DNA from: Candidatus Fermentibacterota bacterium
GTDB lineage: Bacteria; Fermentibacterota; Fermentibacteria; Fermentibacterales; JCC-6
NCBI GenBank assembly: GCA_963845085.1
Contig: CAWJQI010000004.1
Span: forward strand, 192,001-256,000
DNA length: 64,000 nucleotides
Reading direction: 5' to 3'
Part shown: one piece after another, positions 1-64,000 of the stretch
How positions within the stretch are numbered: position 1 is the first letter of the stretch
How the letters are laid out: every line of letters begins with the position of its first letter
Program-made: the position numbers and the translations under genes
Notes under the pieces: model-generated
What the model saw: the letters and a program-made list of their open reading frames with translations, nothing else
What the model was told of the DNA's origin: nothing
Database searches by the model: none

Positions 1-2389
1 CCGGGGAAAGGTCGATCGCCGTTCCGTTCCAGACGCTGTCCATTGAAAGGCTGACGCCGCTTCTGATACCATCGCTCCAGATCCAGATCCCGTCGACCGT
101 GAGCAATCCACCAATAAGGGAGGCGTCGACAGTGATGCTGTCGCCCTGGGTCCAGGGGCCGTACGTGGGATCGTCAACGCACGCATGCAGAAGCACTTCG
201 AGATCGCCCGGGCGGCCTTCCGCCTGTATGTCCGAGCTGAACACCCCCGAGATGGGCAGATCCAGCCCGAGAACCAGACCCAGCGATGCCAGATCAACCG
301 ATCTGGTTGCAAATGATGCGCTTATCTCTCCATCGCTTCCGACCCTGCCGCTGCCCCTCAGATAACCGGCAGGTGGGTCGATCCAGATGCTGTCTATCCC
401 CATCGCACCGTCGGGGGAGATCACCAGTTCGGCGCCGCCGGCCCTGACAAGCCTGAGCTTGTTCATCGTCACCCTGATGGAATCAAGTGCAACCGAGACC
501 GTGTCACCGGCCATGTCGACAGAAAGACCGGCCACCACTCTTGCTCCGCCTTCATGAAGGATCTCCAGCGAATCGACCCGGATCATTCCATTGCGCGATT
601 CTGCGTGGATTCCCACCGACAGATTTCCGCCGGAGGTTTCCACCCGGTCCGAACTGATGCGGAGGGAACCTGATGGGAGGTCATCAGCAAGCGAGACATC
701 GGCCAGGACTTCGCAATCCAGTGCCAGAAGCCCCCCGATTGCTGCAGTATCAACCGACGCAGTCCCCGCAAAGCCGATGTTCGGCAGCCCGCCCGAGGGA
801 AGCCCAAGGCTGAACGCGCCATCCAGGACAACACCCGACAAGTGTGAATCCCCGGCTGATAGGCCTGCGAGACCGCTCTCGCCGTCGAAGCCAACCGTCA
901 CTCCCCGTGAGCCCGAGATGTCAACGACGGCATCCCCGATCAGGAAAAGGCCCGAGGCTTCAATGGTGTCGAGTTCTGCACCTTCGGCCCGCACATCGCA
1001 GGCGAACCTGAATCGTTCGAGGGTTCCCTGCCCGTCGAGCCGTGCAACGAACCCCGTAAGTCCGGTCAACGGGGAGGCGGGTTCGATCAAGCCGAGAATT
1101 TCGCGGGCATTGTCCACCCTGGCAACGGCGGAACCGCTCCAGGAGACGGGCTCAAAACCTTCGCCAAGGGCGACGACCCACTCCGAGCCGATCTCGGCGC
1201 CCAGGACGGAGGCGGACAATGTTCCGAAAACACTTGCGGGATCTGCTTCGGCATGGAGATGCAACCATTCGAAAGCAACCCCGGCAAGCTCCTGCCCCTG
1301 GAGGTCCAGATCGATGATACCGGACGAGAGAACCTCACCCGATCCGGAGACGCTCGCCGACATGGTTCCCGTGAGCGAACCCGGGGGAGAATCCCGGCTC
1401 CAGTCGGAAGGATCGAACAGGTCGAATTCAACTTCACACTCGCCGTTCCATACGGGGCCGGAAAAAGCCATTCGACCCGCAAGCGACCCACTGATCCCGG
1501 GGGTCGAGAAGTTGACCACGCCAGCGCTGGCGTCATCCATGCTTCCCGAAATGGAATCGGCAGTGAAACCGATGTCCCTCTCCATGAAGCGGACATTCCC
1601 CTCGCTGATCGTCACCGAGCCCTCGGGATTGGTTGTCGTTCCGGAAATGACGGCGGTCATGCGGCCCTCAGCCAGGGGCGCATCGGGTATGAAGGACGTG
1701 GTGAAGTTTCCCTCGCCGGATAGCGATAGAGAACTGTCGGACTGCAGTGTTCCCTGAATGATCATGGTTCCGGCGGGAGAGACGGCCGTAAAATCGCGAA
1801 GGGTGACAATGGATGTGTCGATCGTGAGGCTGCCGGAACCGGTAATGGCGCCGAACAACGGGATGAACACACCCCCCGAGTACACTTCGAGCTCTGCGGG
1901 AGTGTCCGAAAAAACACGGGCGCAGATGCTCATCGAGTCTACGAGCACTGTTCCATCATTGTCTACGATTCTTCCGCTTCGAATTCCGAGCGTGTCGACA
2001 TCAGTGACGAATCCCGTGATAACGTTCTGAAAGAGGGGTTTCATGTCGGGATCGGGCTCGGAAGGGGGACCGGAGGCGGGTCTGGGGACCTGTATGCCGA
2101 GAGAATCGGCCCAGACGTTCTGAAGGCCGGTTCCGAGCAGGTAGCTCACCAGGCTTCCCCTTACGGTGATTCCACTGACTATTACCTTGAGGCCGAGTGA
2201 GTCGCTCACTACGACCGAGTCCGCGCGGGTGCCGAAGAAAATCCCCGATGCAAAACCGTGAACACCCACCGAAATGTTGCCGTCGTCGGCAAATGCCCCC
2301 ACCGCAAGACGGACGGCCCAGGACAGGCCTCCTGTGAGCAGGAGGAGGTATGGAACGACTGCGGCGAGCAGGATGATGACGAGTATCAC
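1..2389 (-). CDS. Large TamB/AsmA-like protein, N-terminal part (runs off the left edge)
   Basis: Frame from GTG 2389 has an N-terminal hydrophobic anchor (VILVIILLAAVVPYLLL) then Gly/Ser/Asp-rich beta-type sequence; same frame at position 2. Not in the ORF track, consistent with no stop in the window. Lies directly downstream of an Omp85 gene. Confidence 0.65.
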   Translation of the reverse strand, partial: MILVIILLAAVVPYLLLLTGGLSWAVRLAVGAFADDGNISVGVHGFASGIFFGTRADSVVVSDSLGLKVIVSGITVRGSLVSYLLGTGLQNVWADSLGIQVPRPASGPPSEPDPDMKPLFQNVITGFVTDVDTLGIRSGRIVDNDGTVLVDSMSICARVFSDTPAELEVYSGGVFIPLFGAITGSGSLTIDTSIVTLRDFTAVSPAGTMIIQGTLQSDSSLSLSGEGNFTTSFIPDAPLAEGRMTAVISGTTTNPEGSVTISEGNVRFMERDIGFTADSISGSMDDASAGVVNFSTPGISGSLAGRMAFSGPVWNGECEVEFDLFDPSDWSRDSPPGSLTGTMSASVSGSGEVLSSGIIDLDLQGQELAGVAFEWLHLHAEADPASVFGTLSASVLGAEIGSEWVVALGEGFEPVSWSGSAVARVDNAREILGLIEPASPLTGLTGFVARLDGQGTLERFRFACDVRAEGAELDTIEASGLFLIGDAVVDISGSRGVTVGFDGESGLAGLSAGDSHLSGVVLDGAFSLGLPSGGLPNIGFAGTASVDTAAIGGLLALDCEVLADVSLADDLPSGSLRISSDRVETSGGNLSVGIHAESRNGMIRVDSLEILHEGGARVVAGLSVDMAGDTVSVALDSIRVTMNKLRLVRAGGAELVISPDGAMGIDSIWIDPPAGYLRGSGRVGSDGEISASFATRSVDLASLGLVLGLDLPISGVFSSDIQAEGRPGDLEVLLHACVDDPTYGPWTQGDSITVDASLIGGLLTVDGIWIWSDGIRSGVSLSMDSVWNGTAIDLSP

Positions 2390-2417
2390 CCTGGTTTTGG
2401 AGCGGCGTTTGACCCCC

Positions 2418-4200
2418 TCAGAAGGTCTGCCCGATGGCAAAGTAGAACCTCCCCCTCTTGAAGCCGTCGCGCCATGTCGGTGCAAACCCGTAATCGAACC
2501 TGACGCGGGCTGAACGGGGTGCTGATCCTTAATCCAAGCCCTGTTCCAAGCCCTGCATCGGCTGTGGAAACTTCATCCACATCGTTCCAGATGCCCCCGG
2601 AATCGAGGAAGGCGGTGATGCCAAGGAATCTCCAAACCTTGAACCTGGCTTCGATGTTGCCAAGCAGCATGGTGTTCCCGCCCAATGGATTGCCATCATC
2701 GTCAACCGGTCCCATGGCATTGTAGGCGTAGCCCCTGACGGTGCTCGGACCGCCGAGGTAGAACCTGTCCGTGGGGGGGATCGAAACTGAACCGCTGTAG
2801 CCTTGAACTGTCCCGACCGCTCCCCTTGCTGCGAGGACCAGGTTTTCGCCGAAAGGGATGAAGAACCTGGCTTCGGTCTCCACCCTGTAAAAATCAAGAC
2901 CGCCGAGAAGGCCGCCCGAAACCTTTCCGCCCACCATCAGCCAGCGGCCCCGGGCTGGATCAAGCACCGGCGCCCTGGTATCGTTCACGACCGATGCGCT
3001 GAGGCTGCCGGTTGTGGTCCAGTCCTGGATGATCACCGTGTCCTCGCTGGTTGTCATGAAGCGGATCCTGTCGATGGCGTATCCGAAAGCGAAACGGACA
3101 TCCCGGGCCAGAAGCCGCGAGAAGCTGATCCCTGAACCGTAGCTTCGCTCCTCCTGGAAACTCCTCTGCAGGTACGTGTAGCTTCCGGTCAGCTTGCCGG
3201 TCCACCTCGAGGAGAGAAACCATGGCTCCTCGTAGGAAAGGGATGGCTCGACAAGGTCACCTTCCTGGCCGCTTGCAAAGTAGTGGGTCCAGGTGGATCC
3301 AATCGTCAGCCGCTGGTTGTTTCCCCAGATGTTCGGGTGCTTCCAGTATCCGCCCCAGAAAACGGCCGACGGGGATATGTAGCCGGTGCCCAGGTCGACA
3401 GTGTGATAGGGCTTTTCATGGACAACGACCTCAATGTCCATCACCGCGTCATCCTCGAGGGGGTGGTACCTGTAGCGGACATCGTTGAAAAGCCTCAGCG
3501 TGTAAATCCTTGCAAGGGATTCCCTCAGAATGTCCATGTTCAGCGAGTCTCCGGGTTGGAGGCTTATCTCCCTTGTCACGACAACCTGCCTGACCGATTC
3601 AAGACCGGAGACACTGACATTGCCAAGCACGAAACGGGGTCCTTCGGTGATCATGCACTGAAGTGTCCGGGTCGCTGGAATCGAGTCCGATCCGGAAGCG
3701 TCAAAGTCCATCAGCACAAAAGCGGCATCGGCTCTTACTCTTCCCCTGCTGCTGTAGACCGACCTGATGGACCGTCTGAATTCAAGGGTATCAAGAGGTG
3801 TGATGGGCTCGCCCGGCAGCAGGCCAAGAAGACCTCTGAGCTCGCTCTCATCAAAAAGGGTTGCGCCCGAGATCACCACGTCGCCGAGGAGGGATCTTCG
3901 CCCGGATTGGATCGATATTCCAACGGCTTGTGTGCCGGAGTCCCAGGCCGGCCAGGAGACTTCCACTAAAGCATCGAGGTAGCCGTGGTTTCTGAGGTTT
4001 GACAGCACCCCGTTGCCCACAAGAACCCTTGATAGCCCGTAGACGGATGCTCCGACCTCAAGGCCGGTGCCCGACAGGAGAGTACCCTCGTCCAGAGGCG
4101 GATTGCCCGTGAAGTACACCGAATCTATACTCGGCCCCAGGGAAGCCGACGCAACAGCCAGCAGTCCCCAGCAAAGAACAGGTGAGATCCATGAATACAT
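2418..4200 (-). CDS. Omp85 family (TamA/BamA-like) outer membrane protein; +1 frameshift near 2505-2511
   Basis: Signal peptide, POTRA-like repeats, barrel motif RFYLGGPSTVRGY. The C-terminus VRFDYG...FYFAIGQTF* is in a shifted frame ending at 2418. Confidence 0.85.
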
Positions 4201-5552
4201 ACCCTAAAACTAACACCTTCCCGCGGCACTTGGCGAGTGCGGGATCAAGACCCGTAGTGCTTCTTGTCGGCGGCACCGATCCGAGCGGTGGAGCGGGTCT
4301 GTTCGCCGACGCCAGGGCGGTGGCGGCAATGGGAGGCCACGGGTGTTTTGCCCTCACTGCGGTAACGGTCCAGGATTCGGGAAGGGTCCACTCCTGGAGC
4401 CGGGTGGATCCCGGGCTGCTCAGGGCCCAGTTGAACGCCGTATGCAACGATGGTACGCCCGACGGTGTTAAAACGGGCATGTTGGGAAGCCCCGAAGCGG
4501 TCGAGATTGTTTCGGAGATCTACAGGTCAGCCGTTCAGCCCGCTCCCCTGGTCGTCGATCCTGTGCTCGCGGCCGGCAGTGGCGACAGTCTCGCAAGCGG
4601 AGACCTTTCCGAGTGCATTCTGAGAACCCTCGTCCCGATCGCCTCACTGCTGACACCTAATCTCGATGAGGCCGAAGCCCTCACTAAAAGGTCGGTGAGA
4701 ACTATCCGGGAGATGGAGGAAGCAGGCAGGGCCCTTCTTGAAGCAGGTTCGGCAGCGGTGCTGGTAAAGGGCGGTCATCTCGATGGTGCACCCTCCGACG
4801 TCCTCGTGACGGAAAACGGAGTCAGGATCTTCACGGGTGAAAGAATAATCCCCGGCAAGGTTCATGGAACGGGATGCACCCTCGCGTCGGCGTGTGCTGC
4901 GCTCATGGCTTCCGGCTACACTGCCGAAACTGCCGTGGAAAAGGCTCTTTCCTACCTCCGCGGAGCGATCAGGGACGGCTTCCGAAGAAACAACGGCTTT
5001 TTGATCGGTCACTTTCCCGGGATCGGCCCGGGGCCCTGCCCAGGGAACACTACATCCTTCTATGCCCCGCCCAGGTTCTGCCACGTCTGCGGTGGTTCGC
5101 TGGTGGGCGTTTCCGGGCACATGGCGTGTTCGGGATGCGGGCTTGTCTACTACAGGAACCCGCTTCCGGCAGTCATGGTGATCGTCAGTGACAAGGAAGG
5201 CAGGCTCCTGCTGGTCAGAAGGACCTTCGCTCCGGCCAGGGGCGAATTATGCTTTCCCGGCGGATTCATGGAGATTGGAGAAACCCCGGTGGAATGCGCG
5301 CGCCGTGAGCTTTTCGAGGAAACCGGTCTTTCCGCGGAATCCATGGAACTGGCCGGATCTGACTCAGACACCACTGATTACGGTGCTGTGGCTCTCTACA
5401 TCTTCCGCACGCAGGGTTATTCCGGCACACCGGTTCCCGGCGACGACGCCGCAGAGATTCTGTGGCTGCATCCGGCCGACATACCGCCGCTCGCCTTCGC
5501 CGCCCATAACCGCGCCCTCATCGGCACTCTCAGGGGGGACGGACTAAGATAA
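4191..5552 (+). CDS. thiD: Hydroxymethylpyrimidine/phosphomethylpyrimidine kinase fused to zinc-ribbon Nudix hydrolase
   Basis: GTDPSGGAG, DPV and HGTGCT motifs, then CxxC..CxxC and Nudix box GGFMEIGETPVECARRELFEETGL. Start uncertain (4191 or TTG 4230). Confidence 0.85.
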   Translation: MNTYPKTNTFPRHLASAGSRPVVLLVGGTDPSGGAGLFADARAVAAMGGHGCFALTAVTVQDSGRVHSWSRVDPGLLRAQLNAVCNDGTPDGVKTGMLGSPEAVEIVSEIYRSAVQPAPLVVDPVLAAGSGDSLASGDLSECILRTLVPIASLLTPNLDEAEALTKRSVRTIREMEEAGRALLEAGSAAVLVKGGHLDGAPSDVLVTENGVRIFTGERIIPGKVHGTGCTLASACAALMASGYTAETAVEKALSYLRGAIRDGFRRNNGFLIGHFPGIGPGPCPGNTTSFYAPPRFCHVCGGSLVGVSGHMACSGCGLVYYRNPLPAVMVIVSDKEGRLLLVRRTFAPARGELCFPGGFMEIGETPVECARRELFEETGLSAESMELAGSDSDTTDYGAVALYIFRTQGYSGTPVPGDDAAEILWLHPADIPPLAFAAHNRALIGTLRGDGLR

Positions 5553-5628
5553 ATTAGTTTATCAGTATTGCGAAAATTGCACTGCATTCTTCAATACTGA
5601 TAAACTAATTTATCTTAGTCCGTCCCCC
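5534..5628. repeat. Perfect 37-bp inverted repeat with 21-nt spacer (REPIN/MITE-like element, copy 1)
   Basis: GGGGGACGGACTAAGATAAATTAGTTTATCAGTATTG at 5534-5570; exact reverse complement at 5592-5628. Confidence 0.95.
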
Positions 5629-6552
5629 AAGCTCTTCGAGGGTGCGGGTGATGGAGGGGGCGTCGTGGGTGCCGTAGACCCTCACATCACGGACCTTGGC
5701 GAGAAGACCCTGAAGGACCGTTCCGGGGCCGACCTCGACAAAGGTGTCGAAGCCGTTCTCGATCATCAGCTGAATCGAGGCGGCCCACAGGACCGGGGAT
5801 GTCACCTGCCTTGAAAGGAGCTCACGGGCCCTGTCGCCGCTGGTGATGTAACCGGCTGTGACATTGGCCACGACGGGAATGCCCGGGTCGTAAAAAGCCG
5901 CTTCCTTCAGTGCCTTCTTGAGATCCCTGGCGGCGTCCTCCATCAGGGGGCTGTGCCATGCGCCGGACACCTGCAGGGGAATGACGCGCTTCGCCCCCAG
6001 CTCGCGGCAGATCTCTCCCGCCTTCTCGAGAGGCTCACTCGCCCCCGAGATCACGACCTGTCCGGGAGAATTCATGTTGGCCACACCCACCGGTCCCATC
6101 TCGGATGCCTGTTCAACGGCCTTGCTGACACTTTCGAGATCAAGACCCAGCACTGCAAGCATGCCTCCGGGGTGGATATCGGCACAGCGCTGCATGAGCT
6201 CTCCGCGAAGCCTCGTGAGCTTGACGGCCGTATCGGGAAGCAGCACGCCGGCAGCCACCAGGGCTGAGTATTCACCCAGGCTGTGCCCGGCTGCGCCCTC
6301 GGGTCGAATCCCCGCAACCTGAAGAACCTTCAGCGTGGCGATGCTCACCATCGTGATCGCCGGCTGGGCGTAGTCGGTGCGAGTGAGGGTCTCGCCGGGA
6401 CCGTCGCTCATCACCTGCAGCAGGTCGTGTACTCCGCTGAGGGTGTAGGTTCTCTCAAGAAACTCCCTTGATTCGGGAAAATCCATGAGGTGCTTCTGCA
6501 TCCCCACCTGCTGTGATGCCTGACCGGGAAAGAGAAATGCCAGTCTTCCCAT
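5605..6552 (-). CDS. fabD: Malonyl-CoA:ACP transacylase
   Basis: LAFLFPGQ, GHSLGEY, AWHSPLM and EVGPG motifs. Confidence 0.95.
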   Translation of the reverse strand: MGRLAFLFPGQASQQVGMQKHLMDFPESREFLERTYTLSGVHDLLQVMSDGPGETLTRTDYAQPAITMVSIATLKVLQVAGIRPEGAAGHSLGEYSALVAAGVLLPDTAVKLTRLRGELMQRCADIHPGGMLAVLGLDLESVSKAVEQASEMGPVGVANMNSPGQVVISGASEPLEKAGEICRELGAKRVIPLQVSGAWHSPLMEDAARDLKKALKEAAFYDPGIPVVANVTAGYITSGDRARELLSRQVTSPVLWAASIQLMIENGFDTFVEVGPGTVLQGLLAKVRDVRVYGTHDAPSITRTLEELGGRTKIN

Positions 6553-6557
6553 GGCCG

Positions 6558-9021
6558 TCACTCCGTTTCCTGTAATCCACTTTCCATATATGTGATCAAC
6601 TGTTTGGGTCTTGGCCATCCGGGGTCGGCTTCCACCGCCATCCCCGCAAGTTGCGCCGCCTCGGCGCTTGAACCGCCATCATAAAGCACCTGAGCTGCAG
6701 ATGTCAGTGCAACCGATCTCCAGCGCGCCGCCATCACACCCCGCACCCCGTCGAGCAGTGCGAAAGCCTCGGGAATAGAACCGTTCCAGTATACCATCTG
6801 CGCCTGCCGCAGGGGATCGGGGGATAATGATGAAAATGAGAACAGAAGTGCCACATTGGGCATGATCGTGGCCTGCGGATCGTCGGGCGCCCTGCGCCGG
6901 ATGAACTGGCAGCCCGCCCGGTGATCGGTGTTGGGTGACGGGCCGGCCTCGAGCGCGCCGCACATCCCCTGATTGTCGAGCACTGGTTCCAGATAAACTT
7001 GCTCATTCGCGTCGAACGCCACCGAGGCGAGCTGTTCCCGGGCACCCTGATCACCGAACATGGCGCCGATCGACAGCGACAGGGAATCGGCACTCCCGAT
7101 CAGGATCACGTGGCGCCCCCCTGCAAGATGGGCGGCTGAGTACGGGAATACTCCGGCCCAGGTGGCAAGTATCCTGTGGAAATCACTCGGGGGGAGCTGA
7201 TGAAGAGGAACCCACTGGGCGGCGACTCCGCCGGGCGCAAGCCTGCGTAAAACAAGCGAATAGAACTCACGGGTGTAAAGCAGCCAGCTCTCACTGGAAC
7301 CGGGATGCGTGGCGTCGCACACGACAAGGTCGTAACAGTCCGGTGTTCCAAGAAGGTAGTTCCTTCCGTCATCGCCCACGAGATGAAAGCGCGGATCGGA
7401 ATCGGGCCGGCGGTTCTCCCCCTCGAAGAATGGAAGCGCGCCGACAACACCGGGACATATCTCGACACAGACGAGGCTTTCCAGCGGGTGCGTGAGAAGG
7501 GCTCCCGACGTGATCCCGCCGCCGAGGGCCACTGAAAGAGCGGTTTTGGCCTCCGGATTGTAGCCCCAGGGCAGATGCCCGAGAAGGTAGAACGCCTCGA
7601 GTGAGGACTGGTCAATGGGCACTTCCTCGACACCGTTGATCCGCAGGCTTCGGTGCCCGTCCCAGTCGCGGCCGAACACGGAAACGGTGGCGGTTCTGTC
7701 CTCGCTGAAATAGACAAGGCTCATGCCGTCGGGAGGCGTAGAACCCGGCGGATCAGCAGTCAGGACGAGCATGTACACAGCTGCCGCACCGGCAAGCGCC
7801 ATCGGAACCCATGCGGGACGTCGGGTCCTGATGAAGCAGGCAAGCCCCACCCCGATGCTTCCGAATGCGAGCAGCAATGCGGTGTGCGTGACACCGAGCC
7901 AGGAGAAAGAAAACCCTCGTAGCGAGAACGGGCCCGAATGCCGCCCCGATGCAGTTCGCAAGGCTGAGCACCCCGACGTCCTCGCCCAGGCGGTCCTTGC
8001 GGGCGCTGGCGGCGAGCATGACAGGAAATGTCGTGCCCATGAGGAACGTGGACGGCAGCATGTAGAGGAACGAAGCCAGGAAGCCCCCCGCCGTTCGTGC
8101 TGCCCATCCGCTTCCTCCGGCAATCGCGGCGACGCCTGCGAAACTGCGCAGAGCCGAAAGGGGAAGCACCGAGGCAACAGCGAGCAGCACCTGGATTATT
8201 CCGAAGAGAAGAAGCGGTTGCCCGGTCCTCGATGCAATCCTCCTGCCGCTCAGACCGCCAAGCCCAATTCCGAGAAGAACCATCATGCCCATCGTGGTGA
8301 ACGCATAGGTGCTGTTCCCAAGCACGAAAGTGAGCTGACGGCTCCATACCGTCTCATATCCTAGTGCTAAACAACCACTTGCCGAATAAACCGCGAGGTG
8401 GAACGCACCGGGTGGAAGCTGGGCAACAGGCTCGGACGACCCTGTAACCCGGTCCCGCAGGAAGAGCAGCCCGAGAATGAGGAGCAATGAACCTGCCGCC
8501 AGAGTTGCAGCAGTTCCGACCGCCTCGAGAAGGATGAAGCCCGACAAAAAGCCGCCCAGGGCCGATCCGAGGCTGTTCAGACCGTATAGCTTCGACGCAA
8601 GTGAGCACCCGTCCGGGCCCTCGACGAGCCTTGATGCCGCAGGAACGATCCCCCCGGCGCAAAATGTGGCCGGGAAAACGAGAAGAACAGCGGAAAGGAA
8701 CCTGGCCGGGATCTGTAGACCCGAGGCGTAGAAATAAGGGTAGAGGCCCTCGAGGAAGGGCTCCAGCACCAGAGGAAGCAGAGAGGCGAGCGCCGTTCCG
8801 ACGGCAGCCGTCTGCAGGACCCTGAGAGGTCTTGGGGAACGCTGTGCCAGCTTCCCGAACGCCCTTCCGCCCAGGCCGAGCCCAAGCATGAACGCGCTGA
8901 GGACAACTGCCGTGGAATCGACGCTTCCGCCTGCAAGCAACAACAGCATCCGATTCCAGGTCACCTGCGCGATCAGAACCCCCGCGCCGCCGAGAACCGC
9001 AAAGACCCACAATCCCTGCAA
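6558..9021 (-). CDS. Membrane domain fused to spermidine synthase-like domain; +1 frameshift near 7906-7913
   Basis: Two hydrophobic repeats (LYGLNSLGSALG; GNSTYAFTT), then a SAM-fold domain (ALGGGIT, VEI, DDGRNYL, LYTREFY) split across two frames. Confidence 0.8.
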
Positions 9022-9024
9022 GTC

Positions 9025-10308
9025 CTACTCCCCCAGCCTGGGCATCCTGCCCATCAGGACCAGCAGCCTTGCTTCCTCGACCAGGGAACCAACTCTCGAA
9101 CTCACCAGGGTTGCCTGCGCCTCGGTGAGCATCTGCTGGGCGTCGAGCAGGTCGAGCAGGGACAGGCCACCCATCTCGTATGTGAGACGGGAGAGGCGGT
9201 ACTGCTCCTCCGCCTGCTCAAGTGCCAGCTCGCTCAATTCATAGCTTTCGTAGGCCGAAACCACATTGTCGCGGGATGCCATCAGCCTGCTCGTGAGGGA
9301 TGACTCAAGGCCGGAGAGGGATGCCTCGCTTCTGAGAGCGCCGGCTCTTGCGGATTGGACCGACGCTTCCCGGGAGAAACCGTCGAAAATGGTCCAGTTC
9401 AACCTTAACCCGACCGACCAGTAATCGTCTTCGGGCAGGTCCTCGATACCGTTGAATTCGTCATCACTCCAGCCCCACGATGCATTCGCGCTCAGGCTGG
9501 GCCAGGCAGCCCTTTCCTGGGCGTCGGCGATGATGAAAGCCTGTTCGGAGCGGAGCCTGGCCGCCGCGAGTGAAGGGTTTTCGGCGAGGTCCGGTGACAA
9601 CGCTGAGAGAAAGTCGGGTGGAATCGGCTGCAGAACCGCCGCCGTGTCAACGGAAAGGTTCCGCATCGACATGGATACACCGGCCGCCTGGTAAAGGGCG
9701 TTGTACCTCGATCCAAGGCTCTGCCTCGACCGGGTCAGCGCGAGCCTGTCACGGCTTTCCTGAACCTGAAGCTGAAGAAGTTCCAGGGTCGGGATGCCAC
9801 CCATGTCGTAAAGCGCTTCTGCCCTTTCCAGCTGGTTCACGCTTCTCTCAAGGGCCTGCTCGGACGCGGCGAGAAGACCTTCCATCTCGACGACCGAATA
9901 GTAGGCTTCAACAACGCTCAGGACCATCTCCAGCACGGCTGCCCTGTAGTCCTCTTCAGCAGCTTCAAACCCCCGCCTCCCGGCCCTCAGTACAAGCCAG
10001 TTCCTGCCTCCGGAACCGAGAAGCTCCTGGGACAGGTTCAGAGACGCCGAATAGCTCTCGGAGCCGGTGTGTCCCTCACCCTCGGGCTGGATGGACATCC
10101 AGCTGTATCCCGAAGATGCGCTGAATGACAGCGTCGGCCAGATGAACGACCCGGCCGACTTCACATCGGCCCTCGAGCCGGCAAGGTCCGCCTCGGCCTG
10201 TGTCACCACGGGAGAGCTGGTAAGGGCGTGCGACACCCATCCCGACAGATCCATTGCCTCCCTCGGCTCCTCGGCGGACAACAGCATTAGGACAAGGACT
10301 GAAATCAT
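9025..10308 (-). CDS. TolC family outer membrane efflux protein
   Basis: Two OEP-like repeats: VVEAYY, WTIFDGF, YEMGGLSLLDLLDAQ. Confidence 0.88.
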   Translation of the reverse strand: MISVLVLMLLSAEEPREAMDLSGWVSHALTSSPVVTQAEADLAGSRADVKSAGSFIWPTLSFSASSGYSWMSIQPEGEGHTGSESYSASLNLSQELLGSGGRNWLVLRAGRRGFEAAEEDYRAAVLEMVLSVVEAYYSVVEMEGLLAASEQALERSVNQLERAEALYDMGGIPTLELLQLQVQESRDRLALTRSRQSLGSRYNALYQAAGVSMSMRNLSVDTAAVLQPIPPDFLSALSPDLAENPSLAAARLRSEQAFIIADAQERAAWPSLSANASWGWSDDEFNGIEDLPEDDYWSVGLRLNWTIFDGFSREASVQSARAGALRSEASLSGLESSLTSRLMASRDNVVSAYESYELSELALEQAEEQYRLSRLTYEMGGLSLLDLLDAQQMLTEAQATLVSSRVGSLVEEARLLVLMGRMPRLGE

Positions 10309-10925
10309 AGAGTGCCAACCTCCCCGACTTCCGGACTCAAAACGACAGGAACAGCCTGAAGCAGAACGGCGAAGAGGTAGACAGCCCAGGCAAGCCTGAT
10401 ACCGAAGGACGGGCCGGCTCCCCACACCGCGGACAACCCTCTTCCAAAGATAAATACAGTCGCTATCGAAGGAATATCCAAATTCAAAAGAACAATGAAC
10501 ACAAAAGCGCCGGCCTGGCTGCCCGGAAGCCATGCAGCCAGCTCACCGAGGCTCCAGGTGAACCCCGGCGGCAGCCCCGCCGGCCTTTGCACCCACATGA
10601 GCAGCGCCACACATAAAACCCACACTGTCATCGACATGAACGCGCTGTACATTGCCGGCAGCAACCGGGCCTTTTCGCCAAGCGCCCTCGCAATTCCCCA
10701 GACGGCCGCGCCTCCCAGGGCGGCAAGAAGCATTCGCTCAACGAGCATGAAGACTGGGACCTCCCAGGAGAGGATCGAGTACTGAACACCGGCGGCGAAA
10801 CCGCCCAGGAGGATTAGAAGGGCAGAGGAAACAAGCGCCTGAAGCCGGCCTTCGCCGACAAGGTACCGGTGGGCATGGACCGGCCGCACGAACTGGGTTA
10901 TAGGCGCGAAGAGGGCTTTACTCAA
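10305..10925 (-). CDS. Yip1-like multi-pass membrane protein
   Basis: About 5 hydrophobic segments; overlaps both glgA and the TolC gene. Family assignment tentative. Confidence 0.55.
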   Translation of the reverse strand: MSKALFAPITQFVRPVHAHRYLVGEGRLQALVSSALLILLGGFAAGVQYSILSWEVPVFMLVERMLLAALGGAAVWGIARALGEKARLLPAMYSAFMSMTVWVLCVALLMWVQRPAGLPPGFTWSLGELAAWLPGSQAGAFVFIVLLNLDIPSIATVFIFGRGLSAVWGAGPSFGIRLAWAVYLFAVLLQAVPVVLSPEVGEVGTL

Positions 10926-12315
10926 CTGCGGCCCTCCTCAGTGCCTGCCTGTAAACCTCGATGTAGGATGGAACCCTGTTGCCCCAGGAATTGTCCGCCC
11001 CCATGCAGCGCCTTCTTTTCGCTGCCCACCGGGCCGGACCCGAGTTCCACAGCTGCATGACCGAATCAAGAGCATCGGGAAACCCTGCCGGGTCGTCGAA
11101 CAGGAAACCCGTCGCGTCGTCAACGGTATCACCAAGCCCGCCGGTCCTTCTGACAAGCGGAACCGATCCGTACCTCATGGCTGTCATCTGGGACAGCCCG
11201 CACGGTTCAAACGTCGACGGCATGAGGAAGAGGTCGCTGCCCGAGAAAATCCTTCTCGCAAGGCTGTCGCAGTAGTCGATCCTGACCGCGACCGATCCGG
11301 GATGCCTGGCGGCGGCCATCCTGAGGGCGAGTTCATACTTCGCCTCGCCCGCGCCAAGAACCACAAGGCTCATCCCCCGGCCGAGCAGGCCGGGCAATGA
11401 ATCCAGAAGCAGGTCGACTCCCTTCTGGGGAGTGAGCCTTGTGACCATTCCGACGATCGGACCGCTGCCTGGAAGCAGCGCCATCTCCTTCACAAGTTCG
11501 GAACGGCACTTCCTTCTGCCGGAGATGCTCCCGGTGGAAAAACCGGCAGGCAGCGCGGGATCATCCCCTGGATTCCAGCAGACGGGATCGATCCCGTTGA
11601 GAATGCCGACAAGCTTTTCGCTTTCATGTTCAAGAACGGTCTCAAGCCCGAACCCGTAACGAGGGGTTCTGATCTCCCCCGCGTAGGAGGGGCTGACCGT
11701 GGTCACTGCGGACGCGCTGACAATAGCCCCCTTCATCATGTTCCAGTCGCCCCAGAACTCCAGCAGACCGGGATGGAAGTACTCATCCGGAAGCCCGGCG
11801 GAAGGCCAGCTTTCCGGCCCGAACCTTCCCTGGAACGCCATGTTGTGTATGGTGAAAACGGAAGCTCTCCCGCTTTTGCTGAGGTATACCGGCAGAAGGC
11901 CTGTCTGCCAGTCGTGGCAGTGAAAGATGTCGGGATGGAACCCTGTGACGGCTGCGGACGCCTCGACCGCCCTCGAGAAGAAGGCGAACCTGCTGAAGTT
12001 GTCGGGCCATGACGAGTCCGGGGTCGGGCCGTAGAGCCCCTTTCTCGAGAACTCCTCGTCCCTCGCGACAAGGTAGGCCCTGATGCCGTTCGGCAGCCTT
12101 GTCTCCGCGATCCCGAACTCCTCGCCCATGAATGTCCGTCCCGCGCCGGTCCAGCGAATTCCCCTCCTTCCCTCGAGGTCTCCGTAGAAGGGGATGATCA
12201 CCCTGGCATCGACGCCCTCGCTCGAAAGCGCTGCGGGAAGCTCGGCGACCACTGCGGCCAGACCGCCGGTACAGGCGAGCGGGTAAACCTCGGATGCCGC
12301 AAACAGCACCTTCAT
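10918..12315 (-). CDS. glgA: Glycogen synthase (GT5)
   Basis: MKVLFAASE, TGGL, HCHDWQT, TIHNMAFQG, RLTPQKG, FEPCGL. Confidence 0.92.
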   Translation of the reverse strand: MKVLFAASEVYPLACTGGLAAVVAELPAALSSEGVDARVIIPFYGDLEGRRGIRWTGAGRTFMGEEFGIAETRLPNGIRAYLVARDEEFSRKGLYGPTPDSSWPDNFSRFAFFSRAVEASAAVTGFHPDIFHCHDWQTGLLPVYLSKSGRASVFTIHNMAFQGRFGPESWPSAGLPDEYFHPGLLEFWGDWNMMKGAIVSASAVTTVSPSYAGEIRTPRYGFGLETVLEHESEKLVGILNGIDPVCWNPGDDPALPAGFSTGSISGRRKCRSELVKEMALLPGSGPIVGMVTRLTPQKGVDLLLDSLPGLLGRGMSLVVLGAGEAKYELALRMAAARHPGSVAVRIDYCDSLARRIFSGSDLFLMPSTFEPCGLSQMTAMRYGSVPLVRRTGGLGDTVDDATGFLFDDPAGFPDALDSVMQLWNSGPARWAAKRRRCMGADNSWGNRVPSYIEVYRQALRRAAVE

Positions 12316-12926
12316 CTCACCCTCCTTTTCAGGAACAGCCTGTGAACGACAAATAGGATAAGCCCGGCCGACAGGACCACAAGAACGATCCTGCCGTAGG
12401 CGGCCATGAAAGCGGTTGCGGAATCGATGTTCACGCCCAGTATGACCGACAGAACGGAAAGCAATGCGTACCAGAGAACGGCGCTGGCCAGCGAAGGCAC
12501 AAGCACGGCTGCCCTTCCCATCCCGCTCCATGATGCCGCAACGACGAGAAGCGACCTTATGCCGGGGATGAACCTGCTCAGGAAGAGCGCCCACCCTCCG
12601 TACCTCGCAACAAGGGACCTGGCCCTCTCCATGCCCCTTTCCCGGGCTGCGCCCCCCGGAAGGAACCTCTCAAGCCATTTGGGGCCCGCACCCCTTCCTG
12701 CCTCGTCCAGAAGAAAAGTTGCAAGCCCGCAACCGAAAAAGCCGGGTATCCAGAGGATCCAGGGGCTGGAGCCCCCGGAAAATCCGATCCCACCGGCAAC
12801 GATGTAGAGCACGTCTCCGGGGAAGGGGGGAAACACCGTTTCAATGAAGGCCGTGACGAAAAGCACCGGAGCCGATGCCCATGAGTCGAGGCCACTGAGA
12901 ACAAGCCTCCATGCCCCTTCGGTCAT
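12312..12926 (-). CDS. DedA family membrane protein
   Basis: FIETVFPPFPGD and SRFIPGIR motifs. Confidence 0.9.
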   Translation of the reverse strand: MTEGAWRLVLSGLDSWASAPVLFVTAFIETVFPPFPGDVLYIVAGGIGFSGGSSPWILWIPGFFGCGLATFLLDEAGRGAGPKWLERFLPGGAARERGMERARSLVARYGGWALFLSRFIPGIRSLLVVAASWSGMGRAAVLVPSLASAVLWYALLSVLSVILGVNIDSATAFMAAYGRIVLVVLSAGLILFVVHRLFLKRRVR

Positions 12927-14038
12927 GCTTCAAGGACCGCCAGGGCCAGACAGCCGAAGCCGCCCGCCCTGCCGATATCGCCGAGCGAGTTGGTCGTGGT
13001 GCCCTTGATCCAGATCCTTGCCGTCGGTGAGCCAAGGATCTCCGACAGCCTTTCGATCATCAGGTCCCTGTTGGGCGCGACTCTGGGCCTGTCACCGATG
13101 AGCGTAAGGTCGAGGCGGCTGAGTTCCCACCCTGCCGCGCGAACCCTCGCCATGCACCCCGTGAGGATCACTGCGCTGTCCGCATCCTTCCAGACGGGAT
13201 CAGAGGGGGGGTAGAAGGTGCCGATGTCGCCAAGGGACGCAGCGGCGAGAAGGGCGTCGGCGGCGGCATGAAGCACGGCATCGCCATCGGAGTGCCCCAT
13301 TGGGCCTCCGGTTTCGGAAAGACGACAGCCTGCCGCGATCATCGGCCGGTTCTCGCTGAAGGGGTGAAAATCCAGCCCCTGCCCGAAGGACAGCCTCGGC
13401 ATGAAGCCGAAACAAGCCCTGTCGCCGGGTTCGGTGAGTTTCAGATTGCCCGGATCACCGGGCACGACTGCAACGGACACTCCGGCAGCCTCCATGGCCG
13501 AACTCTCGTCCGTAACATCGGGAGCGTCGGCAAGAACGCCAAGAAGCTGGTCATAGATGAAACCCTGCGGCGTCTGGACCGCCCAGAGTTTCTCCCTGTC
13601 AACCGTTGATGCGACAAACCCGCCCTGCACCGACTTGAGCGTGTCGCGGACCCTCATCCCCGGAATGGCTGCGCCATGTTCCTCGACCGCCCTCATGACC
13701 CTGAGAACCGTTTCCCTGGTCAGGCCGGGTCTGGCACCGTCGTGTACAAGCACATACCTTGGGTGATCAAGGGCCGCCAGGGCGGACATGACCGAATCCT
13801 GCCTGCGGATCCCGCCCTCGACCACGCGCACCCCCGGCGGCGGCGTCCAGTGGTCTTGCCACGGAAACCCGGGCGGAACCGAGACAGCAACGGGCATCAT
13901 CCCCGCAAGCAGTTCCACCGACCACTGGAGCACCGGTTTTCCGCCAAGCAGGGAAAACTGCTTCGGCAACGGTCCGCCGTACCTGCTCCCCGCACCGGCA
14001 GCGGTGACAACAGCGCCCCAACCGTCGAAGCCGGACAT
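12923..14038 (-). CDS. ispDF: Bifunctional IspD/IspF
   Basis: AAGAGSR, PKQF, VHDGARP, QTPQGF, then DFH and GHSDGD. Confidence 0.93.
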   Translation of the reverse strand: MSGFDGWGAVVTAAGAGSRYGGPLPKQFSLLGGKPVLQWSVELLAGMMPVAVSVPPGFPWQDHWTPPPGVRVVEGGIRRQDSVMSALAALDHPRYVLVHDGARPGLTRETVLRVMRAVEEHGAAIPGMRVRDTLKSVQGGFVASTVDREKLWAVQTPQGFIYDQLLGVLADAPDVTDESSAMEAAGVSVAVVPGDPGNLKLTEPGDRACFGFMPRLSFGQGLDFHPFSENRPMIAAGCRLSETGGPMGHSDGDAVLHAAADALLAAASLGDIGTFYPPSDPVWKDADSAVILTGCMARVRAAGWELSRLDLTLIGDRPRVAPNRDLMIERLSEILGSPTARIWIKGTTTNSLGDIGRAGGFGCLALAVLEA

Positions 14039-15081
14039 CAGGCCCGGTCCTCGACATCGGCCTCCAGGACTTCCTCCTCCTGTTTCTCCACCGAGGCGAA
14101 GACCATGGTCCCGCCCGAAGCCCTGAATGTCGTGTGCGCGGTAACGACAAGGTCGCTGCCGACCTGTGTCGCCGCTTCGTCGACAACGACCATGGTGCCG
14201 TCGGACAGAAAGCCCACGCCCTGGCCGTTTCCGCGGCCTTTTTTCTGTATCTTCACGGTCAGCTTTTCGCCGGGCAGCACCACCGCCCTGCCGGCCGCGC
14301 CGACTTCATCCAGCCTTATCACATGGATGCCTTCCCGTTCAGCCGTATCGAGAAGCATCGCGTCGGAACTCAACAGAGCGGCACCGGTCTGTCTGAGCCA
14401 CTCCAGCATTCTGTGCTTTTCGCGTTCACCGTCGCCGAAATCGCGGAACTCGAGCAGACCGCCGGCTTTTCCTACGGCTTCCTCAAGCCTCTGAAGGGTT
14501 TCGGTACCTCTTCTGGCCCTTCCGCGGGAAACGGTGTTCCGGCTCTTCTGAAGCGTTTCGAGGCTTGCCTTGACCGACATGGGAACGGTGAAAGGCCCGG
14601 GAAGGATCCCGGCGAGGGTCAGATCCGCCACCCTGCCGTCGATTATCGCATTCATGTCTACGAGCACGGGGAGGAAAAGCCTCGTTCCCCTTTCCTCCTC
14701 GACTTTGAGAAGGTTGATCTTCCTGCCCTTCGTCAGGGCAGCCCGTGAGAACACGTAGGCCAGTGCGAAGGGAACAAGCACCAGCAGGTCGGCCCCCCCG
14801 GCCCTGAGTTCGATGTCACCTATGTGCAGAACCAACATCAGTAAAAGGCCAATTAACAGCCCCAGGAAGGTTCCGGCCGTGATGTACACAAAACCATCGG
14901 CACGGAGCCCTGTCACAAGCCTCTCAAGGACAAGGGCAAACGCTCCGATCGCTATCCCTGCGAAACCCATCCAGAAACTCTCCACCGATGCGAAGGGGCT
15001 TTCCGTGGCAAGGGTGCCCGCCAAACCCAGAACAAGCACGAAAACGAGCCTGCTCTCCCATCCGTTCTTTCTCAGAGCCAT
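14038..15081 (-). CDS. Membrane PIN/TRAM domain protein (YacL-like)
   Basis: 4 TM segments, DxxAIIDGR, GVGFLSDGTMVVV; lies between radA and ispD. Confidence 0.88.
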   Translation of the reverse strand: MALRKNGWESRLVFVLVLGLAGTLATESPFASVESFWMGFAGIAIGAFALVLERLVTGLRADGFVYITAGTFLGLLIGLLLMLVLHIGDIELRAGGADLLVLVPFALAYVFSRAALTKGRKINLLKVEEERGTRLFLPVLVDMNAIIDGRVADLTLAGILPGPFTVPMSVKASLETLQKSRNTVSRGRARRGTETLQRLEEAVGKAGGLLEFRDFGDGEREKHRMLEWLRQTGAALLSSDAMLLDTAEREGIHVIRLDEVGAAGRAVVLPGEKLTVKIQKKGRGNGQGVGFLSDGTMVVVDEAATQVGSDLVVTAHTTFRASGGTMVFASVEKQEEEVLEADVEDRA

Positions 15082-16439
15082 TCCTCTCCCTTTTCGCAAA
15101 GAAGCTCGCCGATCGCGGCGGACAGACGGACAAAGCCCGGAGCCCCGTTCTTCTCAGCATCCGTGTCCTCCCTGGCACCCGCGAGGGTGGAAAACCCCAG
15201 GTTGACCGCTTCGGTGAACCTTCTGCCATAACCGGCCACAGGCCGTACCTCACCACCGAGACCGATCTCGCCACATACCGCGGTGCCCTTCCTCACTGCC
15301 CTCTCCAGACGGCTTGAGGCAACGGCAAGGCTAACGGCAAGGTCGGCCCCCGGATCTCCGAGGGTGAATCCCCCGGCAACATTGACATAAACATCCTGAT
15401 TTTCAAGATCGATCCCGCATCTGCGCTCAAGCACCGCGAGCAGCATCGCAAGCCTCGCCGCGTCAAAGCCCGAGGCACGTCTCTGCGGGTAGCCGTACCG
15501 GGATGGGCTTGTGAGTGCCTGAACCTCGACAAGAAACGGCCTGGAGCCCTGCAGCACCGCCGCGGGCACCGAGCCTGGAACAGCCTCGCTCTCCCTTCGC
15601 AGGAAAAGACCCGAGGCGTTGGAAACCCCGGACAGCCCTCTGGGACCCATTTCAAACACTCCGAGTTCGTTCGTGCCTCCGAACCGATTCTTCACCGCAC
15701 GAAGGAGCCTGTACTGGTGCGACGCGTCCCCCTCGAAGTAGATGACGGTATCGACAAGGTGCTCAAGAACCTTGGGGCCGGCAAGGGTTCCGTCCTTTGT
15801 CACGTGCCCCACTACGAAGGCGGTTATCTCCCTGGGTTTGCACAGGCTGATCAGGGAGGCGGCGCAGTGTCTCACCTGCGACACCGAACCGGGAGCGCTT
15901 TGAAGGTCGGGGGAGTGCAGGGTCTGGACCGAATCAACAACGAGAACCCTGTAGCCGCCTGATTCCACGACGCCGGCGACAGTGTCGAGCCTGGTTGCCG
16001 GAAGTATCGAAAGCCCAGCGGGCGATGACCCTATCCTGCCGGCCCTGCCTGCGATCTGAGCCGCCGATTCCTCCCCGGTCGCGTACAGAACCGAAATCCC
16101 GGCTGCGGCCATGTTCATCGCCGCCTGCAGTATTATCGTGCTCTTGCCTATGCCGGGCTCGCCTCCGAGGAGGATTACGCTCCCCTCGCTTGCGCCGCCT
16201 CCCAGTACCCTGTCGAATTCGGGAAGCCCGGTCGGCAGGCGGGCGCCGGTGTCGACCGTTACCTCACTGAGGTTGACGGGCCTTGCGTTCTCTGCGGGGA
16301 AATACCCCGTCGACGGCTGGGCATCGCGCCGTTCCTCGACCATGGTGTTCCAGCTGAGGCAGTGCGGGCATTTGCCGCTCCAGGCGTGGGTTTCGCCCCC
16401 GCAGGAACTGCATACGAACACCGACCTCGGTTTTGGCAT
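15072..16439 (-). CDS. radA: DNA repair protein RadA/Sms
   Basis: C4 zinc finger, GEPGIGKST, KNRFG, Lon-like C-terminal domain. Confidence 0.97.
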   Translation of the reverse strand: MPKPRSVFVCSSCGGETHAWSGKCPHCLSWNTMVEERRDAQPSTGYFPAENARPVNLSEVTVDTGARLPTGLPEFDRVLGGGASEGSVILLGGEPGIGKSTIILQAAMNMAAAGISVLYATGEESAAQIAGRAGRIGSSPAGLSILPATRLDTVAGVVESGGYRVLVVDSVQTLHSPDLQSAPGSVSQVRHCAASLISLCKPREITAFVVGHVTKDGTLAGPKVLEHLVDTVIYFEGDASHQYRLLRAVKNRFGGTNELGVFEMGPRGLSGVSNASGLFLRRESEAVPGSVPAAVLQGSRPFLVEVQALTSPSRYGYPQRRASGFDAARLAMLLAVLERRCGIDLENQDVYVNVAGGFTLGDPGADLAVSLAVASSRLERAVRKGTAVCGEIGLGGEVRPVAGYGRRFTEAVNLGFSTLAGAREDTDAEKNGAPGFVRLSAAIGELLCEKGEEWL

Positions 16440-17794
16440 CAGTAGTAGCCCTCGTCCTGATGGGCCGGATCGAACCTTGTCGTGGCCGTGGTGAAGACGA
16501 GCCTCACCTTCCCCCTCGGGCCGTTCCTCTGCTTGGCCACCAGAAGGTCGATGTTCCTGTATCTGTCGGAAGTGCCGTCGGAATCGGTCTGGCCGGTATC
16601 GGCCCTCTCGTCGTGAAGGAACATTACAAGGTCGGCGTCCTGCTCGATGGCTCCGCTGTCACGCAGATCGCTGAGCCGCGGAGGTCCCTCGCGCTTCGTG
16701 GCGTTCCGGCTGAACTGCGACAGCGTGATCACCGGAACGTGGATTTCCTTTGCAAGGGCCTTGAGCGCTCCCGAGTTCATTGCGACCTTCAACTGGTGGC
16801 TTTCGAGGTCGTCGGCCCCCTTCATGAGCTGAAGGTAGTCCACGAAGACCGCGGCAACCTTGTCCTTCCTGTGGAGCCGTCTGACCTTTGCCCGGAGTTC
16901 GGCGGATGTGAGCTCGGTCTTTTCGTTGATGGCTATCGGAAGGTCGGCAAGACGCCTCGCCGTCTGCTCGAGTTCAAGCCAGTTCTCGGGCCGAAGCGTC
17001 CCCTCGATGATGGGCTGCGTTCCAATGCCGCTCATCATGCTTATGAGCCTGCGGACCAGCATCTCGTCGGACATTTCAAGGCTGAAAAAGGCGACACATC
17101 CCTTTCCCTGCTCGGCTATGTGCCTGGCCATGTTGAGCGCGAGGCTGGTTTTCCCAACGCCGGGTCTTGCGGCGAGTATGATGAGCTCACCGGGGTGGAA
17201 GCCTGTCGTAAGCCTGTCCAACGGTTCAAGGCCTGTGGAGAGGCCCGTGACACCACCCTGTGACTCGCTCATCCGCCTCAGTGACTCAAGGGCTGCGGGG
17301 GCGATGTCGCCGGCTCGGCGGAAATCCTGCTCGGTCATGTTGCCGGCAATTCCGAAAATCCTCTGTTCAGCCTGGTCAAGCAGGTCAGTCGAGCTTCCGT
17401 CACCGGACATCACCCTGCGCACGGTTTCATTGGAAATACGCACAAGCTGCCGTAGCTGCGATTTCTCCCTGACGATGGATGCATAGGTGAGAACATTGGC
17501 CATGTAGGCCACGTCATTCGTAAGATCGGTTATGTAATCGACCCCCCCGCTGTCGGAGAAGCCTCCCCTGTTCTGAAACTCGGTTATTGCGGTGACCAGG
17601 TCAACAGGTTCGCCGCGGTCGTAAAGAGTTCTCAGGGTTGAAAATACATTCCTGTTCCTTGGATCGAGGAAATCCTCCTCCACAAGGATGCCGAAAACCT
17701 CAACCGCGATGTCGGGGTCAAGAAGGATCCCGCCCAGAACCCCCCTCTCGGCCTCGGGGCTGCTCGGCAGCCGGTTTTCAACTACCGGCGGCAT
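16439..17794 (-). CDS. dnaB: Replicative DNA helicase
   Basis: AARPGVGKT, FSLEM, VDYLQLM, DLRDSGAIEQDAD, KQRNGP. Confidence 0.97.
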   Translation of the reverse strand: MPPVVENRLPSSPEAERGVLGGILLDPDIAVEVFGILVEEDFLDPRNRNVFSTLRTLYDRGEPVDLVTAITEFQNRGGFSDSGGVDYITDLTNDVAYMANVLTYASIVREKSQLRQLVRISNETVRRVMSGDGSSTDLLDQAEQRIFGIAGNMTEQDFRRAGDIAPAALESLRRMSESQGGVTGLSTGLEPLDRLTTGFHPGELIILAARPGVGKTSLALNMARHIAEQGKGCVAFFSLEMSDEMLVRRLISMMSGIGTQPIIEGTLRPENWLELEQTARRLADLPIAINEKTELTSAELRAKVRRLHRKDKVAAVFVDYLQLMKGADDLESHQLKVAMNSGALKALAKEIHVPVITLSQFSRNATKREGPPRLSDLRDSGAIEQDADLVMFLHDERADTGQTDSDGTSDRYRNIDLLVAKQRNGPRGKVRLVFTTATTRFDPAHQDEGYY

Positions 17795-18473
17795 CCCTGG
17801 GCAGACCTTTCTCCTTCATGAGTGCAAGCAGTTTCTTCATGTCCTCCCATACGGGTCTTTTCAGGGCCGGTGAACGCAGCAGCGCGGCCGGGTGATATGT
17901 GACCATGACAAGTGCCTCACCGAAGTGATGTACCTCTCCCCTGAGTGCTCCGATGCCCCTGCGGGTTCCGAGAAGCGCAGCGGCCGCGCTGGCTCCCAGA
18001 GCGACGATGATCCCGGGCCTCATCAGTTCGATCTGCCGCTCCAGAATCGGAAAGCATGCCTCCACCTCGTCCGGCGCCGGGGTCCTGTTTCCCGGCGGCC
18101 TGCACTTCACCACATTGGCAATGTATACCGAATTCCTGTCAAGGGAAATCGCCCCGAGTATCCGGTCCAGCAGTTCGCCCGCCCTGCCCACGAAGGGAAG
18201 GCCCTGTTCGTCTTCATTGGCTCCGGGACCTTCGCCGACAAGAAGAATTCCGGACGAAGGGTTGCCATCGCCGAACACGAGCTTGTTCCTGCCTTCCGAG
18301 AGCCTGCATCGCACGCATCCCGAAACCTCCTCCCCCAGGGCTTCAAGGGTGGCGGGAAAACCCGGTGCCGACACCGGGGCGGATGAAACGTCCGCGTTGC
18401 CACGGGACAGCGTCGGAAGCGCGACCTCATTGACGCCAAAGCTTCTGACGGCGCTGATGACCGGATCGATCAA
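17778..18473 (-). CDS. Family 4 uracil-DNA glycosylase
   Basis: CxxC, GEGPG, NVVKCRPP, YHPAALL. Confidence 0.93.
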   Translation of the reverse strand: MIDPVISAVRSFGVNEVALPTLSRGNADVSSAPVSAPGFPATLEALGEEVSGCVRCRLSEGRNKLVFGDGNPSSGILLVGEGPGANEDEQGLPFVGRAGELLDRILGAISLDRNSVYIANVVKCRPPGNRTPAPDEVEACFPILERQIELMRPGIIVALGASAAAALLGTRRGIGALRGEVHHFGEALVMVTYHPAALLRSPALKRPVWEDMKKLLALMKEKGLPRDAAGS

Positions 18474-19736
18474 AGCCTCCCCCCGACGATTCCAGCTATC
18501 ACCATGGCAACGTACCTTTTCGAACCCGACGGCACGGAAACAGAATCTCCGTCGGCAAAAATAACCTCACCGCGATTGGTCTCGCTTTCCATTCCCTCGC
18601 CTGGAATGTCACCCCTGTTGAGGAAAACGGCGAATGACCCCTTTCGGATCATCTTCGCGAGCGCCCTTTCCCGGCTGTCAGGGCCGTACTCCAGAGAGAA
18701 GGAGAGCACGGGGCATGGTGCGTCGAGCGATTCGAGCAGATCGGGGGTGGGTTCCAGCTCGAGAAGTGTTGATCCCCCCCGCTGAATCTTGCCCGGCGCG
18801 GCGACCCTCGGGCGGAAATCGCTCACCGCCGCGGCCATTACCAAAAGGTCCGCCCCGCAGACGGCGCAACGCAGCTCGGCGAGCATCTCCTCCGCGGTCT
18901 CGACACGCCTCAATGGGACGGAGCCCGGCGGGGCATCGTACCGACAGGGGCCGCTGATAAAAGTCACCGAGGCGCCTGCGTCAAGAAAGGCATGAACCAT
19001 GGAAAGACCCATCAGTCCGCTCGAGCGGTTGGATATGAAGCGGACGGAATCCATCCCCTCACGGGTGGGACCGGAACAAACCACAACCCTGCGCCCTTTC
19101 CAGGCTGAGAGCCCGGCCGCAAGCCCGGGGTGGTAGGGAAAGGCCTCGGCCGGCCAGGACGAAGCCTGGAGCCTCATCCGCTCAGCTCGGTAGATGGAAC
19201 AGATCCGGTTCCGGGCCGAATCGAGGTCATCGTTGGCAATGAAGTAGTCGAACGCCCCGAGCATGGCCACCTCGGCCGCTGCTGCACAAAGCCTTTTCCT
19301 TACCGTTTCCCCGCTGTCGGTCGCCCTCTCGGAAAGCCGTCTGGAGAGCGCGTTCTGGTCCGGCGGAAGAACGAAGACAAGCACTGCTGACGGCACCGAC
19401 CTTTTTATCTGGAGGGCTCCCTGAACATCGATGTCGAGTATGACCGAAGCGCCGCCTGCCAGGGTGCAGCCCACCCATCCGCCATCTGTTCCGTAGCGGT
19501 TCCCGTGCACTTCGGCCCATTCCAGAAAGCGGCCGGAGGCGATCATTTCGGAGAATTCGTCGGGCGTGACAAAGTGGTAGTCAACCCCGTCGCGCTCATT
19601 GCCGCGCGGCTGCCTGGTGGTGGCGGACACTGAAAAAACAGCCTCCGGGAACACTTCGACCAGGTGCCGGGCAAGGGTAGTCTTGCCTGCGCCCGAGGGA
19701 CCCGAGATCACTACAAGAAGGCCCGCTACTGGACAT
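18470..19736 (-). CDS. gmk: Guanylate kinase fused to CoaB (phosphopantothenate-cysteine ligase) domain
   Basis: SGPSGAGKT, DGVDYHF, EWAEVHGNRYGT, then GPTRE..DSVRFISNRSSG and AAVSDF. Open frame starts at GTG 19711; probable true start is ATG 19736 with one extra base at 19722-19724. Confidence 0.88.
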
Positions 19737-20595
19737 TGGCGGCCTGTTCCTTCATTCCTCCGACCAGCTCCTTCATCCTGATCACGCCAAGCACTGCCTC
19801 GGGATCGGTCACCTTGGCGCCCATGGTGTTGAGCTCCCTGTGCATCTCCTGGATGAGAAAACCGAGCTTCATGCCGCAGGAGGAGTCGCCGAGTATGCCG
19901 ATGGTTTCACGGACATGGTGAAGCAGCCTCTGGCATTCCTCGGAAATGTCCAGTCTGTCGGCCATGACCGCTATCTCCTGAACCAGCCTCGCCTCATCGA
20001 GCACCGCATCTCCGAGAAGCTCCTGAACCCGCTTCCTGTTCCTCTCGAACGTGGACCTGACCCTCTCGCCATGCGTCGCAGAGATTGGTTCCACCTGTTC
20101 TGCAACTGCGGCAAGGCTTTCCCTGAACACCGCTGAAAGTCCTTCGCCCTCACGGCGCCTGGAGTCCAGAAGCCCCTCGAGGGCTTTTCGGATCACTCCG
20201 TCCATCACGCCGGCAAAATCACCGCTGCGGGTCGGGTCGGGTATCCTGAGAACCCCCGGCATTGAGACAAGGTCACCCGCGGTGATGCCCGCCTCAAGAC
20301 GGAATACGTCCCGAAGCTCCTCGACGGCCCTGACGTACGCGCCGGCCTTCTCGAGATCGGCCTCGGGCGCAGTCCCTGAGCCCTCTTCCGGGTCGACCGA
20401 TACTGTCAGTTCGATCCGTCCCCGATGAAACATCCCGCGCGCAAGCTCGTGGGCTTCCTGCTCGAGTGAGGCCGCCTCGCGGGGAAATCTGAGGTGAATG
20501 CTCAACCCCCGGTGGTTCACCGAACGGGCCGTCGCAGTAACAAGAAAGCTGTCGAGGCGCGCCGAAGCGCTGCCGAAACCGGTCATGGATTCCAT
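19726..20595 (-). CDS. yicC: YicC/YloC family endoribonuclease
   Basis: SMTGFG, SVNHR, DISEE, QEMHRELNT. Confidence 0.93.
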   Translation of the reverse strand: MESMTGFGSASARLDSFLVTATARSVNHRGLSIHLRFPREAASLEQEAHELARGMFHRGRIELTVSVDPEEGSGTAPEADLEKAGAYVRAVEELRDVFRLEAGITAGDLVSMPGVLRIPDPTRSGDFAGVMDGVIRKALEGLLDSRRREGEGLSAVFRESLAAVAEQVEPISATHGERVRSTFERNRKRVQELLGDAVLDEARLVQEIAVMADRLDISEECQRLLHHVRETIGILGDSSCGMKLGFLIQEMHRELNTMGAKVTDPEAVLGVIRMKELVGGMKEQAANVQ

Positions 20596-20681
20596 CTTCA
20601 TCTCCAGACGAAAGGGCGCCTTTGAAGCGTACTTATTATTTTCGCCCTCATGGCCGTCAACCCGAAGGGAAAGAAGAGCCC

Positions 20682-22166
20682 ATGGAAGGCATTCATCTGC
20701 ACGGACTTCTGCCCGAAATCCAGGCACGGGTCACCGGCCTTGTCTGCAGGGGTGTCTTCATGGAGCATGAGCGGGTGCTGTCGCTTGACCTTGGCGGCTT
20801 CATGCTCGTTCTCGACGGCCGTCCCGAGGCACCGGGGCTTTTTGTTTCCGGCAGCCGCCTTTGCGTTCCGTCCCGCAACCCTTCCTGGGAGCACCATCTC
20901 AAGGGCGCCACGCTGGTCGGCATCCACCAGGCGGGGCTGGACAGGGTTGTCATAATCGAATTCGAAAGGCATTCCGTGTACGACGGCGGTCCATGCCTGA
21001 TCCACTTCGAACTGACCGGCAGGAACGCGAACATCATTCTCTCGCGCAAACCGGACGGAAGGATCATCGCCTGCCTGAGACGCGTTGGCTCGCGGCAGAA
21101 TCGCTACAGAACGATATCACCCGGAATGGTCTATGTGCCGCCGCCCCCCTCCGGACTTCCCCCTGAACAGTGGCACGAGGCTAAAATCCCGCCGGACCCG
21201 GGGCCGGCCGACCTCTGCAGGGAGCTCGAGGGCATGGGTCCTCGCGCAGCGCGGACCATCCTCGCAAGGGCATCGGAGGTCGGCATTGATGTTGCCTCGC
21301 TTCTCAGTGATCTCGCCGCCGAACTCTCAAGCGGTGCGTTCCCGGACTGGCTCAGGGAACAACAGGAGCCCCGACGGGAAGTCGAGGCCCGGATCCCCGG
21401 CGCCGCGGAGCTCGAAGCAAGGCTTTCACGGGAGCGGAGGGAGCTCCTTAAGAAGCTCTCCGCATCCGAGGCCGCGCTGGGATCGGTTGAACAGCCCCAC
21501 ACCTTCCGGCTCTGGGGCAACCTGATACTGACCGGCAAAACAGGGCTTGCCCGCGGCATGGAAAAAGCCGAGCTCATCGACTACGAGGGAAACAGGCTTG
21601 TCATACCCTTGAAGAAAGCGCTCAACCCGGCTGAGAACGCCGCCCGGTACTTCAGAAAGGCTTCAGGGGTCCACACGGAGAGGGAGCGAATCGAAGGCAG
21701 GATCGTCGAGATCAATAAAAGGCTCGACGAGATCGGGAAACTGCTTAACAGCATCCCGGAACTGGCGCCGGAAAGGATAGGCGAGCTCCTGCGACGGCCC
21801 GGAAAGTCCGCCGCGCCAAGAAGGCCAAGGGAGTACATCCTCGACGGGGGCTGGCGCTGCCTTGCAGGAAGGAACGCCAGGGAGAATGAGGAGCTTACTT
21901 TCAGGACCGCGGCGAGGGAGGACTACTGGCTGCACGCGAGGGGTGCGGCGGGAAGCCACGTGATCCTCAGAAGGGACGGCAGACCCGGCAACCCCCCGGA
22001 GAAGGTCGTTCAGCAGGCGGCAGACATTGCAGCGCGGCACTCGGGGCAGAAGGGCATCATCCCTGTCGACTGCACACTGGTGAAGTACGTGCGAAGGGTG
22101 AAGGGCGCAGCACAGGGCTTCGTTACGTACACAAACGAGAAGACTCTGTTCGCAACGGTCGAATGA
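20682..22166 (+). CDS. rqcH: NFACT/RqcH (FbpA-like) ribosome quality control protein
   Basis: DRVV, ELTGRNANIIL, ENAARYF, GRNARENE, WLHARGAAGSHVIL. Confidence 0.88.
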   Translation: MEGIHLHGLLPEIQARVTGLVCRGVFMEHERVLSLDLGGFMLVLDGRPEAPGLFVSGSRLCVPSRNPSWEHHLKGATLVGIHQAGLDRVVIIEFERHSVYDGGPCLIHFELTGRNANIILSRKPDGRIIACLRRVGSRQNRYRTISPGMVYVPPPPSGLPPEQWHEAKIPPDPGPADLCRELEGMGPRAARTILARASEVGIDVASLLSDLAAELSSGAFPDWLREQQEPRREVEARIPGAAELEARLSRERRELLKKLSASEAALGSVEQPHTFRLWGNLILTGKTGLARGMEKAELIDYEGNRLVIPLKKALNPAENAARYFRKASGVHTERERIEGRIVEINKRLDEIGKLLNSIPELAPERIGELLRRPGKSAAPRRPREYILDGGWRCLAGRNARENEELTFRTAAREDYWLHARGAAGSHVILRRDGRPGNPPEKVVQQAADIAARHSGQKGIIPVDCTLVKYVRRVKGAAQGFVTYTNEKTLFATVE

Positions 22167-23019
22167 CGCGTTGTATCCTGTGAACCCCGTGCTTCGGGGC
22201 TTCACCGGCTTCCAGCCTTCGAACGATCTCCCCAACGGTCACGAAGCTGTACCCCGCCTCCCTGAGTATCCCGAATACCTGCGCAAGGAGATCGAGCCCG
22301 GCGTCACGGTTTCTCGAGTACCTCAGCCTGCTGGCGGAAGGCAGCCGGTTGTACAGGGCTGTGGGGACGAAGTCGTGCATGTGTGAATCGATGACGAGTA
22401 TGCCCGGAATTCCGAAACGGCTGAGCAGGAACCGGAATGCGCTCAATCCGAAGAACTTGAGATAACCGACCGAGAACACCAGCCTGACGCCATTGAAACA
22501 CCCGAGGGGAAGCTCCCAGATACCGCCGTCGCCCCTGGCGGGGTACAGCGACTTGTGAATGTTGCAGCACCGCCCGGGTCTGAACGTTGGAAACAATGAC
22601 GAATCGTACCGGTAGCCCAGTCCTGCGAGGGCAGGCAGACACGAGTCGGGCATGTATCCGTAGGGGGACCGGTAACCGGCGGGCGGCCGTCCGAAGAAGC
22701 CGTTGTACGCGTCCCTGACCTTCCGGGCTTCCTGCAACACATCATGACCGGGTGCGGGATGGCCGTAGGAATGGGCCTGGACCTCGGCGCCGATCCCCGC
22801 CATCCTCTCCGCCAGTTTCCCGTGGTTGTCAAGAAGGTCGCCGGTCATGAAAAGTGTTGCGGGAACGCGCCAGTTTTCCAGGACCGTCTGGAACGCCGCC
22901 AGCCTTTCCCCATCCTGAAGGGCGTTGTACACGGGCCCGAACATTCCGCCGTAATCCGGCTCGACGTCGACGCTGAAAGCGGCAAGCCCGCCCGAAGCTA
23001 TGCCCCCGGAATCACGCAC
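22123..23019 (-). CDS. Polysaccharide deacetylase family protein
   Basis: SVDVE, HSYGH, GYRSP, YDSS. Confidence 0.85.
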   Translation of the reverse strand: MRDSGGIASGGLAAFSVDVEPDYGGMFGPVYNALQDGERLAAFQTVLENWRVPATLFMTGDLLDNHGKLAERMAGIGAEVQAHSYGHPAPGHDVLQEARKVRDAYNGFFGRPPAGYRSPYGYMPDSCLPALAGLGYRYDSSLFPTFRPGRCCNIHKSLYPARGDGGIWELPLGCFNGVRLVFSVGYLKFFGLSAFRFLLSRFGIPGILVIDSHMHDFVPTALYNRLPSASRLRYSRNRDAGLDLLAQVFGILREAGYSFVTVGEIVRRLEAGEAPKHGVHRIQRVIRPLRTESSRLCT

Positions 23020-24188
23020 CGCAGCCCCTTTTCCCCGGCAAGCTCTGCGTAGAGCTCGAGATGTTGCCTGATCACGAACCCGATGTCGAATTCCGCCGGC
23101 AGCACTGCCCGGCGGGAAGCCACCGGACCGCCGGCTTCAAGACACTCGAGTACACGCTGCGAAAGTTTAACCAGAGCGCCGGCCTTCTCAATGAACAGGC
23201 CTTCCGTCCCTGGCAGAAGCTCCGATATTCCGCCGGCATCGGAACTCACAACGGGCACCCCGGCGCACAGGGCTTCGAGGACAACCCGGGGCAGTCCCTC
23301 CCATCGTGACGTCAGCAGAAAGGTGTCGAACATCCCGAGGAAAGGCCTGACATCATCAACCAGCCCGGTCAGGTGTATCCTGTCCCCAAGCCCCGTCCGC
23401 TCTATGGCACCCTCGAAATCCCGCCTCAGTTCGCCGTCCCCGACGACAATGACGTGCGCATCCTCCCTCTTCTTCAAAACCATTCCGCACACTTCGAGGA
23501 ATTCGAACGGAGCCTTTTTGGAGGTCAGCCCCATGACGGAACCCACTATGGGAGAACCTTCCGGAATGCCCATTCCGTGTCGCAGCCCGGGAACCGCAAT
23601 GCTGCTGCTCCGTGAGAATCGCGCGGTGTCGATCCCCGTCCTGATGACCCGGTACTGCTCCCTGGTGCCGACCCGGTACTCGAGACCCTCGTCGACAATG
23701 CTTCGGGAAACTGCGGCGATCCTGTCAGTGTGCCTTGCTTCCATCCTCTCGAGCAATGCGTAAAGGGATCGCTTCACGCGCGGCAGATCGTCCTTGAATG
23801 CCCATCCCCTTGCGCTGTGGACCACAATGGGCACGCCGGCCCATCGGGCGGCTAACCGCCCGAGCAGACCGGCCTTGGACATGTGGGTGTGCACCACATC
23901 AGGTTTAATGCGCACAAAAAGCGCCTTCATCTTCAGCAGGGCCACCGCATCCGGAAGGGGTCGGGCATCCCTGTGCATCTCCGGAACATCGGTTGAAGGT
24001 ACACCGGCCTCGCAAAGCATTGTCCGAAGGCGGGAACTCCGGATGGACTCCCGTCCCCCCCTGCCGGAAAAGACGACCCCCGCGTCGACACCCATCCTCC
24101 GCAATCCGCAGGCTATCATCGTGACGGATGTCTGGGCACCGCCCAGGTCGAGGTTTGTAAGGACATGAAGGACCTTCAGGGCACGCAT
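22998..24188 (-). CDS. GT4 glycosyltransferase
   Basis: GGAQ, HTHMSKAG, SRWEGLPRVVLEAL. Confidence 0.9.
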   Translation of the reverse strand: MRALKVLHVLTNLDLGGAQTSVTMIACGLRRMGVDAGVVFSGRGGRESIRSSRLRTMLCEAGVPSTDVPEMHRDARPLPDAVALLKMKALFVRIKPDVVHTHMSKAGLLGRLAARWAGVPIVVHSARGWAFKDDLPRVKRSLYALLERMEARHTDRIAAVSRSIVDEGLEYRVGTREQYRVIRTGIDTARFSRSSSIAVPGLRHGMGIPEGSPIVGSVMGLTSKKAPFEFLEVCGMVLKKREDAHVIVVGDGELRRDFEGAIERTGLGDRIHLTGLVDDVRPFLGMFDTFLLTSRWEGLPRVVLEALCAGVPVVSSDAGGISELLPGTEGLFIEKAGALVKLSQRVLECLEAGGPVASRRAVLPAEFDIGFVIRQHLELYAELAGEKGLRCVIPGA

Positions 24189-24192
24189 CCTT

Positions 24193-25182
24193 TCAGTGCC
24201 TCCGCGATGTTGTGACATCGCACTCCATTCTTCCCAGCGCTATCCCGGAAACAAGGAACGCGGCCGCGACGATGAAGAGAAGTACGGGCCTCGCCCTGAC
24301 GTCCACGACGGTAAGGAGCGCACCCGCCATGCAAAGCAGGGCACCGGCCGATGCGGCGACGTAAAGAACACCCCGTTTGGAGAGGCCGCGCTTCTGTAGA
24401 CGGAGGGCGAAATGATCCGGGCTGCCGCGATACCAGGGAATCCCTTTCCCGGTCCTGACGATGATGAGGAAAACAAGCTCAAAAAGGGGAACCCCCACGC
24501 ACATCATCGATCCGATGATGAGCGGCACACCGGGTCTGCTGCCGAGCGTTCCGAAGACCGGATCGAAGATCAGCACGGCGGCGAGGAACCCCAGAAGGTG
24601 ACTGCCCGCGTCACCCAGAAAGATCGATGCATCAGGCTTGTTGAAGACCAGAAAGCCAAGAACGACGGCAGCGGCCCCGAGCGCAAGGGACCTGTCCGCC
24701 CCGAGCCATGCAAGCCCGATGCATGCAATGATCAGGATGAGCGAAACAAGGCCGTCCGATACGTCGGTGAGGTTGAATGCGTTGAAGAGCACAACGGTTC
24801 CGACTACTGCAAGAACAGCGTTGGGGAGGGCGCTGTCGAACACCTGCGGAACCACGCCGGAGAGCACCGCCGCCAGAGCTGCAGCCAGCTGCAATCCCAG
24901 CTTCAGGGAGGGCGACAAAGGACGCAGGTCATCGATCAACCCGATGAGCATCGCAAGAAAAGCGCCCGTTATTATCCGCAGGGGAACGGCGACACCGGCG
25001 GCTAAAAATGCAAGGACAAGGGCAAGAAAGATTCCCGCGCCTCCGAGGTACGCCACCGGACGGGTGTGCTGGGGAACGATGGGGTTCGGATGGTTCACTA
25101 TTCCGTGCTTCAGCGCGAACCTGCGGACCATGAAGGTGCACGCGGCGCCGAAAAACACTCCAAGCGGAAGCAGCAGTGTCAA
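24193..25182 (-). CDS. WecA/TagO-like polyprenyl-phosphate sugar-1-phosphate transferase (MraY family)
   Basis: YLGG, GLIDD, NAFNLTDVSDGL, IFLGDAGS; multi-TM. Confidence 0.88.
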   Translation of the reverse strand: MTLLLPLGVFFGAACTFMVRRFALKHGIVNHPNPIVPQHTRPVAYLGGAGIFLALVLAFLAAGVAVPLRIITGAFLAMLIGLIDDLRPLSPSLKLGLQLAAALAAVLSGVVPQVFDSALPNAVLAVVGTVVLFNAFNLTDVSDGLVSLILIIACIGLAWLGADRSLALGAAAVVLGFLVFNKPDASIFLGDAGSHLLGFLAAVLIFDPVFGTLGSRPGVPLIIGSMMCVGVPLFELVFLIIVRTGKGIPWYRGSPDHFALRLQKRGLSKRGVLYVAASAGALLCMAGALLTVVDVRARPVLLFIVAAAFLVSGIALGRMECDVTTSRRH

Positions 25183-26585
25183 ATCAGTGACCTGCCGAGC
25201 GCGAGGCCGTCACGGATGACCTGGGCCATTGACGAGTACTCCCAGCGCCCGTAGCGCCCGACGGATTCAACACGGTTCGAACGCAGGTAGTCAAAGACCT
25301 CTTCAAGAATGCCTCCTGTTTCTGGCGTGAAGATGACGTATGCAGGATCTATCACCTTCATTCCACCCTCCAGCACCGTGTGGCCGGCGGAAAGAACACC
25401 GGTTTTGCCCAGATCGTGCAAAGCCCTTTCGCGAACGGATGCAAAGGGGCGGACCGGTCTGTCCGCCCGTTCCGGGATCTCCACGAGCAGGCTCTGCCCG
25501 CCACCCGGGCACATGTGCGGGTCGAACGACTTCATGTTTATCAAACGGGTGAAGCAGAGGTTCTCATCGGGGTAGTACCGCCAGTGTCCCCCGCCCCGGA
25601 ACTCCGGGCCTTTCACAGGAAGCATCAGCGAGTACACCCTGTTCCATGCCAGCCTTCCGGCGGATCGGGCTATCTCCGTCGGACAATTCCCGATCATGGA
25701 AACGAGTTGGGGAAGAGGAAGGGAGGACACCAGCCCTTTCCTGTACCTGACAACGCCACATCCGCCGCGTGCGGTTTTCACCGACACCGCCCTGCCGGCA
25801 AGGTCAACACCGGTCACGGTCGTGTCGCAGCGGATGTTTTGAACGTCTCCTGCGATCCTGCGCGACAGCCTCTCCATTCCCCTGGGAACCTCTTCAGAAG
25901 GGGGCACCGGGTACCAGCCCCTCTGGTTGTACGGCTTGAAACCCTCGCCCGGGGAAAGGGCGCCCCTGACCGCTTCCTCAAACCGAGGTACGGTCGTTGT
26001 CCAGGAAACACCGGGATCCAGGGATTCCAGAGGATGCTGCCACAGTTTCCTGTTGAAGGGGAACATGAACAAGTCGCACAGGGATTGCCCGAAGGTTCGG
26101 AGCAGCGCCTCGTGCAGGTTCTCCGGCCTCCGGGGGGCAGGTTTGTAACAGGCCTCGGCCAGGTCTCTGATGCATGCGACGGCGGCTTCCCTGTCGAGTG
26201 ATCCGAGGTTCATCTGGATTGGATAGCGGGTGATCCCCGCCGATGTTTCGACCCAGGCCTCGGGAGGACAGGAGACGAACTCCCCGTCCAGAAGCGACAT
26301 CAGTTCCGCTTCGGATTCACTGTCCTGAAAGTGCAGCAGGTGAAGCACATGGTCAAACCAGTGGCCTTCGATGCACTCCGATCTTGCAAGTCCGCCGGGC
26401 CTGCTCTCCCTCTCCAGCACGACGCAATTCCCGCCCAGGACCGAGGCTGTTGACAGACCTGCAAGCCCGCCGCCAAGAATTACGTAGTCGAATGTGTCAG
26501 GATCATGCGGCAGACCCGGGCAGGGCCCGCTTCCCTTGCCGCAGTACCCCCGGATTCCCGGCAGGACGGGCCGACCACCGGTCAC
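25179..26585 (-). CDS. FAD-dependent oxidoreductase (UDP-galactopyranose mutase/HemY-like)
   Basis: ILGGGLAGL, PGGLARS, FNRKLW, GRYGRWEY; GTG start overlaps the HIT stop. Confidence 0.75.
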   Translation of the reverse strand: MTGGRPVLPGIRGYCGKGSGPCPGLPHDPDTFDYVILGGGLAGLSTASVLGGNCVVLERESRPGGLARSECIEGHWFDHVLHLLHFQDSESEAELMSLLDGEFVSCPPEAWVETSAGITRYPIQMNLGSLDREAAVACIRDLAEACYKPAPRRPENLHEALLRTFGQSLCDLFMFPFNRKLWQHPLESLDPGVSWTTTVPRFEEAVRGALSPGEGFKPYNQRGWYPVPPSEEVPRGMERLSRRIAGDVQNIRCDTTVTGVDLAGRAVSVKTARGGCGVVRYRKGLVSSLPLPQLVSMIGNCPTEIARSAGRLAWNRVYSLMLPVKGPEFRGGGHWRYYPDENLCFTRLINMKSFDPHMCPGGGQSLLVEIPERADRPVRPFASVRERALHDLGKTGVLSAGHTVLEGGMKVIDPAYVIFTPETGGILEEVFDYLRSNRVESVGRYGRWEYSSMAQVIRDGLALGRSLI

Positions 26586-27019
26586 ACTGTCTCCGCGATC
26601 ACGTCCCTCAGCCTTTCTGCGGCTGCATCGAGCTCCCATCGGGCGGGTCTGACAAAGTGGTAGTGCGGTCCGAACCGAAGTCTGAAACCGTCTCCGGCAA
26701 ACCGGGGAAACACATGCATATGGCAGTGAAGAACCTTCTGCATGGCCAGCTCGCCGTCGGCCAGAAAGAGGTTTATCCCCTCGCACTCGAGCCCGGAGAT
26801 GCGAAGAGCGGCGGCCACGGCACGTGAAACGGTGAACATCCTTTCGCCCACCCCATCGGGCAGGTCGGACAGATATGAATGGTGCAGGCTGGGGACAACG
26901 AGGACATGTCCGGTGTTGATGGGCCTCGTGTCCATGAAGGCACACACGAGGTTGTCTCTGTGGACGAACGAGGCTTCCTCGGTGCCTTCAAGAATGTCGC
27001 AGAAGATGCAGGAGCTCAT
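26582..27019 (-). CDS. HIT family hydrolase
   Basis: CIFC, GHVLVVP, HCHMHV triad. Confidence 0.92.
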   Translation of the reverse strand: MSSCIFCDILEGTEEASFVHRDNLVCAFMDTRPINTGHVLVVPSLHHSYLSDLPDGVGERMFTVSRAVAAALRISGLECEGINLFLADGELAMQKVLHCHMHVFPRFAGDGFRLRFGPHYHFVRPARWELDAAAERLRDVIAETV

Positions 27020-27056
27020 TTTTCCCACCGTCCGTATAAAAAGCGAGACGGAAAAG

Positions 27057-27084
27057 ATAATAAGCCTGCGTGGGTGAAATGCAA
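27057..27084 (-). promoter_or_regulatory. Putative sigma70 promoter of the HIT/glycosylation operon
   Basis: TTGCAT-N16-TATTAT on the minus strand. Confidence 0.4.
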
Positions 27085-27091
27085 CCCCGGC

Positions 27092-27126
27092 CGCCCGACG
27101 GGTTACGGGTCCGGGCGTTTTGTTTT
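27092..27126 (+). terminator. Terminator-like hairpin in the deoB leader
   Basis: CGCCCG-N14-CGGGCG followed by TTTTGTTTT. Confidence 0.4.
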
Positions 27127-27163
27127 ATGAATGGCTTTGCCCGTCCGCCGAAAGGGGCTTGCG

Positions 27164-28324
27164 ATGATTCCAAGGGCTGTGCTTCTGGTGCTTGACGGTG
27201 TCGGCGCGGGGGAACTGCCTGATGCAGCCCTGTACGGCGACGTCGGCAGCGACACGCTCGGCAACACTGCCCGCCGCTGCGGCGGTCTTCACCTTCCCGA
27301 ACTCAAGAGGCTGGGGCTTGGGAACCTGCATGCAGTGCAGGGTGTTGACCCTGTTCCATGCCCGGCCGCCTCGTGGGGAAGGTCCATGATCGCATCTCCC
27401 GGCAAGGACAGCACGACAGGCCACTGGGAAATGATGGGGCTTGTTCTTGATGCCCCGTTCCCGACATTTCCAAAAGGCTTCCCGGGTGAGATGCTGAGGG
27501 AGTTCTCGAAGAGGTGCGGGAGGGGCGTTATCGGCAACGTGGCCGCCAGCGGAACCGAGATCATCGAGCGCCTGGGAACCGAGCACCTCTCATCCGGGAA
27601 ACTGATCGTCTACACGTCCGCAGACAGCGTTTTCCAGATAGCTGCGCACCAGGATGAGGTGCCACTGGATGAGCTGTACGAATGCTGCAGGACCGCAAGG
27701 GAGCTTCTCGCCGGCCCTTCGCTCGGCGTCTCACGCGTCATAGCCCGGCCATTCACCGGCGGCCCTGGAAGGTTCGAGCGCACACCCCACAGAAGGGACT
27801 TTTCCCTCCCGCCGACCGGTGATACACTGCTTGACGACCTTGCCGGCGCGGGCATACCGGTCACGGGCACCGGCAAGGTCGACGACCTCTTCGCCCACAG
27901 GGGCATTGAAACGGTTCATGTCGAGTCGAACGCCGCGGGGATAGGAACGCTGCTTTCCCAGATCGAAACTCATCGCGAGGGGCTGATTTTCGCAAACCTC
28001 GTGGATTTCGACACGAAATACGGGCACCGGAACGACCCGGAGGGGTTCGGGAAGGGCCTCGAGGAAGTTGACGCAGCCATGCCCGAACTGCTTTCCGGAT
28101 TACGGCAGGGCGACCTAATGATCATCACGGCCGACCACGGCAACGACCCCACGACCCCGAGCACCGATCACTCCCGCGAATTCGTGCCTCTTCTCGCGCT
28201 CTCGCCGGGATGCCCGGGGAAGGCGCTGGGAACCCGCAGATCCCTCACCGACGTCGCAAACACGCTTGCCCGGTTCTTCGATCTGCCCCCCGGTTCCCCG
28301 GCCTCGGATTCCTTCACACCGTAA
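27164..28324 (+). CDS. deoB: Phosphopentomutase
   Basis: LDGVGAG, GKDSTTGHWE, YTSADSV, DFDTKYGHR, ADHGNDP, DHSRE. Confidence 0.96.
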   Translation: MIPRAVLLVLDGVGAGELPDAALYGDVGSDTLGNTARRCGGLHLPELKRLGLGNLHAVQGVDPVPCPAASWGRSMIASPGKDSTTGHWEMMGLVLDAPFPTFPKGFPGEMLREFSKRCGRGVIGNVAASGTEIIERLGTEHLSSGKLIVYTSADSVFQIAAHQDEVPLDELYECCRTARELLAGPSLGVSRVIARPFTGGPGRFERTPHRRDFSLPPTGDTLLDDLAGAGIPVTGTGKVDDLFAHRGIETVHVESNAAGIGTLLSQIETHREGLIFANLVDFDTKYGHRNDPEGFGKGLEEVDAAMPELLSGLRQGDLMIITADHGNDPTTPSTDHSREFVPLLALSPGCPGKALGTRRSLTDVANTLARFFDLPPGSPASDSFTP

Positions 28325-28333
28325 AGGACTGGA

Positions 28334-28756
28334 ATGAACAGGAATGAACTTCTCTCAAGGGCCGGGGCATTGATCGACCGTTGCCACTGCCCGTACTCCG
28401 GCTTCCGCGTGGCGGCGGTTCTGGAAGACTGCAGCGGCGGCCTGCACGATGGCGTCAACATCGAGAACGCTTCACTGGGCCTTTCCATCTGCGCTGAAAG
28501 GGTGGCGCTGGCAAGCGCCGTCGCAGCAGGTGTCAGGGAGTTTCGCAGGATGCTCGTGCACTCGCCCGACGGCTCTCCGATGCCCTGCGGTGCCTGCAGG
28601 CAGGTTTTGAGCGAGTTCTGCGGGATGGATTTCGAGGTGCTCATCTCTGACGGAAGCGGGGAGACTGCATGCCATCGGCTCGGGGACCTTCTGCCTCTGG
28701 GCTTCAACCTTCAGTCAGTTCCGCTGCAGAACCCGCCTTACGGCAGCCCTCAATGA
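28334..28756 (+). CDS. cdd: Cytidine deaminase
   Basis: PYSGF, NIENAS, CAER, PCGACRQ. Confidence 0.95.
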   Translation: MNRNELLSRAGALIDRCHCPYSGFRVAAVLEDCSGGLHDGVNIENASLGLSICAERVALASAVAAGVREFRRMLVHSPDGSPMPCGACRQVLSEFCGMDFEVLISDGSGETACHRLGDLLPLGFNLQSVPLQNPPYGSPQ

Positions 28757-31102
28757 TGTGATGGTCCAGGATTTGGAGAGGTTTGCCGCCGGCCCCCTGT
28801 AGCCTGCGCCCAGAACCAGCGTTCGCTCGGGAAGCTCGGAAGGGAAATCAGCCAGCCCGGATGACAGGATCAGGGCATCGCCGGGTTCCATCGCATCAAC
28901 GGCCTCCGATGCACTTGAACACACCTGGACCCTCAGGTTCATATGGCGGAGAACCGTTGCGACAGTCCTCCCCTCGATCGAATTGTCCGATGCCACCATC
29001 ACCCTCCCGGACGGCTCCATCACCGCACTCGGCAGGATGACCGTGAATCTTGCGCCGTCGTCCCTGCGTTCGGCAGCCACCGTCCCCTTCATCGCCTTCA
29101 CAGCCGAGTAGGCCTCGACGAGGGCCTGGTGTCCGGGGCTGAAACACGCCATGGAACCGGGAGAGACAAGGTCGATGATGATCCTGGTGCAACCGCAGAC
29201 GCCCCCGCCCGAAAGCGACCATATCTTCATCGCCGCGCCTTCAGGAAGTGCGCTGCCCACGAATCCGGCCAGCCGCAGGAAGAACCTTTCGAGAAGATCC
29301 TGGCTGCCCTGCACTGCTGTCGATGATGGTATTTCAAGGGTGAGGCTGCAGCCTTCGCCGAGCAGCCCCCGCATAGTGGGATCGAGCTCCCTCAGGAAAG
29401 TATCGAGATAGACAAGCTCCTCGCGCTCCCCGGGAACGGGCGAGAGCGCTTCCAGATCCGCCGTGATGTCGGAAAGAAGCCTTCGGACAGAGTGGAGGTC
29501 GGGGGCGTCCGAGGCTTTCCTCAGCCTTGCAAGGAGCTCTCCGGAGTAACCGAGAAGGGCGTCCATTCCGGGGGAATCGCTGCCCGCGGCGGCAAGCCCC
29601 AGCAGCCTCTCCGAGGTTATGTCTTCGGCGACCGCGGAAATCGAAAGCCCGGACTTGTCCCTGGTCCTGTGCCACCTCAGTCGCACCCGGCGAACCCCGT
29701 CGCCGGCCACAAGCCTGCACGTGAAGGAACCGGATTCGTACGGGCACGAGGAGAGCTCAAGCCGAAGGCGCCGTCTGTCACCGATGTGGATCGCGGGAAA
29801 GAGGTAATCTTCGGCACTTCCCGAGAGGGGAAGGTTTCCCTGCCCGGTCAGGATCGCCCACCTTCTGTCCGAGTTGAACCTGCCGTTGAGCGGTGTCAGT
29901 GTCCAGAAACACAGCGATGCGGTGTCGAGAGCGCTTTCCATGTGGTCACGGCTGCGGCTCAGGTTGGTGAGTTCGGTGGTCTGAACCGTGGTGTCCCTCG
30001 CTATCGTGCAGATGATATCCGAGCGGTCCGTCCTGACCAGGGTGCTGTTGAGCTCGACAGGGTAGATAGTGCCGTCGCCCCTTCGATGCACCGATTCGAT
30101 CTGGAAATGCCCCCTCTGCCTGATCTGGGCGATGAAATCGTTCCACCATTCCGGGGAGATCGACGGGTTGAAACTGGATATGTGGGCGTTCCGCAGGTCC
30201 TGCTTCTTCACGCCCAGCTTCTCCGAAACAGCAGTGTTTCCGTAGATGAAATATCCCTGCTCGGTCAGGAAATAGATCTCGTCGCTGCTGGCCTCAACCG
30301 CTCCCTCCACGAGCCTGAGCCGGTCTTCCACGTCCTTCTTATCGGAGAGGTCGTTGATGATGCAGGCGAACCGGCCGGGTTGAACGCAGAAAACAAAATA
30401 ATGCACATAACGGTGGATCAACTTGTTGAACTCGCAGAGCTCGACCGGCTCGCCTGTCACGACAACGTTCGCGAACAGCTCGATTGCGAGATGCTCACGC
30501 ATGTTCGGGAAAACCTTTGTGATCCTCTTGTTGAGCAGCTGCTCGGCAGGTATGCCGGTATGGTCCTCGAAGGCCGGGTTCGTCTCCACGACCCTGTAAT
30601 CCAGGGGTTTCCCCTTGCTGTCGGAAATGATCTCGCCGATCAGTATGCCCAGGGGAATGCCGTTGACTATCCTGGAGTACTGCTTTTCTCCGGCCTCAAG
30701 CCTTGCCAGGAGGGCGACCGACTCGGTCACCTCCCTCATGCAGCAGAGCAGAATGCCGGTGGACGCGTCGGGTATCGTCTTCGCCAGGAAGCTGCGTCCA
30801 TGGAACGAGAGTTTCCCGCAGACGGGGCCTCCGAGTTTCAGCGCTTCGGTTACCGGACAGCCGGGGCAGGGCTTTTCAAGGCCGAAAAGCCTCTTGTGGC
30901 ATTTGCATTTCCCTTCTTCCGCACTCCACGGGCGACCCGAGAAAGCCTCAGCAGAAGCGTTCATGGCAAGAACGGTCCTGGAGCGATCCATGATGGTCAC
31001 CCCGCAGTCCACTCCGTTCAGAAGCGCTTCGTGGTCGAACAGCGGAAGATCGAACCGGCTCAGAACCACCTCCTCGAAGGGTAACGCATCAATTCTACGC
31101 AT
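28715..31102 (-). CDS. Multi-PAS sensor with degenerate histidine kinase and receiver domains
   Basis: About 4 PAS/PAC repeats (NPAFE, HRRGDGTIYPVE), remnant HATPase (GARFTVILP), REC-like tail. Confidence 0.75.
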   Translation of the reverse strand: MRRIDALPFEEVVLSRFDLPLFDHEALLNGVDCGVTIMDRSRTVLAMNASAEAFSGRPWSAEEGKCKCHKRLFGLEKPCPGCPVTEALKLGGPVCGKLSFHGRSFLAKTIPDASTGILLCCMREVTESVALLARLEAGEKQYSRIVNGIPLGILIGEIISDSKGKPLDYRVVETNPAFEDHTGIPAEQLLNKRITKVFPNMREHLAIELFANVVVTGEPVELCEFNKLIHRYVHYFVFCVQPGRFACIINDLSDKKDVEDRLRLVEGAVEASSDEIYFLTEQGYFIYGNTAVSEKLGVKKQDLRNAHISSFNPSISPEWWNDFIAQIRQRGHFQIESVHRRGDGTIYPVELNSTLVRTDRSDIICTIARDTTVQTTELTNLSRSRDHMESALDTASLCFWTLTPLNGRFNSDRRWAILTGQGNLPLSGSAEDYLFPAIHIGDRRRLRLELSSCPYESGSFTCRLVAGDGVRRVRLRWHRTRDKSGLSISAVAEDITSERLLGLAAAGSDSPGMDALLGYSGELLARLRKASDAPDLHSVRRLLSDITADLEALSPVPGEREELVYLDTFLRELDPTMRGLLGEGCSLTLEIPSSTAVQGSQDLLERFFLRLAGFVGSALPEGAAMKIWSLSGGGVCGCTRIIIDLVSPGSMACFSPGHQALVEAYSAVKAMKGTVAAERRDDGARFTVILPSAVMEPSGRVMVASDNSIEGRTVATVLRHMNLRVQVCSSASEAVDAMEPGDALILSSGLADFPSELPERTLVLGAGYRGPAANLSKSWTITSLRAAVRRVLQRN

Positions 31103-31173
31103 CCGCCCCGCCCTTGACGAGCCGGACCGTCATGACGAAGAGTACCGGCTCACAGTCATCGGAAGGAAGGACA

Positions 31174-31398
31174 GTGGACAAGAATTACGCCGACATAGAA
31201 AAGGGCGAGGACCTTGTGAGGGTGAACGCAACCGAGTTCAAGGGCCGCCAGTACATCGAAGTCAGAACCTACTACATGGCCGAGGACGGCGAATGGAAAC
31301 CGACAAAAAAGGGGATCACCCTTTCGCCCGACCTGATGGAGAAGGTTCACGAAGCCCTGGGAAGGGCGCTTGCAGAGGTGGCCGAAAAGGGCGCCTAG
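31174..31398 (+). CDS. PC4/YdbC family ssDNA-binding protein
   Basis: EFKGRQYIEVRTYY..WKPTKKGITL; GGAAGG RBS before GTG. Confidence 0.88.
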   Translation: MDKNYADIEKGEDLVRVNATEFKGRQYIEVRTYYMAEDGEWKPTKKGITLSPDLMEKVHEALGRALAEVAEKGA

Positions 31399-31404
31399 AC
31401 CGCT

Positions 31405-33711
31405 CTATCCGCACTCGGTATACCCGCAGTCGAGTGCGCACGACACGCAACCGGACTCGTACTTGAGTCCGGCGCCGCAGTTGGGGCACGCGCCTGCATG
31501 AGTGTCGGACTGCCCGGACTGCTCATGGCCGGCATCGATTTTCCCCGAGATCCTGCTCTCGATGGTTTTCGCCACTGCATCGGCACAGCTGTTGATCCTT
31601 TCCCCCGACTGCCAGCCCGGCCTGTTGCAACTAATGCCCTTGAGCTCGCGAACTATCTCCTCCGGTGCCACATGGTTTCGCAGGGCAAGGCTGATGACGC
31701 GGCACAGGGCCTCGCCCTGGCTTGATGCGCACCCCCCCGCCTTGCCCAGTCTGCTGAAAACCTCGACAGGGCCGTGCTCGTCCTCGTTTATGGTGACGAA
31801 CAGGTCGCCGCAACCGGTTTTCATGCGCCTGGTGACACCCGACACGAACTCCGGACGGCTCCGCGGACCCGACAGAGACGGAATCGAAGCGGCTTCCCTT
31901 CCGAGGTTGAGCACCTGCCTGTCCCGGCTGCCGTCACGGTAGACGGTCACACCCTTGCAGCCCAGCCTTTCCGCAAGGCGGAACACGGCGGCGACATCCT
32001 CCCTCGTGGCGTTGCGGGGAAGGTTCACGGTCTTGCTCACCGCATTGTCCGTGTACTTCTGAAACGCCGCCTGCATCCTTACATGCCATTCCGGGCCGAT
32101 GTCGTGCGAAGTCACGAAAACACGCCGCACATCGTCAGGTATGCCTTCGATCCCGCCAAGGCTCCCCTTCTCCGCGAGGAGCGCCAGAAATTCATCTGAG
32201 CCGAAACCCCTCTCCCTTGCGACTTTCTCGAACAGGGGAACGACCTCCCTCATCTCCTCCCCTTCGTCGAGCAGATTCCTGCGGGTGTAGGCGAGTGCGA
32301 ACACGGGCTCGACACCGCTGGAGCACCCCGCGATGATGCTGATCGACCCGGTCGGAGCAATGGTTGTCACCGTCGCGTTCCTCATCGCCGGCATGCCGGC
32401 CGTGTCGTACACGCTTCCCCTGAAGTTGGGGAAGGCGCCCCTGCGCTTCGCAAGTTCAACGCTCTCGCTTACAGCCTTGTCAGCGATAAAACTCATCACC
32501 TCTTCGGCAAGCTCAAGGGCCTCCTCGCTGTCGTAGGGCACGCCGATGTCAAATAGCAGTTCGGCGAAGCCCATCACGCCGAGACCGATCTTTCTGTTGC
32601 CGGCCACCATCTTCTCTATCTCGGGAAGAGGGTACCTGTTTATCTGAATTACATCGTCGAGAAAACGGATCCCGTACCTGACGGTCTTCTCAAGAAGGTT
32701 CCAGTCGACGGACCTTTTCCCGGGCACCCCCATGACTGCAAGGTTCACCGACCCGAGGTTGCACGCCTCGTACGGAAGAAGGGGTTGTTCGCCGCAGGGA
32801 TTGGTGGCTTCGATATCGCCGAGAAGAGGTGTGGGGTTCGCCCTGTTCACCCTGTCGATGAAGATGATGCCGGGCTCCCCGCTGCTCCAGGCGGAATCAA
32901 CGAGTGCGTCGAAGACCTCCGTCGCGGAAAGGACCCCCGTGATCTCCCCGGTCCTGGGATTGACAAGCCCGTAGTCCTCACCGGCCTCGAGCGCGGCAAG
33001 GAACGAGTCGGTGAGGGCCACCGAAAGGTTGAAGTTGTTCAGCTGCGCCATGTCGCGCTTTGCGTTGATGAAGGCCAATATGTCGGGGTGATCGACCCTG
33101 AGAACGGCCATGTTCGCGCCACGCCTGACGCCGCCCTGCTTGACCGTGTCGGTGGCCCGGTCGAAGACTGTCATGAACGAGATGGGGCCGCTGGAAACTC
33201 CCATCGTGGTCCGCACGACATCGAGCGAGGGCCGCACCCTGCTGAAGGAGAAGCCCGTGCCGCCACCGCTCTTGTGGATGAGGGCCGTGTTCTTCACGGC
33301 GTTGAAGATGCTTTCCATGCTGTCCTCGACTGGAAGCACGAAGCAGGCCGAGAGCTGGCCCATCTCACCGCCGGCATTGATGAGGGTCGGCGAGTTGGGC
33401 AGGAACTCCCTTCGGGCCATCATGCCGTAGAATTCAGCAGCCCAGGATGCCTCGTCCCCGTCCCACTGCGATTCCGCACCCGCGACGGCTTCGGCCACCC
33501 TTCTGAACATCCCGCCTGGAGTTTCGGTTATTCTGCCGTCCTCCGAGCGTCTGAGGTAGCGCCGTGCAAGGACCCGAAGGGCGTTTGCCGAGAGAATGGG
33601 CTCGGGGAAAGCACGCTCCGGTTCAGGAACCTTTACCTCCCGGCTCTGGCGGTCCTGCAGGCTGTCGAACAGATCGGGAGTGTTCATCGTCTCCTTTCCG
33701 GAACTGGTCAA
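31405..33711 (-). CDS. nrdJ: Class II (B12-dependent) ribonucleotide reductase with C-terminal TSCPD-like and zinc-ribbon region
   Basis: FLPNSPTL, LSACFV, TNPCGEQ, TIAPTG, terminal CxxC..C..C. No beta-subunit gene adjacent. Start may be about 20 nt downstream. Confidence 0.93.
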   Translation of the reverse strand: MTSSGKETMNTPDLFDSLQDRQSREVKVPEPERAFPEPILSANALRVLARRYLRRSEDGRITETPGGMFRRVAEAVAGAESQWDGDEASWAAEFYGMMARREFLPNSPTLINAGGEMGQLSACFVLPVEDSMESIFNAVKNTALIHKSGGGTGFSFSRVRPSLDVVRTTMGVSSGPISFMTVFDRATDTVKQGGVRRGANMAVLRVDHPDILAFINAKRDMAQLNNFNLSVALTDSFLAALEAGEDYGLVNPRTGEITGVLSATEVFDALVDSAWSSGEPGIIFIDRVNRANPTPLLGDIEATNPCGEQPLLPYEACNLGSVNLAVMGVPGKRSVDWNLLEKTVRYGIRFLDDVIQINRYPLPEIEKMVAGNRKIGLGVMGFAELLFDIGVPYDSEEALELAEEVMSFIADKAVSESVELAKRRGAFPNFRGSVYDTAGMPAMRNATVTTIAPTGSISIIAGCSSGVEPVFALAYTRRNLLDEGEEMREVVPLFEKVARERGFGSDEFLALLAEKGSLGGIEGIPDDVRRVFVTSHDIGPEWHVRMQAAFQKYTDNAVSKTVNLPRNATREDVAAVFRLAERLGCKGVTVYRDGSRDRQVLNLGREAASIPSLSGPRSRPEFVSGVTRRMKTGCGDLFVTINEDEHGPVEVFSRLGKAGGCASSQGEALCRVISLALRNHVAPEEIVRELKGISCNRPGWQSGERINSCADAVAKTIESRISGKIDAGHEQSGQSDTHAGACPNCGAGLKYESGCVSCALDCGYTECG

Positions 33712-33837
33712 TGCTATTCATCCCGGGCTCCGGAATCAAGTCGGCTGCTCTTGCACAAAAATGCCGGGCTTCATAGTTTCCAGGCAGGTAAGCGGACACG
33801 GAACTGCCGGACTGGAAGAGGGTGGCTTCTGAAACGG

Positions 33838-34125
33838 TTGGCATATGCGGTGGCGGCGGTTTTTTGCCTTTCGCTTCCCCTTGTTTTCACGGCTCCGGCC
33901 TCCACGATTTCCACAGCCGATGAGACGGCCGCCCTGGCGGTGGTTCTGGGACCCGGCAGCCATTTTCTGGGTCCCGAAAGCCTGTTCGTGAGCGGAAGGG
34001 ATACGCTTCAGGTGACAGTAACTTGCGCGCGACGCCTTCAGCCTCCCCGGAATCCGAGGGTCAGGGCCTTTGCGCCCGACCGGAACGGCGCGGCCTTCAC
34101 CGTGGTGCCGGGAGCTGCCTTTTGA
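33838..34125 (+). CDS. Small exported hypothetical protein
   Basis: Signal-like N-terminus after GGAAGAGGG; stop overlaps the next TTG start. Start uncertain (33829 or 33838). Confidence 0.45.
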   Translation: MAYAVAAVFCLSLPLVFTAPASTISTADETAALAVVLGPGSHFLGPESLFVSGRDTLQVTVTCARRLQPPRNPRVRAFAPDRNGAAFTVVPGAAF

Positions 34126-34616
34126 AGGCTTTCATTCGCCTTTCTGCGCTGCTGCTGGCCGCTGTTCCGATAGCCGGATGCGGCGGTCCGTCTGACGAAC
34201 AGGTCGAGGGTGACGGACAGAACCCGGTCCTTGAGCTCCCCGGAACGATATGCCGACCCGACACCTCGGGTTTCATAGCTTTTCCGACCGACTCGCTTGA
34301 GGGGGTGCTCCTGTACCTCTGGATTCCGCTTGAGAACTGCGACCAGAGCGATGCAGACCTTGTTTTCCTCGCCACCCTCGAAGAAAGCGGCATACTGCCG
34401 GCGCCCGTTCAGTTCGATCAGACCGCGAGAAACTTTGCCCAGCGGTTCGTGAACGGGCTGGAACTTCCGCTCACGGTCTATCTGGGCGACGACGAACTTC
34501 TCTCCTTCATGAACGTCGACATCCTTCCCGCGGCTGTTCTCGTTCTGCCCGGCGGCGTCGAAATACGTGCCAGCGGAGCCGGATGCGCCAGAAGGGTTCT
34601 TCAGGACCTGCAGTGA
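34122..34616 (+). CDS. Lipoprotein, possibly degenerate thioredoxin/TlpA fold
   Basis: Lipobox IAGC; VLLYLW..CDQS; ILPAAVLV. Confidence 0.55.
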   Translation: MKAFIRLSALLLAAVPIAGCGGPSDEQVEGDGQNPVLELPGTICRPDTSGFIAFPTDSLEGVLLYLWIPLENCDQSDADLVFLATLEESGILPAPVQFDQTARNFAQRFVNGLELPLTVYLGDDELLSFMNVDILPAAVLVLPGGVEIRASGAGCARRVLQDLQ

Positions 34617-35332
34617 GAAATGTATTCATAAGCGACGCCCACCTGTCCCCCGAGGGTGTTCCGCACCCCGGAAGGGAAACCCTGATCAGGTTTCTTGACC
34701 ACCTCGCCACAACCGAACCCGGAGCGCTCTGGATCATTGGCGATCTGTTCGACTACTGGTTCGAGTACCGTTCGACCGTTCCCGCCGGGTACTCAAGGGT
34801 GCTGTGCAGGCTGAGGAGGCTGTCAGATTCGGGCTGGAAGACCGGTTTCATACCGGGCAACCACGACTGGTGGGTGGGCCGGCGCTTTCACCTCGAGACA
34901 GGAATGACCATCCACCGCGAAACACCCCTCAGGGTCGACATCGAAGGCGTCAGGACCGTTCTTGCACACGGCGACGGCCTTGGAAGGGGGGACTGGGGCT
35001 ACAGGGCTTTCAAGCCGATCCTCCGCTCCCGTGTTTCGAGCTTTTTCTACTCCCTGCTTCACCCCACGCCGGCCACGGCGCTGGCATTCATGGCAAGCGG
35101 AACGAGCAGGAAGTACCTCAGAAAAAAGGTGAGGGTGATTCCCCCGCACCTTGACGCCTGGGCAAAGCGGCAGCTTGCCTGCGCCGACCTCGTCGTCACG
35201 GGCCACACCCACGTACCCAGGCTGACGAAGGATGGAAACGGGTATTACGCGTCGCTTGGCGATTGGATAAGCTCCTTCACATACTTGAAACTGGAAGAAG
35301 GGATACCCTCTCTTGAGCGCTTCGATGGCTGA
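34613..35332 (+). CDS. lpxH: UDP-2,3-diacylglucosamine diphosphatase-like metallophosphoesterase
   Basis: SDAHL, GDLFDYW, GNHD, HGD, GHTH, GDW. Confidence 0.85.
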   Translation: MRNVFISDAHLSPEGVPHPGRETLIRFLDHLATTEPGALWIIGDLFDYWFEYRSTVPAGYSRVLCRLRRLSDSGWKTGFIPGNHDWWVGRRFHLETGMTIHRETPLRVDIEGVRTVLAHGDGLGRGDWGYRAFKPILRSRVSSFFYSLLHPTPATALAFMASGTSRKYLRKKVRVIPPHLDAWAKRQLACADLVVTGHTHVPRLTKDGNGYYASLGDWISSFTYLKLEEGIPSLERFDG

Positions 35333-36249
35333 ACCGTCATTGACCGTGGTCGTGCCCGCCCTCAACGAGGCGATGAGCCTTCCCGAGCTGCTTGCAGAGA
35401 TCGGAGGGGTTCTCGAGGGGCGCGACTGGAACATCGTCATCGTGGACGACGGCAGCACCGACAACACCTGGAGCACCAGTAAGGGAGCTTGCCCATCGTT
35501 ATCCCCTGACGGGGCTCAGGTTCGGGCGAAACCAGGGAAAGGCGGCTGCACTTGCTGCCGGGATCGCCGAGGCCCGGGGAGACTGGATCGCAACGCTCGA
35601 CGCGGACCTCCAGGACGACCCGTCCGAGATCCCCCGAATGATCGCCTATGCCCTTGAGAACGGCCTTCAGCTGGTAAGCGGGTGGAAGAAGGTCCGGCAT
35701 GATCCCGCCGACAAGACTGTCCCCTCTCACCTCTTCAACACCGTCGTGAGGCGGTCAACCGGCATCAATCTTCACGATTTCAACTGCGGGCTGAAGGTCT
35801 ACCGGCGCGACGCGGCTCGAAGCCTCGACCTCTACGGCGAGATGCACCGGTACACTCCGGTTCTGGCCGCGATGAACGGTTTCAACGTCGGCGAGGTCCC
35901 CGTGAACCATCGTCCAAGAAGGTACGGTCGGAGCAAGTACGGTCTGGCAAGGTATTTCAGGGGATTCAGCGACCTTCTGACGGTTCTGTTCCTCAACAGG
36001 TACTCGTTCCGCCCGCTGCATTTCTTCGGCGGCATCGGCACCATTCTTACGCTGGCCGGCTTCGCCGTAAGCGCATACCTCTCGGTCCTGTGGTTCACCG
36101 GCAGCTCGATCGGGAACAGGCCCCTTCTCCTCCTCGGCGTCTTCCTCATGCTGGCCGGGTTCCAGTTCATCTCCATGGGCCTCCTCGGAGAGATGATCCT
36201 TCGCTTCAGCAGCAGCAGGCCCGCCAACCCGGTCGAGAGAACTGAATGA
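35325..36249 (+). CDS. GT2 polyprenol-phosphate glycosyltransferase (ArnC/GtrB-like); +1 frameshift at 35476-35478
   Basis: VVVPALNE and VDDGSTD in one frame; NQGKAAAL, DADLQDDP, HDFNCG and 2 TM segments in the next. Confidence 0.87.
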
Positions 36250-37340
36250 AGATCTGCCTCCTGGGTCCTTTCCCTCCCCTCCGGGGTGGGATTGCCCAGT
36301 TCAACTCAAGGCTCGCAAAAGCCCTGGGCGAGGCCGGACACCGTATTGAAAAGGTGGGGTTTCGAACCCTCTATCCCCGGCTCCTCTTTCCGGGCAGGAC
36401 GCAGTTCGAGGAGGCAGGCTCCGCCTCTCCCGTGGAGGGTGTTCCCCTGCTCCGCCCGACAGCACCCCTGACCTGGCCCCGGACCCGCCGCATCATCTCC
36501 TCGATGGCGTGCGACGCGGCGGTCGTGCAGTGGTGGCATCCGTTCTTCGCTCCCTGCCTCTCGGCCTGCCTTCCCCGCAACATTCCCGCAGCCGCTGTCT
36601 GCCACAACCTCCTGCCCCACGAGGGTTTTCCCTTTGCACAGGCCCTGACTGAACGCTTCATGCGGAGCATGAGAACACTGGTCGTCCATGGCGGGACCGA
36701 CGTCGACAGGGCTTCCTCCTTCGGCGGAAGGGTGGTCACGCTGTTCCACCCTCTGTACGACCAATACCTTGAAGGCGCGCCGTCGCGTGCCGAGGCGAGG
36801 CGGCGGCTGGGCATCCCCGAAGGCCGGACCGTACTGCTCTTCTTCGGCCTTGTCAGACGGTACAAGGGGCTTGATATCCTCATCGAGGCGATGAAGCTTC
36901 TGCCGGATGACACGGTGCTTCTCGCCGCGGGGGAGAACTACGGGGATGAGCGGGAACTGGCCGAAGCGGCCTCCACGCTGGGAGACAGGTTCGAAAGGCA
37001 CGACCGTTTCATCCCCGACCGGGAGGTGGGGGTTTTCTTCAGGGCAGCCGACATCGTCGTCCTGCCGTACCGCACGGCAACACAGAGCGGCGTGGCCCAG
37101 ATCGCCCTGGCATTCGGAAAACCCATGGTGGTAACCGATGTGGGCAGCCTGGGGGAAACGGTTCAGCCCGGGGTGACGGGTGAGATCGCGGAACGGCCCG
37201 ATGCCGGCCTCCTGGCCGGGGCAGTAATGAAATGCGGCAGGATTGTTTCCGATCCGGGTCATGGCGACAGGGTGGCGGTCTTCGCGGCGCGTTTCTCCTG
37301 GAAAACGTACGCCGAAGCGCTTGTCAACGGGCTCGCATGA
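36246..37340 (+). CDS. GT4 glycosyltransferase
   Basis: RGGIAQF, FFGLVRRYKG, LPYRTATQSG. Confidence 0.9.
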   Translation: MKICLLGPFPPLRGGIAQFNSRLAKALGEAGHRIEKVGFRTLYPRLLFPGRTQFEEAGSASPVEGVPLLRPTAPLTWPRTRRIISSMACDAAVVQWWHPFFAPCLSACLPRNIPAAAVCHNLLPHEGFPFAQALTERFMRSMRTLVVHGGTDVDRASSFGGRVVTLFHPLYDQYLEGAPSRAEARRRLGIPEGRTVLLFFGLVRRYKGLDILIEAMKLLPDDTVLLAAGENYGDERELAEAASTLGDRFERHDRFIPDREVGVFFRAADIVVLPYRTATQSGVAQIALAFGKPMVVTDVGSLGETVQPGVTGEIAERPDAGLLAGAVMKCGRIVSDPGHGDRVAVFAARFSWKTYAEALVNGLA

Positions 37341-38221
37341 ACATATTCGTAACGGGGGCCGGCGGTTTCATCGGAAGGTCACTGGCAGCCCACCTGACGA
37401 GGGCGGGGCACATCCTCACGACCCATTCGGGAAGGGCTGACGGTCCCGTTACCGTTCCGAAAAACGCCGATGCAGTCATTAACGCTGCGGGCAGGCTCGG
37501 CGGGGGGAACATTCCCGAAACCGAGGTCAGTCAGGCGAACACCCTCCTTCCCGAGCAGATCGGGCTGCAATGCGTTTCTGCGGGAATTCCCCTGATCCAT
37601 CTCAGCACACCCGGAGTCTGCGGCCTCCTCGCCGACGGAAGGGAGGACGCCCCGCTCGCTCCCGAAGGCCCGTATGAAAGATCGAAGGCAGAGGGCGAGA
37701 CAAGGCTTGCTTCCCTGGGGTTTCCTCCGGGAGGGCTTACCGTGCTCCGTCCCGACTTCGTTTTCGGCGCTGGCGACAGGCACAAACTCGCTCTTTTCCG
37801 TCAGGTCGCCAGGGGCTGGTTCCCTGTGGTTGGGCGTTCCGGCCCGCTGACAAGGCCGACCCACGCAAGGGATGTCTGCAGGGCGGTGCAATACTCCCTG
37901 CCTGGCGGCATACTTGCCGGAGGCCTCTACAACATCGGGGGTCCGGAGGTGCTGACCATGGCCGAGGTGGTCCGCACCGCAGCCGCGGCGCAGGGGAGGA
38001 GAGTCTTCGTGGTCTCCACCCCGAGGCGGCTCCTGCGGGCTGTGCTTGCTCTCGGGCCGCTCTGCCCCGCCCCCCTCACCGAGAGCAGGCTTCGCCTCTT
38101 CGGAACCGACCGCTTCGTCTCTGTGGAAAAGGCCGCAGCAGCCGGTTTCACTCCGATGTTCTCATTCGCGGAAGCTGCGGGGGATGCCGTATCCTGGTAC
38201 AGATCGGAGAAACTCCTTTGA
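37337..38221 (+). CDS. NAD-dependent epimerase/dehydratase (extended SDR)
   Basis: TGAGGFIG, YERSK, LRP. Confidence 0.88.
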   Translation: MNIFVTGAGGFIGRSLAAHLTRAGHILTTHSGRADGPVTVPKNADAVINAAGRLGGGNIPETEVSQANTLLPEQIGLQCVSAGIPLIHLSTPGVCGLLADGREDAPLAPEGPYERSKAEGETRLASLGFPPGGLTVLRPDFVFGAGDRHKLALFRQVARGWFPVVGRSGPLTRPTHARDVCRAVQYSLPGGILAGGLYNIGGPEVLTMAEVVRTAAAAQGRRVFVVSTPRRLLRAVLALGPLCPAPLTESRLRLFGTDRFVSVEKAAAAGFTPMFSFAEAAGDAVSWYRSEKLL

Positions 38222-39141
38222 AAAAGCCCGTGTTCTGGCTCAGGATGGCGTTCATCATCCTTCTTCTCATTGCGGGCAGGCAGATATGGCTGTCGGGCGG
38301 CGAGTGGCTTTCAAGCGCCCGTGCGTTTCCCTGGGACCCCGACCCGCTTCTGCTCGCGGGTTCGTCCCTCCTTCTCCTGGCCGGTCTTGCGGCCTCGCCG
38401 GAGGGCTGGGTCATGGTTTGCCGCCAGCGCGCCATAACGATGCCGCGGCGTGAACTGTACGCGGTTTGGTTCGCCAGCCAGCTCGGGCGCTTCATACCGG
38501 GAAAGATCTGGCTTTTCGCGGGTCGCATCGGCCTGTTGAAGTCACGGGGATACTCGGTCGCCAAAACGGCTTCAACACTCGTTCTCGAGCTGCTTTTCAG
38601 CACAGCTGCGGTGGGGGTCGTGGCTCTGATCGCGGGGGTGTTCCATCCCGGGATTGCCGAAAACCCCTCGATGAGGTGGGCGGTGACCTCCGCAGGGGTG
38701 GCGGTGGCCCTACTGCCATTCCTCAGCCCGCTGCAGAAGCTCGTCTTCAGGATAAAGGGCATATCGTTCCGGCCGGTACCACTCCGGCACGCGATCGAGG
38801 TTACCCTTTTCTACACCATCACCTGGGTCGTCAGGGGGGTTGCTCTCTGGATGTGGTTCCGCGGCATGGGGCTCGATGAGGCAGGCCTGCTCGACAGCAT
38901 GGCGGCTGCGCCCCTGTCGTGGCTTGCGGGGTATATTGTTGTTCTCGTCCCCGGTGGCCTGGGAGTGAGAGAAGCTGCGGCAGCGCTGATTGCACTGCCC
39001 GCTTCCCTTCTTGTCCCGGGTGTCGCCGCAGCTGGAGGGCAGAGGATAATCATGACGATCTGGGAGCTCTCCCTGGCCGGATTCACGGCTGGAACCCTTC
39101 GAAGGGCGAAGACGGAGGCACATGATGAAGAAACCATGTGA
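38218..39141 (+). CDS. Flippase-like membrane protein (UPF0104/YbhN, LPG synthase TM domain)
   Basis: SQLGRFIPGKIW and PGGLGVRE motifs; multi-TM. Confidence 0.8.
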   Translation: MKKPVFWLRMAFIILLLIAGRQIWLSGGEWLSSARAFPWDPDPLLLAGSSLLLLAGLAASPEGWVMVCRQRAITMPRRELYAVWFASQLGRFIPGKIWLFAGRIGLLKSRGYSVAKTASTLVLELLFSTAAVGVVALIAGVFHPGIAENPSMRWAVTSAGVAVALLPFLSPLQKLVFRIKGISFRPVPLRHAIEVTLFYTITWVVRGVALWMWFRGMGLDEAGLLDSMAAAPLSWLAGYIVVLVPGGLGVREAAAALIALPASLLVPGVAAAGGQRIIMTIWELSLAGFTAGTLRRAKTEAHDEETM

Positions 39142-41386
39142 CGGCGCAACAGCACTCGGGCTTGCCGCCCTGCTCGCGGTTCTGGTCTACTGGCCGGTGT
39201 TCTCATCCTCGAGGCTTCCTGGTGGCGAGATGAGCGACACCGTCCATCAGGGTTATCCGTTCCTCGCGTACACCGAGGCCTCCCTGGCCCGGGGCGAGCT
39301 TCCTCTCTGGAACCCCCTGATCTTCGGGGGCGTTCCATTCTATGCCTCCTTCAGCGCTCCCGTTTTCTACCCGCTGCGTGGAATTCCCCTGCTTCTGTTC
39401 GGCGCCGAGGCTTCGGTGAGGTTCCTTTTCCCCGTTCACATGGTCCTGGCCGGCATTTTCGCGTGGCTGTTCCTTGGCGCGGCCGGGGTGTCACGCGGAG
39501 GGCGGCTGGTCGGGTCAACGGCCTACTGCCTTGGCGCATGGGCCAACACCCTCTTCTACGCCGGGCACGGCAGCAAGGTCATTTGCTGGGCCTTTCTTCC
39601 CCTGCTTCTCTATGCGGTCATCAGGTTCACAGGCACCCGGAACTGGAAATGGGTCGGGGTGGGGGCGCTCGCCGTCGGAATGCAGGGGCTTTCGAGCCAT
39701 CCCCAGATGATGCTCTACTCCGGAGGCATGGCCGCAGTGGTTGCCTTCTGGCACTTCGGCCGCCCAAGGGAATGGTTGTGGAAGCTTGCGGGCCTTTCAA
39801 CCATGGTAATCCTTGGCGTCCTGGTCGCAGCCGTCCAGCTCTACCCCGGCTACCTCTTCAGCCAGCACTCCGCCCGGGGTGAGGGGCTTGATCCCGCGGT
39901 CGCGGCGAGTTACTCGATGCCGCCCGAGGAAACTCTCTGCATGATTTTCCCCTCGGCTTTCGGCCTCAGGCACGGGTTCAGCGACAGCACCATTTCCGGC
40001 GTGCCCGTGTACTTCGGCAGGCTCGGGCTGAGGCTGAGCAGCGAGTTTACGGGCGTGGCCGTGTTCATCCTCGCCATGGCGTTTTTCATCGCCGGCGGGA
40101 AGGGACGGCTGAGGGGCTCCCTCATCACACTTGCCGCTCTCGGGGCGGTTGTTTCATGGGGAGGCTATACGGGGGTCTTCTCGCTCCTTTACGGGATCAT
40201 TCCCCTCTTCCAGAAGATACGGGCTCCGCACATGGCTGCGTTCATTACCACCACGTCGCTCGCCCTCGCCGCCGGGCCGGGTTTTGACGCCCTTTTCACC
40301 GAAAAGGTTTCGAAAAAAGCGGTCATTGCCCTTTCCGCCACTGCCGCCCTATTCCTTCTCCTTTTGCCATTGTCGGGCGCGGGAAGCCGGATGCTGCAGG
40401 AGTCCTGGTGGACAAGAATGGGTGCGCCGGGCGCGGTGGGGTTCGAGTTCATGGTCAGGCACAGGGCTTCACTGCTGCACGCAGACATTCAAAGGGCCCT
40501 GCTCTCGTCCTGCTCCCTTCTCCTGATCCTTGTCGCGGCCTGGAAGTACAGGCTCAGAGCCGCGCATGCCGCCATCGGGGTCGTTTTGATAACGGCCTTT
40601 GAACTTGTCCCCTTCAACAGAAACTTCCAGGTGTACCTTCATCAGACATCGATCGACGAGATCTATCCCAATGACGGAAGCATCTCCGAACTGGCCGGGC
40701 AGGGCAGGGTCTTCCCCGGCGGCAACGAACTCATTCCCGCGGGCATCCGGTCAGTGACGGGTTACCACGCCGCCAAACCCGCTCTGGTTGACGATATGCT
40801 GTCCCTGCTGAACAACACATCCCCCGAGATCATCTACCAGTTCTGTGTTAGCGCCTTCAGTTTCCCCGAGGGCGCTAGCACCTGGCGGGAGCTTCACCCA
40901 GTTCTCGCGGAAGACGCTCCCATGCTTCCGCAGGATCCCATGCCCAGGGCGTTCATCCCGACCCAGCCCGTCCGCGGAACAGGCGAGAGGGGGTTCCAGG
41001 CGATGTCACAGGGCATCAACCCGATGACCATGTCCGTCATCGACGCACCTGCCGCCGACATTCCCGGGGTTTGCGACGGCACCGCCGAGATCGTTTGCGA
41101 CACGCCGCACGAAGTGACAGTCAGCACGGCGTCGGCAACCCCCGCCGTCCTGGTCCTTGCCGACACCTGGTATCCAAGGTGGCGTGCAGAGGTGAACGGC
41201 TCGCCTGCGCCGGTCCGGGTGGCCAACGGCTGGATGAGGGCCGTCGCCCTTCCGGCCGGTGAGAACACCGTGCGCTTCTTCTACGACGATTCCGACGTAG
41301 TTCTGGGCATGTGGACCTCGCTGGCCGCAACACTGTGCGCCATCGCCCTCCTCCTGCTGCGGGCAAAACCCGGGAAACCGTGTTGA
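39122..41386 (+). CDS. YfhO-like GT-C membrane glycosyltransferase
   Basis: LPLWNPLIFGGVPF, HPQ, C-terminal LADTWYPRWRAEVNG..ANGWMRAV. Confidence 0.82.
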   Translation: MMKKPCDGATALGLAALLAVLVYWPVFSSSRLPGGEMSDTVHQGYPFLAYTEASLARGELPLWNPLIFGGVPFYASFSAPVFYPLRGIPLLLFGAEASVRFLFPVHMVLAGIFAWLFLGAAGVSRGGRLVGSTAYCLGAWANTLFYAGHGSKVICWAFLPLLLYAVIRFTGTRNWKWVGVGALAVGMQGLSSHPQMMLYSGGMAAVVAFWHFGRPREWLWKLAGLSTMVILGVLVAAVQLYPGYLFSQHSARGEGLDPAVAASYSMPPEETLCMIFPSAFGLRHGFSDSTISGVPVYFGRLGLRLSSEFTGVAVFILAMAFFIAGGKGRLRGSLITLAALGAVVSWGGYTGVFSLLYGIIPLFQKIRAPHMAAFITTTSLALAAGPGFDALFTEKVSKKAVIALSATAALFLLLLPLSGAGSRMLQESWWTRMGAPGAVGFEFMVRHRASLLHADIQRALLSSCSLLLILVAAWKYRLRAAHAAIGVVLITAFELVPFNRNFQVYLHQTSIDEIYPNDGSISELAGQGRVFPGGNELIPAGIRSVTGYHAAKPALVDDMLSLLNNTSPEIIYQFCVSAFSFPEGASTWRELHPVLAEDAPMLPQDPMPRAFIPTQPVRGTGERGFQAMSQGINPMTMSVIDAPAADIPGVCDGTAEIVCDTPHEVTVSTASATPAVLVLADTWYPRWRAEVNGSPAPVRVANGWMRAVALPAGENTVRFFYDDSDVVLGMWTSLAATLCAIALLLLRAKPGKPC

Positions 41387-43473
41387 ACCGGACCCTCAAG
41401 CGCATCGAGGCCTGGCTGGGGCCGTTCCTTCTGCTCGGAGCGCTGTTCTATTTCTTCTTCAACCTCCTCCCGATATGGAAACCAAGGCTTGTCGCCTTCT
41501 GGCAGGAAGCCGGCGGGAAGGCGGACTGGTCCTACCTCGTCCTGTCTTTCTTCTGCCTCGCCCTCGGGTACTATTTTGCCCCCCTTGCATGGCAGCGCAT
41601 CCTGGCAGCGCTCCGAACCCCCGGCATCGACCGCGGCAGGCTGCGCAGGAACTGGTTCATGACCCAGATGGGAAGCTACATCCCCGGGCGTCTATGGATG
41701 GTGCTGGGCAGGGTTGCCTTTCTGAATGCGAACGGGGCCGGCTCGGTCAAGGCGGCAACAGCACTCGTTCTTGAGAACATCTATCTCCTGGCCGCCCTTG
41801 GGCTTATCACAGCCCTTGCGCTTCCCTTCGTGAGCGTCGTTTCGCTCCCGGCAGGACTCACCGTCGCCCTCTGGATCTCTGCGGTTCTTGGGGGGCTCAT
41901 GCTGCTGGCGCCCGGCATCCAGCGGCTGTTCGCGAGGAAGCTCGCGCACCGGCTCGGCACGAAGGTTGACGAACTCCCGCACATCAGCCACAGACATCAG
42001 GCTCAGTTCATCGGAAGCCACATCCTTTCCTGGTCGCTCCGAGGTCTCGGGCTGTACTTCTGGTTCCGGGGATTTGGAGTGCCCCGCTCCGAGCCCGCCC
42101 ATGCGCTGCTCATCCTCTGCATCATCGCCTCCCCGGCATCCTGGCTTGCATCGCTGCTGATGGTCTTCATACCGGGCGGGATAGGTGTGAGGGAGTCGGT
42201 CCAGGCGCTCATGGTTGCAAGTTTCGTGCCGGGCGGGCTTGCGGTTGCAACAGCGGTGGCCCTGGGTCAGCGGATCATGCTGGTGCTTGTCGAGGGCGGT
42301 TTTGCCCTCACTGCACTGATCCACCAGACCCTGTACAAGCATTTCCCGATCAGGATGAACCACTGCAGCCAGCTCCTCAACCTGTTTGTCAGCGTAAACC
42401 GGGCGTGGTGGGCAAGGCTCGGGCTGGTCACCCCGCCAAGGCCGATAAACGTCACGTTCTCGGTTACAAGAAGGTGCCAGTCCCGATGCCGGACCTGCTT
42501 CATCTGGAAGCACGAGAGCGGCAACGAGCTCTCACTTCAGCAGGTGGAGGCCCTGTTCCGTTCGATCGGATGGACATACTTCTTCAACATCTCCGGCGGC
42601 GAACCGTTCCTGAGGCAGGAGCTGCCCGAGATCATCGGCCTTGCCTGCAGGTACATGCGCCCGGCGGTGATCCACATTCCCACCAACGCCCTCGCCCCCG
42701 AAAGAATTGAGGCCATGACGGTGAGGATCCTCGAGATCATCGCCAGGGAGGCGCCCGGAACGGTTCTCACAATAAAGCCCAGCATGGACGGTGTGGGAAC
42801 TGCTCACGATGAAACAAGGGGTGTTCCCGGGAACTTCGAGAAACTGCTGGACACGCTTGCGCGGCTGAAACGCCTCAGAGACGGCCACAAATACCTGCAT
42901 GTCGGGGTCGGCACGGTCATTTCCCGCTACAACGCAGGCGAACTCGCAGGGATCATCGAGTTCGCGGGCACACTCGGTGTCGATACCTACATCAACGAGG
43001 TTGCGGAGGAACGCGAGGAGTTCTTCAACATCGGAAGCGGGATCACCCCTCCGGGGGAGGACTATGCCAGGATCATGGAGACGTTCAAACTGGCCGTAAG
43101 ACGCCGCATGAAGGGAATGCGTCCGCTTTCCCGCATAACCACCGCGATGCGGCTGGTCTACTACGACATCGTAACCGAGTACCTTCGCACCGGGAAGCAG
43201 GTGATCCCCTGCTACGCGGCACTGCTGAACGTTCACATCAACTCTGACGGCGGCATCTGGCCGTGCGCCATTCTCGCCTACAGGGGGCAGATGGGATCGG
43301 TGGGCGACAACGCCGACTTCCATGACATCTGGACCTCGGACGACGCGGCCCGCATCAGGGCTTCCATCAGAAGGAAGGAATGCGGGTGCCCGCTGGCCAA
43401 CCAGGCCTACTCGAACATCCTGCTCCACCCGAAGAGCCTGCTCAGGGTGATCTGGATCGCGCTTACAGCCTAG
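41380..43473 (+). CDS. Flippase-like (UPF0104) domain fused to radical SAM/SPASM-twitch domain
   Basis: TQMGSYIPGRLW and PGGIGVRE, then CQSRCRTC, SGGEP, C..DGGIWPC..CGC, all in one frame. Confidence 0.85.
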   Translation: MLNRTLKRIEAWLGPFLLLGALFYFFFNLLPIWKPRLVAFWQEAGGKADWSYLVLSFFCLALGYYFAPLAWQRILAALRTPGIDRGRLRRNWFMTQMGSYIPGRLWMVLGRVAFLNANGAGSVKAATALVLENIYLLAALGLITALALPFVSVVSLPAGLTVALWISAVLGGLMLLAPGIQRLFARKLAHRLGTKVDELPHISHRHQAQFIGSHILSWSLRGLGLYFWFRGFGVPRSEPAHALLILCIIASPASWLASLLMVFIPGGIGVRESVQALMVASFVPGGLAVATAVALGQRIMLVLVEGGFALTALIHQTLYKHFPIRMNHCSQLLNLFVSVNRAWWARLGLVTPPRPINVTFSVTRRCQSRCRTCFIWKHESGNELSLQQVEALFRSIGWTYFFNISGGEPFLRQELPEIIGLACRYMRPAVIHIPTNALAPERIEAMTVRILEIIAREAPGTVLTIKPSMDGVGTAHDETRGVPGNFEKLLDTLARLKRLRDGHKYLHVGVGTVISRYNAGELAGIIEFAGTLGVDTYINEVAEEREEFFNIGSGITPPGEDYARIMETFKLAVRRRMKGMRPLSRITTAMRLVYYDIVTEYLRTGKQVIPCYAALLNVHINSDGGIWPCAILAYRGQMGSVGDNADFHDIWTSDDAARIRASIRRKECGCPLANQAYSNILLHPKSLLRVIWIALTA

Positions 43474-44060
43474 GCCCGAAGGACCTCCCGGCCTTCTACC
43501 GTGAGTTTGATCATCGTGGAGGTCTTTCTGCGCGCGAGCTTTCCGCCGTCAAGCATCAGATCGACCCCAGAAGCAAGCTTCAGGCTTACCTCGTCAAGCC
43601 CCAGCGGCTCGGCTCCTCCCCTCATGTTGGCGCTCGTTGTAAGAAGGGGCATCACGGATTCAAGGATTTTCACCGACAGGGGATCTGAGGGAACCCTGAG
43701 CGCCACGGAGCCGTCCGGGGCACAAACCCATGCGGGCGCCCTGTCCGATGAGGGCAGGACAAGGGTAACCGGGCCGGGCCAGCTTTCCTTCATCAGTTCC
43801 GCAGCTCCCGGAATGTCAGTCGACAGTGCCTTTGCCGCTTCTATCGACGGAACCAGAAGTATGAACGGCCTTTCCTCGTTGTACCCCTTCAGCCTTCCAA
43901 CCCTTCTCACGGAATGCTGCATAGCCGCAGGGCAGAGAACGCCGTACACCGTGTCGGAGGGGTAGATCACGAGACCACCGCCAAGAAGGACCGATGAAGC
44001 CATGTTCACCGCCATGGAAGCGGGATTCTCAATATCGACGGCAAGAGTTCTAGCGGACAT
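43470..44060 (-). CDS. tsaC: Threonylcarbamoyl-AMP synthase (Sua5/YrdC)
   Basis: YPSDTVYG, WPGPVT, TTSAN. Confidence 0.92.
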   Translation of the reverse strand: MSARTLAVDIENPASMAVNMASSVLLGGGLVIYPSDTVYGVLCPAAMQHSVRRVGRLKGYNEERPFILLVPSIEAAKALSTDIPGAAELMKESWPGPVTLVLPSSDRAPAWVCAPDGSVALRVPSDPLSVKILESVMPLLTTSANMRGGAEPLGLDEVSLKLASGVDLMLDGGKLARRKTSTMIKLTVEGREVLRA

Positions 44061-44496
44061 TCCCATCCATCCTTCCGGCAACGCCTTCATCGAAGAGGGC
44101 GATTATCCGCGCAGCGAGGTGAGCAGCGTTTGCCGCTCCGTGTGAGCCGATGGCCACCGTGGCCACAGGTACGCCCTTTGGCATCATGACCGTGCTGAGA
44201 AGGGCATCGAAACCGTTAAGGGGACCTCCCTGGATCGGAACCCCGATCACGGGAAGCCTTGTGTTCGCCGCAACGGCGCCCGCCAGGTGTGCTGCAAGGC
44301 CCGCGGCGGCGATGATCACCTTCAGCCCCCGGGAAGCCGCCGATCGTGAATACTCAGCCACCTGCTCCGGCGTTCTGTGAGCGCTCATGACGGAAAGCTC
44401 CCATGGGATCCCGTATTCGTCCAGAACACCGCAGGTTCTTTCCATGGTCTCCCTGTCGCTTTCGCTGCCCATCAGGATGCCCACAAGAGTGTTCAT
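44050..44496 (-). CDS. purE: N5-CAIR mutase
   Basis: MGSESD, SAHRTP, PVIGVP, PVATV. Confidence 0.96.
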   Translation of the reverse strand: MNTLVGILMGSESDRETMERTCGVLDEYGIPWELSVMSAHRTPEQVAEYSRSAASRGLKVIIAAAGLAAHLAGAVAANTRLPVIGVPIQGGPLNGFDALLSTVMMPKGVPVATVAIGSHGAANAAHLAARIIALFDEGVAGRMDGNVR

Positions 44497-45707
44497 CGCG
44501 ACCTCCCTATGTCTTTTCTGTACACCATTCCATCAAAACTGACCGCTCGCACGGCGGCATAACTCTTCTCCAGGGCTTCCCCGAGGTCCTTCCCCGTGGC
44601 GGCCAGCCCCAGTACCCTGCCTCCCGCGGTGACAATACGCCCGTCCTTCATTTCGGTTCCGGAATGAAAGACAATTGCCCCGTTCACTGCTTCAAGGCCA
44701 TGGACCGGCAGCCCCTTCGCGAAGGAGCCGGGATAGCCGCCGGACGCAACGACCACCACGGCGGACGCCCCCGGCAGGACGACCGGTTCTGGAAGCCTTT
44801 CCCCGAGGGCGGCCGCCATGAAAAGGCCCGCCAGATCGCCCCCGAGCAGGGGCAATACAGCCTGCGCCTCAGGGTCTCCGAAGCGAACGTTGAACTCGAG
44901 CACTTTCGGCCCGCGCGGCGTGAGAATCATCCCGGCGTAGAGCAACCCTCTGAAATCCATCCCGCGACGGTTCAGCTCTCTGAGAACGGGAAGGAAGACG
45001 AGTTCTTTCATCTCCGAGGAGAACCCGCTGCCGATGCCGTCCGGCGGGCAGACAGCCCCCATGCCGCCCGTGTTGGGGCCTGTGTCACCCTCTCCTATGC
45101 GCTTGTGGTCGCGGCTCGGCGGCATCATGACCGCCTCGTTACCGCTGCAGACCGCCATAACGCTCACCTCGGGGCCGCTCAGCCTCTCCTCCAGAACCAC
45201 CCTGCCGGGCGGCGCTGACAAAAAGCCTGTGAGCGCTGCTTCTGCTTCCGATACTGAAGAGGGAAGAACAACCCCCTTGCCGGCACAAAGGCCGTCAGCC
45301 TTGATCACCCAATCAAGGGGCTTCCCATCGATCAATGCAAGCGCTTCGCCGGGGCTCTGAAACATGCTGCCCGCTGCGGTGGGCACACCGGCTGCGACCA
45401 TTATCTCCTTTGCGAACCACTTGCTGCTTTCCAGCCTCGCGCAGTCGGCACCCGGACCGAAGCAGGGGATCCCGGCCCTGCGCAGCCTGTCGCCAAGACC
45501 GGCTGCAAGGGGCGCTTCGGGTCCCACAACAACAAGGTCAACCCGGTGGTCCATCGCCGCCTGCAGGGGATCACACGGAAGGTTGAGGGCGAACTCGGCG
45601 GTTCCGGGGTTCCCGGGACAGACCAGCACGCTGTTTTCCCCGCCGCGATTCAGCGCCCATGCAAGGGCGTGCTCCCTGCCGCCGCTTCCGACCACGAGAA
45701 TTGTCAT
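44493..45707 (-). CDS. purD: Phosphoribosylamine-glycine ligase
   Basis: GSGGREHA, LESSK, GPNTGGMG, EFNVRFGDPE. Confidence 0.96.
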   Translation of the reverse strand: MTILVVGSGGREHALAWALNRGGENSVLVCPGNPGTAEFALNLPCDPLQAAMDHRVDLVVVGPEAPLAAGLGDRLRRAGIPCFGPGADCARLESSKWFAKEIMVAAGVPTAAGSMFQSPGEALALIDGKPLDWVIKADGLCAGKGVVLPSSVSEAEAALTGFLSAPPGRVVLEERLSGPEVSVMAVCSGNEAVMMPPSRDHKRIGEGDTGPNTGGMGAVCPPDGIGSGFSSEMKELVFLPVLRELNRRGMDFRGLLYAGMILTPRGPKVLEFNVRFGDPEAQAVLPLLGGDLAGLFMAAALGERLPEPVVLPGASAVVVVASGGYPGSFAKGLPVHGLEAVNGAIVFHSGTEMKDGRIVTAGGRVLGLAATGKDLGEALEKSYAAVRAVSFDGMVYRKDIGRSR

Positions 45708-46519
45708 TTTGTTCCGCCCTCTTCACGGAATGTGTTCTCCGGACCGGGAAATCCGCCTGAAATGACTTCTCTGGCGTAGTTTCCCACGGCTTCAAGGATG
45801 ACGCCGTTCAAGTCGGCGTAGGTTCGCAGGAACCGGGGCCTGAACGAGGGATCCAGCCCGAGAATGTCGGTTACAACGAGAATCTGGCCGTCGACGAAGC
45901 GGCCGGCCCCGATCCCGATCACAGGTACGGGAACCCTTTCCGTGACCTCCCTTGCCAGCTCCTCCTCAACACCCTCGAGCACGAGGCTGAACACCCCGGC
46001 TGAGACCAGTGCGTCGCACTGGCGAAGCAGCTCATCACGGTTTTCACGGCGGACCACACGGTAGCCGCCATCCATTCGCACCGACTGTGGTAGAAGCCCG
46101 GCATGGCCCATCACGGGTATGCCCGATTCGGTGATGGCGCGCACTCTGCGAACCATGCGGGGGTTTCCGCCCTCGAGCTTCACTGCGTCCACCCCCGCCT
46201 CGGAGAGGAACCTCGAGGCGTTGTGGACGGCCTGGGCACAGGATTCCTGGTAGCTTCCGAAGGGCATGTCGCCCACCACGAGCACCCCCGGCGCCCCCCG
46301 GCTGACCGCGCCCGAAATTGCCAGAAGTACGTCGAGGGAGGCCCCCAGGGTGGTTTCCCCGCCAAGCAAAGCCATCTGGAAAGAGTCTCCGACCAGGATC
46401 AGATGAACCCCGGCGAGTGCTTCGATTCTTGCGGTATGGAAGTCGTAGGCGGTCAGGGCCACGATCTTCTCGCCCCTGGTCTTCATGGACCCGAGGCTCC
46501 TCACGGTGACACCGGGCAT
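45704..46519 (-). CDS. panB: 3-methyl-2-oxobutanoate hydroxymethyltransferase
   Basis: LTAYD, LVGDS, DMPFGSY, VKLEGG, IGIGAG. Confidence 0.96.
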   Translation of the reverse strand: MPGVTVRSLGSMKTRGEKIVALTAYDFHTARIEALAGVHLILVGDSFQMALLGGETTLGASLDVLLAISGAVSRGAPGVLVVGDMPFGSYQESCAQAVHNASRFLSEAGVDAVKLEGGNPRMVRRVRAITESGIPVMGHAGLLPQSVRMDGGYRVVRRENRDELLRQCDALVSAGVFSLVLEGVEEELAREVTERVPVPVIGIGAGRFVDGQILVVTDILGLDPSFRPRFLRTYADLNGVILEAVGNYAREVISGGFPGPENTFREEGGTK

Positions 46520-46562
46520 GCCGTCCTCCCATCGCTTTGGAAAACTACGGGATAATAACAGG

Positions 46563-47450
46563 CTATCCCTGGATTTGAAACCTTCGGGGAACGAACACCG
46601 CGAGAAAGGCCACCACAGCGAACAGGTAGCCGACCGCGACATCGGTTGCGTAGTGCTCGCCGCCGTAGAGTATCTCGAAGCTGATCCCGAGAAGGATCAG
46701 AAGCGTCCACCAGCTTCTGCGGAAGCCCAGTTCCCTCATGAGAACAAGTGTCATGAGCATCGGAACACCTGCGTGCAGCGACGGCATGGCAGCCCTCGGG
46801 CTCATGGAGAAGTTGCCCACGAGGAAGTGCGGCATGAAATCGTTCAGTGCGCGGAACATGCAGCGGTCGAGGTTCGGTACGCCCCCCTCGAGGGCCTGCA
46901 TCCAGGGAGGGGTGAGCGGCCAGAGCACGTAGGTTGCATAACCGAGCGTTGTGAGGAGGGCAAATGCCGTCACCGTTCGGCGCATCGCGGTGTCGCCGCC
47001 CCGTTTCCAGGCGAGCAGGGGTGTAAGAAGTGGTATCAGAAAGAACGAGGCATGCAGCCCTGCGAACACGTAGTCGAACCAGCGGGTCTGCCCACGGCAG
47101 CCCAGTTGTTCCTGAAGCCACACCGGGGGAAGAACGCCGAAAATTCTTTCCTCGAACACCGCCACATTCAGACCGTTGAAGCTGCCGTGCCAGGTGCTCA
47201 CCACGAAACGCAATGCCCAGTAGCAGCACCCGAGGAACGCGAAGCTCACCAGCATGGGGCTCCAGCGCGGCAGACGGCGTGAACCGTACAGCATGGAGAA
47301 CACAAGCCAGACAGGGATCAGGATGGGAAACCTGGGAACAAGGCGCAACAGGGGTATGACTGCCATCAGAACCGCATACGAGCCGGTGATGACAAGCCAG
47401 AAAAGGTCAAGCCGGTCCGACGGGGACCTCTCTGTTCCGTTGCGGTTCAT
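46563..47450 (-). CDS. PAP2 superfamily membrane protein (Aur1/IPC synthase-like)
   Basis: PLTPPW, AAMPSLH, HYATD motifs; multi-TM. Confidence 0.82.
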   Translation of the reverse strand: MNRNGTERSPSDRLDLFWLVITGSYAVLMAVIPLLRLVPRFPILIPVWLVFSMLYGSRRLPRWSPMLVSFAFLGCCYWALRFVVSTWHGSFNGLNVAVFEERIFGVLPPVWLQEQLGCRGQTRWFDYVFAGLHASFFLIPLLTPLLAWKRGGDTAMRRTVTAFALLTTLGYATYVLWPLTPPWMQALEGGVPNLDRCMFRALNDFMPHFLVGNFSMSPRAAMPSLHAGVPMLMTLVLMRELGFRRSWWTLLILLGISFEILYGGEHYATDVAVGYLFAVVAFLAVFVPRRFQIQG

Positions 47451-47688
47451 CACCCCTCCGATAAAAGCGGGAGGGGGCCAGGGACTGAAGAATGATACAG
47501 AGAGTCAGGGTTAAAGGACTTGTACGGCCGGCCGGTCTGACAGGCTTCCCCGTGGGGCGCTTGCGACACGGCGGGGCGATGCCTTCATCAGTAACCTAAT
47601 CGCACTCTCAGGCGATGGCCCCCATGGGCATATATTACCCTCCAACCAGGGCGGGGTCAAACCCCCCGAAACCGTGTGAGGGAAACCC

Positions 47689-49122
47689 ATGGCAAAGAAC
47701 ATCACGAGCCCTGAAAAGGACTTCGCCAGATGGTACCAGGATGTGATCAGGGAGGCGGAACTGGCCGACTCCGCGCCTGTGCGGGGCTGCATGGTGATCC
47801 GTCCCTACGGGTATGCAATCTGGGAGCTCATGCAGAGCGATCTTGACCGCAGGTTCAAGGCCACCGGCCACACCAACGCCTACTTCCCGCTCTTCATTCC
47901 GCAGAGCTTCATCAACAAGGAAGCCCAGCACGTAGAGGGTTTCTCGCCCGAACTCGCGGTGGTGACCCACGCCGGCGGCAAGCTGCTCGAAGAGCCCCTT
48001 GTTGTCCGCCCTACCAGCGAGACCATCATCAACCACATGTTCAGCAAGTGGATCGGAAGCTATCGCGACCTGCCCATGCTTCTGAATCAGTGGGCCAACG
48101 TGGTGCGCTGGGAGCTCCGCCCAAGGGCGTTCCTCAGAACCACCGAGTTCCTGTGGCAGGAGGGGCACACCGCCCACGCCACCGAGCAGGAGGCCCGCGA
48201 AGAAACAATGCGGATGCTTCAGGTCTACTCGGATTTCATGCACCAGATCGCCGCAATACCCGTGATCCCCGGCAGGAAGACCGAGCGCGAGCGCTTCGCC
48301 GGCGCTGTCGACACTTACACCATCGAAGCCATGATGGGTAACGGCTGGGCACTTCAGGGAGGAACCAGCCATTACCTGGGAACGAACTTCGCAAAGGTGT
48401 TCGAGACCACCTTCCTTGATCGCGACAACCAGAGGCGCTTCGTTCATCAGAGCAGCTGGGGCGTCAGCACCCGTCTCGTGGGGGCCGTCATAATGGCGCA
48501 CGGTGATGCGAACGGCCTCAGGCTTCCGCCCCGCATCGCTCCGGTCCAGGCAGTAATCATCCCGATAGGTCTTCAGGACCCCAGGGCCCCCGAGGTGATG
48601 GAAACCGCAGATGCATTGGCAAGGGATCTTGTCGCCCGAGGCGTGAGGGCATCGGTCGACGGCCGTGACAACATGAGCCCGGGCTTCAAGTTCAACCACT
48701 GGGAGGTCAGGGGTGTCCCCCTGCGCATCGAGCTGGGTCCCAGGGACCTCGACGCCGCCCAGGCCACCCTTGCCCGGAGGAACGGGAAAGAGAAGTTCAC
48801 GCTGCCCCTTGAGGGCATTGCCGACGCTGTCCCGGCCCTTCTCGACAGCATTCACACAGGAATGCTCGAAGAGGCCGGGAGATTCAGGGAGAGCCGTACA
48901 TTCGATGTCGAAACCTTCGACGAGTTCAAACGGCTTCTTCCGGAACAGCCCGGTTTCTACAGGGTGTGGTGGGACGGCACGGCGGAAGAGGAAAACCGTA
49001 TCCAGGAGGAGACGAGCGCAACGGTTCGCTGCATACCCCTGGACCAGCCCGGCGGGGAGGGCAGATGCTTCATCTCCGGCAGGAAAACCACTACAAGGGC
49101 GATTGTAGCCCGGGCATACTGA
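47689..49122 (+). CDS. proS: Prolyl-tRNA synthetase, archaeal/eukaryote-like type
   Basis: RPTSET, QWANVVRWE, FLRTTEFLWQEGHT, C-terminal ARAY. Confidence 0.97.
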   Translation: MAKNITSPEKDFARWYQDVIREAELADSAPVRGCMVIRPYGYAIWELMQSDLDRRFKATGHTNAYFPLFIPQSFINKEAQHVEGFSPELAVVTHAGGKLLEEPLVVRPTSETIINHMFSKWIGSYRDLPMLLNQWANVVRWELRPRAFLRTTEFLWQEGHTAHATEQEAREETMRMLQVYSDFMHQIAAIPVIPGRKTERERFAGAVDTYTIEAMMGNGWALQGGTSHYLGTNFAKVFETTFLDRDNQRRFVHQSSWGVSTRLVGAVIMAHGDANGLRLPPRIAPVQAVIIPIGLQDPRAPEVMETADALARDLVARGVRASVDGRDNMSPGFKFNHWEVRGVPLRIELGPRDLDAAQATLARRNGKEKFTLPLEGIADAVPALLDSIHTGMLEEAGRFRESRTFDVETFDEFKRLLPEQPGFYRVWWDGTAEEENRIQEETSATVRCIPLDQPGGEGRCFISGRKTTTRAIVARAY

Positions 49123-49123
49123 C

Positions 49124-50641
49124 ATGAAGGAGCGGAGGGGGATCATTCCCCTTCTCCTCCTCAGTTTTGTGGTATCGGCAGCGGTCCTGTGGCCGCTGCC
49201 CCTTTCCCCCGACCCTTACGACCACAGCGACACCCTTTTCAACACCTGGCTCACGGCCTGGAACCATCACGCGATGACCGCGTTCAGCAATCCGTTGAAC
49301 ACGCCGCAGTTCGCGGGCTTTCCCGACGGCAGGGGCAGAAGCGACCTGCTCCTCGCCCAGTGGCTATTCTCCCTGCCGCTGCGGGCTTTTACCGGCAACC
49401 CGATCCGCATCCACAACCTTCTCATGTGGATCAGCCTTTCGCTCACCGGCCTTGCCGCCGGGTTCCTGGCGCGGGACAGGGGAGCTTCGGGCTGGGGTGC
49501 CGCCTTTGCCTCAACCGCATTCGTATCGCTGCCCTACTTCCAGAGCCACCTCTGGCACCTGCAGCTCTCCTCCGTCGGGCTCACGCTGGCGGGGATCATG
49601 TTCGCCCTCCGCACGGTCGAGGGGAGAGGCGGCGGAAAGCTTCTTGCGCTGCTGATCCCTCTGCAGGGGCTTGCCTCCCTCTACCACTGGTATTTCCTTA
49701 ACCTCGCGCTTCTCGTGATCCTTGTCCGCACGCTCTTTACCGCGGACAGGGCGAAGATCGGGGGCCTTCTTCTCTACACCGCACTGGGCAATGCGATCAT
49801 GCTTCCATTCCTTCTGCCGCAGCTGGATAACGCAGCCAGATGGGATGTCGACACCATCGCAAGCACCGATGTTTCGGCCTATGCAAGCCCCTGGCACACA
49901 AGCTTCCTGACGGGCTGGCTCAGAACCCCCCACGCCCATCCCGAGGCTGCGCTCTGGCCTGGTCTTTCCGTCCTCGCGGGCGCCGGTTGGGCAGTTTATC
50001 GAAGGAACGCCGGAGGAAGCATGGTGCTTCTGATACTTGGCGTCTTCTTCGCCGCGTACAGCCTCGGTCCCACGATCACCCTCTGGGGCAGGGAAATCGC
50101 CCCCGGGCCTTTCCGATTGATCGCCGCCCTGCCGGGAGGAACGGCTGTCAGGCTTCCGGCAAGGGCAGGCTGCCTGGCCCTGCTCCCCCTGATTGTCGCG
50201 GCGGCACGGCAACTTGGGCGCAAGCCCTTCCCAGCGATCGCCGCGATGGTCGTCACACTCGCCGAGGCCGCCCACCCGCCCATCCCGACCATCCGTCTCG
50301 ACATTCCGGCGCATCACGAATGGATCGCCGGCCAGCACCCGCAGAGAGTGCTTTACATCCCGGTCTCAGAGGAGCTCGGATGGCCCGAAAAAGAAACTCA
50401 GCGCCTGTACTGGTCAACGCTTCACTTCACCCCGAGCGTGAACGGCTACAGCACGAGTTTCCCGGAAGGTTATGCCAGGGCCGCTGCCATCCTCAACACA
50501 TGGCCTTCCGAAGACGCGGTGACACTGGCCGTGCGGCTCGGGGTCGACCTTGTCATAATAGAGGGCGGAGTTCCGGACGATGCCGACGAAACCTGGTTCG
50601 ACGGAAAAACATGGGCGGGAGCCGTATGGCTGGCCCGATGA
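49124..50641 (+). CDS. Multi-pass membrane protein, GT-C/YfhO-like
   Basis: DTLFNTW..W, RLPAR, VNGYS; many TM segments. Confidence 0.6.
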   Translation: MKERRGIIPLLLLSFVVSAAVLWPLPLSPDPYDHSDTLFNTWLTAWNHHAMTAFSNPLNTPQFAGFPDGRGRSDLLLAQWLFSLPLRAFTGNPIRIHNLLMWISLSLTGLAAGFLARDRGASGWGAAFASTAFVSLPYFQSHLWHLQLSSVGLTLAGIMFALRTVEGRGGGKLLALLIPLQGLASLYHWYFLNLALLVILVRTLFTADRAKIGGLLLYTALGNAIMLPFLLPQLDNAARWDVDTIASTDVSAYASPWHTSFLTGWLRTPHAHPEAALWPGLSVLAGAGWAVYRRNAGGSMVLLILGVFFAAYSLGPTITLWGREIAPGPFRLIAALPGGTAVRLPARAGCLALLPLIVAAARQLGRKPFPAIAAMVVTLAEAAHPPIPTIRLDIPAHHEWIAGQHPQRVLYIPVSEELGWPEKETQRLYWSTLHFTPSVNGYSTSFPEGYARAAAILNTWPSEDAVTLAVRLGVDLVIIEGGVPDDADETWFDGKTWAGAVWLAR

Positions 50642-50651
50642 AGGGGCGACA

Positions 50652-51227
50652 ATGGAAACTGTTGCAAGCGTTCTGATAGGCATCGGCCTCAGCGCCACCT
50701 GCGGTTTCAGGATCTTCGTCCCCCTTCTCGTCATGAGCATCGCGGGACAGCTCAACCTTCTCGAACTCTCGCCGGCCTTTGCATGGATCGAAAGCGTTCC
50801 CGCACTCATCGCGTTCGGAGTGGCAACAGTCCTCGAGCTGCTCGCCTACCTCATCCCACTGGTTGACAACGCACTGAATGCGGTGACAATTCCCCTTACC
50901 GTCGTAGCGGGCACGGTGATCACTGCGGCCGTGATACTCGACCTGAACCCATTCCTCACTTGGACGCTGGCAGTGATAGCGGGCGGAGGTGCATCCCTCG
51001 CCGGCAGCGCGGCCAGCAATCTCCTTCACGGCGGTTCAACGGCGGCAACGGGGGGCGCGGCCAACCCGGTGCTTTCAGCCGTGGAAAGCGTGTTCTCAGC
51101 GATAATGTCGGTGCTTTCCGTGCTGGTGCCTGTTCTTGCAGTGATCCTGCTGGCACTTGCAGCGATATTTGGCTACAGGCTTCTGAAGAACATGGGCATC
51201 TTTCGGAGAAAAACGGCAGCGGCATAG
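50652..51227 (+). CDS. DUF4126 family membrane protein
   Basis: GLSATCGFRIFVPL, YLIPLVDNAL, ANPVLSAVE. Confidence 0.8.
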   Translation: METVASVLIGIGLSATCGFRIFVPLLVMSIAGQLNLLELSPAFAWIESVPALIAFGVATVLELLAYLIPLVDNALNAVTIPLTVVAGTVITAAVILDLNPFLTWTLAVIAGGGASLAGSAASNLLHGGSTAATGGAANPVLSAVESVFSAIMSVLSVLVPVLAVILLALAAIFGYRLLKNMGIFRRKTAAA

Positions 51228-51258
51228 GCCGACCGGGATCGGGCAACCCGCCGGCCGT

Positions 51259-51411
51259 TCATCCCTGCTTGCGCACGAGGCTTATGATGAGCACCAGCGC
51301 GATGACAGGAAGCGCAAGCCGGAAAACCAGTGCGACCGAGGTAAGCAGAATCAGCGGCAGAACTGCAAGACCCGCGATCCCGAAAACGAAACAGAGCAGA
51401 AAGCAGCCCAT
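51259..51411 (-). CDS. 50-aa hydrophobic small protein (below the ORF-track cutoff)
   Basis: GGAGG RBS then MGCFLLCFVFGIAGLAVLPLILLTSVALVFRLALPVIALVLIISLVRKQG*. Confidence 0.7.
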   Translation of the reverse strand: MGCFLLCFVFGIAGLAVLPLILLTSVALVFRLALPVIALVLIISLVRKQG

Positions 51412-51550
51412 TCCCACCCTCCGCGTTGATGTATGAGCGAATATACGGCATGCGGTGAAACGTGCATGGAATCAACCCTGAACCTGCCGCCCGATCGATT
51501 GCGGGAACGACCACCTGGCTGACAGTTTCGCAGAAGCACGCAGATCCGCT

Positions 51551-52417
51551 TCAGAATCCTCTTGAAATTCCGTTTTTGAGCCTTTGGAAGAGGCCTGGGG
51601 CGGGCTCCCGGAGAGGGCCGTCCCAGGGTTGTCCGCGCCTCAGGTACTGTTTCGTGAAGACGCCCGCAGTCATGCCCCACTTGCGGGCGAAGACCCTGCG
51701 GCCGCTTGCGAACCGCACCCTTCGTGTGGTCCCGGAACGAAAGTGGTAAACCCTGGAGGCGCCCACCCCTTTGAAGAATCGAACCCCGGTCTGCCAGAGC
51801 TTCATGGAAAGATCGGGATCGGAGTAGAAGCCGGGAAAGAATTCGGTGCTCATCCCCCCGACAAGGTCCCAGAGATCGCGGTGAACCATGCTGGGAGGCC
51901 AGGTGCTCCCCTGCCAGTCGTCCTTCCGAAGTGAGCCCGCGTCGCGAAGCAATTCGTCCTCGCGGAACTCCTCAGGCTTCCTCCCGTAGTCCGCAACGAT
52001 GACACAGGGATTGCTGCTTCTCATCGGCTCGATGAGAGTCCCCGAAAGCATGAACCGTTCGTGGCCGACGGCGTCGGCCTCGTCCATCAGGGCACTGTCC
52101 CAGCCCGGGCATGCGTACATGTCGTCGTTGAAGAAGATCATGCGTTCGGCAGCGGCAAGGGTTCTTGCAGCGTTGAGCGCATGGCATACGCCGATGTTCT
52201 CAGCGCTGGCGGTGTAGCTGAAACCGCGCTCCCTCGCCCAGTCGAGAGTTCCGTCGGCCCCCTGGTTGACATGAAGCACAATCTGGTGCGGAAGGGCGGA
52301 ATTCTGCTCGATGCTTCGAATACAGAGCCTTAGCATTTCCAGGTTGTTCCATGTGGGGATCAGAATGCTGCTTGCAGGGTTGCCCGGAACGCTTCCCCGC
52401 CGTTTCTCAATGATCAC
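51551..52417 (-). CDS. GT2 glycosyltransferase
   Basis: SILIPTWN, FNDDM, SDPDLSMK, VYHF. Start chosen from RBS; ORF extends to 52471. Confidence 0.82.
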   Translation of the reverse strand: MIIEKRRGSVPGNPASSILIPTWNNLEMLRLCIRSIEQNSALPHQIVLHVNQGADGTLDWARERGFSYTASAENIGVCHALNAARTLAAAERMIFFNDDMYACPGWDSALMDEADAVGHERFMLSGTLIEPMRSSNPCVIVADYGRKPEEFREDELLRDAGSLRKDDWQGSTWPPSMVHRDLWDLVGGMSTEFFPGFYSDPDLSMKLWQTGVRFFKGVGASRVYHFRSGTTRRVRFASGRRVFARKWGMTAGVFTKQYLRRGQPWDGPLREPAPGLFQRLKNGISRGF

Positions 52418-52513
52418 TTCAGCCTCTTCCTTGTGGAGGTGGAGCATACCCGTGACGCTTTTCATGGTCAAGCGCCCGGTTGCGAATCAGCCCCGGCTTC
52501 ACATAATCGGACC

Positions 52514-54193
52514 ATGAACGGTTTGCGGGAAATACTCGCCAGCAGGAGGATCCTCGGCAGGACCCTGTCCTTCCTGCGTCCCTACCTGCGCTGGCAGCTG
52601 CTTGGGCTTTTCGTGACGGTTATTGCTGCAGGGCTGGGGCTTGTGCAGCCCTGGGTCAACCGGATACTGATAGACAACGTTCTCCTCGAGGGCAACACGG
52701 CCCTTCTTAAGACAATAATCGCGTTCTTCGCAGGTGCGGTGCTGCTCCAGACATTCACCGGCATGGGGGGGACGTACCTGTTCACGTGGATGAGCAACAG
52801 GGCTGCAAACGACCTGCGGGCAGCTCTGCACCGGAAGATTCAGCTTCTCTCCGCAGCCTTTTCGGAACGCCGGAAGACCGGAGACATGATGTCGTCGTTC
52901 ACGAGTGACATACCGGTGATGCAGGGGCTCTACTCGTCGCTCTTCGTGAACCTCCTGACCGAGACGGTGAGATTCGTCATCGTGCTGGCGGTGATGCTGG
53001 GCATAAACGCCAGGCTGACTCTCATCGCACTCCCTGCTGTGCCGGCCTTCGCTTTGATCGTCGCCCTGGCCGGAGGGATCATAAAAAGGGCCTCCCGCGA
53101 GGTGCAGGAGAAGCGCGCTGATTTCAACGCTCTGCTGCAGGAACAGCTTGCCGGGCTGCGCACTTCGGCTGCATTCGGCCTTGAGGAGGTGCAGGGCGGG
53201 GGTTTCAGGGCATCGATGACATCACTGCTCTCCTCGCAGCTCAAACTCACCCTGAAGGGGTTCATCTTCAACGCCGGCAGCCTGGTCGCAATGTTCAGCA
53301 TGATCCTCGTGCTCTACCTCGGCGGTCTCGAGGTCATCGGTGGACGGATGCAGCTCGGTGTGCTGATGGCGTTCTCGGGCTACTTCGGAATGCTTTTCGG
53401 CCCGGTCGGCTCGTTCGCGGGCGCCGCCGGGCAGGTGCTTCACGCGATCGGCGCAGCGGAAAGGGTTTTCGGCATTCTCGACACGCCGGAATCCGTAACC
53501 TCGCACCCGGGGGCGGTGGTACTCACCAACCCGCTTGGCCGCATCGAATTCCGCGACGTGCACTTTGCCTATCCCGACGGAAATCCGGTGCTTGCCGGCC
53601 TCGATTTCCGCATCGAGCCCGGCGAGACTGTCGCGATCGCAGGCGAGAGCGGCGTGGGAAAGACCACGGTCGTATCCCTTCTTCTCAGGTTCCATGATCC
53701 GAACCGGGGACTGGTGCTTCTCGACGGCAGGCCGCTTTCAGAGTACACCCTCGAATCTCTGCGCAGCAACATCGGGGTGGTCCTTCAGGAACCATTCCTC
53801 TTCAACACTTCCATCCTCGACAACATCCTCATGGGGAAGCCCGGCGCATCAAAGGAAGAGGTCGAACGGGCGGCCGTCGCCGCACATGCACACCGCTTCA
53901 TAACCGAGCTGCCCGACGGCTACGGAACTCCCGCCGGCGAGAGGGGCTGCCTCCTTTCCGGAGGTCAGCGGCAAAGGGTGGCTCTCGCACGGGTGTTCCT
54001 GCGCAATCCCAGGATAGTCATCCTCGACGAGGCGACCAGCGCGCTGGACAGGGAGAGCGAAACGCAGGTGAAGGCTGCGGTGAGGAACCTCCTTCGTGAC
54101 AGAACCTGCCTCATCATAGCGCACAGGGAATCGACGGTTGACGAGGTCGACCGTGTCATAACGATCAAACAATCGGAAGGTGCATCAGGATGA
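52514..54193 (+). CDS. ABC exporter, fused permease/ATPase (MsbA-like)
   Basis: TM domain, GESGVGKT, LSGGQRQR, ILDEATSALD. Confidence 0.92.
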   Translation: MNGLREILASRRILGRTLSFLRPYLRWQLLGLFVTVIAAGLGLVQPWVNRILIDNVLLEGNTALLKTIIAFFAGAVLLQTFTGMGGTYLFTWMSNRAANDLRAALHRKIQLLSAAFSERRKTGDMMSSFTSDIPVMQGLYSSLFVNLLTETVRFVIVLAVMLGINARLTLIALPAVPAFALIVALAGGIIKRASREVQEKRADFNALLQEQLAGLRTSAAFGLEEVQGGGFRASMTSLLSSQLKLTLKGFIFNAGSLVAMFSMILVLYLGGLEVIGGRMQLGVLMAFSGYFGMLFGPVGSFAGAAGQVLHAIGAAERVFGILDTPESVTSHPGAVVLTNPLGRIEFRDVHFAYPDGNPVLAGLDFRIEPGETVAIAGESGVGKTTVVSLLLRFHDPNRGLVLLDGRPLSEYTLESLRSNIGVVLQEPFLFNTSILDNILMGKPGASKEEVERAAVAAHAHRFITELPDGYGTPAGERGCLLSGGQRQRVALARVFLRNPRIVILDEATSALDRESETQVKAAVRNLLRDRTCLIIAHRESTVDEVDRVITIKQSEGASG

Positions 54194-54819
54194 GCTGCCT
54201 CTATTCCGCGCTGCTGCTTGTCGTCGCGGGTTCCGCCACCGACAGCCTCTGGACGGAAACCGGAGAGGGCTATTCAATCTCGGTCAGCTTTCCAGGGGCC
54301 GCACTTGAGATCCCGGTGCTCGCCGACGCCCTGTCCGAATACGCTTCCGGCCAGGTCAGGGCGTTCCGAAACAACTACAAGAGCGTGACCCGGGACTATC
54401 CCGAGCCAATGGACTGGAGCCTTGACATAACTTTCACGCTTGAGCCTTCGCCGGACGGGCTTGTCTGTCTTCTGGCCTGGAGCTGGGAATACTCGGGCGG
54501 CGCTCACGGGAACAGCTGGAGCGTTTCCTTCATCTACGACATTGAGAACGAGGTGTTTGTGGAACCGACTGACCTGTTCAGGGATCCTTCGGAGTTCGCA
54601 GCTCTGGCGGAGTCGGCGGCCCGGATTCTCAGGGAGCAGCTGGGCGAGGACCATTGGATCGAAGCAGGCACCGCCCCGTCGCCCGAGAACTACCGCTGCC
54701 TGCTTCCAGTGCCGGATTCAACGGGAGCGGTCGCAGGCTACAGTGTAATCTTCGCCCCGTATCAGGTTGCGCCGTACGTCTACGGTCCCCAGGAGGTTTT
54801 CATCCCCCTGGAACGCTGA
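54190..54819 (+). CDS. RsiV/DUF3298-like exported protein
   Basis: YSGGAHG and FAPYQVAPYVYG motifs. Confidence 0.8.
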   Translation: MSCLYSALLLVVAGSATDSLWTETGEGYSISVSFPGAALEIPVLADALSEYASGQVRAFRNNYKSVTRDYPEPMDWSLDITFTLEPSPDGLVCLLAWSWEYSGGAHGNSWSVSFIYDIENEVFVEPTDLFRDPSEFAALAESAARILREQLGEDHWIEAGTAPSPENYRCLLPVPDSTGAVAGYSVIFAPYQVAPYVYGPQEVFIPLER

Positions 54820-55299
54820 TCAGAACCCGGCGCCCACCCCGAGCGTGGTGATCCAGTCATGCCCGTCGTCATCGCCTCCGACGTGGCGGAACACACCCGC
54901 GTTGAGTCCCAGGACGAACAGGGATACGGACAGCTCGGGGCCGACATAGGTTTGCCCGGGTTCCACATCGCCGAGCGGATTGCCCCAGGTCCTGAGCACA
55001 GAAGCGGACAGTCCCAAGCTGTACAGAGGCATGAAGCGCATCTCACCGAACCGGTACCCCAGGTTGATCTTCCCCCCTCCGAACCCGGGTTCGAGCTGCA
55101 GGAATGGGCCGTGGTGAAAGGTTCCGCCCGCGGGAATGTTTGCCGCAAGCCCAACCACCCATCCGAGCTTCAGGGGTGTGGAATACCGGGTCATGGCGCA
55201 GGGGAAGAGGTACATTCTGCGGGGGGATGGAGTAACGCCCGGCGGGAGTGCACCCATCGCGAGGGCACAAATCAACATGATCGCGGATACTGCTTTCAT
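54820..55299 (-). CDS. Small exported protein, probable beta-barrel
   Basis: Signal peptide, amphipathic strands, ends TLGVGAGF. Confidence 0.55.
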   Translation of the reverse strand: MKAVSAIMLICALAMGALPPGVTPSPRRMYLFPCAMTRYSTPLKLGWVVGLAANIPAGGTFHHGPFLQLEPGFGGGKINLGYRFGEMRFMPLYSLGLSASVLRTWGNPLGDVEPGQTYVGPELSVSLFVLGLNAGVFRHVGGDDDGHDWITTLGVGAGF

Positions 55300-55456
55300 T
55301 GCTTTCCATCCGTTAGGTTGCCGCACGGGTGGTACCGGACGGAACTGCGAAGTATTCCGTGCGGGCATCTCCGGCAGGGGTTGCTCTTTTCCGACGAATT
55401 CTGCAGGTATGCTTTCAAATATGGTGTGATGAGACTTTTCCAATCAAGGAGCGAAT

Positions 55457-57913
55457 ATGTTTCTTCTTTCCCTTTTACTGGCTTCCCAGTTGGTTCCAAC
55501 GGGTTATTCCGGCCTTCCAAGGGCGATGGTCCCAAGGTCTCTTCTTGAGGACCGGCCTGCGGCCTTCTCCTCAGTTACATCACTGAACGGCGGCAGGGCC
55601 GGGAAGGTCCTGGTCGTGGTTGCAGACTACATTGCCGAGCCGCTCTCCTTCCAGCTCGAGCGCTTTGTGAGCGACATCGCCGCAGACGGGTGGGATGTGG
55701 AGATGACTGTGATGGAGGGAGGGAATGCCGGTGACTTGAGAGCGATGCTCCAGAACGTTTCAGGGCTGGAAGGTGCAATACTCGTGGGCTTCCTCCCGTG
55801 TGCCTGGTTCGAGATGGATTACTGGGCGCCGGAGGAGTTTCCCTGCGAGCTTTACTTCATGGACCTTGACGGTGCCTGGATGGATTACGATTCGGACGGC
55901 ATTTTTGATTCTCACGCCGGTTCCATTGCACCCGAGATATGGCTGGGACGCATCGACGCATCGGCAATGAGCTACGGTTCCGAAACAACGATGCTCATCG
56001 AGTATTTCGACAAGAACCACCTCTACCGTACCGGCTCCATGGCCCTTGACTCCCGGGCACTTTCGTTCATCGACGACGACTGGAGCTCGTCGTACTCTTC
56101 CTGCGGTCTTGAGGCTGTGTACGGCTCATCCGGCGTCACCGTGGTCAACTCGCCGGCCGCCACCACCGCACCGGCATATCTGTCCGGCCTGGGAGAGGGC
56201 TACGAGTTCGTGCATCTCATGAGCCACAGTTCTCCCTGGGGGCACACCTTCCTCGTTCCCGGAGGGCACGGCGGATCGGTCATGGCGCCTGAGATCAGTG
56301 TCGCCGATCCGCATACAGCGTTCTACCAGCTCTTCAGCTGTTCAAATGCGAGGTGGGTCGAATCAGGCTGCCTTGGCAACTGGTACCTGTTCGGAACCTC
56401 ATACGGGCTTCTCGTGTGCGGTGCGGCAAAGACCGGTTCCATGCTCGATTTTGAAGAGTTCTACACACCGCTCGGTTCGGGGGACACCTTCGGGGAAGCT
56501 TTTCATGCCTGGTGGCTCTTCGAGGCACAGGGCGGTTTCTCCGGCATGGAAAGAGCATGGTTCTACGGAAATGCCCTCCTTGGAGACCCCACACTACGGC
56601 CCATGGGAGTCGGTCGCACGTTCGCGGGGCTGCCCGGTTCCGGTGAGGTTGGCAGCTACGACCGCATATCAACCAGCCAGTACTCCGACTGCCACCCGGC
56701 TGCGGTCGCCGGGTCCGGGGAGATCTCAACCGTAGCATGGCTCACCGGTGAGAACGGCCGGCTGGACATAGCGGCATGCATCGTCGACGGCGACAGCTGG
56801 AGCCAGGTTTACTACGTGGACAGCGACGAATACTGGGATGCGGGTGTCACGGCCTGCTTCGACGGCGACGGTGTGCCCTGGCTGGCCTGGAGCGACTTCG
56901 AATACGAAACCTACAGCTACAGGATAAAGACCGCCAACGGTGAATCGTTCGAGAATGTTGAGATCCGTGTGCCGCAGGATGGTTACCAGGTCTTTCCGCA
57001 GCTGGCCTGGGACGGATCGAGGATGTGGCTGGCATGGCTGAACTGGAAGGCGTCCGGGGGTGTCGTGATGGCCATGACACTCGATGGGTCGTTCCCGCCC
57101 CAGGCGATCAGCTCACCCGGGGCGTTCTGCGCGCCACCTTCACTCATTGCCGAAGGAGGCGAGGTTTACGCTGTCTGGGTCGAACTCGACCAGACCGGAA
57201 GCCGGGTGATGGGCAGCATCTATTCAGGTGTCTCGTTCAGCAGTCCCGTACAGATGTCTTCGGGAACGGTCTGTCACAACCCCGTCCTCGGTTCCGCCGA
57301 TGGCCAGGTGCTTCTTGTCTGGCAGGACGACACCTCGGGTTCTTCAATCCGCGCCAGGGTCCTGCCCGGGGAGGAAACGGTTGTTGCATCGCCGCAGGAT
57401 CACGCCTTCCGCCCTTCGATCGGGCAGCTTCCGGGCGGCGGGTTTGCCGTCTACTGGCAGGAGGGAAACGGCGCTTCCGCAGTGATAATGGCGTGTGCGG
57501 TAGCGGGTGGCGAACCTTTCCAGACTGTGTCCCCGCAGGGTCCGGCCTGGTTTCCCGCCGCTGCGGGTGAAAGGCTGTTCTGGGCGGGCAATCAGGGGGA
57601 GGGCTGGGACATCTACACAACGATCCCCGGGTGGACCGGCATCGAGCAGCCCGACGTAATCGAGTCTGTCCCCATGATCGCGGGCAATCCGGTGCGAACC
57701 GGGCTTGCACTGACAATACCGTCGGGCGGGGGGGTATTCTCCGGCCGCATTCAGGTGTTCGACCTGGCCGGAAGGCTCGTGATTGCCCGTAACACGGTCA
57801 TCCGCCCCGGCGAGACAGTGACGGTGGATTGCGAAAGTCTTCGCACGGGTGTCTACATGGTCAACACTGATGACGGAAGGCTTTGCGGAAGGTTCACGGT
57901 GATACGGGACTGA
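55457..57913 (+). CDS. C25 (gingipain-like) peptidase with beta-rich repeats and T9SS-type/FlgD-like C-terminal domain
   Basis: PEIWLGRI, HLMSHS, FSCSN, LLGDP; tail VFDLAGRLV..GVYMV. Confidence 0.72.
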   Translation: MFLLSLLLASQLVPTGYSGLPRAMVPRSLLEDRPAAFSSVTSLNGGRAGKVLVVVADYIAEPLSFQLERFVSDIAADGWDVEMTVMEGGNAGDLRAMLQNVSGLEGAILVGFLPCAWFEMDYWAPEEFPCELYFMDLDGAWMDYDSDGIFDSHAGSIAPEIWLGRIDASAMSYGSETTMLIEYFDKNHLYRTGSMALDSRALSFIDDDWSSSYSSCGLEAVYGSSGVTVVNSPAATTAPAYLSGLGEGYEFVHLMSHSSPWGHTFLVPGGHGGSVMAPEISVADPHTAFYQLFSCSNARWVESGCLGNWYLFGTSYGLLVCGAAKTGSMLDFEEFYTPLGSGDTFGEAFHAWWLFEAQGGFSGMERAWFYGNALLGDPTLRPMGVGRTFAGLPGSGEVGSYDRISTSQYSDCHPAAVAGSGEISTVAWLTGENGRLDIAACIVDGDSWSQVYYVDSDEYWDAGVTACFDGDGVPWLAWSDFEYETYSYRIKTANGESFENVEIRVPQDGYQVFPQLAWDGSRMWLAWLNWKASGGVVMAMTLDGSFPPQAISSPGAFCAPPSLIAEGGEVYAVWVELDQTGSRVMGSIYSGVSFSSPVQMSSGTVCHNPVLGSADGQVLLVWQDDTSGSSIRARVLPGEETVVASPQDHAFRPSIGQLPGGGFAVYWQEGNGASAVIMACAVAGGEPFQTVSPQGPAWFPAAAGERLFWAGNQGEGWDIYTTIPGWTGIEQPDVIESVPMIAGNPVRTGLALTIPSGGGVFSGRIQVFDLAGRLVIARNTVIRPGETVTVDCESLRTGVYMVNTDDGRLCGRFTVIRD

Positions 57914-57971
57914 TGTTTCGGGGGGCGCAACTGGGTTATAATGTGCCGGCTATTTCCACCGGAGGCTGTGC

Positions 57972-59483
57972 ATGAACGCATCTTTCTGGGTAAATCTGGC
58001 AAGCGCTGTGAGTCTGGGCCTCGGCGTTGGTTTCCTTCTCTGGTTCTCCCGGAAACGCGGCCTTGAACAGAGCATATCCCTCTGGCTCGTCCTGACCGGC
58101 GCAGTCGGCATCATTTACCTGCTCCTGAGGGTTTTCGGGATCTCACTCGGCTCCATGACAGCCCGTGTGGCGCTGGCGTTCACCATTTTGCTGGCCTTCT
58201 ACACGCTTCTCCGCTTCCTGTTCGTTCTCTTCGTGGCCAACCTGGCCCGGAAGCACATGTCCATGCCCATTCCTAAGCTTGTTCTCGACGTGGTCTCGTT
58301 CATCCTGATGGCCGGGCTGGCCCTGGTCCTTCTCAACCTCCTTTTCAATGTCAAGCTCACGGCCTTCCTCGTCACATCGACTGTTGTCTCCGCGGTCATC
58401 GGTCTTTCCCTGCAGGACATTCTCGGCAACGTGTTCAGCGGGCTTGCACTGCAGTTCGAGCGGCCGTACGAGAAGGACGACTGGGTAACCATCGACGGCA
58501 TCGAGGGCCAGGTGGTCGAGATGAGCTGGAGATGCCTCTCCGTCCGCGACCGGAACAACGACCTTCTGCTGTTCCCGAATTCGGTGGTTTCCAAGACGCT
58601 GGTCAAGAACCACATGAAGCCATCGAAATTCAACCTCTCGCGAGTCACTGTGGGGGTTTCGTACGCGTGTCCTCCCGAGCGTGTGAAAGCTGTTCTGCTG
58701 CAGGCCGTATCCGACACAAGGGGTGTTTCCGCAAGGCCCGCTCCTTCTGTGATACTCGACAGTTTCAGCGACAGCTCAATCACTTACGAGGTCCGCTTCT
58801 GGATAACCGACTTCACCCAGAAGCCCCTGATCAAGGATGCCGTGAGAACAAGGATATGGTACTGCCTTCAGAGGGCGGACATGAACATCCCGTTCCCCAT
58901 CCGCGATGTCTTCCTGCACACTGTTGAGCCCGACAGCAGGGAGAAGCATCAGCAGAGCCTTCTGCTGGAGATAGGGAAGGAACTCAGAGCCGTTCCCATC
59001 TTTTCCCCCCTTCCGGATGAAGAGCTGGCGGAACTGTCGCGTGACAGCGCAATACTCGGCTTCGCCGGGGGTGAAGTGCTTGTGAAACAGGGCGATACGG
59101 GAGACAGCCTCTACATTCTCCGAAGCGGCTGGGTCGAGGTGTCTGTAACTGCGGGCGAAGGCCACAGGGCGATGAAGGTTGCCGAACTCGGCCCGGGGAG
59201 CTTCTTCGGCGAAATGAGCCTTCTCACCGGCGATCCCAGATCGGCCACCGTGACGGCACGCGAGGAAACCTCGGTCATAGTGGTGAAGAAGAGGGGAATG
59301 GAGCGGGTGTTCGCCATGAACCCGACCCTTGCCGAACCTTTGTCCGAGCTTCTTGAAACAAGGATCCAGGGGCTGCGAAGTGCATCCCTGGAAAGCGAGA
59401 AGTCCGTTGAGGGCAGGGAGGAAAGCAAACGCTCGGGACGCGATGACATTCTCTCCCGGATTCGGACCTTCTTCGGGCTGTAG
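57972..59483 (+). CDS. MscS family channel with C-terminal cyclic-nucleotide-binding domain
   Basis: GLSLQDILGNVFSG, FPNS, IPFP, then FFGEMSLLTGDPRSATV. Confidence 0.92.
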   Translation: MNASFWVNLASAVSLGLGVGFLLWFSRKRGLEQSISLWLVLTGAVGIIYLLLRVFGISLGSMTARVALAFTILLAFYTLLRFLFVLFVANLARKHMSMPIPKLVLDVVSFILMAGLALVLLNLLFNVKLTAFLVTSTVVSAVIGLSLQDILGNVFSGLALQFERPYEKDDWVTIDGIEGQVVEMSWRCLSVRDRNNDLLLFPNSVVSKTLVKNHMKPSKFNLSRVTVGVSYACPPERVKAVLLQAVSDTRGVSARPAPSVILDSFSDSSITYEVRFWITDFTQKPLIKDAVRTRIWYCLQRADMNIPFPIRDVFLHTVEPDSREKHQQSLLLEIGKELRAVPIFSPLPDEELAELSRDSAILGFAGGEVLVKQGDTGDSLYILRSGWVEVSVTAGEGHRAMKVAELGPGSFFGEMSLLTGDPRSATVTAREETSVIVVKKRGMERVFAMNPTLAEPLSELLETRIQGLRSASLESEKSVEGREESKRSGRDDILSRIRTFFGL

Positions 59484-59492
59484 AAATGGGTA

Positions 59493-59521
59493 TTGACATC
59501 ACTATGGTTTCGTGTTAGTCT
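59493..59521 (+). promoter_or_regulatory. Sigma70-type promoter
   Basis: TTGACA-N17-TAGTCT with extended -10 TG. Confidence 0.65.
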
Positions 59522-59557
59522 GCCGACGGGTGGAGGGGCCCGGAAAGCGGTAAGACA

Positions 59558-59875
59558 ATGCGTGCATTAATTGTACTTGTAATCGCTGCTTCGGTTGTTT
59601 GGGCATCGCTTGACATCCCGGGAGCAAGCTCTGCCGATTCTGCATACGGCCCGCCTTCGCTGGTCAAACCCGGAAGAGACAACCGAGTCTTCTTTGATCT
59701 CCCCAGTTCAATAACCCATCTTCGGGAATCCATTCTGAACACGAGCATCCGCATTTCAAGCGGACCAACACCCCAGAAACCCCTCAGGTGCGCCGACTCC
59801 TTCTCCAACCAGCGCTTCACCGCCTTCCCTCTCGAACCCGTCCAAGCCCCCACCGTCACCCTCTACACCTTCTAG
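59558..59875 (+). CDS. Small secreted hypothetical protein (105 aa)
   Basis: Signal peptide MRALIVLVIAASVVWA, upstream promoter, C-ending codon bias in the 3' part. Confidence 0.55.
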   Translation: MRALIVLVIAASVVWASLDIPGASSADSAYGPPSLVKPGRDNRVFFDLPSSITHLRESILNTSIRISSGPTPQKPLRCADSFSNQRFTAFPLEPVQAPTVTLYTF

Positions 59876-60143
59876 GGGACGGACTAAGGTTACTTAGATT
59901 GTCGGCCGATTGAGCTGGCAATCTTTTACCAAACAAAGCATTTGGTTACTCTGATGATCTATCTCAATCCATTCATCGAACCTATCGCGGTCCATTAATC
60001 CAATCCATCCTATTCATCTATCCTGCTGTCCTGCATAAATCTCCGTATTGAATAAGAAAGCACCCGACAGAACGGATGATCCATGTCATCGTCCTGCCGG
60101 GTGCCTGTAACAAACAACCTAAGTAATCTTAGTCCGTCCCCTA
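59873..60143. mobile_element. 271-bp element bounded by 30-bp inverted repeats (REPIN/MITE-like, copy 2)
   Basis: TAGGGGACGGACTAAGGTTACTTAGATTGT (59873-59902) matches the reverse complement of 60114-60143 at 28/30; AT-rich interior; same core as 5534-5628. Mobility is inferred. Confidence 0.65.
60051..60104 (-). terminator. Putative intrinsic terminator of the ECF/S9 operon
   Basis: Long stem 60060-60104 whose two A.C mismatches are G-U pairs on the minus strand, followed by TTTCTTATT. Confidence 0.55.
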
Positions 60144-62162
60144 TCGCAGTTCGACGGCGGCGGTGGAGTCGGGGACGAAGAGCTCGCACTCGATGCCGGG
60201 GCCGGGAACGGAGAGATAGAGGAACTCCTCGACTCGGCCGGCGAAATCAAGCCGGTTCTCCTCGTGAACAAATCCGTGACCCTCGTTGTTGTAGAGAACG
60301 TAGACCACTGATGTCCCGATGGCCCTGAGGGCTTCAACCATCTGGTCGCTTTCAGCCTGTACGACCCTCGGGTCGTTCGCGCCCTGGGCGATGAAGATGG
60401 GCATGGTGATGTTCTCCACATGGCTGAGAGGAGAGCGGTCTTCGAGCATTTCCCTGTCATCCGCGTCTTCCGGGTTCCCCACCCTGATGTTCATGAGGGT
60501 AAGCATGGGTTTCCAGTAGGGTGGAACCGTTTCCATGAAGGTTATGAGGTTTGACGGGCCGAAGAAGTCAACCACTGCGCAGTAGAGCTCGGGTGTGAAC
60601 ACCGCACCTGCAAGGGCCGCATAGCCTCCGTATGACCCGCCGAGGATGACGACCCGTTCAGGGTCGGCGATGCCCTGGTCAATCGCCCAGAGGGCGCCGT
60701 CAGTGATGTCGTCCTGCATGGCGCCGCCCCATTCCTTGTTCGCGGCGTTCAGGAATGCCTTTCCAAATCCAGTGCTGCCCCGGAAATTCACCTGAAGAAC
60801 GGCGAAGCCGCGGTCGGCGAACATCTGTGTGAAGGGGTCGTAACCGTAGTAATCCCTGTACCAGGGGCCTCCGTGCACCATCAGGATGGTCGGCCAGGGT
60901 CCAGCGCCATACCTGTCCGGATCAGGAGTGGTGACATAGGACGGAAGTACGAAGCCGTCGCGGGAAGGGATCTCCACACCTTCCATGGGGCGGAGCGTGT
61001 AGTCCTCGAGAGCGGGGATCGCGGTGAAAAGCTCACGGGCTTCGCCGGCCGTGCGGTCGTAAACGCAGTAGACGGCGGGGTTCTCGATCGTACTGTAGGC
61101 AACGAGCCATGTCGAATCGGCGTTGTCTCTGGAGACGATGCTGAAGTCGCCGTCACGGAACTCCTGCAGGTACGCGATGTCAGCCTCGATGGCCGGATCA
61201 AGGACCCGGAGGGTCCGCCTGAGGTAGAAAAATGCGGCCAGCCTGGGCTCTCCGGTGAACGGGTCGAAACCCACGCCCGCAATGTCGGATGAGGAATCGC
61301 TTGTGACAAGTGTTTCGGTTCCAGACGCCAGGTCGAAACGGTACAGCGCCGTCTTGTCCCTCCCGAGATTGGAGCGGATGAAAAGCCCTGTGCCGTCTTC
61401 GGTGAACCGCTCGGGGAACCACTCCTCCTCGCTGGAGAATGATTTGAGAAGTTCCCAGGGGGAGTCGACAGCCGTTCGATGGTGGATCGAGATGAAGCCT
61501 GTCTCGGGGTGTATCGTGAACTGGAGCCTGATTTCGAGCTCACGGTCGGCCATGTACCCGAGAACCATTTCACCCTCGGGGGTGGTTCCCGGGTTGTCCA
61601 TCACCATGGTGAGTTCGCCTGTGTCGAGATCACAGGCGTACACGTCGAAGAACATCCTGTTGTCCTGGTTCATCTCTATCAGGACCATGCCGGGGAAGTC
61701 GGGGTTGGAATCGGAAACGTAGGCCTTTACCCCGGGAAACGGGGTCAGGTCGAGAACCTCGCCGGTCGCCACGGTGATCCTGTAAACGTGGGTATTCTCC
61801 TCGCCCGCCTCGTCCTGCATGTAGAGAATGTGAATCCCGTCTTCCGCCCACTGGAAGTCCATCACACCCCTGTCATCGTCGAACGTGAGCTGCCTTGGGT
61901 TCTCCCCTGTTACGTCCATGAGCCAGAGGTTGAGAACGCCGTCCGCCGGCGCGATGTAGGCAATGGTGCTTCCGTCCGGGGAAAGCTGGGGTCCCACGCG
62001 TTCGGGGTTTCCGAAAAGAACGTCCCTCGGGATAAGGCTTTCAGCCCCCGGACTGGCAACATGACCGGGTTCGGGAAGAGAAGCTCCCGCAGAGGGGGAA
62101 GGCTCGCTTCCGCACCCGGACACAAGCAGGGAAAGAACAGCAACGACCGAAATTCTGAACAT
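60141..62162 (-). CDS. S9 family peptidase (acylaminoacyl/dipeptidyl peptidase), lipoprotein
   Basis: Lipobox VSGC, VHGGP, GGSYGG, NDPRV, EGHGF. Confidence 0.93.
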   Translation of the reverse strand: MFRISVVAVLSLLVSGCGSEPSPSAGASLPEPGHVASPGAESLIPRDVLFGNPERVGPQLSPDGSTIAYIAPADGVLNLWLMDVTGENPRQLTFDDDRGVMDFQWAEDGIHILYMQDEAGEENTHVYRITVATGEVLDLTPFPGVKAYVSDSNPDFPGMVLIEMNQDNRMFFDVYACDLDTGELTMVMDNPGTTPEGEMVLGYMADRELEIRLQFTIHPETGFISIHHRTAVDSPWELLKSFSSEEEWFPERFTEDGTGLFIRSNLGRDKTALYRFDLASGTETLVTSDSSSDIAGVGFDPFTGEPRLAAFFYLRRTLRVLDPAIEADIAYLQEFRDGDFSIVSRDNADSTWLVAYSTIENPAVYCVYDRTAGEARELFTAIPALEDYTLRPMEGVEIPSRDGFVLPSYVTTPDPDRYGAGPWPTILMVHGGPWYRDYYGYDPFTQMFADRGFAVLQVNFRGSTGFGKAFLNAANKEWGGAMQDDITDGALWAIDQGIADPERVVILGGSYGGYAALAGAVFTPELYCAVVDFFGPSNLITFMETVPPYWKPMLTLMNIRVGNPEDADDREMLEDRSPLSHVENITMPIFIAQGANDPRVVQAESDQMVEALRAIGTSVVYVLYNNEGHGFVHEENRLDFAGRVEEFLYLSVPGPGIECELFVPDSTAAVELR

Positions 62163-62179
62163 CAATGACCTCCGGAGAA

Positions 62180-62554
62180 TCACCTTGCCCGTGAGAACGC
62201 AATTGTATAGATGGTGTAGACAAGCCCGCCCATCACCGCCAGGGCTGCGGCGGCCCGTTCGAAGCTCAGGGATGCCAAAGAGGCGAGAAGACTTTCAAAC
62301 GGCCTCATCGAGGCGAGATCGAGGATCCAGGAAAGCCTGTCCAAGTTGGATGCTGCAAAAAGGGCGACGAGTGCGGCGGCGACTATCACGACAAACACCT
62401 TGTAGTATGGGAACGCAGGTCGGCTCAGCGCCTGCGCCTTCATGGCAATCATCCTGGCCATTCCGCCCGGGACGGCCTCCGGCGATACGGATGAGGTGAG
62501 CAGAAAGTCCACGATCTGCTCAAGTCCTGCATTCCCGTTACGCGAGGAGCTCAT
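62180..62554 (-). CDS. Putative anti-sigma factor (2 TM)
   Basis: Overlaps the 3' end of the ECF sigma gene; two hydrophobic segments. Confidence 0.55.
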   Translation of the reverse strand: MSSSRNGNAGLEQIVDFLLTSSVSPEAVPGGMARMIAMKAQALSRPAFPYYKVFVVIVAAALVALFAASNLDRLSWILDLASMRPFESLLASLASLSFERAAAALAVMGGLVYTIYTIAFSRAR

Positions 62555-63089
62555 CTTCTCTTCCTTTCAGCAGGGCGCACAATCTCTCCCTGGCCCTGTG
62601 CAGCCCGACCCTGACAGACCCGGGTGACATTCCCAGAATTATAGCCACTTCGTCGCTCGAAAGATCCCGATGGTAGGACAGCGTGAGAAGCTGACGGTCC
62701 CTCATCGAGAGCAGCGCCATTGCCTCCTCGAGAATGCGTCTTTTCTCGTCGAAGCCCGGGGGCATGGTGGGGTTTGCGTTTTCGAGAAGCATCTCCTCCC
62801 CGCCCGCTTCCATTCTCCGGTTCCGTTTTTCCATCTCGTCGAGGCAGATCCGCCTCGTAATCGAAACAAGCCAGCCCGGAAAGGCTTCCGGATCCCTCAG
62901 GCTCCGGATCTTCTGCCAGACCCTGGTGAAGGTTTCCTGACACATGTCTTCGGCCAGGTGCGCGTCGCCAGTCATCCGGAACGCCAACGAGTGCACAAGC
63001 CCGCAGTACTCCTTCACCAGGGCCTCGAAGGCCGGGGAGTCCCCGTCCCTGGCCAGAGCGACAAGCCCGAGGGTATGCTCCCGAGTCAC
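62538..63089 (-). CDS. ECF sigma factor
   Basis: AEDMCQETF, FPGWL, EVAIILG..GSVRVGLHRAR. Confidence 0.93.
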   Translation of the reverse strand: MTREHTLGLVALARDGDSPAFEALVKEYCGLVHSLAFRMTGDAHLAEDMCQETFTRVWQKIRSLRDPEAFPGWLVSITRRICLDEMEKRNRRMEAGGEEMLLENANPTMPPGFDEKRRILEEAMALLSMRDRQLLTLSYHRDLSSDEVAIILGMSPGSVRVGLHRARERLCALLKGREDELLA

Positions 63090-63490
63090 TTGTGGTCTCC
63101 ACCGTCATCCTTCTGGACAAAGAGAGCGATAACGATGTTGGCGATCCCGATGAAGCCGAGGATGAGTGCTGCGAGGATGAACCCCCTGACCTGGCCCATG
63201 ACAAGGGCTCCCAGAACGAATGCAATGGCGATGCTGAGAAGAATGATACCGCTGCTGAGGCTCTTCTTGCGGGGGTTCACGGGGACGGTGCTCTCGGTAC
63301 TCCCGAGGGACTGCACGAGCTTGTCAACCTGTTCGGGGGAGAGGTTTCCCTCGAGGGCCCTTTTCACTGTTTCGTACTTCGCAACCTTGGTGCGGTGCGA
63401 GTAGTAGGTCGCAAGAATAATCGCCAGCACAGGCCCGCCAACTCCGAGAACAATGCCGAAGATCGGTATCATCAATGCCAGATCATCCAT
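63086..63490 (-). CDS. DUF6249-like membrane protein
   Basis: TM, ALEG linker, LSSGIILL, 2 more TM; upstream of an ECF sigma; AAGGAG RBS. Confidence 0.65.
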   Translation of the reverse strand: MDDLALMIPIFGIVLGVGGPVLAIILATYYSHRTKVAKYETVKRALEGNLSPEQVDKLVQSLGSTESTVPVNPRKKSLSSGIILLSIAIAFVLGALVMGQVRGFILAALILGFIGIANIVIALFVQKDDGGDHK

Positions 63491-63520
63491 GACAGCTCCT
63501 TTCAGGGTTTCTGCCCTACT

Positions 63521-63547
63521 GACGGAGCATCACCCGAATATGTTACA
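63521..63547 (-). promoter_or_regulatory. ECF-type promoter, probably autoregulatory
   Basis: TGTAAC-N17-CGTC, 30 nt upstream of the start at 63490. Confidence 0.65.
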
Positions 63548-63640
63548 CAGCAGCCTGCAGGGTCGCGGTGCCGCCGGCCGTCTTCCGGAAACGGCAGCGG
63601 CAGTACTCTTTGCAGGGATTGTGAATGCCGGCGCGTCCGA

Positions 63641-64000
63641 TCAGGAAATAGCGCCTGAAACAGCTTCCAGCAGGGATCTCGAAGTAATGGGTTTCTGGAG
63701 CACCCCGCGGATCCCGTGACGGCGCAATTCAATGGCCGTGCCTTCGGCACTGTGGCCGGATAGTATCATCACCTTTACCAGGGGCTTGAGCTTCTTCATT
63801 TCGAGGAAGGCATCGAGACCGTTCATCCTGGGCATCGTCATGTCCATGAGGACCAGATCAATCCTTTCCGGGTCCCGTTTGAAAACCCTGAGGGCGTTCT
63901 CTCCGTCAGAGGCGGTGAGAACATGGTACCCGCCCGAGATGAGAAGGTCGGAAAGAATGCTTCTCACCATCTCCTCGTCGTCAACGACAAGGATCGTTGC
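63641..64000 (-). CDS. C-terminal receiver domain, probably of a hybrid histidine kinase (truncated by the right edge)
   Basis: TILVVDDEE, DLVLMDMTMP, LSG, QKP. Confidence 0.85.
   Translation of the reverse strand, partial: ATILVVDDEEMVRSILSDLLISGGYHVLTASDGENALRVFKRDPERIDLVLMDMTMPRMNGLDAFLEMKKLKPLVKVMILSGHSAEGTAIELRRHGIRGVLQKPITSRSLLEAVSGAIS

Follow-up and report, generated by a model that had tools for sequence, protein, structure and literature searches.

An AT-rich hairpin between convergent genes of a Candidatus Fermentibacterota bacterium as a putative TIR pair of a single-copy TIRYT system

The closest described systems are the TIRtrons and their enzymes, the TIRYTs, which were named by Di Nocera, De Gregorio and Rocco in 2013 (PMC3733652). 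As described in the text of that paper, a Y1/HUH gene with a C-terminal Bac_DnaA_C-like domain is flanked by long TIRs, not by GTAG REPs; the TIRs have a G-rich outer motif and form a modest dispersed family of single and dimeric copies, some of which overlap genes. The motif GGGGWSAS is reported there for some TIRs, and others are without it. TIRYTs were tentatively equated with TnpA-Y1 subclass 2.1 (2.1.2) by Quentin et al. in 2018 (PMC6006769), and this subclass was reported to lack a REP-like partner. In the literature, the terms TIRYT and TIRtron were found only in PMC3733652 and PMC6006769 (with preprint), and no experimental work on subclass 2.1 was found.

REPIN-RAYT systems (groups 2 and 3) pair inverted doublets of a short repeat with a HUH enzyme that is inherited vertically and present in one copy (PMC5581495, PMC8266576), and the reason why such single-copy enzymes persist, as well as the way in which their repeats stay uniform, has been presented as an open question (PMC5581495). 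In Pseudomonas chlororaphis, mixed REPIN types were reported in 13 of 20 fully conserved spaces, and it was suggested that RAYTs modify or replace REPINs by "overwriting" (REPORTH preprint, 10.1101/2024.10.14.618302); the idea of overwriting at fixed sites is thus not new in itself. HUH/Y1 enzymes cut one strand, with the tyrosine holding the 5′ end until a 3′-OH resolves the intermediate, and for this family activity has been shown only on single-stranded DNA (PMC8266576). The IS200/IS605 elements (IS608, ISDra2) share the catalytic fold with the enzyme described below, as well as single-strand cleavage via a 5′-phosphotyrosine (PMC8266576); they are, however, multi-copy with asymmetric hairpin ends, whereas the TIRYT gene reported here is single-copy and confined to one locus.

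The locus under study lies in a window of 64,000 nt (the whole stretch of DNA that was analysed) on contig C4 of the source genome, G000, whose contigs are designated C1, C2 and so on; G001–G007 are its congeners. The features of the focal locus, in window coordinates, are as follows:

4182..5552, plus strand: ORF extent of a ThiD (phosphomethylpyrimidine kinase)-NUDIX fusion, the 3′ end of which enters the left arm
5534..5570, plus strand: focal left arm, an extra G followed by the head GGGGACGGAC at 5535–5544
5545–5553, 5554–5562 and 5563–5571, plus strand: boxes 1, 2 and 3 of the left arm
5571..5591, no strand: focal spacer, 21 nt, a shrunken remnant of the pair interior
5592..5628, minus strand: focal right arm, its head beginning at 5627
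5605..6618, minus strand: acyltransferase (FabD-type) gene, the 3′ end of which enters the right arm

Two 37-nt segments (5534–5570 and 5592–5628), 100% complementary and separated by 21 nt, constitute a perfect inverted repeat, which folds far better than its shuffles (z = −15) and has a GC content of 38% compared to 61% in the window. The flanking genes are convergent, and both run into the repeat: the TAA stop of the ThiD-NUDIX gene (5550–5552) lies inside the left arm, and the last codons and the TAG stop (5607–5605) of the FabD-type gene lie inside the right one. In two other genera, the FabD-type gene ends where the arm would start. The pair is 93 bp long here vs. 129–140 bp in four congeners, in which the interior carries a hairpin; by this comparison, the focal pair is a shortened form of a full pair.

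A second inverted pair is found in the window at 59873–59902/60114–60143. Its surroundings are as follows:

59558–59875: ORF of 105 aa, N-terminus hydrophobic, without an NCBIfam match
59875..59911, plus strand: second-pair left arm
59912..60104, no strand: second-pair interior, AT-rich
60105..60141, minus strand: second-pair right arm
60141–62183, minus strand: S9 peptidase gene

The first G of each of these arms is the last base of a TAG stop, that of the 105-aa ORF on the left and that of the S9 peptidase gene on the right, and the interior contains a terminator-like hairpin on the minus strand (60078–60061). An earlier note on this DNA had described a 37-bp perfect inverted repeat with a 21-nt spacer, AT-rich in a GC-rich window and placed between convergent genes, together with the second pair 59873–60143, and all of these observations were confirmed. 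The Rfam search of the window that it proposed gave no match. Elsewhere in the window, the ORFs at 591–1757, 54859–55548 and 62180–63225 are without a Pfam match.

The core GGGGACGGACTAAG occurs four times in the window when up to two mismatches are allowed (0.52 expected). Across the 2.45-Mb genome, a count of the 14-mer gave 22 exact copies and 26 copies when one mismatch was allowed (mean for shuffled 14-mers, 0.045), and a weight-matrix scan of G000 returned the same 26 arms, with none further above the threshold. Seven inverted pairs and 12 single arms make up 19 loci, as anticipated by the earlier claim of a dispersed, gene-less repeat family with inverted doublets. Pair lengths cluster near 130–150 bp, many pairs enclose a separate terminator-like hairpin, and within G000 the interiors are unlike one another between sites. 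Based on crude gene calls, the head end of the arm adjoins a gene boundary: 17 of the 26 arms fall in the range −23 to +6 nt relative to a stop codon, which is inside the arm in 13 of the 17, and 5 of the 26 lie within 31 nt of a gene start. By the same crude calls, spacers between convergent genes have a GC content of 0.41 with arms vs. 0.58 without. Genes with a T9SS tail number 91 in the genome, and about five of them, counted by eye, are located beside the 19 arm loci. The heads of the start-facing arms (G000:C5:230739, C5:911752, C4:701525, C4:340913 and C1:354096) adjoin a TATATT-like hexamer or a purine-rich, ribosome-binding-like run; judged by eye, these arms appear to sit tight against promoter or translation signals.

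The sole Y1_Tnp match of the genome is bracketed by one arm pair (C2:22951–24001, 1051 bp), so the search for a repeat-flanked RAYT/IS200-like transposase, suggested earlier, led to a single Y1/HUH gene between two arms:

G000:C2:23054–23914, outside the window: TIRYT gene, protein P0001, 286 aa, with arms at C2:22951 and C2:24001

P0001 matches PF01797 above the cut-off, and its HUH motif (HIH at 60–62, with H60 and H62) and Y119 are invariant in 24 aligned homologues. The structure model (mean pLDDT 86.6) has its best fold match in E. coli TnpA-REP (4ER8), followed by IS200/IS608 transposases, and includes a helical domain at 208–273. An alignment profile of the C-terminal region matches DnaA domain IV structures (E-value, 5e-7); the Bac_DnaA_C-like Pfam match of the single protein is weak and below the cut-off (E-value, 0.005). 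The score against NF047646, the REP-associated tyrosine transposase equivalog, is 57.9 bits and does not reach the cut-off of 80. The nearest named relative of P0001 comes from Ca. Fermentibacteraceae (58% identity).

In six genomes of the genus, the TIRtron occupies one and the same locus in an unchanged orientation, and the TIRYT core, with pN of 0.14 vs. pS of 0.80, is by this measure under purifying selection. At synonymous sites, this core has diverged more than the FabD-type gene when identical genome pairs are compared (0.80 vs. 0.58–0.61 and 0.54 vs. 0.39). TIRs are present at 73 of 87 complete homologous loci; among 64 non-redundant TIRtrons, 52 begin with GGGAC and one fits GGGGWSAS. 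No full-length relative was found on plasmids (five records with partial matches) or on viral contigs (one short match). Other genera of the order (G009, G010, G019, G023 and more) have up to 10 diverse homologous genes per genome, and the loci fetched from them mostly have TIRs of their own; mobility of the class may be greater in those genera than within the genus of G000.

Analysis of the arms revealed a conserved 10-nt head (consensus as given above, with GGGGACG), which is followed by 9-bp direct boxes with the units T(A/T)AGATA.., TTAG(T/A)TT.. and TG..GTAA. Self-similarity peaks at period 9 (z = 11) in 34 arms of 17 non-redundant TIRtrons from the order and one outgroup, and at period 8 (z = 10) in 45 more distant TIRtrons. 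Beyond the boxes, many arms have a spaced palindrome at fixed offsets (nt 34–43 and 49–58), the halves of which were found in 13 and 12 of 32 arms in G001 and in 3 and 7 of 26 in G000 (shuffles, <0.1). This puts the full end at about 60 bp, in keeping with the length of most pairs. An inner palindrome (CTAA..TTAG) is present in 20 of the 26 arms of G000, and in 6/32, 8/30, 8/31, 6/22 and 0/18 arms of five congeners; from this distribution, it is a by-product of the TAAG variant that is dominant in G000 only. Two single arms fold no better than shuffles (z of −1.2 and −0.6), and no GTAG/GTGG guide was found in the arm consensus. Thus, the REP-like foot-plus-palindrome layout proposed earlier was not borne out: the arm is a head with direct boxes, and the inner palindrome is not conserved across congeners.

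The IHF consensus known from BIME-1/RIB-like repeats is WATCAANNNNTTR. The spaced palindrome, YAA-N4-WTG-N5-CAW-N4-WTR, fits the outer part of this consensus, columns 44–48 being without WAT, and the genome encodes two HU/IHF genes. An assignment to IHF was not adopted. The full motif occurs only three times in a whole-genome scan, none of them on C4, and hence is absent at the focal pair. A supposed hypervariable zone beside the arm was also dropped: part of it is the conserved spaced palindrome, and the orthologous identity in close species amounts to 0.71–0.75. The reverse complement of the head starts with CGTC (window 5535–5541, and family-wide), which is the tag of the "CGTC repeats", repeats without a dedicated transposase (PMC3733652); this may be chance.

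Based on domain layout and flanks, the family is a TIRtron/TIRYT system: a Y1/HUH gene, long non-GTAG TIRs, the C-terminal domain, and dispersed single and dimeric TIRs were all found. The head found here, GGGGACGG, differs from the published GGGGWSAS (PMC3733652); since other TIRs are also without that motif, it marks a sub-type and not the class. Of the earlier notion of an unrecognised non-autonomous family mobilised in trans, the tie to a HUH/Y1 gene elsewhere, present in single copy, is retained, whereas the kind is a known one, TIRtrons having been named in 2013. REP/REPIN membership is contradicted by the absence of a GT[AG]G guide from the arm consensus, the unfolded state of the two arms tested singly, the unconserved palindrome and the NF047646 score below the cut-off. 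In contrast to REPIN-RAYT systems, there is here no GTAG guide, the single arm is without a stem-loop, the enzyme has an extra HTH domain, and the copies number about 26 and not hundreds; moreover, almost every site is a fixed position shared between species, and the replacement can be followed at nucleotide resolution, with the head kept and the boxes changed. The texts of PMC3733652 and PMC6006769 contain no description of 8–9-bp direct boxes, fixed orthologous sites, inversions or junction duplications. No published account was found of the head-plus-direct-box anatomy, of inversion and conversion at TIR pairs across species, or of the junction duplications, although figures or supplements of these papers may hold direct boxes.

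A strong hairpin between convergent 3′ ends, belonging to a family whose arms often follow stop codons, could also be a plain bidirectional terminator or an RNA-stabilising hairpin. We consider this highly improbable as an account of the repeat: 12 arms are single and the two singles tested do not fold, several arms face gene starts, many pairs have a terminator-like hairpin of their own in the interior, copies of this arm also flank the transposase gene, and Rfam has no match. The focal pair may nevertheless act as a terminator secondarily.

Comparison with other genomes revealed that the exact core is present in four of seven congeners and in none of 33 other genomes searched. At 25 of the 26 G000 arms, an intact arm occupies the orthologous site in at least one of five congeners, and the 26th has relics. 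Conversely, 22 of 30 arms in G004 and 16 of 22 in G002 are at sites with a G000 arm (flanks about 69–87% identical), and most of the remaining G004 and G002 sites have decayed arms in G000. In G006, the TIRYT gene is gone from an intact contig and the arms are decayed; G007 is without a TIRYT orthologue and without intact arms. At the thiD-fabD site, five of the genus's eight genomes have the arm, and the remaining three have it in decayed form. Only two sites look like true gains, both in the clade of G001, G004 and G005: C5:600108, which is empty in G000, G002, G003 and G007, and the filled form of which duplicates an overlap of about 35 nt between convergent genes around the insert, and C4:167841, which is empty in G000 and G002. 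Three single arms that seemed to be new insertions private to G000 proved to be ancestral by congener comparison. From these comparisons, sites are seldom gained and often decay, and as a rule they persist. At G000:C4:387430–390200, G000 has about 2.6 kb extra compared to G002 and G005; four congeners keep an arm there, which G000 has lost. No long-range synteny breaks were found at the mapped arms (seven rows lack an inner match); arms as breakpoints of large rearrangements were rejected, the exceptions being local gene gain or loss and paralogue cases.

These observations bear on the reading of the family as a classical non-autonomous MITE- or REPIN-like element that copies itself to new sites in trans, its arms being alike since the copies are recent. 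The two apparent gains, the clustering of pair lengths near 130–150 bp and the multiple diverse homologous genes in other genera are in accord with it. It is set against by the near-complete sharing of G000 sites with congeners, by "empty" sites that are mostly decayed arms, and by the interiors, which differ between sites and thus argue against a master copy. No short target-site duplication common to the arms was found, and this, together with the differing interiors, also separates the family from MITEs of DDE-type IS elements. As the main process, such copying is largely refuted by the site comparisons, and we regard it as very unlikely. The spreading-element reading of the earlier note was not supported as the main process: the thiD-fabD site is occupied or decayed throughout the genus, and two apparent insertions are all that was seen. 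That note had set against its own reading a hairpin that is fixed at this locus and has no further copies in the genome; half of this was found, as the site is fixed but the copies are many.

The arms at these fixed sites have changed in concert. G003 has 39 matches to a box type of its own, T(A/C)AAC..(T/G)CAAC (control, 3; one of the matches is a contig-overlap duplicate), with arm variants including GGGGACGGAG and GGGGACGTAC. Arms of the G003 type occupy 22 of the 26 G000 sites, the focal site and the TIRtron included, and 19 of them lie within 7 nt of the same junction. As boxes of the G003 type are also found in a dead relic of G000 (C5:609337) and in a TIRtron of another genus (L069), the G000 type is probably derived, and it probably swept all live sites later; the branching order of G000 and G002 is not settled by the one-gene tree used.

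Partner arms of a pair have also changed together. Among G001, G004 and G005, changes at nt 11–36 affected both partner arms in 7 cases and one arm in 9 (non-partner combinations, 36/1063); beyond nt 36, the corresponding numbers are 2 and 17. Partner arms are, by these counts, homogenised to about nt 36 by conversion, and the focal repeat is accordingly perfect for exactly 37 nt. In G001, five arms at four loci carry an A>C change in box 2, which is absent from every exact-core arm of G004 and G005. Direct copying of haplotypes between distant loci is weakly supported: long haplotypes are closer than column shuffles in five of six genomes, G003 being the exception, and this comparison is confounded by shared hairpins.

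In addition, four of the seven short-pair sites have their interior in opposite orientations in different species (reverse/forward scores of 76/18, 53/26, 47/21 and 46/24). One of these is the second window pair, the interior of which is inverted in G004 relative to G001 (reverse 53, forward 26). Weak inversion calls were obtained at two more sites, the focal site scoring 24 vs. 16–21, and neither the short pair C1:153290 nor the TIRtron is inverted in any comparison. No more than seven sites, in related genomes, underlie the inversion and conversion counts. Genes, too, differ within these slots: one G003 pair surrounds an Omp28-like gene of 329 aa with a T9SS tail, which G000 does not have at that position, a second encloses a 569-aa gene where G000 keeps one arm, and a 91-bp G003 pair joins points that in G000 are 3.9 kb and two T9SS-tailed genes apart. 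Two G003 pairs are located exactly at contig breaks (G003:C24/C35 and G003:C17/C29), which could reflect assembly trouble at hairpins or mixed orientations within the population. In four DNA runs (Logan contigs), both window pairs had a depth of about 2–5, too shallow to show live inversion; no contig bridges a pair, and joints were not seen.

A further trace was found at the outer ends of the arms. An exact tandem duplication spans the outer junction at 34 of 245 arms beside homologous genes (genome and metagenome contigs, across phyla), compared to 0–1 duplications per 10 nt in distant flank bins; 15 of the 34 are without microhomology, and several arms have undergone repeated rounds. The outer boundary of the duplication lies mostly 6–11 nt outside the head and the inner one at 0 to +27, with 14 of the 34 compatible with a join just after GGGACG; no strong dinucleotide preference was found at the boundaries. 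Among non-arm GGGAC[GA] motifs taken as controls, duplications were seen at 1 of 2368 in G000 and at 0 of 901 in stretches of G004 and G005. The genus's own arms have duplications at 2 of 159, each with one mismatch; one is in G000, where a flank-plus-head unit is repeated at C1:153259–153296. An initial placement of the nick exactly after GGGGACG was weakened to a window by the full duplication list. The junction duplications are read as probable traces of nicking, fill-in and re-ligation, and they leave the nicked strand and bond unfixed.

Since the arms stand at common sites, yet their sequences have changed together and their interiors have flipped, the enzyme likely rewrites in place and does not spread. 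We therefore lean, with reserve, towards the reading that the hairpin is a TIR pair of the genome's single TIRYT, with old, fixed sites at which the enzyme would nick beside the head and rewrite the arms in place. The HTH/DnaA-IV-like C-terminal domain would bind the 8–9-bp boxes on double-stranded DNA, and the HUH core would nick one strand in or just outside the head. The junction duplications could result from fill-in and re-ligation of the displaced strand. If two nicked arms exchanged strands, this might give a four-way junction that migrates through identical boxes; its migration would produce conversion, that is, homogenised arms and a genome-wide box change, and its resolution on the other strands would leave the interior inverted. 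New sites would arise rarely. Against this reading, the co-variation that it predicts between the recognition helix and the boxes was not significant in 57 TIRtrons (r of about 0.15, below the permutation 95th percentile of 0.199); the top co-variation window of this set lies in the HUH core (74–82, r 0.255).

Inverted repeats 60–200 bp apart can be inverted and homogenised by host recombination or template switching without a dedicated enzyme. The arms could accordingly be domesticated binding sites, bound by the TIRYT for a host job such as chromosome organisation or gene-end control, with selection keeping the arms and driving the box change site by site, and with host recombination responsible for inversions and homogenisation. 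This explanation accommodates equally well the fixed sites, the vertical inheritance of a single-copy gene that is under purifying selection, and the decay of arms once the gene is lost; the arms adjoin stop codons or the starts of genes, the evidence for conversion between distant loci is weak, and RAYTs have been argued to behave like housekeeping genes (PMC5581495). It leaves unexplained, however, the duplications at 34 of 245 arms, many of them without microhomology, as well as the invariant catalytic residues, and it needs about five coordinated substitutions at each of 20–30 sites, some of which are inside protein-coding tails. We judge it unlikely, while taking it seriously as a competitor of rewriting in place by the enzyme.

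Rewriting in place may be extended to the class as a whole, as a tentative proposal about which we remain doubtful: TIRYTs would be HUH site-specific recombinases that use double-stranded head-plus-box sites, nick at the head and exchange the interior, so that a new variant would overwrite the resident boxes, flip the interiors and swap surface-protein genes in fixed slots. Invertons, shufflons and integron attC sites are served by tyrosine or serine recombinases encoded beside their own sites. The outcome is alike in such site-specific inversion systems, with inverted sites, a flipping interior and genes that come and go. In the present case, by contrast, the candidate enzyme is a HUH nuclease that would work in trans, and it is only in comparisons between species that flips are seen.

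The set of loci names a substrate (a head, two to three 8–9-bp boxes and a spaced palindrome) and a cut window reaching from about 11 nt outside the head to the inner edge of the head. The enzymes of G000 and G003, each with its own boxes, are a natural specificity pair, and three read-outs are on offer, namely conversion, inversion and junction duplication; "overwriting", so far only suggested for REPINs, thereby becomes directly testable. If the enzyme acts on double-stranded sites with exchangeable boxes, it would be a candidate tool. If the proposal for the class is true, the chemistry of recombination involved would be one that has not been described for the IS200/RAYT superfamily, and it would give a reason why single-copy "transposases" persist.
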